A stretch of DNA of 64,000 nucleotides from Anthoceros angustus (lineage: Eukaryota > Plantae > Anthocerotophyta), in NCBI GenBank assembly GCA_010909165.1, contig MU008179.1, forward strand, positions 868,001-932,000, read 5' to 3'. Position 1 is the stretch's first letter. Every line of letters starts with the position of its first letter. Both the position numbers and the translations under genes were made by a program. A model generated the notes under the pieces. The model worked only from the letters and a program-made list of their open reading frames with translations. It made no database searches and was not told the origin of the DNA. Positions 1 to 64,000 of the stretch are shown in pieces.

Positions 1-3000
1 AAGAGGCTCAACACACTCGATAGTGAATCTGTATGGCGGGGACTGCCGTGCTTTGGCTTCCTCTAAGTCTCTGGCTGCAGCCTCATAGTCTTCCAATATG
101 CGATTCACCTCCCCTCGGACACTGGGGGCAGCACACGTCTGTAGGTCAGGCACCGAGTTGTTTCTTGGCATGTAAGGTATTGGCCTTAGAGAATGTAGAA
201 GGTAATGGTCGTCAATAGCTTGTCTCTCAAGTGTGCCATGCTTCATTTTGGAGTAATGTTCGCTGGCATACCTCAGATAGAACGCACTTTGAGGCTGTGC
301 ACTCTCGGCTCGGTCAAGATCCTCTTTAGCACCTCGATAGTCCCCAGCGTATAGCCTTGTCAGACCCAAGATACTGCAGCAGTGTGACAGGAAGGAGTGT
401 CAATCAGTGGTCACCATGGCATCCGCTCAAGCAACTTGAGAGCCACAGCGTCATGCTTGCCTACCAGAGCGTGAAGGCAGCATCTTCCCCATGCAGAGAT
501 GTAAGAGCCTTTTGCAAATCCGCTTTAGCACCATCAAGATTACCGCTTTCCATCTTCACAGCTCCCAGCAGGCTGTGTATTACAGTATAGTCAGAGTAGG
601 TCAAGTTGCAGTGGGAAACCAGAAAGCATTTCAGGAAGTGCCACCTTAGGATAAAGGGATTCTGATTTGGACAGTGTTCAAAATCTTCCAGTGCACCCTT
701 AACCAGGCCCAGATTCCACCTCAGTAGACCTCGACAGCTACAAGACGGGACAACAATGTGAGCATTGGTACGAGGGGGAGACTTTCAGGAAAGTGAGCCA
801 GAGCCTTCACGTTGCCCCCACCCAGAGATAGGGCAGGTTTCTTTTACTACGCAGTTGCACCAAAGATCTACCTCAAGAATATGCTGGTTTGCAATGGTAA
901 ATCATCCGTCAGCTCAAGTTTGGCCTTCTCCCAGTCTGATATGCCCATCATGGCAGTGCCCAAGAAGCTGCAAACATAGGAATGCAGGACTTCTCACGAA
1001 CTGTTGTCATCTCCATATCTGGAACAGGATAGCTGAAGATAGAACGTCTCTGACCTTAGGGTGAGTGAGTCATCAGGATTTAGCCTTTTTGCTGCTCTCA
1101 AATTATCCACTGCATCTTGGTACTCTCGGAGTGTGAAATAAGCAACTCCTAAATTCCTGGAGACAAGGAACAATATGGCTTACTTTTTCCTGCAGCTACA
1201 CTGGTGCAGGAGGAAAAAATTCAGACACGGTGTACGTTACCTTAGTGTTATAGGATGTTCAGGTTGCAACCTATTGGCCTCCTTAAGGTCCACCAAACCA
1301 TCTCTCTCCTGAGTTTGTATCACCTTAGCTAAACCCCAGGAGCGTAAAGTGGCAGCAAGAACCCGCTTCTTTAAAGTCAAAAGCTCCTCATCCGTCAGGT
1401 TAGGGCTTAATTCACTCGTTAGGACTCCCACTTCGGGAATTTCACCTTCCAAGGTCTGAGAGAAGACTCTTCTATATATATCACATTCAGGAACTCCAGA
1501 CAGTAATCTTGCACACTGTGAGACAACTGTAACGTGCCCATAGGTGAGGAGGAAAGCACATAACAGGTGGATTCTGTTGCTACTAGGAGATGCCATCGGA
1601 GAGAGGTATTTTTTCTGAATCAGAAAACTATCCTGACAGCGACAGTCCTGTGACAGGTAATCGGTGACAATGGGATGCACTCGATAGAAATCCTGCATGA
1701 AGTGGAGTCCGATCCCAAGGGAATTTCATTACTACATCACACAGCTGCCCACTTCTGTCTAAATATCGACATGAACCGAATTTGACTCACTTTTGTCCGC
1801 TCCAGAATGTGAATCCCTACAAATGCTTCGAACTCCTGATCAAAGGTGGCCTCATCAACTGGAGTGTCCATGCAGATTGTCCAAGCCAGCTTCACAAGGT
1901 TTGTTGGAATTTCTGTCGCAGATCTGAACAAGCCAAAAGCGGTAAAAGCCTGTTTACTACCGGAACAGGCAGCAATACTAGATTTAACCCCACGAAACAT
2001 AGTGCTTGCATAGCCATCCATGGACTGTCTCTGCTCTGCATGCAAGCCAAACTCGTCAGCAGCCTTTTGCCATTCCCCAGGCTGAGTCTTATTAAGTACA
2101 GCATTACCCATCACAGTTATTGCTAATGGGCAACCATGGCATTTGGCCCGAATCATCCTAGCCGGGACCTGCACAAGAAAAGGATCATACTGAAGGATGA
2201 AAGGAAGAAAGAACCGTGCCAAAACAGATCAGAAACCATACAACCCAAATTACCTCAAGATTTGTAGGGACGACTGATCCTCTATCAGCACAGCGTAACA
2301 ATATTTTCTCATCCAGGCTCTCATCCATGTAGTCTTTTGGGCTGATCGTGACCAGCTTTGAGCATTTAGACAACGGATCAGGTGACCTAGTTGTGATAAG
2401 CAGATTTCCGGGGTGTTGTTCAAAGCAAAAGTTCTCCCGAATGCGTGGATGCCAAACATCATCCAAGACAATCAAACAACGGAGCTTCAACGGCGTTTTG
2501 CGAAGAACGTCCTTTATCTCTTTTATCTTGGAGCTAGAGGGCATGCTTCCGTCCCAACTCATCTTTCTGCCCACAAACCTCAAAATACGTTCGAGTTCAA
2601 CACATATCTTGTCATCAAGTGCCGTCTGAGAACAAGTAGTGCTATATTTTTCACCAAAGGTGATGAAGTGCACACCACCAGGGTAGTCAAAGCCTGCACT
2701 TCCGCCGTAAGAAACACACATCAAGAAACCATACAACAAGTTCTTGTCACCTCGCCGCGTCAAAAGAATCCAGCAATTATCTGGGCCGAGCCAAGCAATT
2801 CACCGTGGTCATACAATCAGAACCCTGGAATCTGACCAGTACAGACTACACTGCTTACCCGCTCTGAGAGTAGAGGCCAGCTCCAAAGCTAGAGCTGATT
2901 TTCCCATGCCAAACATGCCGGCAATGATCACAGTTTGGCCGCTCTCGTCCCTCAAATACTGCAAGAGCTCGTCGTGTAACTTGCTGACTTGCAGGTACTT

Positions 3001-3483
3001 TGGAGGGAGCTTCTTCTCCAAACTCCTCTGCTGGATGTCAAATGCCTTCAGTCTTTTGGCCCGCACCCTGCATTTCCGCAAGTCTTTACAGCATTTGTTC
3101 AGCACGTTGCTAGGAAGTTGTTTTCGGTCATCCTCAAAGTTGTAAACCACGAGATTCTCTATTGCTAGTTTCTCCGAAAACCCCATCTCCTGCTCCCTCC
3201 GCACGAGATCTCCAAGCCTTTTGTTCACATCCCGGATGTTTGTCCGCACAGCTTCCAACGCCGTTGCGTCCTCTTCGGTCAGTTCTCCTTTCCCCGACGA
3301 TTTGTGTCTCTGCACCTGCACGTTGATGAGTTTCTCCTTCTCTTCACGCACTTGCTTGATGGCAGTATTGAAGTCCTGATAGCCGGAGGGCCTTGCTGCA
3401 GCTGCCAGTCTTTCAAGCTCCTGTAAGCTGAATTCGATGCCGATCAACGGATCCTCGCCCTTCCGCCGCCCTGCAGAACCCAT
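1..3483 (-). CDS. Multi-exon NB-ARC (STAND NTPase)-TPR protein with an N-terminal helical/coiled-coil domain; the 3' end probably runs off the window
   Basis: Manual splicing with GT-AG sites: exons 3483-2859, 2693-2254, 2168-1791, 1692-1241, 1156-1055, 967-872, 737-645, 572-465, 373-272 and 121-(<=17). NB-ARC motifs: P-loop GMFGMGKSALA, kinase-2 CLIVLDDVW, RNBS-B LLITTR, GLPL-like GCPLAI, MHD-position VHPIV. C-terminal TPR-like units include NLGVAYFTLREYQDAVDNLRAAKRLNPDD, LLGAVKMESGNLDGAKADLQKAL and ILGLTRLYAGDYRGAKEDLDRAESAQP. Confidence 0.85.
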
Positions 3484-4719
3484 CTCAGGAATCGAATTTC
3501 TTCTCACCTCCTCGAGACCAGCTCAATCCATCCAAGCACCGGGCTGGTGAGCACAATCCCGTCGAAAACGGAGCCCATAAATCTGAACACGAGCCAGACT
3601 TGCCGCCTTGCCAGTCTCGACGTGCCGGAATTCTCGATCTGCCCTAACCAAAAACCGGAGGAGCGAGGAAGCTTCTAAGCCGGCGAGATGGCCCCATGCC
3701 TGTGCATGCACGAAGCTGCTGCTGGCATTGCTTCCTTACGAGGTGCAGAGCTTATTGCCAGATCTCATCTTGTGCATGTACAATTCTCCTCCGTGTGTTT
3801 GTGCTTGTGACGTACAATTTCACTGTGATTGTGGTTGACCTCTAGCCTAGTGCTTTTCCATGCTCCTTGTACATACTTACCCTTCAACCTGCCTTACCAT
3901 TCCAGTGATCACTCTGTACGTGTCCGTGATAAGGACAAGGAAGACCCTCCAGGCTCATGAACAACATCACTAAATCATGTAAACTATGAGTTCAATACCC
4001 AAACCGGTTCTCGCAAAACAGCTTTGAAAGCCCTTCACACCGTGCCATCTGCCCAGAACCAGCGGTGGGTTGGTTGTGCATTAAATATCAATAAGAAAAT
4101 TCATTCTTATTTTAAATACAATTTATATTTTATTGAAATAAATATGATAAATATAAATATTTACATTAAATATATCTTATAAGACATGTACAACAAGATT
4201 GGACAGAATAAGCAATATCTACATCACCAAACCATCCAAAACTCCCACCATATTGACAAGACAACAGCAATACCAAACCATCCATAACTCCCACAATATT
4301 GAAAAGACCTTGTGAGCTGCATGAAGTTCATCCTAATTTGTTTAATTTCACCTTAATCTCAATCCACGATCTGCCGGAGCAAGGAATTGTTGGCGCAGAA
4401 GCTCTCAGCTTGATTTGCTGCCGGTACAATCAAGGAGTCAATGACTTCACATTACTTACAAATCTGGTGGCACATTACTTACAAATCTGGTGGACGAAAG
4501 ACAGCAGAGCTTGGAATTGCACGAAGAGAGAACGTACACTGGTACAGGTACAGCGTACATAGTTAGCACTCACCAGCGAGCCTGTGATGAAGCCGTCCCT
4601 CAGTTCTGTTTAGTCCCTCGGTAGCAAGGAACAGGCATAAGCCACAGAATGACAGCTAGGGTTAGTAGGAGCAAGGAAGGTGGAGGTGGAATCTGTTAGC
4701 TTGACTGCTGCCGCTATAA

Positions 4720-5310
4720 TCAAGATTCAACCACGTTGTAGTGCAAAATCTTGTGGAAGAACCACAGCAGAGCTTGCGACACCACACGAGATGATGAACA
4801 GCGTAGTTGGCATTCACCGGCGAGCCTGATGATGCCGACAACTGTAGAGTGCCCAAAGGTGAGGAGGAAAGCAAATAACAGGTGGATTCCGTTGCTACAA
4901 GGAGATGCCATTGGAAAGAGGTATCCTTCCTGGAACAGAAAACTGTTCTGACAGCCACAGTCCGGTGACAGGTAATGTGTGACAATTGGGTGCACTCGAT
5001 AGAATTCCTACATGAAGTGGAATCCGATCCCAAGGGAATTCCATTACGGAATCGAACTTTTTCTCACCTCACTCCAGACCAGCTCAATCCAATCCAAGCA
5101 CCTTCCAAAGGGATTACAGGATCGATCTATATATGTACAAAAATATGCGTAAATTCGGATAAACCGGAGCCCATAAATCCGAACACCAGAGCCTTGCGAA
5201 AGGAGAAGGCCAGTCTCGAGGTGCCGAGCTCCGCTATCTGCCCTAATCAAGGAGAGGAGGAGCGAAACTGGAAACTCGTGAGCAGGCGAGCTGCTCCCAT
5301 GCCGGTGCAT
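4720..5310 (-). pseudogene. Deletion-derivative paralog of the NB-ARC-TPR gene: 5' region fused to the post-NB-ARC exon
   Basis: ~5049-5310 aligns by eye to ~3490-3710 (GACCAGCTCAATCCA..., GGAGCCCATAAATC..., CAGTCTCGA). ~4780-5048 aligns to ~1500-1735 (GATCCCAAGGGAATT; HPIVTHYLS vs HPIVTDYLS). The junction near 5048 removes the whole coiled-coil and NB-ARC region. Confidence 0.75.
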
Positions 5311-5317
5311 TGACGAA

Positions 5318-6301
5318 ATGGTAGGTCTGACAGGAACAGCAGCGCGGCACTCCGCAGATGATGCGAGCCGGGTGGTGGTGATTTTGGAGACCAATCCTCA
5401 CGTCTGGGGCAGGCCGGCCGCCTCTGGTGGCGGGGCAACGGGGGCAGGGGCGGCGTCCGCTCCGCCGTTCCATCGCGTTCTCCAGGATGTGCTTGTGTTC
5501 GTGAACTCCATTCTGCTTCTGCATCATCTGAACGAGGTGGTGCTGGTGGCCACGGGCTCCAGCACATGGAAGATTCTGTACGATTCTTCCGCGCGGGTGG
5601 GCAGCGCGGCGGGGAGCGTCAGGCTGACGGGGGTGAGCTCCGGCAAGGCGCAAGGGCAGCAGCCGCAGAGCGCGCCGGTGCTGAAGCGGCTGGAGGAGTT
5701 CGTGGGCGAGGAGGAGGCGGCCTGGAGGCGGCAGGGCGAGGGGGAGGGCAACCGGGGGTCGCTCCTGTCGGGAGCCCTGTCCATGGCTTTGTGCTACATA
5801 CGCAAGAGGGCCAGCGGGTCGGGGTCCTCTCCGCAGCTGCAGCCCAGGATTCTGTGCGTGCAGAGCTCCCCGGACGCGCCCCAGCAGTACGTGGCTGTCA
5901 TGAACGCCATCTTCTCTGCGCAGCGCTACGACGTGCCCGTGGATGCGTGCATGGTGGGGAGCCAGCACTCGGCGTTTCTGCAGCAGGCGGCTCACATCAC
6001 GGGTGGGGTTTACCTCAAGGCCCAGCAGTGCGAGGGGCTGGCGCAGTATCTCATGATGCTCTTCACCACCGACCTGGGGTCTCGGCAGTTTCTGCTGCTG
6101 CCGTCCTCGGCCGGGGTGGATTTTAGGGCTTCCTGTTTCTGCCACAAGAAGATCATAGACATGGGCTATGTCTGCTCGGTTTGCCTTTCCATCTTCTGCA
6201 AGTCCCAGCAGGTGTGCTCCACCTGCAGGGCTGATTTCACCTCCAGCAAAGGCGCAACCCTGCATCCTGTGGGCAAGAATGGGGTACAGACAGACAGATG
6301 A
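5318..6301 (+). CDS. TFB4: General transcription/DNA repair factor IIH subunit TFB4 (p34/GTF2H3), single exon, 327 aa
   Basis: vWA-like segments VVVILETNP, SLLSGALSMALCYI, QYVAVMNAIFSAQ and FLQQAAHITGGVY, followed by the C-terminal zinc finger VDFRASCFCH...GYVCSVCLSIFC...CSTC, all characteristic of Tfb4/p34. Confidence 0.95.
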   Translation: MVGLTGTAARHSADDASRVVVILETNPHVWGRPAASGGGATGAGAASAPPFHRVLQDVLVFVNSILLLHHLNEVVLVATGSSTWKILYDSSARVGSAAGSVRLTGVSSGKAQGQQPQSAPVLKRLEEFVGEEEAAWRRQGEGEGNRGSLLSGALSMALCYIRKRASGSGSSPQLQPRILCVQSSPDAPQQYVAVMNAIFSAQRYDVPVDACMVGSQHSAFLQQAAHITGGVYLKAQQCEGLAQYLMMLFTTDLGSRQFLLLPSSAGVDFRASCFCHKKIIDMGYVCSVCLSIFCKSQQVCSTCRADFTSSKGATLHPVGKNGVQTDR

Positions 6302-6600
6302 AAGAGCGGTATCAGCCTTCACTTCAGCTGTTTTCGTTACGACCTACTCTATGTTCTCGGTTGCATGCAGCACGCCTGGAATGCACACCGCCTGGAATGC
6401 AACAGACAAAATCATTTAACAAGAAACAGTTATCGGCGGTCAAAACGATCAGACCTGGGAGACGATATGCCAGATTCTTGTGCTTCAAGATCACTGAAGG
6501 GTAGTGAATTTTGCTAATGAGTGGTGGAAGCCATTATCGTGACGGGAAAGAATGATGACATCAAAATTGTCTACCTAATCCTTACAACTCATCTAGACTA

Positions 6601-8335
6601 CTAAGGTGCCTTGGACTTCGTGCTTACTTCCTCGGCCTTGGAAGCAGCTTTCTGCTTCGAGGCAGTTTTCTTCTTACGCCTCCACTTGAGGTAGAGTTGG
6701 TAGCTCAATCCAGTGAACACCATGAGCACACCAGTCCACTGCTGCGGGCTCAGTGGATTGCCCCTCCAGATAGCAGAAACAAGGATGCTCACAAACTTAC
6801 GGGTGGTGGTGATAGTCGTGTTAGCCAAAGAGCCAAAATGCTTGATGGTGAGGAAAATGAAGTTCTGTCCAACAGCTCCACACAGGCAGAAGACTAAAAT
6901 ATCCCATGCCGCTTCTGGGTGTTGACGACAGAAGTCCACAGCAGCGAATCCACCACCTCCTTTCCAGGCAAAGAGATACAATCCCATGTATAAGGCCCCC
7001 CAGAAATTCATCCCCAACATGATCTGCCAGGCACTCGTCTTCGGATACCTGCGGACATGAAGAAAACAAGTAGACTCTGTCACTGCTGGTTTTTCCCAAT
7101 ACATAGTTAGGCGCACAAAGAAGCTGTAAGGCTAAAGTATCTTCAGGAACCAGAAAGCAACCAACCGTGTAGTACCTTTGCGTTATGGCGTCTTGTGTGG
7201 CATTCGTGAAGCCATCCATTCCAAGATTTATAAAACAAAGGGTGTACCCCAAAGGCATGTTCGGGCTAGCTAGCTTCCCAACTACCTTAGAAGAGCTCTG
7301 CAAAGGAACAACGTTAGTGTAAGCATATCAAGAAAGCAGTGATCAGATTTGGACAGCTAAATTGCAGCAGTGTGACCTGGAAACGACCTCTACTTCAGAA
7401 CAAACCTTAAAAAGAGCAAACATTGAAACACCACCGGCGACGAGGACGGAGCACACATACTCAGGTATGGTGTAACGCACTCCATACACCACAGCCCCCA
7501 TCAACATGACTGAAATCACACACCAAGAACATCAGCAAAAACTGCACAAACACAAGTCGTCAAAGGGTCATCACGCATGAAAATCCAAGCTTAAAAACAC
7601 ACTTCCGAGCCCTTGCGACAGATACCTGGAATCATCTTGGAGGACTTGGCCAGGACCTGAGTATTGTGAGGACCACGGAAGCCATTGTCAGAACACTACT
7701 CCGTCAACATTATTTGCATTTAGTATCTCAGAGTTAGAAACCTTGTTCCAACCTGTGCAGGGAAGCTGATGTACTTCAAAGCTTGAATTCCACAAGACGG
7801 TCCAATGGAGTTCGTAATGCTCGGACTCCAGTACGCCCATATGGGAGCTTGAGATGGAGAAGACGCAGACCAAATGGAAAGCACTGTTCTCCACATGCAC
7901 ATAACCCCACGACAGCCATGAGGAGGACGAAGCTAGCCAATACAACAATCCCACATTCTTTCCGTCACCATGCCCTGCTCAAGGCGTATACAAACACACC
8001 AAGAGAATGATCTGCAACACGTTCTTACTCAGAAACGACCAGGCGAAGCAGACAACAGTCTGAGCGAAATTCAGGAACGGAAGGTGCTCGAACCGTCGGC
8101 CATCGGGTCCAAAACGCTTTGTTGACCTGCCAAAGCACAGCCAGCACATGCTTGATCAAAATTGCCTCCGTCCGAAGCCAGCTCAACACAGCCCCCTGAA
8201 CCCTAGCCACAACCACGCCAAACTCCACCCAACGCCGACTCACAAGGTCTCCTGAAGCACGCCCTGAGTGACATAGGCGCCCCAAATCCCGGCAACGCAA
8301 AACGACAGCAGCAAAACCCGCCTCGCTCCCTCCAT
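6601..8335 (-). CDS. UTR3: UDP-galactose/UDP-glucose transporter, UTr1/UTr3 (SLC35B1) family, multi-exon
   Basis: Spliced translation begins MEGARRVLLLSFCVAGIWGAYVTQGVLQETL-STKRFGPDGRRFEHLPFLNFAQ. It continues ALKYISFPAQ-VLAKSSKMIP, LGMDGFTNATQD and GAVGQNFIFLTI...TTITTTRKFVSIL. These closely match plant UTr3 as recalled; the C-terminal tail is lysine-rich. Confidence 0.92.
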
Positions 8336-9327
8336 CTCAGGCAGCGTGATATGATCTCCCTCCGCCAAGATCAGCCTTAGCCTGCGTGTGCTCTTGAGGG
8401 CTCATCGCAGAGGACCGCGCCAGCAATCCATCGCCGCCGAATCCCAACCAATTCCGCCTCCAAGCAGCTGCAATTCCGCTCTTCACCCCCTCGGAGTGCC
8501 AGTGCTCTTTTCCTTCACCCGGAAGTCGCGACTCTGCTCCCGCTTCACAGACCCTCCATCTCGGACCTCTCGCACTTGTCTACCAACGTGGATTCCGCAT
8601 GGTCGGAAGTTCGAACCTGATTAGACTTTGTCTCCGCCACGTGTGAGCCGCCGAGTGGCTGAGACCAAGGTTTTGCTAACGTGGCCCGTGCCGATTGGTG
8701 ACGATGGCAAACAATGACAAGCGAACCGTTTTGATCCGAGTACGCGACTCAAGAGAACATCCCGGCCCGCTTAGTAGGTACATACTTATGTATAAATTAT
8801 AATGACGTCTCGAGACACTCACGGATTCAGCGTTTCCCAAAACTCTTCGTCTGGAAATTGCGTCTACATCATATACCTACGTATGTAGGTAATAACGAAA
8901 ACAGCATTTGATCCTCGCTTGAGGGATAACATCTTAGCCTTGAATTCATAAGAAGTCCTTGACTTAGCGACCCGAATCACTCTTGGGATGAGTTTTAACT
9001 TTTTGTGAAGCCCTTAGGGTCTGACCACCTTGTTGTAAGGCCCTTCAGGGCCCTCCAGTTGGTGTGTCTCCGCTTCCGTAAAGGATTCGGAAGGACTCGC
9101 AATCTGATCACTATTAGGATAGGGTGCCTACTTATAGGGTCCCTTATTCTAACGCCCTTCAGGGCCCTCTAGCTGGTATGTCTCCTCTGCTGGAAGCTCC
9201 TTCGGGGCCATCTAAACTCTAGATCAAAACAGCACTTGGATGATATACACAAGCGATTTGTCTCCCGAGTCTCCACCTACTGTGGTCTAACAAAATTTCA
9301 ACAGCCATCGATGTGATCTGAGATGGT

Positions 9328-11198
9328 CTAGGGAGTGAGTAGGTGAGACACATACTCCTCTGCTCGCTCGATGACTTCGGCAATGTTGGATTCTCGCTGC
9401 ATCCAGGAAGGGTGGAAATATGTGGACTTGTTCCTCTCCGCTGTGCAAGTTTTTCTGACAAGCAATCCCCGGAAGTGCTCCAGTCTGATTATGGAAGCGT
9501 TAAAGTGAACTGCATTTTTCCAGGAAGAGCCCAGGGTTTGATGGATGGAGGAGTAGAACTCGCTTCGTGGTTTCACCATGTACTTTCGACGACCGCCGGC
9601 CGCAAGGCACAGATATGGAGAAGGTGCATGCGACGTTTTCCTGCAGCGAAATCGAGAACGTGAAACATTGGCATAAGCGTGTCATCACTGTGCAAGCTCG
9701 TAACTGCTACGGTTCAACTGCGTGCCTAAGAGGTGAGCAGGATACCAACCCGCACTCAGGCTGGGGCCGTCGCCAAAGCATCCGCTGTATCGGCCACTCG
9801 TTCTCCGTCTCCTCAGCTCGGCAGTCGGAGATGGAGATCGGCCAGCTCCCGAACGTCAGCACCGAGGCGTTGGCATTGGCGTCGATTAACTCCCCTGGCG
9901 TGTGCGGAGGCTCAGCGTACAAGAACTCATCGAAGTCCTGGAAGACGGTCCACTCTGCGAGAAACCGAGTTCGATGGAGGCATTCGTTGATCAGCAAAAC
10001 CTACAAGCGCAGCACGAGAGTGAACATGAGGAAAGCTACGAGCCCGCGTGCGCGCCAGGTGTAGGCGGGAATTCATCGCAGCTTGCATGGGAGGGAGGGA
10101 TTACCTGGCCGCGGTACCACGACGGAAACCTCGTTTGATCCGCAACATATAGAACGGTGACAAATCCGGCTTTCACGAAGGGAGCAAGCACCTTTCTTCC
10201 TTCCTCTCCCAGACCTCCGATGTCGTAGAAGAAGAAATGAGCCTTGCGTCCCTCGAAGATGTAGAGATGGTAGATGAGCCATTGTTTGATCACCTCGACT
10301 TGCACACTACCAGCGATGGCAGCACCGCAGAAGGCGTACTTGTATGGAGGCGGCCTCTCCATGACTGCACGAACGTTCTGGCCCGCGTTCTCTTGGAGAA
10401 CCAGCACTGGAGGAACCTGCAGCAGGTAAAGCACCTCGTTAGCATACGGCTTAGCTCCAAGGATATCTGTAAAGGAGGAATTGAGAACAGGCAAGGGAAC
10501 TTCTCTCCAAGGTGCCTTACATACTCTCCAACAAGCTTCCCCGTTGTGATGCTCAAGTAGAGAGAGCCGCCGAGGCCATCAACACCGACGTCCGCACCAA
10601 ATTCGCAAGTCAGGATTAGCATGTTGTATGCGATTTTGACGAACGCAGTGTTGCCGTAGCTTGATTTTGCACCGGACTCCATCACCGGCTGCGTGTGACT
10701 GCCATTTCCGGGATGCCATACGCATTCGTACACGGCTTTGTCCGGCACGCCCTGTATCGCTCTTGAGCTGAGGCCGAGGATGTGGAAAGTTGTGGTAGAG
10801 GCCCTGCAAGTAGCTAAATGCAAATGAGCAACAGAGCTTGGAGAAGAAGGGTAACCAACAACAAGGAAGAGCAATTGATACCTGGAAGCACTGACAAGAA
10901 CAAAGGGGTAAAGCGCCTGCCCGATTGGCTGGACGAGGAGCGTGTTTGGATCCCCAGTGCTGTGCGGCTGCGGCACTGCACCACTGCAATTCGATGACAC
11001 CGCAGGATCGCTGCTCACATTTCCAGTACCTGCTCCCCTGGCCGAACTCAGATTCACGCCTGTAACAGAACTCCAGAAGTCACTACCCGACAAGCCTGTC
11101 GCCTCTCCCGCTCCAGCAGCCCACAAGGACGCACGTACGGCCAGCAGAACTGCCACGAATATAATCACGCTCCACAGCGCAGGTGCAACCTTGGCCAT
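9328..11198 (-). CDS. GT92/DUF23 glycosyltransferase, galactan beta-1,4-galactosyltransferase (GALS)-like, copy A, 5 exons
   Basis: N-terminal TM anchor; YKYAFCG...IKQWLIYH...HFFFYDIGG; Q-VLLINECLHRTRF; DxD motif in WTVFQDFDEFLY; GRRKYMVKP; RLEHF. Manual splicing (e.g. intron 10417-10520) restores a continuous frame to the stop at 9328. Confidence 0.85.
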
Positions 11199-11556
11199 CC
11201 CCTCAGCGCTCAGATTGGGAAACTCCGCTACAACGTTTGATCATCGTCAGCTCGCCGAATTCACACAACCTGTTGTCCAAATTGGCAGCTGCCGGCGATC
11301 TCATGCAGGAGCTGCCGGCGAGCTCGGGCAGCCGTACCTGACGACCGCCATAACCGAGGTGAAAAGCAGCTCTTATGCGTAAGAACAAGAACATTGTTTA
11401 TGTGGAAGTGGGTCGTATATTCCGTTAAATACGGACGGTTAGGATTTTGGACTGATGCGATGACGACAACGTCTTTACATACTTGAGCGATCGGTAAACG
11501 AGCGATGTCTTGATTCACGATCCCTGCCAGGCAGTTCCTGTTACGGTGCCAGTGGG

Positions 11557-13364
11557 TTACATCGTTTCATCGTGGAGCTCAGCAATTCGCAGCTCAGCAA
11601 CATAACGTCTTGCTTGCCGGATGACTGGAATGATGGGGGGTTCTTGTTCTAACCAGCCTTCATCAAGTCCGTTATCTGCTTCCATGGTTGTGGGTTTTCT
11701 GCTAACTGTACAGACTTCGCGGCCCTGGGACAGCAACCCCTGGAAATGCTCCACCCTCATCACAGAAGCGTTGAAGTGGACCACATGCTGAGAGGACTTC
11801 CCTAACGTCTTGTGAACTGCTGCCCACACCTCCTTCCTTGGATTCACGGCGTATTTACGACGGCCAGCAGCACCAGGACACAAGTAGGGTTTATGCTTCG
11901 TTCTGCACAGACGAGGATTTGCTGTCATGACATTGTCAGGCATGGTGCAGAAGCTCTTGAGATGATTGGTAGTAGTGGCGGTGATGAGAATGTCACCTGC
12001 AATATGGACGCCGCCCTCTCCACAGCATTCTCTCTACGGCCCACACCCTTGGTGTCTCTGGAGGTCTGCAAACTGATATATTGACTGGCCAGCTTCCAAA
12101 GGTTAGAACGTGCGCCCTGGCATTAGTTTGCAGCAGGTCTGAAAACTTGTTGGGGGGTGGTGTGTAGATGAACTCGTCGAAGTCGTGGAAGAGTGTCCAA
12201 TCTGTCAGGTATCGAGTCCTGTGCAGGCAGTCGTTGATGAACACAATCTGCCAACCGTGGGAGCATGCTTGCGTCAGGCAAGGTGCATAGGACAGAATGC
12301 TACATTGGCAGTGCTACAGTACCAGAGGCATTACCTGGGAAGTCCACCATGCTGGGTACATGAAGTGCTCCAAAACGTCCAAGATTGTCACAAAGCCAGC
12401 CTTTACAAACGGCTCCAGAAGGTCCCTCCCTTCTCCTGTGAGCCCTCCCGCGTTGTAGAAGAAGAAGTGGACCTTGGGAGCTTCATAGATGTAGAGATGG
12501 TAGATCAACCACTCTTTGATCACTTGAGGACGTATGTTACCAGAAATGGGAGGACTACAGAAGGCATATTTGTAAGGACGTGGCTTGTTGACAGTAGCTT
12601 GGAAGTCATAGCCCGCAGTCTCTTGGAGTGCCACAATGGGCGCTACCTGCACAGGAGGCACCCACCGTCAAAGGGTTGAGCAGAGATTGAAACTCCTTCA
12701 CTGAAACAAGAGACAGACCAACTCGAGATATGCAAGCCTACATCAACATATTTCGTGGACTGCACTGTGACATAAAGACGTCCTCCGAGCCCATCGAGTC
12801 CGACTTCCTGCGCAAACTCACATGTCAGCACCACCTCGACGTAGGGCATCTTCATGGGCTCCGTGTTGCCATAATGTGGCTCTCCATCTGCCAACAGTGC
12901 CGAACCGTTGCTGTCTGGCGTTGTCCCGTTTCCAGGATGCCATTCGCAGCCTAAGACAAGTTTGTCGTGATCACGAACGAGCCGGGAGGAAAGCCCGATA
13001 GCATGGAATGTAGTTGGATTTTCCCTGTGCGGAACCTGGTATCAGAAAACGGAATCCAACACTGACGCCAGACCCCTTTCCCAACAACCGACTGATTGCG
13101 AACTGACCTGTAGGCACTGAGTAGGACAAAGGGGTAGTGGCCCACACCAGCTGCCTGGAAATGAAGAGACTCGAAGCCTCCGTCGTCCTCAGCTTGTGAT
13201 CCCCTGCCTAGAGCTAATCTGCTTGCTGCACCTGGTGAGCTCCAGATGTCTGTGATGAAAATGTCCTTACCTCTGAGATCGGGGCGTATCAACTTGGTCT
13301 GGATTGTCAGCTGGACGACTAAAAACAAGACCACGCATCCCGTCACCCAAAATTGTTCACCCAT
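11557..13364 (-). CDS. GT92/DUF23 GALS-like glycosyltransferase, copy B, 5 exons
   Basis: Same motif series: YKYAFCSPP, IKEWLIYH, FINDCLHRTRY, WTLFHDFDEFIY, GRRKYAVNP, RVEHF. Intron positions are equivalent to copy A; N-terminal TM segment present. Confidence 0.85.
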
Positions 13365-13873
13365 TCCTCAATAGCCTGCCAGATCACGCCCCATTGTTTG
13401 AACTCTCCTGATCTTCGCAAAGTTCACGCTTGCAAGCCTGAGGAACTCTTCAGTCCTTGCCCGTGCATCTGAACACTGTGCAGCAAGTTGACAGCACAAC
13501 TGGCTATTTCTCACTTGGTTGTATCCCAGAGTCACGGCTGAACTTAGACGAGCGAAAACTTGTGCAACTCCGTTCTTCTGCGTCATAGAAGTAGCGAAGA
13601 CCAGCAGCCTGTTATACCTTTGCACTGTGACGAGTCCTTCATCATTCCTTTAAAAAGGGAGGTTGCAATACATCGGCCAAATTGGCAGGTCTGTCGCTGC
13701 AGTGTCATGTATCTCTACCGCGGCTCTCATCTATTTCAAAACAACAGCTTTCGTGGTGCCGGTCACCAGTGGTTTCAGGGTTCAAAGTGGGACACTACCT
13801 TCTTTGTCCACACATTGACACAAGGAACCAGTGAGATGAACGTTTAGTGAGAACGTGATGCACAGAGCTTCGT

Positions 13874-15488
13874 CTAAATCTTGAAGCATTTGTAGCCATC
13901 TTCTTCAGAGGTCATGTTCTCCTCCCAGTCCCCAAAGCGTTTGCCACCAAAAACGAGCTGCTTGATACCCACATAGCTACGGACAACCCCACAAACTTGG
14001 TCAGTTGCTGCAGAGCGATTTCCAGTGGCATGTTGAAACAAGAGGACACAACCAAAGGAACTTCAGAAATCTTACTCAGAGCTCACGGCTGTTAGTCCAG
14101 TGATAAGCACATCCATCGATAATGGGTCAGATGTTCCCATGTCAACCCTGCAATGCGAATTCAATCATCAAGAGGAAATGAAATACATCGGTGACTGCTT
14201 GGAAAGCCTTAACCTCTTCCGGTATAATGGCAGCCGCAAGTACCAGATTCGAGCCAGGTTGTCTTGGAACTCCAGGTCCCCTATGTTGTGAAAGGCAGCA
14301 GGAAGAGCCTCTTTGGCAGCATCAACACTATATCTAAGCCCTTGGTCGATAGGCAGTTTTGTGAGCTGCATTGCACACCGGACCAACGTCATTGAATCCT
14401 TTGATCAAGTTACCTACACATCTGCAGGGCCGTAAGCAATAGGTGCTGTAAAGACAATGCCAAACTGTAGGTGACAGGCTCAACTGAAGCGACAGCTAAG
14501 CACAAAATAGGACCTGTATGTTCATGGAGTTGAAAGACCCCAAACGACCGAGTACATACCACGACCGGAGAACCTGCACCGTATCGCAAGAAGAGTCAGC
14601 TATGAACCAAAACATGAGCCTCACTCGTATCCAGGCCGCTTGATGCATAAGCCTGCTGGCCTTTCGGTTCTAAACAACAAGGTACTTACACTTCCAATGA
14701 TGTCAACACTCTTCTCCGTCGGGGTAGAATACAGTTCGAGCCAGATGTAGGAATCAAGTGGGTTGAAGCTGCAGACGACAAACCGGACCAGACTTTAGGC
14801 CCCTGTCCTCGGAGTGATCGAAAAGAGACGAAGGAAGGGGCTGTCCTTACTCACGGAAATTAACCTCCATCGGGACTGCAGAACCTGTTTTGGACTCCAA
14901 GATGTCCTTACCCTTTCTTCGCACCCTCTCTTCCACCTGCATACCAGTTGAACCAGTTTAGCACGCTACAAATTCGGCATGCCTGACAAGCTCTTAAACC
15001 CTGAACCCTAGGGGTGCGAGAACCCTACTCTTCTCCTCATTTCCTCAGGGTTACCAATGCTGTCCCCCACAATTTCCCGCAGCTCCTCGTCATCGTTGCA
15101 TGCATTTTCCAGAACCCTGCCAGTCTAATGGGTTGAAATGTGAAAGAGAAAACCGGGAGCTTAGCCCGTGTATTTGTTTCAAGCATCGAACCACCTCTCA
15201 GAGATGCATCGGCATTCAGCGTTAGCAATCCTGGAACAAATTGACTTACGAGGCCCAAGCAGGGTACTTCTCCTCGTCCTCCCTCCTCCTCTTCTCCTGC
15301 TGGAGTTTCAGCGCTCGCCGCTCCCGGGCACCAGGCCTCCCTCGGGTCCTGACATCCTCAGCAGCACTCGCCTCACTCGCGCATCGGACTAGGTCAGCCT
15401 TGAACGCAGTACCCGAAGGAACATCATTCCTCAAGCTCCGACCATAACATTTGCAAACACCAACCACAGCTCTAGGCAAAGAGCTCAT
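13874..15488 (-). CDS. DUF3531 family protein (cyanobacterial-type domain) with a probable plastid transit peptide, multi-exon
   Basis: Spliced exons give MEVNFRDFNPLDSYIWLELYS, VLRSWYVLGRLGSFNSMNIQ, AFHNIGDLEFQDNLARIW-VDMGTSDPLSMDVLI and YVGIKQLVFGGKRFGDWEE...GYKCFKI-stop, matching the recalled DUF3531 pattern. Confidence 0.85.
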
Positions 15489-15821
15489 TTCCGTCACACC
15501 TCCTCGTGCTTCACTCGGCAGATCTCCTCCACGTCGCAATAGCTGCCGAGACGGAAAACTTTACACCTGTTCAGACCCAATGGAGGATGTTTGGCATCCA
15601 CACATCATTAAGAGGTAGAACTGAACTCTAGCAATTAGAGGTAGAGTTGGATCACTTCCAGCGGAAGTTTCGAAGCGGTATTAACCATTGTAGAACACAC
15701 GCGGGTTGTCAGTGAGGGCGCTTATTGCAGCATAGGTACATACGAAGGAATTGGCTAGGTCTCAACACCTGTGGTCAGCCTTGAACATGGCTAGGTAGGC
15801 CCCAATCTCTTTTTCCGCTTG

Positions 15822-16345
15822 CAGCCTTGAAGGTGGCTCGGCAGGTCCTTGTCCCGTCTTCCGCCTTCAGTCTTGAAGGTGGCTAGGCAGGTCTTTGTCC
15901 CTTCTTCCGCCTTCAGCCTTGAATGGGGCTCGGTAGGTCTTAGTCCCATTCTTCCGCCTTCAGCCTTGAAGGTGGCCAGGCAGGTCTTAGTCCCTTCTTC
16001 TGCCTTCCACCTTGAAGGTGGCTAGGCCGGTCTTAGTCCCTTCTTCCACCTTCAGCCTTGAAGGTGGCTAGGCAGGTCTTAGTCCCTTCTTCCGCCTTCA
16101 GCCTTGAAGGTGGCTAGGCCGGTCTTATTCCCTTCTTCCGCCTTCAGCCTTGAAGGTGGCTAGGCCGGTCTTATTCCCTTCTTCCGCCTTCCGCCTTGAA
16201 GGTGGCTAGGCAGGTCTTAGTCCCTTCTTCCGCCTTCAGCCTTGAAGGTGGCTAGGCAGGTCTTAGTCCCTTCTTCCGCCTTCCGCCTTGAGGGTGGCAA
16301 GGTAAGTCTCAATCCCTTTTTCCGCCTTCAGCCTTGAAGGTGACC
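15822..16345. repeat. 46-bp tandem minisatellite, about 11 copies, probably TE-derived
   Basis: Unit CTTCCGCCTTCAGCCTTGAAGGTGGCTAGGCAGGTCTTAGTCCCTT; unit starts at 15858 and 15904 are 46 bp apart. Confidence 0.9.
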
Positions 16346-16468
16346 AGGTCTAAACCCCTGTCGGGCTTACTATGCTACCTACCGGTTGACCAGGACCGAT
16401 GGCTACAGCTTCGGCTGTGTGCTACTTGCAACTCATCTGTGCAAACCTGCTTTTGATTTTCCGACATA

Positions 16469-16950
16469 TACGATGAGACTAGCTGGGTAAGAGTGGCACT
16501 TTCTAGTCTGGACAAGGGGAGGTGGGAAAAACTGATCCGCCCTGTGTTGGTGGAGAAAATAGTTTAGCCAATGGAAGGCATGGATAGGCTTCTTGTGGGT
16601 GCTTTGGCTGTCATGTGTCTCCAGATCCCGGAAGCGTCCCGAGGAGTTGCAAACCGTCTTGTGATGTTGATGCTTCATCTGACTGCATGTCCCCGGAAAG
16701 TCTCCACGCGTCTCTGTGCAGTAGCCCAGCACATCCGGCCCTGAATGAGATTGAATGTACCTCTGATCCCGCTGCCCTTGTAGTTCCGCCTCCCCGCAGC
16801 GACTTGGATTGGATTGCGGTCACAACACCAGATGCTGCCGCTGGAGGCTGGTCCTATTTTATTTTGAGTGCCAACTAACGTCGTGAAGGGTATTTGACGA
16901 CAGAGGCCTCTGTTTTCTGTCAGACTCTCAGTCCTGCTAGTCTCATCGTA
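16469..16950. mobile_element. Candidate MITE with 13-bp terminal inverted repeats and TA flanks
   Basis: TA|CGATGAGACTAGC (16471-16483) ... GCTAGTCTCATCG (16936-16948)|TA. The perfect inverted match is 16 bp when flanks are included. Confidence 0.45.
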
Positions 16951-19900
16951 TCCTCTCCGAAAATCAACAGCAGGCTTTGCGGAGATGAGTTCCAGTAGTA
17001 CATTACTAAGCTACAAGAAAAGTTAAAGAGCTCCTCGCCAGGAGGAGCTATGGAGCAGCTCGCTACGAGAAGTCATAGAGCACCTCAAGTTTTGTTAGTT
17101 GCTTCAGCTGCTGAGCAGCAGAGCTTTTGTTTTCTTCTCAAGCGAAGCGTTTCCAGGATGCGGGTTGTGGTGAAGTGGCTGTTTTTCTCTGCAACTTCAT
17201 ATGCATGTTGTGTTTGTGTCCTGATGTTGTCTCTCTTCTCTGAAGATTAAAGTTTCGGATGCTCTGGATGCACCAACTCTGGCAGGAAGCCTGGCGGTAG
17301 CACGTACTCTCCCCATATGTGAGTAACGCTCGGTTATTTTCTCTGACCAGCTCGTGGAACTTATCTTGATACAGTGTGTGTTCTGAGGTTACATGCACTG
17401 CAGATATAGTTTCACGGCTTTTCAGGTTGTCTCCTGGTCGATCCCAGACTAATAGAGCACTGCGCCAAGCCTCATTTGGGACCCTTAATTCACTTTTGAT
17501 GGCGTACGATGACAATATCAGTCCAGTGATCTATGCATCAACCTTTTTCATTCATGAGGTCTGGTTTGCGAGATTCCATTTCCACTGTTCAATTGTACTT
17601 TCAATTTTTTTCTGGGGTTTATGTTTGTAGTAATGCAGATTTGCACAGATTTGCACTTGACTGTATTTGCCCTGGAACTCTGCTCCAGAATGAGCCACAA
17701 GCTGTATCACGCAATTCCCTCTTCCTTTTTCTGTCATCTACTCTCCCTTATGTCACCCACCCAATTCTATGTCATTTAGCCCCCTTCTCTGTTGGTTACC
17801 CCTGTCTATGTCGTCTACGGCTATTCCCCTGAATTTTAGGCCCCCTTTACGTCTCCACTGTTGCATGCCTTCTTTTCCACCGGCGGAGTAGAATTCTACC
17901 AAAGGGAAAGTAGGCATTCTTAACCCTCTTGCATCTACTTTCGGTTGGTTGGTGGGTGGTGGTATTAGGCACGAGCTCCGTTAGTTTTTCTGTTCCATGC
18001 ACTCCTTGATCCAGATCCCACAACAGACACCCCCGATTGGCTTCTCAGCAGACGTGACTAGGATCTGTATCGACAAGGGGTCAAGCTTGGACCCGATCTG
18101 TTTCTTGTGTACCACGTTGTTTCCAGGTGGGGAACCTCGTGTACCTTTGCTTTTCCAAGTACTCGCCCCTTCACGAGTTTCGTGTCCAGCTTATTGATCT
18201 CACTTGTACCGAATTCGAGTAACACTGGCCCCACACATCAACTCATGGTTTTGAACACGCACGAGTCAGATCTTACTCGGATGACGACTCTGTCAGCAAG
18301 TCCTCCCGTGGTAGGAGGCCGACTCCGATCCTCGACAGGCGGTACTGTTAGTTTTGACGGTCTGGAAAGTAGGACGATTCCTCTTCGAGTTGCGGCCACC
18401 AGCTGACAAGTCATGCTTGTAGTGGATAGCACCATGCCCCGCTGCCATAATGTTAACACCACTTTCTTTGCTTTGTTCTTCAGCCTTTGGGTCTCGTCTA
18501 AATGTCTGGGAATCTGGAATCGTGTCCTTTGCCCCTGGCTATCCCGCACATCTTGTGAAGGGATGTAAATAGAGCCGGTTTCCTGCTGGCTCAGGCTGGT
18601 TGACTGTGGTTGATTGCAACACTGTAGACCGTGTCCAGATTCTGCCTTCCTTCCTTCCTTCCTTTCTTCCTTCCTTCCACAGCCAAGCGCGGCCTTGGGG
18701 CCTGCGCACAGGACGGCAGGAGATGGCTGGAATTACGATCCAAAGATTCCACCAGAGCAACTTGTGCCCCTGGTTTGCTGAAATTCTGCCCTGGCCGTCC
18801 TTGAGAATATCAAAGATTGGAATTCCCATTTTCCTTTCCTTCGCTTCACGCTGGAGATACTCGATTTTTTTACACCAAGAGACGGATCTTTGGTAACCAA
18901 TTTGTACCCTTCACTTGGACATGGCAAGCATGAGTTCATAGAAGAAGCTGAAGAATTTTATTGAAGTCCACTAAGGACGGATTTCCGTCATGGGACTTGG
19001 TACTTAACAACTTGTACCATGGTGTGCTAAACTACTTGCACCAATGGCATCCACTCCCTTTAGGCACCCATCTAAGTACCGATCTAAGCTCAGGATGCTT
19101 AATCACGGCGTTCTTATAAATGTGTGTCCAGCCTAAGCCCTAGGAACTCCGTAGTCGAGCACCCCTCCGGTTGGGTGACTCCCTAGTACCGGCACGGGGT
19201 TTTATCCCCGGCAATGGAATCTTAGCTGGAAGTTTCTCATCTTCAGCATATGAGGAACTGTATAATAAAAATCTTCAATTGAAATAAAGCTGCTACGACT
19301 ACACAAAAAGCAATAAGGATCAACTATTTGACCACAGAAGGCCGAAGGGTGTATTTGTCCTTTTCAGGCTAATTACGGTTTATTATCACTAAATCTAGAA
19401 AAATGCAGTGAGGGCACAACAACCGGCCTCATTTTGCTCTCTTCAGACGTTTGTGTTGGAAAAACGTTTTGAGTTTCTGATGTAATGCTTTCCCGATCCG
19501 CTTGCAAGGGCAGCGGGCGAAGCACCTTGCCCCAGTTAGCGTGCCACAGAGTTTCCGTTGTTTGAGCAAACTTTGTCTCAAGGTTCCTCACACACTCTTC
19601 TCCCTCCACACAAAAAATCAGCATGATCAGAGCCTTCTTGAAACATCAAACTGATTTCCAAACACAAAAATCGATTGTTAAAACATCACTAGAGTGGAGC
19701 AACCCCCACACCCTCACAGTCCCGTGGGTGAAGGGACTGTGGACCGTGGGGGCGGCTACTTATGCCAGGAAAATTTCGTCCAAGCGGACTATAATAGACT
19801 ACTTCTTCTTCTCCTACCGGCTAATCCCCCGGGAAGACCGCCCGCTTGTGGTCTGTAACCGGTGAAACGGGCTAGAAGAGGGCGGAACCGGGAGATAGCG

Positions 19901-20480
19901 GGCTGCCCTCCTCAACCGTTCCCGTTTCGGAGGAACAGGCACCTTGGGTTCCATGAACTCACTGTCCCCGGCTTGTGGTTTAGAGGCATCTCTCAGCATC
20001 TCGGATGTCGAGGCGCTTGCAGCCATGGAATTGAATCTCGTTTTTTAATCTGAAAAGTTGTAGATGTTCATCCTCAAGGGTCGCGACAGTTAAAAAATGA
20101 TAAAAAAATGATACAATTTGTAGCCTCACCGACTCAAAATGAGGCGATTCGTCCTTCTGGGTTAAGCCTACATCCTTTTCCATGATGCAGGAAAAGAAGG
20201 TTCAGGTAGTTACAAAAGCTGTGGACTATTCTTTGACCACCAGCTAGCTAGGGCATGGTCGAACGCACCACCTCTATGTACAGCTGGCCTGCTTCATTTT
20301 ATTAGGAGGCGCACTGTTGAAGAGAGTGGCCAGCAGCCAAGCTGGGAGCAGGATCATAAGCAGAGGAAGAGCGCTAATCAGGGCTAGTGCTTCACTAGCC
20401 ACACTAGTACTTCAACCTTGAGGCTAGTGCTGATTATTGTACCTTGTGACAGGTTGTAAATGGGAGCGAGTGTCAGAGGA

Positions 20481-22458
20481 TCAGGTGATGGGAACTGGAG
20501 GAACTGCAGGACCTGGAGGCACATTGAAGTTGGCCATATAGGTTGAGGAGCTCACGGACTTGATGCCGACTTGGGACTTGGGACATGACCTGAAGTTTGG
20601 ATACTTGAGATAAATGGGTGACAGCCTGTTATCAACTCCATAGTCCTGCTGACTGGGGTTATTGAACAGTGCCAGAAGTGAAGTCAGGGTTAACCAGTCC
20701 ATGTCGTTCAGGGATCCAGATGTCACTGACGTTACCCCCGTGCAGCTCAAGTAGGTCGGCGTATTTCTGCTGATTGGGTCCACGTTCACTATTGAGACTT
20801 GGTTGCCTGCCAGAATCAAGGGTGAAAGCAGAATTTAGCGATTCCGACTGATCAAATCGTCCCTCCATTCATGTACGCTATGCAGTCCTGGAAATAAAGT
20901 CTGCAAGGAGGAGGAGGAGGTTACCTGTGGGAAGGCCGCTGCACCTTCCTGTAACTGAGGCTGGTATGCTGCCGTCGGGATTACACGGCTGGTCGTTGAA
21001 TGAGGTGAGGTCGCAGAAATCGTTAAGCCACGGATAGTCCTGCGAATAATGAATGCACCAAGAAACGCTCAGCTTGGTGCAAAACATCAAACAGAAGCCA
21101 AAGTCTGTGCGCGATTGCTAATGTCTCACCCTCTGCCAGTCTGGAGAATCGTAGTAAGCGAGCCTGGTGGCGTCCCAGTTGGCCCCGGAAGTCTGGTTAC
21201 AGTTGTTGATGAAGTAATTCTGACAGCTGATCCAGCCAGGCATCCGAGCGTTGATGGTGACGAAGCTGGAGACGGCGTTGGAGTGGCCTGTGTTGAGCTT
21301 CAATCCGGATGGCAGTCCGATGCACACCATGCCGTCCACGGTGATGCCGCTGGAAGCGTAGTCCAGGTACAGGCACTGTTTCCCGCCCACCACGTAGTTG
21401 CAGGAGATGTAGTTGCCAGGATTCACCCAGTGCGTGCCGAAGTACATGGCAGTAGAGTCGGCCTGCGGTGTGAAGTCCGGCGTGAAGGTGAAGTAGTTGT
21501 TGACGAACGTGCTGAGCATGCAGTCGCCCACATTGACCACTCCCGCCCCGCACTGGACGCCTGTGAAGTTCTGATTCCTGAAGTAATTGTTGCGCACCGT
21601 GACTCCCACGGCCCCCCGTACCAGCAGCAGCCCAATCTGCGAGCCCGTGAAGTTGCAGTTGGATATGACGATGTCGGATTTGGTCCTGCTGGGCCCGTCG
21701 CCCGACTGAGAGACCTGGACCATGCCCTTCTCGGCCGTGGACGACGTGATTAGCAGCGAGTCGAGGGTGGTCTGGGGTGATTCGCGGATGTCGATTCTGC
21801 CCTTTATGGTCGCCTGCACCAACTGGATGCCCCAGGATTCGTGGATCAACACGGCCGGGCACAACAGGCGCGTGTTCATGTCATTGGGCAGCAACACAGG
21901 GCAGGCAAGAGGATTCATGCCGGGGGTGGGCGGGATCTCGAACCCGACGTTCTGCACCAGCACGTTGTTGGCGCCCCGGATCTGGAATGTGGGGAATTTG
22001 TTATTCGAAGCTCTGATCTTTCGCTTCGTGTTCTTCAAGGAGGTGAAGATGGTGCAGGAGTAATTGCCGTCGAAGATGAGACTGGAAGTGAGGGCGATGT
22101 CCTGGAGCAGCACGATGTTGACGGTCTGGGTGGGACTGTAGTCGAGACGGGTTGCGATCTGAGCAACATTGGAGACCTGCAACGTTACAATGAACGAGCT
22201 GCAAGGCCCACCGGCTGCAAGTACCAATGCTGCCACTGCACATGTCACAAACAAATTCCACACACCACCATCATCAGCACCCAGGGACACATGTATACTC
22301 GATCATGCCCCGAAACAGCTCTCAGTCAAAGCCAGCACCGCTTCAGAGCACAAGAGGCTGCAGCAGCATGTACCTGGCTTCGGCAGGAGAGCTGCAAGAG
22401 TCAGGCCTAGGGCGATGAAAATCCCACACGTCACATGCACAACATTTGGTCTCGCCAT
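20481..22458 (-). CDS. Secreted right-handed parallel beta-helix (pectin-lyase-like fold) protein, 4 exons
   Basis: Signal-peptide exon MARPNVVHVTCGIFIALGLTLAALLPKP (ATG at 22458) splices in phase 1 into the long ORF. That ORF has beta-helix repeats (NNVLVQNVGF, DIVISNCNFTG, GVTVRNNYF, STAMYFGTHWVNPGNYISCN, CLYLDYASSGITVDG) and is followed by two Cys-containing 3' exons ending at 20481. Confidence 0.75.
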
Positions 22459-25400
22459 CTCAAGGTCGGGAGTGAGGCACCGGTTGTGTTGTTTGGGATA
22501 AGGCCGCGGCAACATGGATTCTTATACAACGCCTCGTGGGGAGGCATCTTGCGCTTTCCCAGTGAGCTCCATGGAATGTGAAGCCAGGAAACGTTCCTAA
22601 TAACCGACAAAACTCGTTTTCTAATTTGTACATCAAAAGGCGGGAGCCATGGACGGCCGTTGCACGCAAATCCAATGCCATCCGGGGTACGGAGGAAGTG
22701 TACGGTGCTGTGTGAATCATCACGAATATCCACCATCACATGAGGTTGTAAGCAGCGGCCTGAGGTCTGATGTGCTCGAGACAAAAGTGCTCGCATCAGG
22801 CAAGGCCAAAGCCTGGAGCGAAAGGCAGAAGCCAGGTCGAGTAGCACCTGCACCAAATTTGTGTTCTGCAAGGGGACCCTCAGGAAAGGCAATGAGGTTT
22901 CTTCTCCTAAAAAGTTGCTGAGCCGTTAGGTTTAGAGAAAGTAGGTACAGAATTGACTCGGTCTGCTCGAATGCAGACCGAAAAAGCAGCGCGCGGCCGC
23001 CGGCCGACTTCCTTGCCAGTTCATACACATCGGAAGCATTTCATTTGATCCCCTCCCCAGCTCATGAGGCCACGGAATCCGAAAACACTGCTGGCGCCGT
23101 TGGAACTGCACGGCCCCAGAAAGCACGTACGCGGTTGCAGGAGCAACGGGGCGCGGGAGCTCATGAGCGTGAGGGGTTCTGTTCTGAAACTCCAAGGTTC
23201 AATCCAATCAAATTCCTGGGCTCTCCCCGTCTTTCCTCCCTCAAATAAAAGCTTCCTTGGAAGATCCAGTCACGTTCTCGATGAGAATGACCAAGAAGAA
23301 GAGACGAATGTTGAGAACTTGGTTCCATCTTAATCCTGGATCCTGGGTGGACGCTAATACTCAATTACAGTATGAATTATTCTTTCAAACCTCAGTATTG
23401 AATTTATTAATACACAATATGTTGTATGTGGAGTGTTTTCATTACTCCGCCTTTATCGTTTATGCAGCCTCACATGCAGGTTGAAGTTGCACTGTCCTCA
23501 CTTGAAGGCAATGCCCTTCTATAAAATAATCACATGCCGCTTTTCGCAGGGCTCTGCAATACACCACTCATGTCCCATTGCACAAAGTGTGTTGCAAGAA
23601 AACGTTGGTTTCATCCCGTTTCTTGTGCTTGGCATGTGGACGAGATGCTTGCCGGGAACAAAGAATTCTTACTCCATGGCCCTCCATTGTCGGATTGCCC
23701 AGAAACGAGCGTGTGTCAAGTGCCGAGAAGTTTAAATCTGATGTGTGAGATCAGATCGCTGTTCCCGCGATCCGAACCACCGATTTCAGGTTCCCAGAAT
23801 TAATTGGGGTAACCAAGACTGCGTGTCCTTCGGGACAAGTTTCCAGTGGGTATTCGAGATGGCGCGCCATTCTGGAGGCGAAGTTCGCCGGATAAACGAC
23901 AGGATGGGACCGGTTCCAGCAACGGCCTACATCCTCGAGCTGCGCTGGCTCCCGGAGTCCCGCACTGTTGCTTGGAGGACTGGGTGGCTGGAGCCCGCCA
24001 CAGCCCGTCTCGATGCTCGATTCGCGCAATCCGCTTTCCGCTTGGCTAGCGCTGCTTCCCGAATCCCCGAGCCCGCAGGTTCCAGCTTTCCAGCCCAATT
24101 GAGGTTTGCCAGCATCTTCACATCTCCCCGCCGGTGCTCAATGTCTACGAGACGGTCCTGGCCAGTAGGCACCCATCAACCTCCGCCACGAGTCCCCTGC
24201 GCCGTCCGAAGCACGTCACAAACTTGTGACAAGCCCTGTGGTGTCGTTCCAAAAATCTGCTATTCCCAAGAGCTCGCCGAGCACGGGAGGCACCATGGGC
24301 CAGGCCTCGCCATTGGTCTGCATTTTTGTGGCCCTGCGCGGAGAGCTGTTGCTGGGTCAACTTTGTGACGCAGGTGAGCCACAAATTCAAAGCGTACCAA
24401 GGTGCCTGGGGCTCAATGCTACCAAGCTCATGCTCTGCTTTGCCGAAAGCACAAGGTGCCTTGGGTGCTCGATGCTACCAACCCCAGACCCTTCTTTGCC
24501 GAAAGCGCAAGCCTGTGGCCCCAGTGCGCGTTTGCCCAACAGTTTTCGGAACCAGCTCAATTCTTTGCATGTGGCTGGGGCTGGCTGCAGCAGTTCGATT
24601 CGTGTGCGTCGTTGTTTGCACTTTGCAGCGGGTGGACCTTGCACCTCCTCGGCGGAGACGATCCCCGTGGGCAGCATCGGGGAGCCGGCGCCCAGACCCT
24701 GGTGTCCGGCCAGCCAGACAGTCAACCCGGTGCTGGGCGCCCATCTCACGGCTTCTTCCACCCTCCTCTTCAACGCAGCTACTCCTACACCATCCTCAAC
24801 GCCGCGGAGAGGCGTGTACGGTGACAGTCTCGGTGGACACTTTCCCGGCCATCCAGGTGCGGGCCGAGGGCTCCCGGCTCAGCAACCTGCTCGTTTGGAA
24901 CGTGGGGTTCGCGGTTCCCGCTTCCCGCACCTCGGCCGCCTGCGGAGTCAGGCTGCCATGCACATCCACTCCAGCTGGGGCATTTTCTCCTTGCAATTGG
25001 AAACTATGGCTGCAGGAAAGCTCGTAAAGGCTTGCAACAGTGGAGGACTTGTAGCAGGTACCAGACAGAATGTTTGTGAGAGGCCTGCGGAGTGAACCAT
25101 GCCGGGACTTCGTCCACTCGTGCCCTAGCCGTGCCTGACATACTCCTCTCTTACCCTTGGCTTGGCTGCAATCGCCTCCGGCCTCCATCCTATTTTAGTG
25201 CGATTGTTGTACGCCATGCCCTCGACGTCAGACTGCAGTTCCTCCCGGCATTTTGTGCGCCACTTGTGATTGAACTTCTTCCAATTGATCAGTCACCAAG
25301 AGAGCAGCTCCGAAACAGCGGGTAATGGTTTCCTACTCATTGGCTTGTTAGCCGGAGCTCAAGTCATGGAGCACAATTCTGACCCGTACACAACAGGGTA

Positions 25401-25484
25401 GCAGTAAGCACGGCGAAAACGTAACAATGCCAGGACGCCACCGAACGGACTCACCGCAATCCTTCAAGAGGCAAGTCCGCAAGC

Positions 25485-25678
25485 AGTGCTGAAACTGTCA
25501 GGGGTCCTTCGCTTCGTCCTCAAGCCCACGCTGTTATCCATGCTGCTACGTTTGTGCTTTATCACTAACAAAGAGCTGAAAATGGAAGTGCACGACTTTG
25601 CCCGTACACCGGAGCTCAAGGAATTTCACTCTGCCTTACCCTTGAATATCACACGCACTTTCTTGATTAGGAGCCAAC
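25485..25678. repeat. Dispersed ~200-bp repeat, copy 1; second copy at 44525-44741
   Basis: Shared blocks include GGGGTCCTTCGCTTC, TTATCCATGCTGCTA, ATCACTAACAAAGAGCTGAA, ATGGAAGTGCACGACT and TTAGGAGCCAA. Confidence 0.8.
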
Positions 25679-26264
25679 CTTCCAGCAGCCCCCAACATGC
25701 AACCTGTTTTTCAAATGGTGGGGACTCCCCCCAGATAGAGCAGATTTATCTTTACCTGCAATCCGGCGGTTGACCACAGAACTCTCAATGTTTCTGCAAT
25801 ATTTCCTCTCGACTGTGGACGAAAGCACCGCCAAATACCTCTTACCATCTGGCAGTGTATGGTGTTGCCTGACATTTGGCCACAAACTGGAAAACCAAGG
25901 AGAAAGGGGTACCCCCCTTTCTCCTTGGAGAGGAGGAGGCCAACCACATGGACATGTGTGATGGAGAGCAAGAAGCCGGAGGTCACATCCACATGCATGA
26001 GGAAGATTAAAAGAGTAGCATGGGATAGGGACAACAGTAAAGGAGACAGTGCTCACCACGTTGAACTGTGAGCAACATGTTGAATTTAGGATAGACAGTT
26101 TTGTAATGACCCAATGCTTATGTCTGGTACGCGAAATTCCACGACAGTTCGAATCGGGCCGGAGCCCTAACCCCAGGTGGCTAGAAGAGGACAAGGGTGA
26201 CACCAGTCGGTCGCGCGGTGCCCGAAGAGGCGGTGCCACAGTTGCGCGGTCCCGCAGTGGGCCT

Positions 26265-26485
26265 GTGCCGCGGTGGGGAGGTGCACCGGTGGGGAGGTGC
26301 CGCGGTGGGGGGGCGGCAGTGGGGGGCCGCAGTTGGGAGGTGCCACGGTGGGGAGGTGCCGCCGTGGGGAGGTGCCGCGTGGGGAGGTGCCGCGGTGGGG
26401 AGGTTCCGCGGAGGGGAGGTGCCGCGGTGGGGAGGTGCAGCGGTGGGGAGGTGCAGCGGTGGGGAGGTGCAGCGGTGGGGCGACG
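26265..26485. repeat. G-rich minisatellite (~18-bp unit GGGGAGGTGCCGCGGTGG), followed by a 48-bp direct duplication at ~26571-26660
   Basis: Read directly; CAGTCAAACTGTGACCATGGAGCCCATGGC recurs at 26571 and 26619. Confidence 0.85.
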
Positions 26486-26967
26486 CTCCGGTGGGGGCAC
26501 AACCGCGGCACCACAATACCCTTGCCGGTCATGGTCGTCACCACCGGCAGCGGTTACGACCAAGGGTTATCAGTCAAACTGTGACCATGGAGCCCATGGC
26601 AAAGATACCTAGCGTTGTCAGTCAAACTGTGACCATGGAGCCCATGGCGAAGATACCGGACCTACCCCTAAACTAACTAGTATACCTTCAAGTACCCACA
26701 AACTACGTATAGTTTGGAAAGTAACGGTTATCAAATATGAAACGTATCAAATGTGCTGCGTGAAATAGAGCTTTAGGGTTTGAGGTTTTATGTACAGCAT
26801 GTGGCAGCCACATGGCAAACTATGACAAGCTAATAACATTACAGACTTCATTGGGAGATATTTCGTGCGGGATGAAAGGTGCATTGTTTTGCAACTTCCG
26901 GTGCCTGGCTTCATTTGTGAGAGAAATGCCTTCTCTTCTGGAGAAGGCATTTCTCTTGCAAATGAAG

Positions 26968-28535
26968 CTTGTGACCCTATGAGAGCGAGAGCTTGTGAGC
27001 GTGTGAGAGCGAGAGTCTATGAGAGCCTGAGCCTATGAGCTTGTGAGCCTGTGAGAGCAAGAGCTTGTGAGCCTGTGAGAGCGAGAGCTTGTGAGCCTGT
27101 GAGAGCGAGAGCTTGTGAGCCTGTGAGAGCGAGAGCTTGTGAGCCTGTGAGAGCGAGAGCTTGTGAGCCTGTGAGAGCGAGAGCTTGGAGCCTGTGAGAG
27201 CGAGAGCTTGTGAGCCTATGAGCGTGAGAGCCTGTGAGAGCCTGAGAGCCTGAGAGTGTGAGAGCATGAGAGCCCATGAGTGTGAGAGCCTGAGACCGTG
27301 AGAGCCTGTGAGCACGAGAACCTGTGAGCGAGAGAGCCTGTGAACGCGAGAACATGTGAGTGCAAGAGCCTGTGAGCGCGAGAGCCTTTGAGCGCGAGAA
27401 CATGTGAGCGCGAGAGCCTTTGAGCGCGAGAACATGTGAGCGCGAGAGCATGTGAGCAGGACAGCCTGTGAGCACGAGAGCCTGTGAGCGCGAGAGCCTG
27501 TGAGCGCGAGAGCCTGTGAGCGAGAGCCGTGAGCGCGAGAGCCCGTGGAGCGCGAGAGCCTGAGCGAGAGCCCGTGAGCGAGCCTGTGAGCGAGAGCCCG
27601 TGAGCGAGAGCTGTGGAGCGAGGAGCCTGTGGAGCGCGAGAGCCTGGTGAGCGAGGAGCCTGTGAGCGCGAGACTGAGAGCCTATGAGCACCTGATCCTG
27701 TGAGAGCCTATGAGCACCTGATCCTGTGAGAGCCTGTTAACGCGAGAGACTGTGAGAGCCTGTTAGCGCAAGCGACTGTGAGAGCCTGTTAGCATGAGAG
27801 ACTGTGAGAGCCTGTTAGCGTGAGAGATGTGAGAGCCTACTAGCGCGAGAGACTGTGAGAGCCTGTTAGCACGAGAGACTGTGAGAGCCTGTTAGCGTGA
27901 GAGACTGTGAGAGCCTACTAGCGCGAGAGACTGTGAGAGCCTCGTTAACGCGAGAGACCGTGGAGAGCCTGAGCGTGAGAGACGTGAGAGCCTACTAGCG
28001 AGAGACGTGAGAGCCTGTGGAGCGAGAGCCCGTGAGCGAGAGCCTGTGAGCGCGAGAGCCTGTGAGCGCGAGAGCCTGTGAGCGCGAGAGCCTGTGAGCG
28101 CGAGAGCCTGTGAGCGCGAGAGCCTGTGAGCGCGAGAGCCTGTGAGCGCGAGAGCCTGTGAGCGCGAGAGCCTATGAGCGCGAGAGACTGTGAGAGCCTA
28201 TGAGCACCTGATCCTGTGAGAGCCTATGAGCACCTGATCCTGTGAGAGCCTGTTAACGCGAGAGACTGTGAGAGCCTGTGGAGCGAGGGACTGTGAGAGC
28301 CTGTTAGCATGAGAGACTGTGAGAGCCTGTTAGCGTGAGAGATGTGAGAGCCTACTAGCGCGAGAGACTGTGAGAGCCTGTTAGCACGAGAGACTGTGAG
28401 AGCCTGTTAGCGTGAGAGACTGTGAGAGCCTACTAGCGCGAGAGACTGTGAGAGCCTATGAGCACCTGATCCTGTGAGAGCCTGTGAGCACTTGATCTTG
28501 TGAGAGCATGTGAGCGCCTGATTCTGTGAGAGCCA
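26968..28535. repeat. ~1.55-kb simple satellite built from GAGAGCCTGTGAGC(GC) units of 14-18 bp, with higher-order block duplication
   Basis: Read directly; the block at ~27680-27960 recurs at ~28190-28460. Confidence 0.92.
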
Positions 28536-28870
28536 GTGTAGGTCTTTGTGAGTTTGTGTGAGTTTGTGCAAGTTTGTGTGGGCCGTTGTGAGTTTGTGTC
28601 AGGGTGTGTGTTCTTTTTGGGGTTTAGAGTTGCTTGCATTTGGTCGTAGCATTCCATATTTCGCATTTAGGGTTGCATTTATCGTGTGTCCCACTAATTC
28701 ACAACAAGGTGGAGCATACAAAGTTTAGAACAAAATATGTGGTGAAACATTTGTTGTAAGTATGCCCCATTTACAGAAGCTTAAAATTATATATTTGTAT
28801 TATTAATACTATGTATTTCTATACATAGGTATTTTCTGCATATATATATTACCTGAAAGGGCGTTGTAAT

Positions 28871-29620
28871 TTAGATGTTGTAATTTCTTTTGTAATTGGG
28901 ATATTGTAGATGGTTTTGTAAAACAGGTCGTTGTAATGTGCGTTGTACCCGCGCCGAGACGTCTCAAACTTAGATGTTGTATTTTCTTTTAATTGGGATA
29001 TTGTAGATGGGTTTGTAAAACAGGTCGTTGTAATGTGCGTTGTACCCGCGCCGAGACGTCTCAAACTTAGATGTTGTATTTTCTTTTAATTGGGATATTG
29101 TAGATGGGTTTGTAAAACAGGTCATTGTAAAGTGCGCTGTACCCGCACCGAGATGTCTCAAACTTAGATGTTGTAATTTCTTTTGTAATTGGGATATTGT
29201 AGATGGTTTTGTAAAACAAGTCGTTGTAAAAGTGCGTTGTACCCGCACCGAGACGTCTCAGACTTAGATGTTGTAATTTCTTTTGTAATTGGGATATTAT
29301 ATGTGGTTTTGTAAAACATGTCGTTGTAAAGTGCATTGTACCCGCACCGAAACGTCTCAAACTTAGATGTTGTAATTCCTTTTGTAATTGGGATATTGTA
29401 GATGGTTTTGTAAAACAGGTCGTTGTAAACTGCATTGTACCCGCACCGAGACGTCTCAAACTTAGATGTTGTAATTCCTTTTGTAATTGGGATATTGTAG
29501 ATGGTTTTGTAAAATAGGTCGTTGTAAAGTGCGTTGTACCCACACCCCAGACGTCTTAAACTTAGATGTTGTAATTCACTTTGTAACTGGGATGTTGTAA
29601 ATGGTGTTGTACGAGGCGCT
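28871..29620. repeat. ~99-bp tandem repeat, about 8 copies
   Basis: TTAGATGTTGTA unit starts at 28871, 28970, 29067, 29164, 29264, 29363, 29462 and 29562. Confidence 0.92.
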
Positions 29621-29629
29621 GTAATAGGT

Positions 29630-29903
29630 GATGTGGCAAGGGTTGCTGACTAGGCGCCACATGGCAATGGGCACCATGTCATCACATGTTGACGTGCGAT
29701 GAGGGCCATGTCATCAAATCCTGCCACATCCTCACCTGATGACGTGGCAATTAAGGGCCACGTGGTAACAACATGCCATATCATCATTTGGTGATGTGGC
29801 GGTGATGTGCTGTTACATCACCACTTTAATGACATGACGCTGGAACTGGCCTTGGACATTAGCAATTTTAGAACGTCATGAAGCTCTCGGTTTTATTGTA
29901 GTG
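29630..29903. mobile_element. CACTA-like transposon right terminus with motif-rich subterminal region
   Basis: Ends ...GGTTTTATTGTAGTG (reverse complement CACTACAATAAAACC) at 29903. It is preceded by many short TGACGTGGC/GCCACAT-type motifs. The sequence changes abruptly to methyltransferase-coding DNA at 29904. The partner TIR was not found in the window. Confidence 0.5.
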
Positions 29904-30017
29904 ATCCCCGTGCTACGCTTCTCCTTTAGCTGACGCCGTTGATTGCTCTTCAACTCGGCGCTTGTCAATCACTCATGTGGCTGTGGCTCGGATGGTTTGC
30001 ACGCTTCCTCTACGCAC

Positions 30018-31500
30018 TCACCCTCCCTGCCCTCCAAACTTGCCTTTTCCTCTTGAGATGCGAGTGCTGAAATGTCCTTTGCCCATCGAATCCGCTGCTT
30101 CAACCCCACCTTCTTCTAGTTTCGAAGTTGGTAAGCGACTCCAGCGCTGAACAACTAGGTCAATCATGTTCATGTCAAATGCTTGCCCAAGCAATCGACA
30201 CCGTTCCTTCTCGATCACTCCCGGTGACTTCGTGGCTTCGGCAGCAAATCCCATCGCCAACTCCCTCTCTATGGTTGTTGGCTCTCCCAAGGCCTCGCCA
30301 TGTCTGTCCACTACAACGCCATATGGCCATGGTTCCTAAAGGCATAAGACTTGGCCTTGGACACAAAGGTTGGCCAAGCCACCATGGGGTGTCCAAGCAT
30401 GTTCATCGAAGTGCGGCTTGTCGCCTTGATGACTTGCACATGCCTTCCGATGCTAGCACATCTTTGACAACATGATCTCGTCGCTTAAAGAACGACCTCG
30501 CAGACTTGGATATTCCAAGGGAGCAAGGTTAGTCCACATGGGCCTTAACCTAAGAGCCCTTGAACCAAATTGAGCTACATCCAACAGCTCCCGACGCAAC
30601 ACTCCTCGGGACAGCCACTGGACTTGCTTCTTAAGGCTTATGCATGCTAGCACATTCTCCAAAATGTATCCACAAGGCCTTTCTTGCCTTTTCCTCTTGA
30701 GATGCGAAATGTCCTTTGCCCATCGAACTACCGCTCAACCCCACCTTCTTCTAGTTTCGTTGGTAAGCGACCCACAACAACTAGGTCAATCATGTTCATG
30801 TCAAATGCTTGCCCAAGCAATCGACACTGCCTTCTCACTCCCCGGTGACTTCGTGGTTTCTAAGAAATCCCATCGCCAACTCCCTCTCTATGGTTGTTGG
30901 CTCTCCCAAGGCCTCGCCATGTCTGTCCACTACAACGCCATATGGCCATGGTTCCTAAAGGCATAAGACTTGGCCTTGGACACAAAGGTTGGCCAAGCCA
31001 CCATGGGGTGTCCAAGCATGTTCACTGGGAAGTGCGGCAGCTTGTCAGCCTTGATGACTTGCTGGGCATGCCTTCCCGATGCTAGCACATCTTTGACAAC
31101 ATGATCTCGTCGCTTAAAGAACGACCTCGCAGACTTCAGATATTCCAAGGGAGCAAGGTTAGTCCACATGGGCCTTAACCTAAGAGCCCTTGAACCAAAT
31201 TGAGCTACATCCAACAGCAGCTCCTGACGCAACACTCCTCAGATTGTGCCAAATTTCCCTGGACTTGCTTCTTAAGGCTTATGCATGCTAGCACATTCTC
31301 CAAAATGTATCCACAAGGCCTTTCTTGCCCTTTCTGTATCAAGCGCAAGATCCTCATCAGGTCATAGAACAATGTTGTTCGTGGGTCCTTCAAACCTTGA
31401 CCCTTGCCTGCAGAGGAGAGTCCTTGACACTCCCAACCTGCGATGACAAGGTCCATTAGTTGCCCAAGATAGCTCAAATGAGACAATCCTTGATGAGAAT
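30018..31500 (-). pseudogene. DNMT3-like C5 cytosine methyltransferase catalytic domain (motifs IV-X), frameshifted, with an internal ~645-bp tandem duplication
   Basis: Motif IV MDLVIAGWECQGLSSAGKGQGLKDPRTTLFY, motif VI YILENV, motif VIII LLDVAQFGSRALRLRPMWTNL, motifs IX-X EPTTIERELAMGF...ERCRLLGQAFDM. Motifs VI-X occur twice (~30045-30690 and ~30690-31330), joined at a CTTGCC microhomology. Confidence 0.8.
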
Positions 31501-31519
31501 CATACACTAGCTCAAGCAA

Positions 31520-32055
31520 TGTAAGTTGCATTGATTATAATAGAAAGTACATGCTTTTATATAGGCAAGTGGTTATAACCAATAAATGGTTGTAACAACT
31601 AAATACTTAAATAACTACTAAAAAGAAACTACTTAGTGCCTTGAGAAATAAATAATTAATTAAGTCCTAGGTGCCCTAGTGAAGAGTGCCCTAAAGTAAG
31701 CTATTTCATCACTCCCACTCACATGAACTAGGGGTGATTTATCTGACCAAAAAGAGGTCAATCTAACAAAACTAGTCCCTAACTAAGCTTCACTTAAAAG
31801 CATTAAGCAAAAAATTAAACTAATTAATAACCATTAAGAAACTCCCACTTGAAGGGAACTTAGGTGAGTAGCAAATAACCCAACTTAAGCTGATTTAAGA
31901 AAGGTAATGCTAATTAAAAATACATTTAATAAATTAATACTAAAGAAATTATTTTTAAGAAGAAATTCCATAAAATGGAAATGGACCTAATTTACAAAAA
32001 GAAAATTGAAAAGATAATAGGTAAGTTGCCCTTTCTCCTCCACGCAATCCTGACA
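31520..32055. mobile_element. AT-rich, LTR-like insert truncating the 5' part of the methyltransferase
   Basis: Abrupt switch to AT-rich non-coding DNA starting TGTAAG at ~31520. No target-site duplication could be confirmed. Confidence 0.3.
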
Positions 32056-32080
32056 GGTTGTGTTTTGGTGCAAGTCTGAA

Positions 32081-32697
32081 GGTGATGGTGATGGTGATGG
32101 TGATGGTGATGGTGATGGTGATGGTGATGGTGATGGTGATGGTGATGGTGATGGTGATGGTGATGGTGATGGTGATGGTGATGGTGATGGTGATGGTGAT
32201 GGTGAGTGATGGTGATGGTGATGGTGATGGTGATGGTGATGGTGATGGTGATGGTGATGGTGATGGTGATGGTGATGGTGATGGTGATGGTGATGGTGAT
32301 GGTGATGGTGATGGTGATGGTGATGGTGATGGTGATGGTGATGGTGATGGTGATGGTGATGGTGATGGTGATGGTGATGGTGATGGTGATGGTGATGGTG
32401 ATGGTGATGGTGATGGTGATGGTGATGGTGATGGTGATGGTGATGGTGATGGTGATGGTGATGATGGTGATGGTGATGGTGATGGTGATGGTGATGGTGG
32501 TGATGGTGATGGTGATGGTGATGGTGATGGTGATGGTGATGGTGATGTGGTGATGGTGATGGTGATGGTGATGGTGATGGTGATGGTGATGGTGATGGTG
32601 ATGGTGATGGTGATGGTGATGGTGATGGTGATGGTGATGGTGATGGTGATGGTGATGGTGATGGTGATGGTGATGGTGATGGTGATGGTGATGGTGA
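32081..32697. repeat. (GATGGT)n hexanucleotide microsatellite, ~615 bp
   Basis: Read directly; small register shifts near 32205, 32460, 32498 and 32546. Confidence 0.98.
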
Positions 32698-33879
32698 CCC
32701 GCAGCAGAAGGATACCAATCCCGCCCATGGGAGGAGGCGCCCACGTGAGGACGCCATCGCGTCGGAGTCCTACACCACGCGGTCGTCCTCCATCGCGCCG
32801 CTGCGTGTCGCTTAGCTCCTCCAACCGCCTAGGTCGTCTGGCCGTCCTTACAGAGGATAGACGCCCGAGGTCAATTTGCTGGGTGTCCTGGCAAGGAAAA
32901 CAGTGTGGTGCCCCTGCTTGCTATCTCCTACAATTGCGCTCTTGCTGCTTGTGAAGCATCCTTGCCTCAATTTGCCTCGTCCATCTACTAGCCTATCAGA
33001 AAGAAAACCCCTGCATGGCTCATCGATCTCACCTCATCGTCGGAGGAGATGTGTCTTCGAAGGTTGTCATTGCTACGGTGATGTACAGGTTGATGGAGTG
33101 GAATGGTGGATATGTTCATCCAAAGGGGGATGCGCCCTTGTGGATGAGGACGTGCCCCCTCAAGGTGCTCCTGCTCCTATAACCAGAATCTAGCAACCTC
33201 CACCAGAAATGCTTGTAGAGAAAGCTTGCTGCCTGCAACAAGTTTATGAGGAGAAGCTATAACTGTGGACAAGGGAAGGATGTTTGACTCCCCCTTAGGA
33301 ACGATTAATGGGAGTTTTTTTTGTTTTCTTTGAGATTTTGTGTGAGGAATAAGGCGGTATGCGTGGGAAATAAGGCTGGTCTGGCCAAGCCGTGGTAACC
33401 GAGACAGGTGAGGTCCGAGGGAGGGCCCCACTAGCAATGTCGGGGAACGATGGGGCTCCGGAGCGACTCCGAAGCGGCTTCGATGGAGCTTCGGAGTAGG
33501 CCTGAGGGAAGTCCGGAGAAGGGAGAGGCCTTGGGGGGTTCGGCGCCGGGGCGTAATTTGGTAAGGATGACACGTAGACGGTGGTAAGAGGACGACTGAC
33601 ATGCAGCAAGCCAAAACCTTAGAGTTGTCAACAACCATTATAGGCAGGTAGTCACGACCCAAGGATATGCGCCAAGAAAACGGCGAGCGTGAAGCTGCGG
33701 TACAAGATGCAGGAAGGTGGAAGTTACTAGCAATGAAAGGACAGCTTCCCGCACGCTGATTACGCCCAACGCCCCATTGCTGAGAGAAGGGTGTCTTCAA
33801 GCGCGACCTCCGCTTCTCCAACCGTCGCTCTTAGACACCAGCTCTACAGGCGCCTTCTTCCTCAATGAAAGGCAATACT

Positions 33880-35235
33880 GGAGCATCCAATGTAGAAATT
33901 GCGGGGAGCAAGTTTGCTATATTTCACTTGAACATAATTCAGAAAAGAATTGGAATGAATACAAAATCGTTTGTGTAAACCTGTTTATATACTAAAACCT
34001 ATATCGCTTCACATAACCCTAACTTAACTTAACGACTATTGGCTTTATCTCCAACACTCCCTCTAAAGCAACATTAGGTTATCGGACTAAGGGTCTAGGT
34101 GATGCGTGCCCGTTGCCATGGAACAATGCCATCTGCACAGAACGGAGAGCAAAAAACCAGCCTAAAACCCAGAGACTGAAGATAGGCTTTCTCTCCGCTC
34201 TGTTCCTCGCAGTCGCCACCATCTCCCTCGCCAAAGACCGTCCACTGAACGCGCCTGCTCTGCCCAGAGAACATGCAGAGCGGCAAGACTAATGTGCAAC
34301 CAGCAGAAAAACAGGGGAGAGGAGGGAAACGCAAGGCAGACATGAAGACTGAGGAGGAGGTGGAGTCCAAGCCGCTATGGATAAAGTGCGAGTCGCTGGA
34401 AGACCTATGTCACAGAATGAACAGTCTCCCCAGGAACTTGGGGCCATATCTTGATGAGTGTAGTTAAGGTTAAAGGATTATTAGCTGTTACACTACTGGT
34501 TTGTGCAGTGATGAAGTTTCCCCACGAAGGAGGTAAAGCTCTCAAAAGGTGCATCACTTGTGTTTCATCATCTAGTGTTAGACCTGAGGATATGCAAGAA
34601 TCTAAGGACCCTTGCCATGTCTCTAGAAAATCTAGGACTGAATTTCCTTCTGCCAATTTTAGGGATGATAGTTGTTCCCGGGCGTGCAACTTAAAGGCCA
34701 TGCTGCTTTCTACATAGGTAGATGCCAGTTTATCCCACATTTGTTTTGATGTGGTTAGTCTTTGATTATAGGGATTAATCTATCTCCTACATGCGTGAGT
34801 ATGTCGAACGGGCTTGTGCATCTTTGAGTTGCCAAGGTGTAGGTCACATGACCTGCCGGTCAGGTTCGAGCCTGTTACTACAAGCCATAGGGAATTTCTT
34901 AATAAGAGCACTTCTAGCCTGGCTGCCCATGTGTGATAATTGACACTAGTTAGCTTATCAATCTAATATGCCCTAGAAACGGGCTGTGGTTGATTAGCCA
35001 TTGGGCTAGATCACCAAGATGTTTATGTTTGGAAGTTTATGGTCAATGTTGACTAGAATGTCTGCATTTCCATTTTCTATGTTGAGTAGAATGTCCGAAT
35101 TTCTCGTGAGCATTCGGATGAATTTTGTGTTCTATCCATTGAGTTTTTTGTATAACTGGCACAGAGTCAGAGTCTGTCCAGTCTTGTAATGTATTCCTGG
35201 CATGCTCTAGGATGTATGCTCTGATACCATGAACC
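33880..35235 (-). mobile_element. Non-autonomous Copia-type derivative: PBS, gag fragment, PPT and a 3' LTR start
   Basis: PBS TGGTATCAGAGC at 35229-35218 (minus). Gag/UBN2-like ORF 34405-34740 (WDKLASTY...LSSLKLAEGNSV...QVMHLLRALPPSW). PPT AGAGGGAG followed by TGTTGG at 34056. No pol region. The left boundary is approximate. Confidence 0.65.
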
Positions 35236-35469
35236 AAAGCGATCTAGACCAGACACACGACACACACATAGAAAAGAACAACGAGTAGTATGTTTTCATT
35301 ATGAGCCTGAAAAGGCATTACACAAGAGCAGAACCAAGAGTCACGTCTGTTCATATAGCGTCCTTAAACAAAAGGAGAAACGAGCTTCACGTAAAACGTA
35401 ACCAGTTTCACACAGGGAGAGCACAAGGGAACACAGGGGAAGAGCAGACCTGGGGGGTTGGTGCAGGCA

Positions 35470-35905
35470 CTTACGCACAGCTGCGGACTGGAAACACGGC
35501 TGCGCTCGCTCCCCCTCGCCGCGGCCGCGCAAAGCAGGCGGTCCCGGACCTTGATGAGGTGGTCCTTGTCCGCGTTGTTTGTGTCCGCGACGTCGAAAGC
35601 CACCAGCTTACTCTCACACCCGTCACCACAAGGACTAGAGTATAGCACCACCACCTTGCCCTGGACCAGCACCGGGGACGCCGCCATGATGGAATCGTGT
35701 TTCATGTCCTCGGGAACCTGCAGAAACGTGACGCCCCAGCGGCCAAACCTGCTGCGATACAGAGCACACTTGGGGCGACGATTGTCCATCCAGAACACTC
35801 CCACCTGAAACTCGCACGCAGATCTGGATCGCCCTGCAACACCGGATCCATCCCCCGAGCTCGAGGCGCCCGAGCCGCTCGATCCTGGATTGGAAGACCA
35901 CGTTT
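35470..35905 (-). pseudogene. Possible F-box-associated (interaction) domain gene fragment
   Basis: Segment FQVGVFWMDNRR...LYRSRFGRW...ASPVLVQGKVVVLY...KLVAFDV resembles plant F-box-associated beta-propeller blades. It ends at a GTAAGT donor. No F-box motif or start exon is visible. Confidence 0.35.
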
Positions 35906-36056
35906 TTCTGTGCTTTGTCTGAAGATCTGAATCCCACCCAGTCCCATACACTTTTGCAACTGGTAATTCCGAGCGGCTGGTAGCACCACATCAAATTTCG
36001 CAGTGTGTTGTTGATGAGTGATGTGTGAATGTGGCAATGGATGGTGCGTGTGACAG

Positions 36057-36829
36057 ACCCCTGCACCAAGTACCCGTCTCTGTGCAAGGACCCGGTGCTC
36101 AAGACCCCCGGAGGCCAGCAGTTCTATTTCCACGGCCACAAGGACGCCGACTTCTGCCTCGTGTCCGATGCCGACATCCATGTGAACGCCCACTTCATCG
36201 GCCTCCGCAGGCCCGACATGGCCCGCGACTTCACCTGGGTCCAGGCTCTGGGACTGCAGTTCGGCGCACACCAGCTGTACATCGGAGCCAACAAGGTGGC
36301 GCAGTGGGACGACGCTAAAGACCAGCTGGCCATCACCTACGACTCCACCCCGATCGTCCTCCCCGCCGGTGGGGGAGCTGTGTGGCAGTCTCCCGCCAGC
36401 GGCATTACCGTTGAGCGCCTGCTTGCCACCAACCTGGTCAAGATCGTAGTGGACGGAGTTGTGGAGATGCTGATGAAGGTTGTGCCAGTTTCTCAGGAGG
36501 AAAACCGGGCGCACAACTACGGTGTGGACTACAGCACCAACTGGATGGCCCATTTGGACGTGAGCTTCAAGTTGGCCAGCCTCACCAGCAACGTGCACGG
36601 CGTGCTGGGACAGACTTATGCCCTGGGCTTCAAGCTGGTGGAGAAGCTCCCCGGCCAGCTGATGCACACCATGAGGGGTGACGACAATTTCCTGGCCTCC
36701 TCCATCTTCTCGGCCGATTGCTCCGTGAGCAGGTTCGGAGGTGCAGCTGGAGACATTATTGCAAACCTCGCTGCGCTGCAATGTGGGCCTGCCAAATCTG
36801 GCACCTCTGGCATGGTCTGCAGGCGCTGA
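36057..36829 (+). CDS. Root cap / LEA-related protein (Root_cap domain), copy 1; 5' signal-peptide exon not identified
   Basis: QFYFHGHKDADFCLVSDADIHVNAHFIG...RDFTWVQALG...WDDAKDQL...HLDVSFK...VHGVLGQTY...GMVCRR-stop. The splice acceptor ends just before 36057. Confidence 0.85.
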
Positions 36830-37882
36830 GACGCAAGATGCAAGACGCTGCAACTCTGTTTGCGTTCCTGGTGTACAGTTTCGAGTTGTGAATTTTGGTT
36901 CAAGACGCAAGTCTTGTTCGAGTCATGATCAGTGGCACTGGCTGTACGCGGTTGACAAGCAGCCATCCTATTCGTTCTCTCTGTATTGATTTTGGAAGGA
37001 CACGAACCAGTCCTGCCAGTGGATTCATTTCAATGCATGCCTTCATTCGTTCCACAAAATGTCGCGACTTTGTCTGTGAATGAAAATTCATGGTTTCTAA
37101 GCAATCACATACAAGATCTTGGCCACCGCGAGCGCACGACTACAACATGTACATTGTATTCAAATGGAAGCAGACCGCCAGGGCCTTACCTTGTCGCAGT
37201 TGGCACAGCCCTAAAACGAGGGACTAAGCCCTTATAGGCGAGATACATTTGCTTTGGAATCGCGATAAAAGATATATTTGCCTTGCCGCCGAGAAGTCAT
37301 GAGTCCTGGCTAGAGTCCTGCATGCGTCATGAAGTACTGAAATGATCCATGAAGCATTGCGAATCCGTTATTAATTGGTAGGGCATTGAGCCGCCAGGGA
37401 TCGCAATTTGAGACTTGAGAGCCTTGCGTAGTGTGTGCCAGTGTGGCGTGTGAGTAGGGAAAGCCTTGTGTAGTGCGTGAGTGAAGGCCGAGGGGAGGAA
37501 GGGTGGAACATCGAGAGAGAGTCCCTGGGCCTGTCCCTGCCATGGGAGAATCGAGAGTGGATGAGAGTGAACTTGTCCCCGGAGCTTGCCCTAGGCTGCC
37601 GGGGCCTTGGTAATTTGTTCTCGCCTCTTGATTGCTCACCGACAACGCAACTCTTGTTCAACGAATTCTTGTCTGCAGGCTAGCCTAAGTATATTCACTC
37701 TTGTAGGTTGTCCAAGACGCAAAGTCTCCAATTCATTCAGTTTAGATTCATTTTTCCCGACACAAACTTGTCTTAGTTCTCTGAGCACATGTGTGGTGCA
37801 AGTCCGAATTCTCGGTGTTAAGGCGTGAATTCATGTCTCAGATTGTACCACTAGCTCTCCTGCATCTTAACAATGAAGTTAA

Positions 37883-40800
37883 TGCTAGAAAACAAGAATT
37901 CCTGTGTTCAAGACATTAGAAATGGTGTGCTATGCATACATATATAGCCTTTGGCCTTGTCATACTCTCGATAGTATGAAACCCTATCTCGCCTCCCGGG
38001 ATAATCCTATATACTTCTAGGACTTATACTCATAACTCTAATATGTGATGTGTTGCACCAATCCTATAGATTTCTAACACTCCCACCAACACATCGCTAC
38101 TCTTTTAAGCCTAACATCTTGCTAAACTTAACGCTTTCTAAAGTCAACCTTTGGTCAAAACATCCGCAGCATGTCCGCAGTGGGACAATACGCTAGCTCT
38201 ATCTCCTTGGATTGAACTTTCTCTAATGAAGTGATGCTTTACTTCAATGTGTTTCGCCCTCACGCGTGAAAAGTAGCATTCTTTGCTAAGTAAATGCAAC
38301 CTTGATTGTCGTTGAAGATGGTTGTTGCACCCTTCCGCTTAAATCCCATTTCTTCGAGCAATCGTCGAGCCATATTGCTTCCATTGTTGCAGATATTGCC
38401 ATGTACTCCGCTCAGAGGATAAGCTACAAGAGGGTCGACGCCTACTACTCCATGAAATGGCTCCCCAAATAGCATAAATACATATCGTGGTAGACTTATG
38501 CCATCGACATCTCCAGAATCAATCACAAAATCCAACCACCGGCCTTCATGTCGATCCTTTTGGTATTGCAACTTCCAATGTTTTGTGCCGCAAGTATCTC
38601 GAATATCCTCTTGATCGCTTGATAATGTCGTTGTCCGTGGTTGGCCAAGAATCGACTCACAACTCCCACTGCAATGCCTGCCTTGTCCTCACAACATGTA
38701 AGACAGCCAACGCACGTTGATAGAGAGTCTTATCTATCTTCTCTTTCTCCTTTTCTTGTAGGGCTCATGCTTCCATCACCTTGCGCTTAATCTTGAATGT
38801 CCACTTGATCCTATGCTCTTCCTTCCGTGAGGTAGAGGAGTGATTGCCCAAGTTTTGTTCTTGAGAAGAGAGTTATACTCACCGTCCACGGCTTCTTTCC
38901 ACTCCTTTGCCTTTTGGTCCTTCCAATGCTTCCTTAGGCTTTGTGGTTCGCATCCGCCAACCATGCCTCCTCATACACACATGCATTCATGGATTCCAAG
39001 ATCTTCGTGAAGGTTTCCATTGTCTCGTTGATCTTCTCAAGATTGGTTGTCTCTCTCGAATACTTGAGCTTCCTCTTCTTTCAATTACGACAATGCTTTG
39101 ATCTTCATCTACTTCTCCAATCGCGACATCGAATTTCTCCCCTCTATGTCGCATTGTTGAGAAGGTTCGTTGGGCTCGAGCAGTTGCTCAAGAGTGTCAT
39201 CATAGTCGAATCCTCATCGTGGTCGCCAACATACGCGTGGATCCTTCATGATAACCGGGGTTGGAGCTCCCACTCCTTTGATGGGTTCCACAACCTCATT
39301 AAATACAACATCTCGCTAAAATGATCTTCTTCCTTGAAAGATCATACAACCGTAGCCCTTAATCTCGAGAGTATCCAAGCATAAGGCACTTCACGCCTTT
39401 TGGATCCCATTTTGTTCGGGTTTGCTTGAACGTGAGCATAAACCATCGAACCAAAGATCCTCAAATGGCTTATGTCGGGCTTGACGCTGCACCACGCTCC
39501 CGGGTCATTCCAACAATAGCTTTGGTTGGAACTCGATTCAAAACAGGTTCTGTAAATGACCTCACCCCAAAACGTACTTCCAAGCCACTATGATGTAACA
39601 TGCATTTAGCCGCCCACCAGACTCCTAAGTTTGCGCTCCGCCACTCCATTTTGCTCCGTGTGTGAGGGATGGTTAGTTGCCTTCCAATTCCATGCTCCTT
39701 GCAAAAGCGTTGGAAGTTAGTGGAGATGTATTCACCTCCGTTGTCACCACGCAAAGTCTTCGACGTTGTCCACTTCGTTCTCCACCATGGCTTTCCATTC
39801 CTTGAAGAGTGTAAATACCGGGATTTCTCCTTCATAAGATATGTCCAGTCTTCCTAGTGAAATCATCCACAAACACCGAATGTAGCGGGCTCCGCCATGA
39901 GTGGGATTTTTCATTGGACCACACACATCCGTGTGTACCAACTCTAGCGCCATCTTTGCTCGTCGCACTGCAATCCTTGGGAACTTAGTTCGGTGTAGCT
40001 TTCCCATTATGCACCCTTGGCATAATTTCGGCTCGCCCACTTCTTTCAAATCCAAGCCTGTAACCATATGTTGGTTCTTCATCAACCTGATATTGTCCAC
40101 ACCAATGTGCCCTAGACGTTGATGTCATAAATCAATAGATCCAATGCTATTTTTGAATCGTCCATAAAGGTGCAAGCTTGCCTTCCTGAAGCACACAACT
40201 TGTACAAATTTCCTATTCGGACGCCTAGCAATCACTTTAGCATTCGATAACTCAGTGCTCGGATTGGATCCAAATCCTTTGAATTGAACACAACCTCATG
40301 ACTGTGATCGGCAATTTTTATGCAAAAGAAGATTCCTCGCAAGATGAGGCACATGATGCACGCCTTAATACTCAGAGACGTCCTCCGGAAGATGGACTCG
40401 TAACACTCCTCTTCCCTTGATGTCATGTGACCTATTGTCACCAAGCGCCACCGTATGCCCCTCCGCAATACCTCGTAGCTTGAGAACCAAGGAAGGTTAT
40501 AATCGAAATCTTTGGGATGCACCGAGTCAAGGTACAAACTCTCATCCTTCTTTGATGAAGTCGCTTGATCTCTTTCGGTGAAGCACGCCAAGATGTGTTC
40601 TTGGTCCTTCTCACGACTTGATTAGCTTGGGATGATTTCCTTCTTCAAGTCTCGCCAATCTTATTTTACAGTTTGCGTGGTGATTGGGCTTCCCGCAGAA
40701 TAACAAAAGCCTTTCACCTTTCTCTTTGCATCTATCCTTTGTCCCTTCTAGAGACTTGGCTTGCGAGGTCTTCCACCGTGATGTGCCCTTCTTGGAGAAG

Positions 40801-41765
40801 AGTGCCAAGCCTTCGTTGTGTCCGGAAAGAACCATCAAGCTCCTCTTGTAGGAGTAATCTAACCACCTCATCAAAGGTTGGTTGATTGTCACTTGACGCA
40901 TCGCTACGGATGCCCTATAAGACAATAAAATTGCCTACATGATGGTGGCAAACTACGGACAGTGATCACCTTACCCTCAAGGTTTGATCTCGCCTCCCTC
41001 ATTTGATCAACCAAGCTTTTCAACTTGTTGACATGTTGTTGAACTGTCGCCTCAACCATCTTGAAGTTGGAGAATTGACTTTCCAGCAGATTTCGCTCAC
41101 AATGCTCTTCTTCTCATACGTTGTGCAAAGAATTTTCCATGCATCCTGCGAAGAGACACACTCGCTCAATTGTGAGAGAATGTCATCTGACACATTCAGG
41201 ATAATATTAGCCAAGGCTTTCGCATCCTTGTCTATATCCTTTTCAGAAGCGCCATCTGGAAGTCCATTTTCCACAAACTTCCACAATCCTCTGTCAATGA
41301 GAAGAGATTTTAGCTTCAACTTCCATAATGTGAAGTTCCTGCCATCAAACTTCTCCACTTGACGCGTAGTCTCCATATGCACACCTCTGAAAGCTATGCA
41401 AAGACAAGACAAAAGTTCCTCGCACCAAAACTACTACCAAGCTTCACAAATTGCAAACGAGCCAGACACTTAGTGCATAACTACAAACAATGCAATAGAA
41501 GACAAGTGGCAAGAGTCCCACACAGGGTGGTGCAGAGTACTTTACGCATCTCCGAACCATGCTCGATACCATGTTAGAAAGCAAGAATTCCTGTTGATTA
41601 CATTAGAAATGGTGTGCTATGCATACATATATAGCCTTTGGCCTTGTCATACTCTCGATAGTATGAAACCCTATCTCGCTCCTGGGATAATCCTATATAC
41701 TTCTAGGACTTATACTCATAACTCTAATATGTGATGTGTTGCACCAATCCTATAGATTTCTAACA
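37883..41765 (-). mobile_element. Ty1/Copia LTR retrotransposon, degenerate, with most of RT deleted
   Basis: Near-identical LTRs at 37883-38079 and 41572-41765 (TG...CA). Flanks GTTAA/GTTAC are a 4/5 match to a target-site duplication. PBS TGGTATCGAGC lies next to the 41572 LTR and a PPT-like GTTGGTGGGAG next to 38079. Coding remnants: gag (VEKFDGRNFTLWKLK), zinc knuckle, integrase (LVHTDVCGP, LRGDNGGEY), RT start (WKEAVDGEYNSLLKNKTW) and RNase H (IFNDNQGCIYLAKN). Confidence 0.93.
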
Positions 41766-42790
41766 GTTACATACATCAACCTGCCTAGGCCGTAACAAAA
41801 ACAAATTGTGTGCTTTCTGCTTCTGTAATTTGCGAGCATATCTGACAAAGGAAAAAATTGAAGGAAGGTAGCATGCAGCCAAATTGGAGCAGTTAGGGGG
41901 AGCCGATGATCGATCCAAGGCGGATATATATGGAGTGTGTCTCCGAAGACAGCAGCTATTGCGCATGCCAGCCCCAGGGTCAAGCCCCCAAGATGTCGGG
42001 ATATCTAGTGTTCAGCCTGACACTGTAGGGCTACCAACTACACAGTTCCGCAAGTCAGGACTATTTTACGGTAGGTAGGTTTACTCTGTCAGTGAACGCG
42101 TGCTTTCCCTGGCCTCAAAGCGCTACACGACACCGCAAAACAGGTGAAGTCGATCGGATTAGCGTTTCCGTAGCCAGCTTGATGTGCTGGAGCCTGATGG
42201 CAGGCCCGCTATTCCAGTACAGTTTGCATCCACAAGGTTGGTGATGAGACGGTACCTCGATTATCAAGGGACCAATGTACGTGTTACAACAAGCGTGAGT
42301 GTGCTGAGCGCCGATTTGCAAGTGGACTATCACCACACCGCACCTGTTGCTCAAGACTCCCAATAGTCTTTTGGATGTACTAGTACATAATAGCAACGTA
42401 CGGGACTAGTTCGCATAGCTAGCGAGTGTGCCTAAAAAAGGTATGGCGAGCGTACGTAAATTACGAAGGACGGGCCACTCGTGTGCGAGCTAACAGTGTT
42501 GTGTCACAGAAGGCAAATATGTAGAGCGGTATTCGAGGAGACCGCCCCGATCCAAGACAATCCAAATCCACTCCAGCCTGTTGGCGTCGGGAATGCCCTT
42601 TTTTTTCTCGTGGTGGAGTTTGGCTCGGCGTCCATGGATCGATCGGGGGATGTCATTGCAGCAAGCTACATAATCCTGGAGCCCAAACACATTGGTCACA
42701 GCAGTGGCGAGTACTAGTGCTGTTCTCGCATTCAGTATTCAACACCGGTAGGTAGCTCGCTGCCAAGGTTGCTTCCAAGGATTCTTTGCC

Positions 42791-44146
42791 ATGGCGGCAT
42801 CCATGAGGGTAGCACTGCTTGTAGCACTTCTGGTGGCCTTGCTGGCCGTACAGGCAATCGCCAAGGGCGACAGCAAGAAGGGAAGTGAGGAGCAGGGAGG
42901 AGGAGACACGAGCAAGAAGGGAAGTGAGGAGCAGGGAGGAGGAGACACGAGCAAGAAGGGAAGTGAGGAGCAGGGAGGAGGAGACACGAGCAAGAAGGGA
43001 AGTGAGGAGCAGGGAGGAGGAGACACGGGCAAGAAGGGAAGTGAGGAGCAGGGAGGAGGAGACACGAGCAAGAAGGGAAATGACGAGCAGGGAGGAGAAG
43101 ATACCAGCAAGAAGGGAAGTGATGAGCACGGAGAAGGAGACACGAGCAAGAAGGGAGATGACGAGCACGGAGGAGGTGAGTTTGAATCTTTGAATCAAGA
43201 GTTTGACACGCAGACGGGATGGATCGATGCCGGCGACTAGTACCTGCTGCTGCATGATCGACGAGGATGCAATATTGATTGATGTGCTGCTGGCTGGCAA
43301 ATTGCAATTGCAAGCGATCAATCTGTTAACAGTACATGGTGTGACTACTACTGGTGACAGGAACCGGAACCGGTAACCCTGCGACCACTACGTATCCGTG
43401 TGCCACGACCCGGTGCTCAAGACCCCGGAGGCCAGCGCTTCTATTTCCACGGCCACAAGGATGCCGACTTCTGCCTCGTGTCCGATGCCGACATCCATGT
43501 GAACGCCCACTTCATCGGCCTGCGCAGACCCGACTTGGGCCGTGATTTCACCTGGGTCCAGGCTTTGGGAGTGCGGTTTGGCGCACACCAGCTCTACGTC
43601 GGAGCCAAGAAGGTGTCGCAGTGGGACGACGCCCAAGACCAGCTGGTCCTCACCTTCGACTCCGCTCCCATCGTCCTCCCTGACGGAGCGGGAGCCGTGT
43701 GGCGGTCGCCCGCCAACGGTATCACCGTGGAGCGCATGCGTGCCACCAACCTCGTCAAGATTGCAGTGGAAGGAGTTGTGCAGATGTTGGTCAAGGTTGT
43801 GCCTGTTTCCCAGGAGGAGAACAGGGCGCACAACTACGGTGTGGACTACAGCACCAACTGGATGGCCCATTTGGACGTGAGCTTCAAGTTCGCCAAGCTC
43901 ACCAGCAACGTTCACGGTGTCCTGGGACAGACCTATGCCCCCGGCTTCAAGCTGCAGGAGAAGCTCCCCGGTCAGCTCATGCCCATCATGAGGGGTGATG
44001 ACAACTTCCTGGCCTCCTCCATCTTCTCCGCCGACTGCTCGGTGAACAGGTTCGGGGGTGCTGCTGGGGACATCATTTCCAACCTGGCTGAGCTGCAATG
44101 TGGCCCTGCCAAATCTGGCACCTCTGGCATGGTGTGTCGCCGTTAG
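42791..44146 (+). CDS. Root cap / LEA-related protein, copy 2: signal peptide, charged Gly-rich 13-aa repeats and Root_cap domain
   Basis: Exon 1 MAASMRVALLVALLVALLAVQAIA followed by (KKGSEEQGGGDTS)n, with a GTGAGT donor near 43177. Exon 2 begins near 43360 and is near-identical to copy 1. Two 1-bp C-run shortenings relative to copy 1 break the frame at the start of exon 2. Confidence 0.8.
42871..43176 (+). repeat. 39-bp coding tandem repeat, about 8 copies
   Basis: Unit AGCAAGAAGGGAAGTGAGGAGCAGGGAGGAGGAGACACG. Confidence 0.92.
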
Positions 44147-44524
44147 GCGCTAGGCCTAGGTTAGCCATCGCTAGCCTGTTAGCTATAGGGGACATGCATC
44201 GGGCCCCTTAACAATTGTTCAGCATCAGGCTCTATCTTGAGATACCATTCAGGACATAAGCCTTGATATGTTGCTGCATTATTGTTGTCTTTTCATTCCT
44301 CAAGACGTAAGTCTTGTTCATTACCCCACCTACCTGATTTTTGCACACATCTAGAGTTGCCACAGTTTCTTCTCCAATTTTAAGTCCCTTCAACACGGCC
44401 TGAGCATCCTGCCACGCCTTCCATACATGTTTACCGAGAGCGCTTCACTACCAAGCCCCCGTCCTCTAATCTCTTTAATGTATTCATTAATATTAGCTGC
44501 GGATTCCCCTTCTCCATCGCAAGG

Positions 44525-44741
44525 AGTGCTGAGATTGGCAGGGGTCCTTCGCTTCCTCCTCAAGCCCCCACCATATTATCCATGCTGCTAGGTTTGTACT
44601 TCATCACTAACAAAGAGCTGAATATGGAAGTGCACGACTGCCCGTGCACTGGAGGTCGAGGAATTTCATTTTGCCTTATCCTTAACATCACGGACAAAGG
44701 GCGAGCTTTCTTTCAGATGCACTTTCTCGATTAGGAGCCAA
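44525..44741. repeat. Dispersed ~200-bp repeat, copy 2; first copy at 25485-25678
   Basis: Same shared blocks as copy 1, with an extra ~25-bp insertion near the right end. Confidence 0.8.
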
Positions 44742-45008
44742 TATCATACCATACAATATCATATGGAAGGGAACTATATATTGTGCTCTTAGTTCCCGTT
44801 GCTAAATGCAACTGGAAGGAGGTTAGAATACAAGGTAATAAAGATTAAAATATAATATATACTATTTTTTATATTAACTAACATACTAGTCTAGTGCATG
44901 TGATCTTGGCTTTTCAGTATGCATTATAATTGGTTTTCATTTTCTACTGATGTAAGTTAGTCCTTCAAACTATTTGAAAATGAATGAATAAAATATTTAA
45001 ATTATTAT

Positions 45009-46430
45009 CACTACAAAATAAACATGACTTAGTTCACTCGCAAAACATTCATATCAATAAAATATAAGAGGAGAAGAAATCTTGTGTTCCTTCTTTTTCT
45101 TTGTCCATGATATAATCTTGACCTTAAAAAACAATGAAAGTTGTAAATTTGAGTCTCTTCACTTTGCCAAGTTCCATACCGTAACGACTTATTCTCTAGG
45201 TGTATTATCATCCCACTAAAATATAAGTGCATCGTTTCTTTTATACACCAAATATATCTCAGATCTCTCGCTCTAGGTGTAAAATCATCCCACTAAAATA
45301 TAAGTGCATTATTTCTATTACACACCAAACATATCTCATAGGCTTTTACACACCAAATATATCTCAGATCTCTCGCTCTAGGTGTAATATCATCCCACTA
45401 AAATATAAGTGCATTATTTCTATTACACACCAAACATATCTCATAGGTATCGCCCTCATCAGCTAGTTGATGGAAATATACACTACCTGACAAATTGGAG
45501 TTATTTCATTGACTCGTTGTTTAGGTGTAATATCATCCCACTAAAATATAAGTGCATCATTTCTTTTGCACATCACATATATCGCATACCTCTCAATCGG
45601 ACTAGCTAGTTGATGGAAATATACACTACCTAACAAATTGGAGTTATTTCATTGACTAGAGTTGGGTGCGGGGTAGCTCGGTACAAGTTTGGTTCTATAA
45701 AAAAAAGCACAAGAAGGTATACCAATTCGTCTGAAGATTTTAGAAATGTTGTGGAGGAATTGAAAAAAATCGTGCCCATACGTCAAATTGAAAAGGAGGA
45801 TTTATGTAAAGCTTTGGCAACCCTCAAGATGTGTTTCATGAAGTAGCCAAAAAACAATGTAGGGCTTTGATATCAAGATAGAGTATCTAAGTAGCTAATT
45901 ATAGAATATGTAAGTAGCTAATATACATTGCTTATTATTGTATCTAAGTAGCTAATTACTCTAATTTAGCTCTACATTGTACACTATATTAAATTTACTC
46001 TACATCCCATAAATTTTAGAATTTAAAAACATAAAAATGTGACTTGCTAGACTTGGTACATTATTGCTTGAGGGCCAACCCTTCGTAAATGCCGCTCCCT
46101 AAAATTCATCGGGGGTTTAATGTTTGGTTGCCTTCATGTGGTGGGGCCTACCATCTTGTCTTGACTTGCGACCCGGAGCACGAGCCGGGAGCCGGGTGAG
46201 TGCACCATGTGAACACATGGAAACATATGTGACCGTTGCGAACACATGGGCACATGCATGAGAACGGGATAGCCATTCGGCACATCATGCACACATATGA
46301 GAACGGGGACGCATTCCATCCCACTAAAATATAAGTGCATCATTTCTTTTACACATCACATATATCTCATACCTCTCAATCCGACTAGCTAGTTGATGGA
46401 AATATACACTACCTAACAAATCGGAATTAT
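45009..46430. repeat. AT-rich, internally repetitive probable DNA-transposon remnant with a CACTA-like start
   Basis: CACTACAAAATAAAC at 45009. CATCCCACTAAAATATAAGTGCAT occurs 5 times (~45208, 45285, 45390, 45533, 46318) and CTAGTTGATGGAAATATACACTACCT occurs 3 times. Confidence 0.6.
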
Positions 46431-47081
46431 TTTATTTACACGGCTTTATACACAAATGAGTGAATTATATTTAATGCTCAGTTAATTATAAATCACTTCA
46501 AATCTTTGTTTTCAATTGGGATAAGTAAGCTCAGCATCCCTCACATAAGAATACCACATATGAGTCTTCCTCGTTACCAACTCCAATGTCCAAGAAGATA
46601 GGCAAACCGAGGTTGCCCATGACTTTGGCTCCAATAATCATATGGGAAAACGACACACAAAGTGAAGTCGGTGCGGCCAGCAAGTGAGACGACTTCAAGT
46701 AGCAAGGAGAAGGAGAGAAAGGGGTGGAAATCATTTTGCAAAAAAAAAAAATAGATTTCATTTTGGGAGTATTATATTTTTTTATATTACCTTTATTGTG
46801 ATTGGATAAATATCCCTTATGGTCGTCGATCCAACTTCGATCTTTTAGTGATTAGTTCATGATTGTTATCTCTTGTGCAGCCTACTAAAGCATACTGCCT
46901 CTAAAGCAGCGCCTTTATTACAACCCGTAGGCTGGCCCTACTGCTAGCTACCTACACACGCGGCAGGAATACCGGATCCCTTACACGTGGCTACCTTCGC
47001 CTACGGCAATTGGGCTGCTGATCCCGGCTAACTCTCCCGTCTGGCAACCCAATCCCTAGCCCTGGCGCCGGTGGGGTGCCC

Positions 47082-47964
47082 TGTTAGGAGAAGATATATT
47101 AGGTTATATATATATATCTTAGTTAAACCTTAACCCATGTGTTAAGTCAAATTACCTGTAGTCGTTAGGTTATGCTGGTGAACCGTCACATAAGTCGTTT
47201 TTAAGACAATTTTGTTATTCTGGATATTCATTCTAATCAGTTGTGCTTGGCTATCTCTAGCTGTCTTTTATTCATATGGTATCAGAGCTCGATGCTCTAC
47301 ATCCTGGGGAAAGTCTTACATGATGCCGAGACGCAGGGGCTGTAGAGAATTGCATCGAGGCGTGTCATCCCCAAAACAGAATTACAACAGGGGATATCAG
47401 CCACGACAGAAAGCACCTCTTCCTTTAGATACGGTGCTAGATCTCTACGAGTAAAATTACCTTGCTCTCTGGCTACAGAAGTTTGCTGCAAGACATTCTC
47501 GAAGGACACCTTCAACCAGGTGGACATTGAATAAAAATCAAGAAGTAGATAGGCTATATAGGGAACGTTGTCATAGGAGGGGACAGAACCCGGACCTATA
47601 CTCCAATCCCAGATCACAAGGATCTGCTAGCCTAAATCTATTTCCTAGGTCAAGAACTCTTGCAAGAAACTCAAGTTCTGAAGTTGGGAGACCAAGTCGT
47701 TATCAACGTTCAGCAGCAGAACACGACACGCCTGTAATTAACCCTCACACGGGTATAGGGATTGTTGCTGAAAAATCTCAAGATTCTCTCACCCGTGTTG
47801 AAAAGGTGTTGTCCACAGTTCTGCAAAATCAGACCTTCCTCAAGAACCAAATCCATAGCCTGGATTCAATGGCTGCGAGTGCCATCCTTTCCTGCAAGGG
47901 CCAACTCCAGAAAGACATAGGCAGAATTATTGATCTTCTCCAAGATATGGACATCAGTCTGTGA
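47082..47964 (+). mobile_element. Truncated LTR-retroelement 5' end: ~193-bp LTR, tRNA-iMet PBS and a coiled-coil-like ORF
   Basis: TGTTAGG (47082)...TTATTCA (47274), then TGGTATCAGAGC (47277-47288). ORF 47527-47964 has heptad-like LTRVEKVLSTVLQNQTFLKNQIHSLD. No second LTR was seen. Confidence 0.6.
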
Positions 47965-48849
47965 ATTCTGGACCAAAATAAACACCATAATATTTGAAGC
48001 GGCTGAATATACATGAAGCGGCTTTTCAGTTGAATATATACGGCATGTGGTTTTCGATGGGTATCGACGAGCCATATTTGAGCATACACCTAAGATGGCA
48101 GGAATATGGTGTGTCGTGGACTACCAGGACGTATGACGGCACACATCATGACAGAAGGGTCCACAAATCATGCGAGCATTGTTTTTGCTAGAAACGATGC
48201 CCATGTCCTTAGACCATGCGATACGATTAGGATCCGTTAATGACCGTGGCACCCACCTCGGGCCCCTTTGAGGGAATGCGTACACATATGTATACTCTCT
48301 TGCTATACACCCATATATGCACATGGTGGACGAGGTTTTGAACAATGAGATAGGGTTTAACGGAAGAACCGCTGATCTGGCGCCGGCATGCCGGGCGCCA
48401 AGTCCGCCCAAGGGACTTGTCAGCGGTGGTATGCCCAACGTGAATGACTTTCTCGATGCCAACTGGTAGGACTCACTTCTTCAAATGCTTAATCAGCCAA
48501 GACCGGCCTTAGAGGACTAGTCATTTGCCATCGGGCACACGATCATGGACGAAACCTACAAAATGAACCAAAGTTGCTTCCTCCGAGTGGCTGTGGACAA
48601 GGCACCTTCCAAACCCGTTAGGGAACGAGGCACATATTCCGATCATTCCTCGCCAGACTCGAGTCCTCCCTCGATATGTTCCGCCTCGATCATCTATCGC
48701 TGTCCATTACACCATCCGGGGTTGCAGCTTGAGGTGGGCTCAGAGAGCACTCATCTTCTCTTTGATCGCTTTCGTCATGTAGACAGATGTTTCTCATGCT
48801 CAGCTTGGAACCCATAATAAACGATAACCGCTTTCCGAACGAATAACTT

Positions 48850-49658
48850 TTGTATATTAGGTGGATTGTGTTGTTTGCCCCTCTTCCTGGTGGATGCCCT
48901 TCGCTTGCATCCGCAAATATAGAATTTTCGGAAGGAACCCATTATACGTGTGGATAACGTCCTGAATAATAGCAATAGTCAAGTTTGCATCATTCCTCGA
49001 TTCGCAAAGTGGAGATACGCCGGCTTTCAAAGTATAATTGTGTACCATGCAGCCCACCACGTGGACCGCTATGCCCTCCTCAGTCCTTCGCCATCTCAAA
49101 ATATGCGGCAACTCCGCCTCTTCTCGATCCATCCCGTCAATGCATAGTAATATGTATTTCGAGGACAAGTAGCTTTTAGCGATGCTTCATCAACTTCTTC
49201 CTCTCGCTCATCAACCGTGTTCGATGTTTATTTAAAGCGCCCCGATATACATCTCGCTAAACACAAGATCGAACCGCTTAGAAAGGACAAGTTAGTTCCA
49301 CATGGTTAGCCCATTCAAAAATACAAACATTTTATTCCCCAACCATGCCGGAAACATGTCATCGAGGCACTCTGCGGCCAATGCCATTCCACCAAGACAG
49401 GCATGACAGGCGAGGAAGGCTCGCGCCAACCATCCGGTGTGCAACTATGCCGAGAGGACTCTTGAGCGCCGATAGCCCTTAACTCGATGGGAGGCGCGGC
49501 ATGCCGTCGCCCTAGCACTCGGGCGCGACGCCCGGCCCCATCCGCGCGAATGCCGGTGACCGGTGGGTAGGCGCCGCCGCCGCCGCCGCCGCCGCCGGCC
49601 TGGCGCCCTCCCATCGATGCGCCGAATGCCGGTGACCGGTGGGTGCGTGGCATGCCGC

Positions 49659-49701
<43 letters not shown>

Positions 49702-49717
49702 ATGGGAGGCGGCGGCA

Positions 49718-49768
<51 letters not shown>

Positions 49769-50560
49769 AAGCTAGGGCGGCATGGCGCCGCATGCCGGCG
49801 CTCTCGACGCGCTGGGCCTGCGCGCCGCCCGGCCGGCGCCTCCCATCCGGCGCCGCCCGGCCGCCCCATCCGGCTGTGGCGCGCGCCAGATGTAAGGCGC
49901 GATGCGGCTGCAGAGAGGGCGCCGCATGCCGCCTCAGACGCGCCGGAGAGGACTCTTCGTGGCGCCGCCCGGCCGCCCGCCTTTTCCGGCGCCGCCGCGA
50001 CTCAGTGGCATGGCGCCGCATGCCGCGCGCCGCCGCCGCCGCCGGCCTCTCATCGAAGCCGGCCGATTTCACAAGGCACCGGCATGCCGCCTTCATTCCA
50101 TGGCTCCAACATGGCCGCCGCCAGGAAGCTAGGGCGGCATTCGGCGCCTTTGCATCTACACGCCACGTTAGAGGGTTAGCTCTCCTAAAGAGTATGATAC
50201 CTATTACAAGATTCTATGTGAAATGACGGAGAACCGTATGTCAGCATACCTTGATCAATCCGATGACCAGATCGGATGTTGTATTTCAACCCCGCGATAA
50301 CGCACATGTCGAAAACCGGTTGGACTTCGGAATTTTCACCCTCTTAAAATTTTCTGTCCATAGCCTCAGGAAATATGCATATGACACAAACCGCAGCCCA
50401 GCTTGTTCCATGTCGTATGATACTGATTCCAAACCTCAAGTTTAGTGAATGTGTCCGGAAGGTTGTACACTTCAACGTTGGGCAACCTTTCTGCCAACAG
50501 AAGAAATGTTGAGTCCATCCACGCGATCGCAGCAAGAGCATGTGAGGATTGCACACGAGG
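48850..50560 (-). pseudogene. Degenerate DDE-type transposase (DUF7869-like pattern) containing a ~1-kb GC-rich intron
   Basis: Exon ~50560-50238: ERLPN..YNLPDTFTKLEVWNQY...YFLRLWTENFKRVKIPKSNRFSTC. Donor GTATGC at ~50237; acceptor TTTAG at ~49258. Next exon: RDVYRGALNKHRTRLMSERKKLMKHR..KYILLCIDGMD..LPH...HVVGCMVH...DANLTI...LPKILYL. Family assignment is from recalled motif spacing only. Confidence 0.55.
49480..50150. repeat. GC-rich low-complexity block of (GCC)n/(GGC)n runs and GCATGCCGC motifs
   Basis: Read directly; internal direct repeats GCCGGTGACCGGTGGGT (2 copies) and GGAAGCTAGGGCGGCAT (2 copies). Confidence 0.85.
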
Positions 50561-53500
50561 ATTCGGCTTGGCCCCATCCCAAGGTGCTCAAGAATACCGC
50601 TCTTCAACTCGTCAGATCTTGCAGCCTATGCAAGAAACCCGACGAAATGCTTTCAGCAACAAGACGGGGCTCTCCCATAATGTAGGTGACAACCTTGTCT
50701 CGCATTTGGCATTCACATCCGTCTAACAAGAGATTGAAGGAATAACTCCGCCCTACCGCTTAGCCTCAAGAACCGGTCCTCTGCTCAAGACCATCCCTTG
50801 ACAAAATAGGAAGACACAACTTGTTGCAAGATGGCTTCCGAATCGCGCCGCCGCCGCCGCTTTTCCGTAAAGAGACACTGCGCTCGCCTTTGAATCGGCA
50901 AAACATTCTGCCTCCGCCGCATTGTCTCGACTCATCGCTTCGCCGATAAGAGACACCATTTCGCTTCCTCCGAGGTGTATGCGGCACATCAACAACGGAA
51001 TGAACCGGTCGCCCACCACGGTGTTCGTGATCGCTCGCAAACAAAGATCCGATCAGTCCCTTGGGAGGCTGGATTTGTACGACGACCGCCTTTCTCCCTC
51101 CGACCTGGGCTTCCACCCACCACACACCTATTCAAGTTCCGGGAGTAGGTGGCAACACCGTATTCCTACATTCGTGCGTGTGTTCTCCTAGCCCCGCAAA
51201 GGAAGACCATCGGTTTCATCCCATGGAACAAAGTACGCTATGCACCATTTCTACGCTGCAGACACCTTGCTATTCAAGTCAAACAACGACAAAATGTGAA
51301 CCACATAGGATCCAGCCATTGTGACATTTGGTCTTCGCAAAGGCATGGAGTGGGTATCAAAGAAATGACCTTCTAGTAGGGATTGTGCTTGCTTGAGTTA
51401 GGAGCGCCAAGCGATGGTGCACCGCTGAGTTCCTTCCCGCCCCTTCCAAGACCTTCTTCTTCTCGCATGAATGAGAAGGACCTTGTTGCACCCACGGACT
51501 CCATGAACAAGGACCTCCGCAACGGAGCGTTAGAACAAACAGACGCGTGCAATGACTTCCCACATTCGTAGCGTAAATGATCACCAGGTCGACTTCAGAG
51601 AATACCTCATCCTCGCCCAAGCCATGGATAGAATGCAAGATTCAAGGTGCCGACTTAGACGATCGCAACAAGCAACGAACATCAAGCTTGGAACATACCG
51701 GATGGGTCTTCAACCACCAAACCTCCCTCTTATTGCCGCCCAACACGCTGCGCTATTCAATTAAGAGGGCATAAGACATGCCACCACAGATACCACCACC
51801 GAACGGCGCCATTGCATCGATGGTTCGGTGGCGGCGATGAGGATATCCAGTGAAAATAGATTGCATTTATTGTGATATAACAAAGGTTCGTAATGATCGA
51901 GATAGTGTCATATCCGGTATAAATAAGACAGGTATTGGGGTTTAAATATTGGCGTGGTCTATATTTCACGCCGTCACCACATTAGGGTTTCTTACGGATG
52001 TCCGCTTCTAAAAAGGGTATAACCGAGGAGCCCCATCATACCGCTGCTTTTTGCGTGAAGCTCGACGGAGTGCTCACGAGGCGGCGCGGCGTAATCCACG
52101 GAAGCACACCATCGCGCCAGCACCTTGGGCGCAACTCGCCCACCCGGCGCTAATCCCATCTGCGGCTGGAGCGATTGGCGCGGACGCAGTCCAGAGGGCT
52201 AGAGGCAGTCATCAGCGCGGACGCAAATCGAAGGTATTGTGGCAATCGCTAGCTTTTTGCTCCAACTCACAGCCCTGGTGTGTGCGTTCGCTGATTACAG
52301 ACGGGGTGCAGGATTATGGCGAGTGGACGGCGTAGCAAGAAAGACCTGCCGGAAGCAGCTGCCGACAACCCCGGGATTGTGGTGAAGGCGAAGAAGGCGC
52401 GGAAATCGAAGGCGCCGACAGGAGATGCGTTGCCCGAATCTCCATTGCCGGTGAGCGTTTTTCCAGGGCATGTTGGTGTCAGCTGAATCCATCTTTTCCC
52501 GTGCTTTTTAACTCCTGTACAGGGTGTTCGGAAGGCTGGGTCTCTGAATTCAAAAGACAGCAGCACCAAAGCGCATGGAGGAACAGAGGAGAAGAGTGGA
52601 ATGTCTCGAGCAAAAGAAGAGCACCCGAGCCCAATCCATCGCCATACACGTATGAGGAGACAAGTATCAAGCGGAGACACACAAGCCGGAGGAAACAGCA
52701 GATTGGACAAAGAATGGTTTCTAACCCATGCAAGTGAGCCACAGGAAGATGGGGCAATATGGACACCCTTGTTGAAGTTGTGGGTTACAGGCTACCTGGG
52801 GCTCGCCCAATCAGCGCTCAAGAGCCGGATGGGTATTGTGGGCAAGTTTGGAGATGGACACATTGCATCCGGAGGTGCAAGTGCTCTGCACATCAAGACC
52901 CTATGGCGTTGATAATTTGCCGCACACCCCAGATGATTACAAGGTGTTCCTCTTCAGGATAGATGGCTTTCAAGCGAAGAAATGTGAACCAAAGGAGCTG
53001 GCAATGCAATTTCGAGAAAGCTCACGCTGAAACCAGTGTGGCCACTTAGGCCTTCAAATTCACTTCGCACCTTTCCTCCCCATCCCGATATCCGACATTT
53101 CAACACTATGGTTTTGCGTGAAGACTGCTCCGATGCCTCCGGTCATCACAGAGTCTGATTAATCATGTGAGGGAGATGTCTTCCGAAGAACAAGATGTGC
53201 ACCCTCGAGTTCGCAATTGAGGACCAAGATCTCCTCATGTTGATTGAGCGAGCCGGGCCCTTCCGACGAGGAAGATGGCCCTATACCGTATGTACTGACA
53301 ATGGATGCGACGGGTCCGGGAAGATGCATGAGGCGGATATCATCATGGACTTTGCGCTCGAACCTCCGCCTCCTGCAAAGCATGCGCACGAGAGGACGAG
53401 GAGGGAGGGCCGATGCCGCGCCCATGCCATGCGTGAATTGGGCACCCCAAGTGTCTTGGTTTTGCCCGCCGACAAGTAAGGCGCCGGCATGCCGCGCCTT

Positions 53501-54779
53501 GATGTGCCTTCCATGGGAAAGCGCACCCGACATATGGAGAGGCCGGAACCGGAGCCAACCAAGGGTCAGCTGAGTGGGAACGATGCGGCCGGGAGGAAGG
53601 GGCAGGTGGGCATGCACCGCGCCGAAAGCGGTGCGGATATAGATGGCCGCATGCCGCGCCCATCCGACAAGTTGTTAGTGGTGCCCGAGTATCCTCGGAT
53701 GTTACACTAAGCGAAAAGCACCTACCGCAGATGTGATCGAGGCGAAGGGGAACCAGCGATACCATGGGGAGGAAGAAAGGCACAATGATGGGCAAGCCAT
53801 CCGCCATCCAAGATATTCCTACACTTCATGTGTCGATCGATGAAGAAAGGTTGAGGCGCCGCTGGATGAGGATTATTTGAAGACCGTTAGAGAAGCCGCA
53901 TATGGGAAGAAAGTGGTTCCGTGAAACGCCTCCGTTAAGCTGGAATACTTGAGACCTGTGTCATGACACGGCGTGGTGCATCTACAGATGTCCGGGTTAT
54001 CGTGTATGTGCACCATGCGCATGGTCGGCATGGTATGTGTTCCTGTGAGCATGTATGTCATGTGCGATATGTGGTGTATGTGTGGTGTGTGAAGATAGCG
54101 GCATCAAGGGAACGAATCGATTGTGAGTCACGGCGCATTATTGCCCAAACGACCGGCAGCGCAATATGGCACGATTTCGATTGAGGCCACGGCACCGGCG
54201 CGGGCGCCATGACATCAAGAACGCCGAAAGCGAGGTAGATAAAAGGGGCATAGGTCACGTAGAAACCGGATTGCTGATGTTTGTTCGATTGAGCCATACG
54301 GATCCCAAGGGGTTTTTCCGTGTGAGCTTTGGTAAAGGGACAGAGACGGGTTTGTGCCTGGACAAGGACGCTCCCATTTTGCACATCAGCAATCCCTTTA
54401 CAAAGCTCACCGGCAGGCCAGGCGGAAAGAGTGCGGAGCATCCAAAGTGAACCGACTAAGAACCGTGACCCACTCGAGATAAGTCAATGGTGGAGATTGC
54501 TGAGAATGCTATAGATTATTCTATGCTGTTTTATGCGGGTCGGTCCATTCTTCACCTAGCCGCCTTGGCGGAACTAGAACCCGCACTGCGGGCGTAGATT
54601 GTGGGACGAAGTGATTGACAAGCCGGCTCAAGCTGGATCGGATCAAGGAGGCACCAACACTCACTTTGATGGAATGCCGTACATAGTCTCTAGGGGAAGA
54701 GAGTGAGAGGGTGATGGTGTTCTTGCCCAGTGGACAAACGAGAATACACCCATCCAAGAAGCCGCATTCCGCCATTCAA

Positions 54780-57260
54780 AGATCCATGCCCACCGATTAG
54801 GAGGTCGATTCGAGTGGAGTCAAAGTCCCATTCGCCCCATCGCATTTGAAGAAAGTGTCATCAAGCAAGAATGGAGTACGCGGCCTCAAAAAAAAACGAT
54901 GTGTTCACGGCCAAGATGAGTAGCATGTCTCTTGCCGACTTTGAAGAGAAGTTCGTGGGCAATCGATGAGATGGTGCTCAAATACAAGTCCGAGTTCACA
55001 CCCGAGATGCACTGAGAAAATGAGCACTTTCCTAGCGTGGAGAAGCGCCGACTTGTTGCTGTGGACCCAAGGACCAAATTTTGCGTGATGCCCTGACTTT
55101 GGCGAGGGCGCAGAAGGGCCAAGAAGGCGCCAAAGGGAAGCGAAGAGGAAGAGGCGTCAAGCTCTCGCAAGGTGATGCAATCACGATTTGGTGGATGAAA
55201 TGTTTGCCAAGTTTGGGGAGATGTTTTGTCCTCCATAGAAAAGATCCAAGAACTATCAAAGTTCGCCATCAAGCCCAATGAACCTCTCGTCCCGCTATCC
55301 GAGGCTAAGGCAACCGTGAAGGACACACGGTGAAGACGGCGCGAAGCCGCCCAAATATACATAGCCGCCTTCCGGCAGTAAAGGAGAGTAATTGCCAATT
55401 TCCTTCACATGATGCACGGTGCTGATTATGAGTTGGAGCAGGCCTACGAGATGGCGAGAAAGGGTCATGAAAGGTGATCGCGGCCAGCGTCTTGGGGAAG
55501 AACATAACAGTCGGGGCGCATCAACACCTCGAACACGCCGGTTTCAAGGAAGAAATATGCCTCGGGAGGCAGCCGCAGCAAGCGCTATGCAGAGGAGTTC
55601 ACCCGCTAAGGAGAGCGCGATCAGTGCAGCCACCACCAAGGCAACGGTGAAGTGCCTCGCTGAGGGGCCGCAAAGCTCTGAGTGCGAATATCGACCCGTG
55701 GAGCTAAGGAAGGAGGCGTGCGAGCTTGTGCCAAGGCAGGCACACGGAGGCGTCTTTGGCGGGCCCACCGAGTTTAAGCCTAGGGCGTCGGTGGCGGTCG
55801 CCAAGCTAGGCTAGGCCTGAGGTGGGTACCCGAAAGCCTTGTAGCGAAGTACATAGGCTGCAAGAACAGTTGGCAAGTGGCATGAGTGCTGTTGGGAACA
55901 GTGCGCCCGTCAAGAATACGACTCGGACACGGAGTATACGTTGATGGCCCCAAGGGCCGGACGGCATGAGCTTGGGGAATTCTCAAAGAAAGAAGTCCGA
56001 GGAAGAAACCAACTCAAGATGCCCAAGTCCTTGAGTGAGGAGGAGAATGAAGGTGTCGTCTAAGCTAAGAAGGCATCAAGTCGAAATCCTCCTTGAGCAG
56101 GCAATGGATGCACCCATGGTGAGCCCGCGAGATCCGGGAGTAAGAGCACAACCTTTCAAGCAAGTTATGCAAGCTTGGATAAGGAGTCTCGGAAGGAGGC
56201 GTGGTGCAGGATCGCTAGTTTGAGAGAGCATCCGAAACCAACAGTAGCGAGGCAAAGGAGGCATCGCGATGGTAAACAACCAGAACCGGGAAATCACCGT
56301 GAATGGTTTCGCACCAGAATGCGTGTTAGTTGACACCGGCGCGGATCCGGTGTTACTTGGGGCACGGGTGCAGCAGGCGCTTCAGCTGTATGGAAGCAAG
56401 CTAAAGCCATGCGAGGTGCGCATCACCACCTCCGCAGGGACTAAGGAACAGGTGATGGGCATAACCCGCGATCCAATACGGATTGAGCTCAAACCCGGTA
56501 CCGAAGATTCCACTGTCATCGAAGTACGATGCTTGGTGTCTGATGCCAGAAACTACGATGTGTTGCTCGGTGCGGATGCCACTCATGGTCCGGCGATGGG
56601 TGTGGACCCGTTACACTCGATGGCGTTCTGAGCGCGATGGCAAGAGGGAGACTTTACGCATGTGGCAAGGATACCGCTGGACATGCACCAACGTGATGAA
56701 TGGGGGCCATGACTCACGGCATGTGTGGCGCTGAGCGAGATATGGGAAGAAACAAGAACCGATGAGGGAAAGTGCGGACGAATGGCAAGTAAGGATGTAT
56801 GTATATCAAGAACACTCCCATGCCGCTACTAGCGTTGGCAAGAGAGCATGTTCGAAAGGACAATCAAGGCATGGCGGATGGCTGGACACGAGGTCACGCG
56901 CGCTTACACCGAATAAGGCGAGAGCGTATCAACAATGAAGTAGTACGAGGGCAAGCGGACGTCGTGGGATCCACCTCAGAGCTATGCATCGCCAGTGGCT
57001 GGAAGCCGTGTTGAAAAGTGGCTTCGGGTAAAATACGTCGTCGAGTCGGATGAGAAGACACGCGGTGGCCAAAGCAAAATTGTCGTTGCAAAGGAAGTAT
57101 CCTGAATTATGCGAGCATCAAGCAATCAAGGGTTGTTGTCAAAGCAGTGCCCCGGACATCATGTTGGTGGGGAAACGGCTGACGAGGCAATCGGTGTCCC
57201 TGTGGACGATTAGGAACGGACGCGGGGGAGGCGTCGAGAACGGTCGAGGCCGTTAGGCGA
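54780..57260 (+). mobile_element. Degenerate Ty3/Gypsy-type element: gag, zinc-knuckle remnant, aspartic protease and the N-terminal half of a C5 DNA methyltransferase
   Basis: Gag-like pieces (VDEMFAKFG...KFAIKPNEP...YIAAF...YELEQAYEMARK) and a degenerate knuckle near 55650. Protease CVLVDTGADPVLLG (DTG at 56332-56340) ending YDVLLG. Then at 56975-57210, joined across frameshifts: EL..IASGLEAVLKSGFRVKYVVESDEK..AVAKAKL..LQRKYPEL...AIKGC...PDIMLVG. Confidence 0.6.
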
Positions 57261-59420
57261 GACCGTTTTGGGCCGCGGCGCCCGACGCCGAGTCCGCCCT
57301 GTGGAGGCGGCCAGGCTGGGAGGGCCGAGACGCCAGCCATGACGCTTCGGCTATGAGGCAAAGGCGAGCAAGGTCTCGTGAAGAATTTTAGAGTGTTGTT
57401 GCCACGCTTACATAACTATCTTTTCTCTCTTGGGATGAAATATAATGTACCGTTCTTTTACTTTCACACTTCATAGTAAGTGTCATTTTGAAGGCATCAT
57501 TTTCGGAGTCATTTTCGTTGTAGTTGTGTTTCCTTAATGTCCGGACTTAACAATTCTTGATGACCGGCAGTGGTTTAGCGGCTTGAGTATGGTGCGGCAT
57601 AACAAGACAGAAGCGGGCAAGCTTACATGAAATTTAAATCGTGGTTGGACGCCATGGGCCCAGCTCCTAAAATGCGCACTGTCAAGCTTTAGCCCGTGTA
57701 TAACCTTCAAGATACAATGAGCAAATGACATACAGACTCATCATTTCCTCAACACCTTGTCGGCGGAGGTCACAAGACCACATATGTTGTGCTCAACTTC
57801 ACTTATCGATGGCCCATCCCTAGCCCCTCTGCGGTCGAAACTGCGAACAAAAACATCCACGTGCACTTGCAAGTTAGTTCTGCGCCGGGTTGCTATGATC
57901 AAAGAGAAGCTTACAAGGTAAACAAGTCGGCAGACAGAAGCTGACCTGCTAACAATTTCGGTCATCTGTGCGCAACTCAAGGAGCCCAACATTGCGCATG
58001 CCTCGATTTGAGCCATGGTGGCAACGGATTTTGAGGAGGAGTTGGCTTTACGTAGGTTTGGCCTCCGTCAGTTCATTAGGGCGGTTCACAAATCTCGCAG
58101 CAAAGACAATAGCATTAGAGCATGACGAATGCTTTGCATCCCAACAGGCTAATCTCACGTTACGCAAGATATTGATTGATTACGGGCAGCCGCACTATCC
58201 CACAAGCTCAAACCGATAGTTCACCTCAGCTTTCTCTCCGCACACATGAAGAGCAGCATCTTTTGACCAGCATTCTCACGCACACCGAGAGCCTTGATCA
58301 TGGACATCAATGGTAGGACTCATTGAAAAATACAGGCAAGAAAAATACTCAGTGTATGCCATTGGAGCAGCATCTCCTTGGCGGATCCGTGTCTGCAAAA
58401 CTCGTGTGTAACCGCCAGCACGCAACCTTTCAAGTCCACAAGGTTAGAAACACTTTAGCCAGACAGAAACACACCGCAGGACCCCATTGCTAATGCCAAA
58501 ATCCTAGTAGCCACCATAAAACTCACCTGTATCGCTCTGCCATTTCGGTGAACAATTTAAAAACATTGCTATCTCCATGCACAGGTTCTTAACACAAGGA
58601 TCAACAAACAAAGGTAGCAACATGATCAGTCCCTTGAGAGGGCGACAACCCCTTGTTGGTACCCTGCAGCAGGGAGACTGCATTCATAGCCACGGACATG
58701 TAGGGCAGCAAGGAATCCAACCTAGAGCCACCGCAAACAAATGCAAGGCGTCGTGAGCTCCCAATTCAAGAACACGGAGGGAGATCACGGAAGAGGGGCA
58801 CACATCTGCATCAAGAAACCTCGGTAGCGATCGCATCCGCTGCGACACCTACCTCGCATTAATGCCGCACTCATGTGCACTGCACCCATGTGTTGCGAGG
58901 CGGGATCGGTATCGCGCAGTCGGGGCATTTGTCAACGGGGAGGCGAAACAAACGCTCATAGCAAGCGAAAGGGGCGGATCTCACCGAACAAGACATAATC
59001 TCCATCTTTAATGACGGGGATCTTTTGGCTGAAAGCCGGAGATGAAACCGCATTAGACCTTCCATGAGACTCAAACTCACGAGCGGCAAAGCCTCGAAAC
59101 AAATGCAGCACTAAAACCCGGATCTGTGGCTTGCCCCAGCCGCCGTCCAGCGGCAACTCGAATTGACATCTTTCTCCCCACAAGCGGGATAAGAAGCTTG
59201 GTGAAGGAGAACCGCTAAGTGCACTTTGATCGTCATGTTTTCTTGGTCTTGTTGAGCTCGTTGGCAAACCAACAGAGCGGATGAAAACTAAGCCAAGTAG
59301 AAGCTCCTTTATATCGCCAGCTCACCGGTAGAAGAAGCAAAGCCGTGCTACCGAGCGGCACGAAGCAACAGACCTCCAAGTTCTCAAAGTTACAATGCCT
59401 TTGGGATACGTGCTGTAATG

Positions 59421-59670
59421 AAGTGCGGTGCAAGAAGACCAAGCTCACATCCGGGCATTGGACAGAAAGGAGGCGGAGTCTTGAGAAGAGTCCGGGTGGT
59501 GGGTCATGCATTGCTCTCAAGTCCGTGCTTCAATTTCTGAATACCACCGGTAAGGAAGTGCGGTGGAAGAATACCAAGCTCAAGTAAAATTGCAGGAAAG
59601 GAGGCCAGTCTTGAGAAGAGCTGGGTGGTGGGTCATGCATTGCTCTGAAGTCAGGCTTCAATTCTTTATC
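59421..59670. repeat. ~130-bp diverged tandem duplication in probable TE DNA
   Basis: GAAGTGCGGTG.AAGAA.ACCAAGCTCA and GTCTTGAGAAGAG...GGGTGGTGGGTCATGCATTGCTCT each occur twice. Confidence 0.75.
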
Positions 59671-61299
59671 TTTGTAAACATCTGCGCCCTTAATCGGTTG
59701 TAGCACGGTGTATACAATGAAGGGAGCAGCGCTCCGGCGCCTGCCGTCGAACTTCGATTCAAGTGGTGGCAACTCACGAAAGCTAGTAGTGTCCACATCT
59801 CGAGAATAGCTTGAGCGGATCACGAGAATGCCCACAGTACATGCAGCAACCTCTAGCCACAAGGTGGATGGTCCTCACACCAGGGATACTAAAAGTGACC
59901 AGGGAAAGGATCATAACAACACTGCTATCCGTGCACATCTTTATCCGATGCCATTTGTGTCGAGTGCGTGGCAGTCAATTCAGTCGTGAATGGTTCCGTC
60001 CCCAAGCACAACCCAAAACCCCAATCGCACCGGCTCCACCTCATTGTGAGCTGCGCCTCAGGCCTCTTCTTGAAGCAGCGATGTCATTGATCACTGGGAG
60101 GCCATATCCGGTAGCGCCTGTAGGAAACAGCAGCAACCTGAAGATAATATGAGTGAAATCGAGGCCACGGCAGTGAGGCCTACAAGATCTTGGGAATGAC
60201 GGCCGCAGGCGCCCTCCCTTACCCTTGTCTGCATGTTCCCGATGCGGCCCCATAGTGCACGCACATGTCCGCCGGCGAGGCTTTCAGACACCTTTGGACT
60301 CCAACTAACTGTGCAAAATTGCTCCAGCTGGCGTTGGCGGAAAGCGTCACGTGGGCGGGGAGGAAAGGCGAGGAGAGTGCTTGGCCCGGCGGGCCCACTT
60401 GCTTCTCGGAGTATCTTCTAGCGGCGGCTCCGGATCCAGAGGCACGTGCAGTGGCGGTGAGCCCATGTCAATAATCGCTAGATGCCCTTGTGTGCTTGTG
60501 TGAATGTATTATTACTGCAACCAAGCCTTACGACCCAGCCCGAGCCCGAGCCGTGCATCCTGCCAAGACCCAAATTGCAAACATCGTGGCGTCCAAGCTC
60601 TTCACCGGACTTCAGGCTACTTGACCACTTACACACCCCGATGGGATGGTCAGGAAAGCCTTGAGGAAGAAAGCGCAGAAACTGCTTAATCAAGTTCGAG
60701 GTAAGCACCACACCTTTGAACTTCCCAATTCACAATTTGACACCCTTCCTCCTTCCTTTTCTTCAGGTAACATAGTCGCATGAGAAATGGATCCAATTAC
60801 TTCACCTCGGGCACAGGAACAGCCCACCACAACCCAGAAATGACATCCCGAAAGCAGCACCCAACTCACCCAATCTGCTTTGTGGCGCCCGCCTTCGCCT
60901 ACTCCACGGACCGCGGCTTCCGCCAGCGCGACTTGGCGAAAACACGCGGCCCAGGCCGATGCTGGACTGGGTCCGGCGCATGGTACCCACCGCGCGGGGC
61001 GGGCAAGCGGAGGGTGAGGCGGTCGAGGATCCGGCGGTTACCTTTGGTCGGGAAGGCGCGGCGGGCGGAGGCGTGGCGAGGCAAGCGAGGCAGAGATTGG
61101 TGAGCAGCGGCGCCCGGATCGAAGTGGCGCTGCGGGGCGAGGCGAGCTGGAGGGCCTCGGGCTTGCAACTGCTGCTCAAGCGAGCTCAAGCCCATGTATT
61201 CTTATTCTTTGGATGAGACTCAATGCCATGGCAGAAATGGGCACCCAATTCGTTTGCTCCAACTCTTGGCTCTGGCGCTCCATTCCAATTGCTAGATGC

Positions 61300-62600
61300 T
61301 TCCCATCGGGAGCTTAGTATTACGCCCGCCGTTTTGAGGTTCGAGGTTAGGTTTGGTGGTTCAAGGCTAGGTTTGGCAAAGTCGGGCTAGGTTTGGAAAG
61401 GTAGGCGGCGAACCAATCAGCGGACTTAGTTAGAGTTTGGACTGCAGCTGGAAGTTTAGGTTCCGGAAATTCAAATGAGGCACAGTAGAGAGCGTGGCGG
61501 CAAGCGGAGGATGAAAAACCTAGGTTTCGTGGCTATTTAAGGGCTTTCTCCAGAGGCGAGGTCTTTCGACGGCAGCCTCAGAAGACCGAAGGTCTTCCTG
61601 TGTTTGCTCCTTTTGTCTTGTCGGCATAGGTTTGCATGCAGAAGGCCAAGGGTCTCTTGGTTTTGCGTCTTGTTTTGCGAGGATAGGTATGTCGAAGGCC
61701 AGGTCCGGTGTAGTTTAGTGTTGTAGTTGTGAAGGTGACTTTGTTTTGGTGTTGTATTTGTTGTAGAGGTGACTTTGTTTTGATTTGAAGGCCATACGCC
61801 TCTTCCACGAAGGCCAAGGTTATTTTGGTTCGAAGGCCAAGGTTTCTGGAGGTTAAAGGCCAACTTAACGCTTCATGATTGCTTGTTTGGTTATAGCTTG
61901 TTGTTCTTTGGTGTGTCTTTGTTCTTGATTTGTTTTCCGGTCCACTTTCTATTATGTCGTTCTTGAGTCTGGCTGGCTCTATGATTAGGTTTATACACTT
62001 TTGTGGTGTCTTGGCTCTTCACCTCTGTATATGTGGTTTCTGCATGTGGTTACATCGTTAATGGTTTCCTTGTTCGATGTCTGCTACATCTGTTTACTTT
62101 CGTTGTCTTTTGCCTATGCCACGTATGCGTTGCATCTTACTTGCTCTCTCGAAGGCATTACTTGTTCCTTGCTTTGCTCTTGTTTCATGTTGGTTATGTG
62201 TGTTCTTTCGTTGTTTTATGTTGTTGAGAACTGTAACTCCTGGTTCGAAAGACTGGAAGGTAACTGGTAGGACTTGTTGCAATGTTGAAGCAAGAAAGTC
62301 TCAGTGAAGCCAACTGCCTTGGTCTGCTGCTTTGGGGACCTGTTTGGTTTGTGTTTGTGAACGCTGCTTTTTGTTCTCATTGCTCATCTCAGGTCCTTCT
62401 TTAGTGCTTGTACGCAAATGTTTTCCGCTTACGCATTTACTAGGGGTGGTACATAGCTTGTAAGAACGCTTTTCGAAAACCATCGCTTGTATGGCTCATG
62501 GCTTTGTTTCTCGGTCATTATAATGGCTGTCTGCTTCATTCCTGAGCACCTTACGCTTGCCACGCTCGCTTTTTCGTGAAAGTCCGGCCTCGGGTGGAGA
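61300..62600. mobile_element. Probable large LTR / non-coding TE segment with GAAGGCCA(A)GG repeats
   Basis: About six GAAGGCCA motifs at 61640-61865, a T-rich non-coding tract and no credible ORF. Boundaries are uncertain. Confidence 0.35.
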
Positions 62601-63439
62601 CCATTAGGAGTAAGTCCGAAACTCCGAAGTCACCAAAGCCCTAATACGCGAAGTTTTCAAGGGGTTTTCGCGGTTTTCGCTAGTTCTCCGTGTTTTATCC
62701 CATCTTTGGTTCGAGATACAATTTACCAGTAGGTGCTCTTGGACTTTTCAATTGCTTATAAACCGCCTCAGCGCTAATGCATCGCCCTCGAGTTCGGCTT
62801 TATCACTTGTGGGTCTGTGATGCTTATCCGTGGAATCTTGAAGTCAAAGTAAGTTTGTGTTGTGTCTTTGTTTCTAACCTTATGTAGGATATGCAAGCAT
62901 CTATTGTTCTGTCATGTACTGGTCTTTGGGAACAAGTGTTTGTTTGTCTATCTTTAATTAAAGAACAGTATTTGGTTTCGCTCAATACTGCTCATAACAT
63001 TGCATCTTGGCTTGCCTCACACAGAGGCTCAAGGTCCAAATTCATTCTTGGCCTTAAGTTAGTTCTTCGATTTAGGGGCCTGTTATTTTTTTGAAGTGAA
63101 TCAGAGTATGTTAGGGAATCGCAATGAATATTGCTATTACTAACCGAATGTTTTTACTGCCGACGTATTTAGCGATTTTGGTGGATTTCTAGAATGGGCT
63201 TCTATCTAGATGTACCCGGGTTTTACTTGGTGGCTATTTTTTCACTCCCATCGCTATGGTTTCAACATGTGGATAGTGGATTATTTTCACCCTACATTAT
63301 TTTTTCGCACTGTTGTTATAAATTTTTGATCGTATTCATGAAATGAACGCATCAATGTGTTAATTTCTCGTTTTAGAATTCCACCGCCCCCGAAAAATCG
63401 AACGAGCGCTGGCCGAGGCCCTGTGACGAGGCCGCGATT

Positions 63440-64000
63440 TACCACGTGGCAATCGCAGGATGGGGAGTGTCGAACTTTTCCGTAGTCAAGGTTATGGCAC
63501 ACGGGCGAGATGGTCCCGAGGGTGGTCCGAATCCTAAGGGAAGTGCAGCCATGCTAATCCAAGCCGCTGGCCGTACATTTTTTGAGAATGTATGTGGGGC
63601 ATTTGATAAACGGAGAACGTCCGTGAGGACTATTATGAGCAGCCCAAAGCATGGTTGGGTGAAGAGTTCATCATCGATGCACGCATCGGGTCATATGCTC
63701 ACCGAGTACCTTAGCTTTTGGACACAAACATGGTCAAGTGGAAATTCCTGCAGCATCAAGTGTATCCGATTTATTCCTGTGGAAAAGTATGTGGATGAAA
63801 TTGGAGGAAGGGGCGGCCTTTCGCGGTCGGTCTGTGAAAGGATGAACCCGCCACACTTCCGATCAACGTAATGGAGTGCCGGAGGGCTGGCCCCCTTGGT
63901 AAGGAACTACAATCATATGCGTTAGAAGGGGAGGGATGGCATGGTCTTGGATGTGAGCAGGGAATGAAATCGGGAACCCACCATAAGGGAGCGAGAGCGG
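63440..64000 (+). pseudogene. Diverged DNMT3-like C5 methyltransferase fragment (motifs IV-IX), continuing past the window edge
   Basis: Joined across frameshifts: VAIAGW-EC (63446-63470), YIFENV (~63575-63592), EEFIIDARIGSYAHRV..FWT (63661-63725), PHF..N, GWP..V, and REPTIRERER at the window end. The order is colinear with the copy at 30018-31500. Confidence 0.72.

Follow-up and report, generated by a model that had tools for sequence, protein, structure and literature searches.

Genes that combine an NB-ARC domain with TPRs are known from the brown alga Ectocarpus. The family there numbers 24 loci, half of which lie in clusters that include pseudogenes; it bears marks of shuffling, positive selection has been reported for it, and cryptic or antisense spare TPR exons are its hallmark (PMC3341825). 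For these Ectocarpus genes, with their one repeat per exon and their proposed shuffling, the sequence-only reading of the locus described here had cited Zambounis et al. 2012, and the citation is accurate. Johanndrees et al. state that no NLR-like class of plants other than the TNPs has TPRs; TNPs have an N-terminal TIR, are conserved across land plants and contain a TTR motif in RNBS-B (PMC9806590). Introns are lacking in nearly all XTNX genes, the NBS of which is described as being of half length with the P-loop alone recognisable (PMC5662649). We analysed a 64-kb window of hornwort DNA (the whole stretch of 64,000 nucleotides from Anthoceros angustus) and, at its left edge, a gene that we consider probably to be an apparently intact, intron-rich NLR-like STAND ATPase gene of a non-seed land plant from a divergent, non-TNP lineage, the TPR layout of which is the footprint of ancient duplication.

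The gene lies on the minus strand, to which all exon and motif coordinates below refer, and was predicted to start at an ATG at 3483 that is preceded by an in-frame stop, to continue past the left edge of the window and to have its 3' end outside it. Ten open exons and nine introns, all GT-AG and consistent in phase, made up the part in view; the junctions and the start ATG are predictions from sequence. All searches were run exon by exon rather than with a joined, spliced protein, and the Pfam scores given here are those of single exons and are not summed over exons. Exon 1 (2859..3483; 625 nt, phase-1 donor) encodes a helical N-terminal region of about 170 residues followed by the P-loop, exon 2 (2254..2693; 440 nt, phase 1 to 0) the NB-ARC core, exon 3 (1791..2168; 378 nt, phase 0 to 0) a GLPL-type motif and the ARC/winged-helix part, and exon 4 (1241..1692; 452 nt, phase 0 to 2) the MHD-equivalent, a helical linker and the first TPR unit. 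The predicted protein is thus read as an N-terminal helical domain of about 170 residues, an NB-ARC switch and at least seven classical 34-residue TPRs.

The proposed NB-ARC identity was borne out by a Pfam match to exon 3 of 25.4 bits (E 9.9e-6), above the cut-off of 23.5, while exon 2 scored just under that cut-off against the same family (PF00931; 22.3 bits, E 8.7e-5). The NB-ARC motifs were complete and in canonical order, with the P-loop or Walker A GMFGMGKS in exon 1 (2919-2896), Walker B LIVLDDVW (2475-2452) and the TTR-containing RNBS-B LLITTRS (2403-2383) in exon 2, the GLPL-type GCPLAI in exon 3 (2135-2118) and the MHD-equivalent FYRVHPIV in exon 4 (1689-1666), the last being a VHP variant (RVHP) that keeps the histidine. 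The solved chains nearest to exon 3 were those of plant NLRs, with weak scores, and CC-NLRs (ZAR1, NRC1-4, ADR1-like) were, together with Apaf-1, among the top solved NB-ARC matches for exons 2 and 3 and for the algal protein P0003 described below. The CC-NLRs resemble the hornwort gene in their helical N-terminus, but the exon scores were weak (E 1e-3 to 0.1) and the gene differs from them in having no LRRs and no Rx_N or RPW8 match. In the visible part of the gene, TPR families were the sole Pfam matches 3' of the NB-ARC domain, and leucine-rich repeats were absent.

The N-terminal region of about 170 residues had no family match in Pfam, Rx_N and RPW8 included; the only families matched by exon 1 were P-loop families (AAA_16, NACHT, nSTAND3), all at residues 165-207. 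A single-sequence AlphaFold2 model of exon 1 contained three long helices across residues 12-99, and this model, built with no alignment and with a pLDDT of 46, was too poor for a fold search. A search of the ESM Atlas with the N-terminal 170 residues gave nothing usable. No TIR domain was present in exon 1 at E <= 1 in Pfam, and the possibility of an upstream TIR exon was rejected, there being no same-strand ORF longer than 123 residues between the ATG at 3483 and position 5318, where the adjacent TFB4 gene starts.

On its two sides the gene has plant neighbours, a TFB4 gene and a UAA-transporter gene, and the TFB4 is 51-55% identical to those of moss, liverwort and lycophyte, in agreement with the earlier placement of this DNA in a green streptophyte. 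With plant-type introns and plant flanking genes, bacterial contamination or a recent transfer was rejected. The best database match of the TFB4 reached 65%, and the protein databases appear to hold no close relatives of the host species; few matches therefore need not mean a small hornwort family.

A search with exon 2 among 1.84 billion proteins returned six, of which the sole named match with an NB-ARC-then-TPR layout was the hypothetical protein WJX72_008183 of the green alga [Myrmecia] bisecta (KAK9820258.1; P0003), the nearest named relative of like layout. P0003 was collinear with exons 1-3, sharing the GMFGMGK P-loop context, the FPGGV block, Walker B, TxR and the GLPL region, with its residues 102-259 aligning to exon 2 and residues 252-347 to exon 3. 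An LLxAFLLxYG linker was common to P0003 (residues 410-427), where classical TPRs then follow, and to the helical linker of exon 4 (LLCAFLLTYG, 1566-1537). The two are no more than 30-34% identical, and the 532-residue model of P0003 differs in having two or three TPRs and a short N-terminus carrying a PIF1-helicase-like fragment in place of the helical domain. P0001, an unnamed ORF, ended close to the position of the exon-2 donor. A word search with exon 4 gave no match, and one with P0003 gave itself and one plain TPR protein; PADLOC gave no match and NCBIfam only matches far under the cut-offs. The large Atlas clusters nearest to P0003 were generic bacterial NB-ARC/TPR proteins, which we regard as a lead only. 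Metagenome loci from the exon-2 alignment (n=11) were rejected as relatives, being ordinary bacterial NB-ARC loci, for example NB-ARC-WD40, or plant CNL, with 25-40% identity. Bacterial and fungal NB-ARC-TPR STAND proteins (AfsR/SARP-type, fungal NLRs, antiviral STAND) have a like design of a switch with a TPR sensor, but the hornwort gene differs from them in its plant-type introns and plant neighbours, and the metagenome loci retrieved, NB-ARC-WD40 proteins or plant CNLs, were 25-30% identical. The gene, P0003 and a few unnamed fragments would form a small, very divergent NB-ARC-TPR lineage.

A derived TNP or XTNX gene, in which the TIR has been lost and introns gained, would account for the plant NLR-like character, the TPRs in place of LRRs, the common NB-ARC-then-TPR order and the TTR motif in RNBS-B (PMC9806590), and TNPs are, as noted above, described as the sole plant NLR-like class with TPRs. 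We nevertheless hold this origin to be highly improbable. The TIR was found neither in exon 1 nor in upstream ORFs, and no TNP was among the six exon-2 matches, although TNPs occur across land plants (PMC9806590); this last point comes from the matches of a single search. The near absence of introns and the half-length NBS of XTNX genes (PMC5662649) also stand against at least nine introns and the full NB-ARC motif set here, and the hornwort gene has almost no detectable relatives.

Downstream of the NB-ARC domain, five exons had been proposed at 1156-1055, 967-872, 737-645, 572-465 and 373-272, each encoding one TPR-like unit between phase-2 introns. We found AG before and GT after each of these exons, with the reading frame beginning at the exon's second base as expected of flanking phase-2 introns, and their units were of the 34-residue type, in keeping with one TPR per symmetric exon. 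These are exons 5 to 9, all of phase 2-2, with lengths of 102, 96, 93, 108 and 102 nt, each holding one TPR except exon 6, the unit of which is short and TPR-like. The chance of five successive exon lengths being divisible by three is about (1/3)^5 = 0.004. A probable exon 10 (17..121; 105 nt, phase 2-2) was read from its acceptor and frame, and GTGTGT, placed as the donors of the other repeats are, is its candidate donor, with GT at 16-15 as the expected phase-2 donor site; the acceptor partner of this donor and the next exon fall outside the window. The first TPR unit (1341-1243), within exon 4, is not separated by an intron from the sequence 5' of it and aligns with the other units. The intron position was identical in every repeat, at the codon for TPR position 5, and introns 4-9, from exon 4 through exon 10, measured 84, 87, 134, 72, 91 and 150 nt. 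Two of these, intron 7 (72 nt) and intron 9 (150 nt), have lengths divisible by three and lack an in-frame stop, and retained-intron isoforms are therefore possible. Intron 9 was also considered as a hidden degenerate TPR exon on account of its 150-nt open frame and was rejected, having no TPR-profile match and no usable acceptor.

Scanned singly, exon 5 exceeded the Pfam cut-off for TPR_1 of 27.8 (29.1 bits, E 7.8e-7, profile positions 6-34). Weaker TPR matches were obtained for exon 7 (TPR_9, E 0.0057), exon 8 (TPR_2, E 0.023) and exon 9 (TPR_16, E 0.0048; TPR_2, E 0.017), and exons 6 and 10 gave no Pfam TPR match. Exon 6 was in register with the other units when aligned, and a profile of all seven units, which are 31-36 residues long, matched consensus-TPR PDB chains with E of 1e-30 to 1e-7.

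A truncated relic of the gene lies on the minus strand at 4837..5317, 1.3 kb upstream, as located by blastn and tblastn and by reading of the breakpoints. In the relic, a promoter- or 5'UTR-like stretch that matches 3714-3488 runs without a gap into the last part of intron 3, which is followed by the initial 170 nt of exon 4, and the segment equivalent to 3487-1733 of the gene is missing. The part matching 1732-1522 had 88% nucleotide identity (blastn), and the relic was 74% identical to the gene's protein over 58 residues (tblastn). The relic shows, as far as the alignments go, at least one event of duplication and decay, as a birth-and-death family would leave; our census of paralogues covered the 64-kb window. 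This degraded partial copy next door also bears on whether the gene itself could be a young pseudogene, silent or already in decay, with frames still unbroken. No close orthologue was among the matches of the exon-2, exon-4 and P0003 searches, and by the exon-2 search the family is nearly undetectable in other plants, both of which would be compatible with a pseudogene. Against this are the ten open exons, the nine canonical GT-AG introns and the ATPase motifs, all intact; the relic's differences are mostly amino-acid-changing (88% nucleotide against 74% protein identity), in contrast to the gene. Based on these data, we regard a pseudogene as quite unlikely and the gene as apparently intact, its exons being open, its introns canonical and its ATPase motifs complete.

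The remaining claim of the sequence-only reading, that of a modular, recombining family, found no support here. Pairwise amino-acid identity among the TPR units was 20-43%, and the nucleotide identity of their exons (46-62%) was at the level of shuffled sequence (54 +/- 5%), with no blastn matches between them. The introns between the TPR exons were unrelated to each other in sequence. Across six frames of the 64 kb, a profile of the units found the seven known units alone, and no spare, cryptic, inactivated or antisense TPR exon was present in the introns or elsewhere in the window. We take the TPR exons to be ancient, diverged copies, and the best reading of the layout of one repeat per exon is that an exon together with its intron was duplicated in tandem long ago. 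The copies would since have diverged so far that their kinship is barely detectable.

An actively diversifying immune-receptor family, with symmetric TPR exons serving as cassettes for duplication, swapping and skipping as proposed for Ectocarpus, would fit with every TPR exon being symmetric (2-2), so that rearrangements preserve the frame, and with the truncated duplicate upstream. Bacterial NB-ARC-TPR proteins moreover sense pathogens, according to work cited in PMC9806590. The two systems are alike in having an NB-ARC domain followed by TPRs, one repeat per exon and exon lengths divisible by three (PMC3341825). However, Ectocarpus exons encode 42 residues (TPR plus linker) at 24 loci, half of them clustered (PMC3341825), unlike this locus with its units of about 34 residues; no sequence relationship was detected and no Ectocarpus-like protein was among the database matches, and the hornwort repeats are old and lack spare exons. 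Together with the shuffled-level identity of the TPR exons, the unrelated introns and intron lengths of merely 72-150 nt, these differences lead us to consider such a family unlikely. The use of the symmetric exons as cassettes, through regulated skipping or intron retention in this gene or through exchange among genomic paralogues, we judge to be very unlikely. If true, it would give a land plant an intracellular receptor that is based on TPRs, is varied combinatorially and has a helical signalling domain not described before, in parallel to the brown-algal proposal. Symmetric exons permit shuffling, loss, gain or skipping in frame and are not proof that any of these occurred. This calls for caution, since an array with a single repeat on each symmetric exon may simply preserve, in frozen form, the way in which it was assembled, and such a layout is by itself no evidence of a diversity generator.

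For the reading that we prefer, that of an intact NLR-like ATPase with anciently duplicated repeats, a mode of action can be proposed by analogy with other NB-ARC/STAND proteins. The TPR solenoid would keep the NB-ARC switch off until a ligand is bound, and the ligand-bound protein would then exchange nucleotide and oligomerise, gathering the N-terminal domains to signal. The hornwort gene and its green-alga relative suggest, from their sequences, a second plant class of TPR-bearing NLR-like proteins that is TIR-less and intron-rich, with full motifs and a helical head. Such a second class would mean a further branch in the early evolution of intracellular receptors in plants, and the helical head is a candidate for a new N-terminal domain with signalling or cell-death activity.

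The minus strand of positions 1-4000 was read and every exon listed in the sequence-only reading was checked. The predicted NB-ARC-TPR gene starts with an ATG at 3483, immediately preceded by an in-frame stop, and runs past the window's left edge, with introns that are all GT-AG. Exons 1 (3483-2859, donor phase 1), 2 (2693-2254, phase 1 to 0), 3 (2168-1791, phase 0 to 0) and 4 (1692-1241, phase 0 to 2) are followed by five complete TPR exons, numbered 5 to 9, at 1156-1055 (102 nt), 967-872 (96 nt), 737-645 (93 nt), 572-465 (108 nt) and 373-272 (102 nt), whose claimed coordinates and lengths proved exact when splice sites and frames were read. Each of the five has AG directly 5' and GT directly 3', and because the only open frame in each begins at the exon's second base, both flanking introns are phase 2, as had been proposed. 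The introns 3' of exons 4, 5, 6, 7, 8 and 9 measure 84, 87, 134, 72, 91 and 150 nt. The further repeat exon, exon 10, does begin at 121, and a candidate donor GT at 16-15 occupies the exact phase-2 position predicted from the other units, so that exon 10, at 105 nt, would also be symmetric, the sixth of its kind. The chance of five consecutive exon lengths being divisible by three is about 0.004, and the intron position is constant, with the same codon of the repeat split in every unit. Introns 7 (573-644, 72 nt) and 9 (122-271, 150 nt) are also divisible by three and free of in-frame stops, so their retention would preserve the frame and add 24 or 50 residues; a TPR profile did not match the translation of either.

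All searches with this gene were run on single exons. Exon 5 scored above the Pfam TPR_1 gathering score over profile positions 6-34, exons 7, 8 and 9 gave weak TPR matches, and exons 6 and 10 scanned singly against Pfam gave none. Aligned together, the six exon units and the 33 residues that close exon 4 form seven units in the same register. Glycine is invariant at TPR position 8, the unit ends in a leucine, and the seven-unit profile matched consensus-TPR proteins in the PDB (E 1e-30 to 1e-7). The exon 5 score, the alignment and the profile matches together bear out the claim of one TPR-like unit per exon. Each exon opens at position 5/6 of a TPR and closes at position 4/5 of the following one, placing the intron within helix A; the first unit, within exon 4, lacks an intron at its 5' end.

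The NB-ARC assignment was likewise upheld, by Pfam NB-ARC matches to exon 2 (E 8.7e-5) and exon 3 (E 9.9e-6, exceeding the gathering score) and by a complete motif set in the expected order: Walker A (GMFGMGKS), Walker B (LIVLDDVW), RNBS-B (LLITTRS), a GLPL-type motif (GCPLAI) and an MHD-type motif (RVHP) that retains the histidine. The nearest solved NB-ARC domains were those of plant CC-type NLRs and Apaf-1, all weak matches. Pfam matches to exon 1 were to P-loop families only, at the exon's end, and neither a Pfam scan nor an ESM Atlas search with the first 170 residues found any match. A single-sequence AlphaFold2 model of the N-terminal region was of low quality (pLDDT 46), with no more than a suggestion of three long helices across residues 12-99.

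Symmetric exons of this kind had been read as the parts of a modular, recombining immune-receptor family. The seven units share 20-43% of residues, and their pairwise nucleotide identity (46-62%) did not differ from that of shuffled sequences (54 +/- 5%). Blastn among the exons found no similarity, local alignment of the introns gave at most 9 matching bases for any pair, and a unit HMM, run on every stop-to-stop segment of the 64 kb in all six frames, matched only the seven known units, with no extra ones in introns, on the opposite strand or elsewhere. Given this low identity, the unrelated introns and the lack of spare units, the array looks old: a unit of one exon and one intron was apparently duplicated in tandem, and its copies then diverged. 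It does not resemble cassettes in current recombination. The gene with one TPR per symmetric exon is borne out, but nothing in the window supports the recombining cassettes. Caveats to the old-array reading are the frame-preserving introns 7 and 9 and a truncated partial copy beside the gene (4837-5317, minus strand), which shows that duplication followed by decay has happened here at least once. This relic lacks the gene's part from the ATG to exon 3: a 5'UTR/promoter-like stretch runs straight into the last part of intron 3, followed by exon 4's initial 170 nt. It matches the gene at 88% of nucleotides and 74% of amino acids, and so is probably decaying.

Relatives were few. Among 1.84 billion representatives, an exhaustive HMMER search with exon 2 returned six proteins at E <= 0.001, none of them a TNP, and a word search with exon 4 had no match. 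Large angiosperm-type CC-NLR arrays, matched through generic NB-ARC motifs, make up two of the six, and three more are unnamed ORF fragments, 130-157 residues long, in Logan or ENA assemblies. The remaining one, KAK9820258.1, is a protein of 532 residues annotated in the green alga [Myrmecia] bisecta, a trebouxiophyte; it has an NB-ARC followed by TPRs, runs collinear with exons 1 to 3, and has the exon 4 linker motif in common. A word search with it returned itself and one plain TPR protein. Its UniRef name is 'ATP-dependent DNA helicase', and residues 12-62 are a PIF1-helicase-like fragment; since the remainder is NB-ARC plus TPR, it is probable that either the name misleads or the gene model takes in a Helitron remnant by fusion. 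Matches from a metagenome scan were rejected as family members, being ordinary bacterial NB-ARC proteins and one plant CNL, and PADLOC (bacterial defence) and NCBIfam searches gave nothing meaningful.

TNPs are described as the sole plant NLR-like class with TPRs (PMC9806590). TNP/XTNX proteins carry a TIR domain, are nearly all intronless and have a reduced NBS (PMC5662649), whereas the hornwort gene has at least nine introns and the full motif set, and no TIR was found on exon 1 by Pfam, nor a TIR-sized ORF upstream. Ectocarpus has 24 NB-ARC-TPR loci, of which half lie in clusters with pseudogenes, and the family shows signs of shuffling (PMC3341825). These genes likewise encode one repeat per exon, but those exons encode 42 residues, unlike the 93-108-nt exons here.

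Upstream of the NB-ARC-TPR gene and divergent from it lies a complete TFB4 (TFIIH p34) gene (5318-6301, plus strand; Pfam Tfb4 E 1e-88) in one 327-codon ORF. Plant TFB4 genes usually have several introns, whereas this one is intronless and may be a retrocopy. Its best named relatives, from Sphagnum, liverworts and a lycophyte, show 51-55% identity, and the best unnamed one 65%. It is followed by a multi-exon UAA-family nucleotide-sugar transporter gene (6601-8200, minus strand; Pfam UAA E 7e-28, last exon). To judge from these neighbours and their identities, the locus belongs to a land plant to which nothing in the protein collection is closely related. Just downstream of the relic (about 4400-4840, minus strand), two similar segments of about 235 bp stand in tandem by eye, with common stretches around 4830-4790 and 4595-4555. 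Two paralogous plus-strand ORFs with Pfam Root_cap matches (36029-36829, 266 residues; 43400-44146, 248 residues) lie about 7 kb from each other, and a long antisense ORF, probably a composition artefact, overlaps each of them. Long simple-sequence tracts (31955-32954, about 26000-27700 and about 49300-50230) yield spurious long ORFs on either strand; they consist of di- and trinucleotide-type runs, whose ORFs read as poly-His, Ser-Pro and Ile-Thr, and of GC-rich Ala/Arg/Gly runs.

Taken together, the observation in the sequence-only reading is confirmed and its interpretation partly supported. The gene is predicted to encode a land-plant NB-ARC-TPR STAND protein, in a variant that lacks a TIR, is intron-rich and has an N-terminal domain matching no family. 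If this protein works like others of the STAND and NB-ARC kind, its TPR solenoid would act as sensor and autoinhibitor, its NB-ARC as ADP/ATP switch and oligomerisation module, and its helical N-terminal domain as output, and a candidate role in immunity is plausible.
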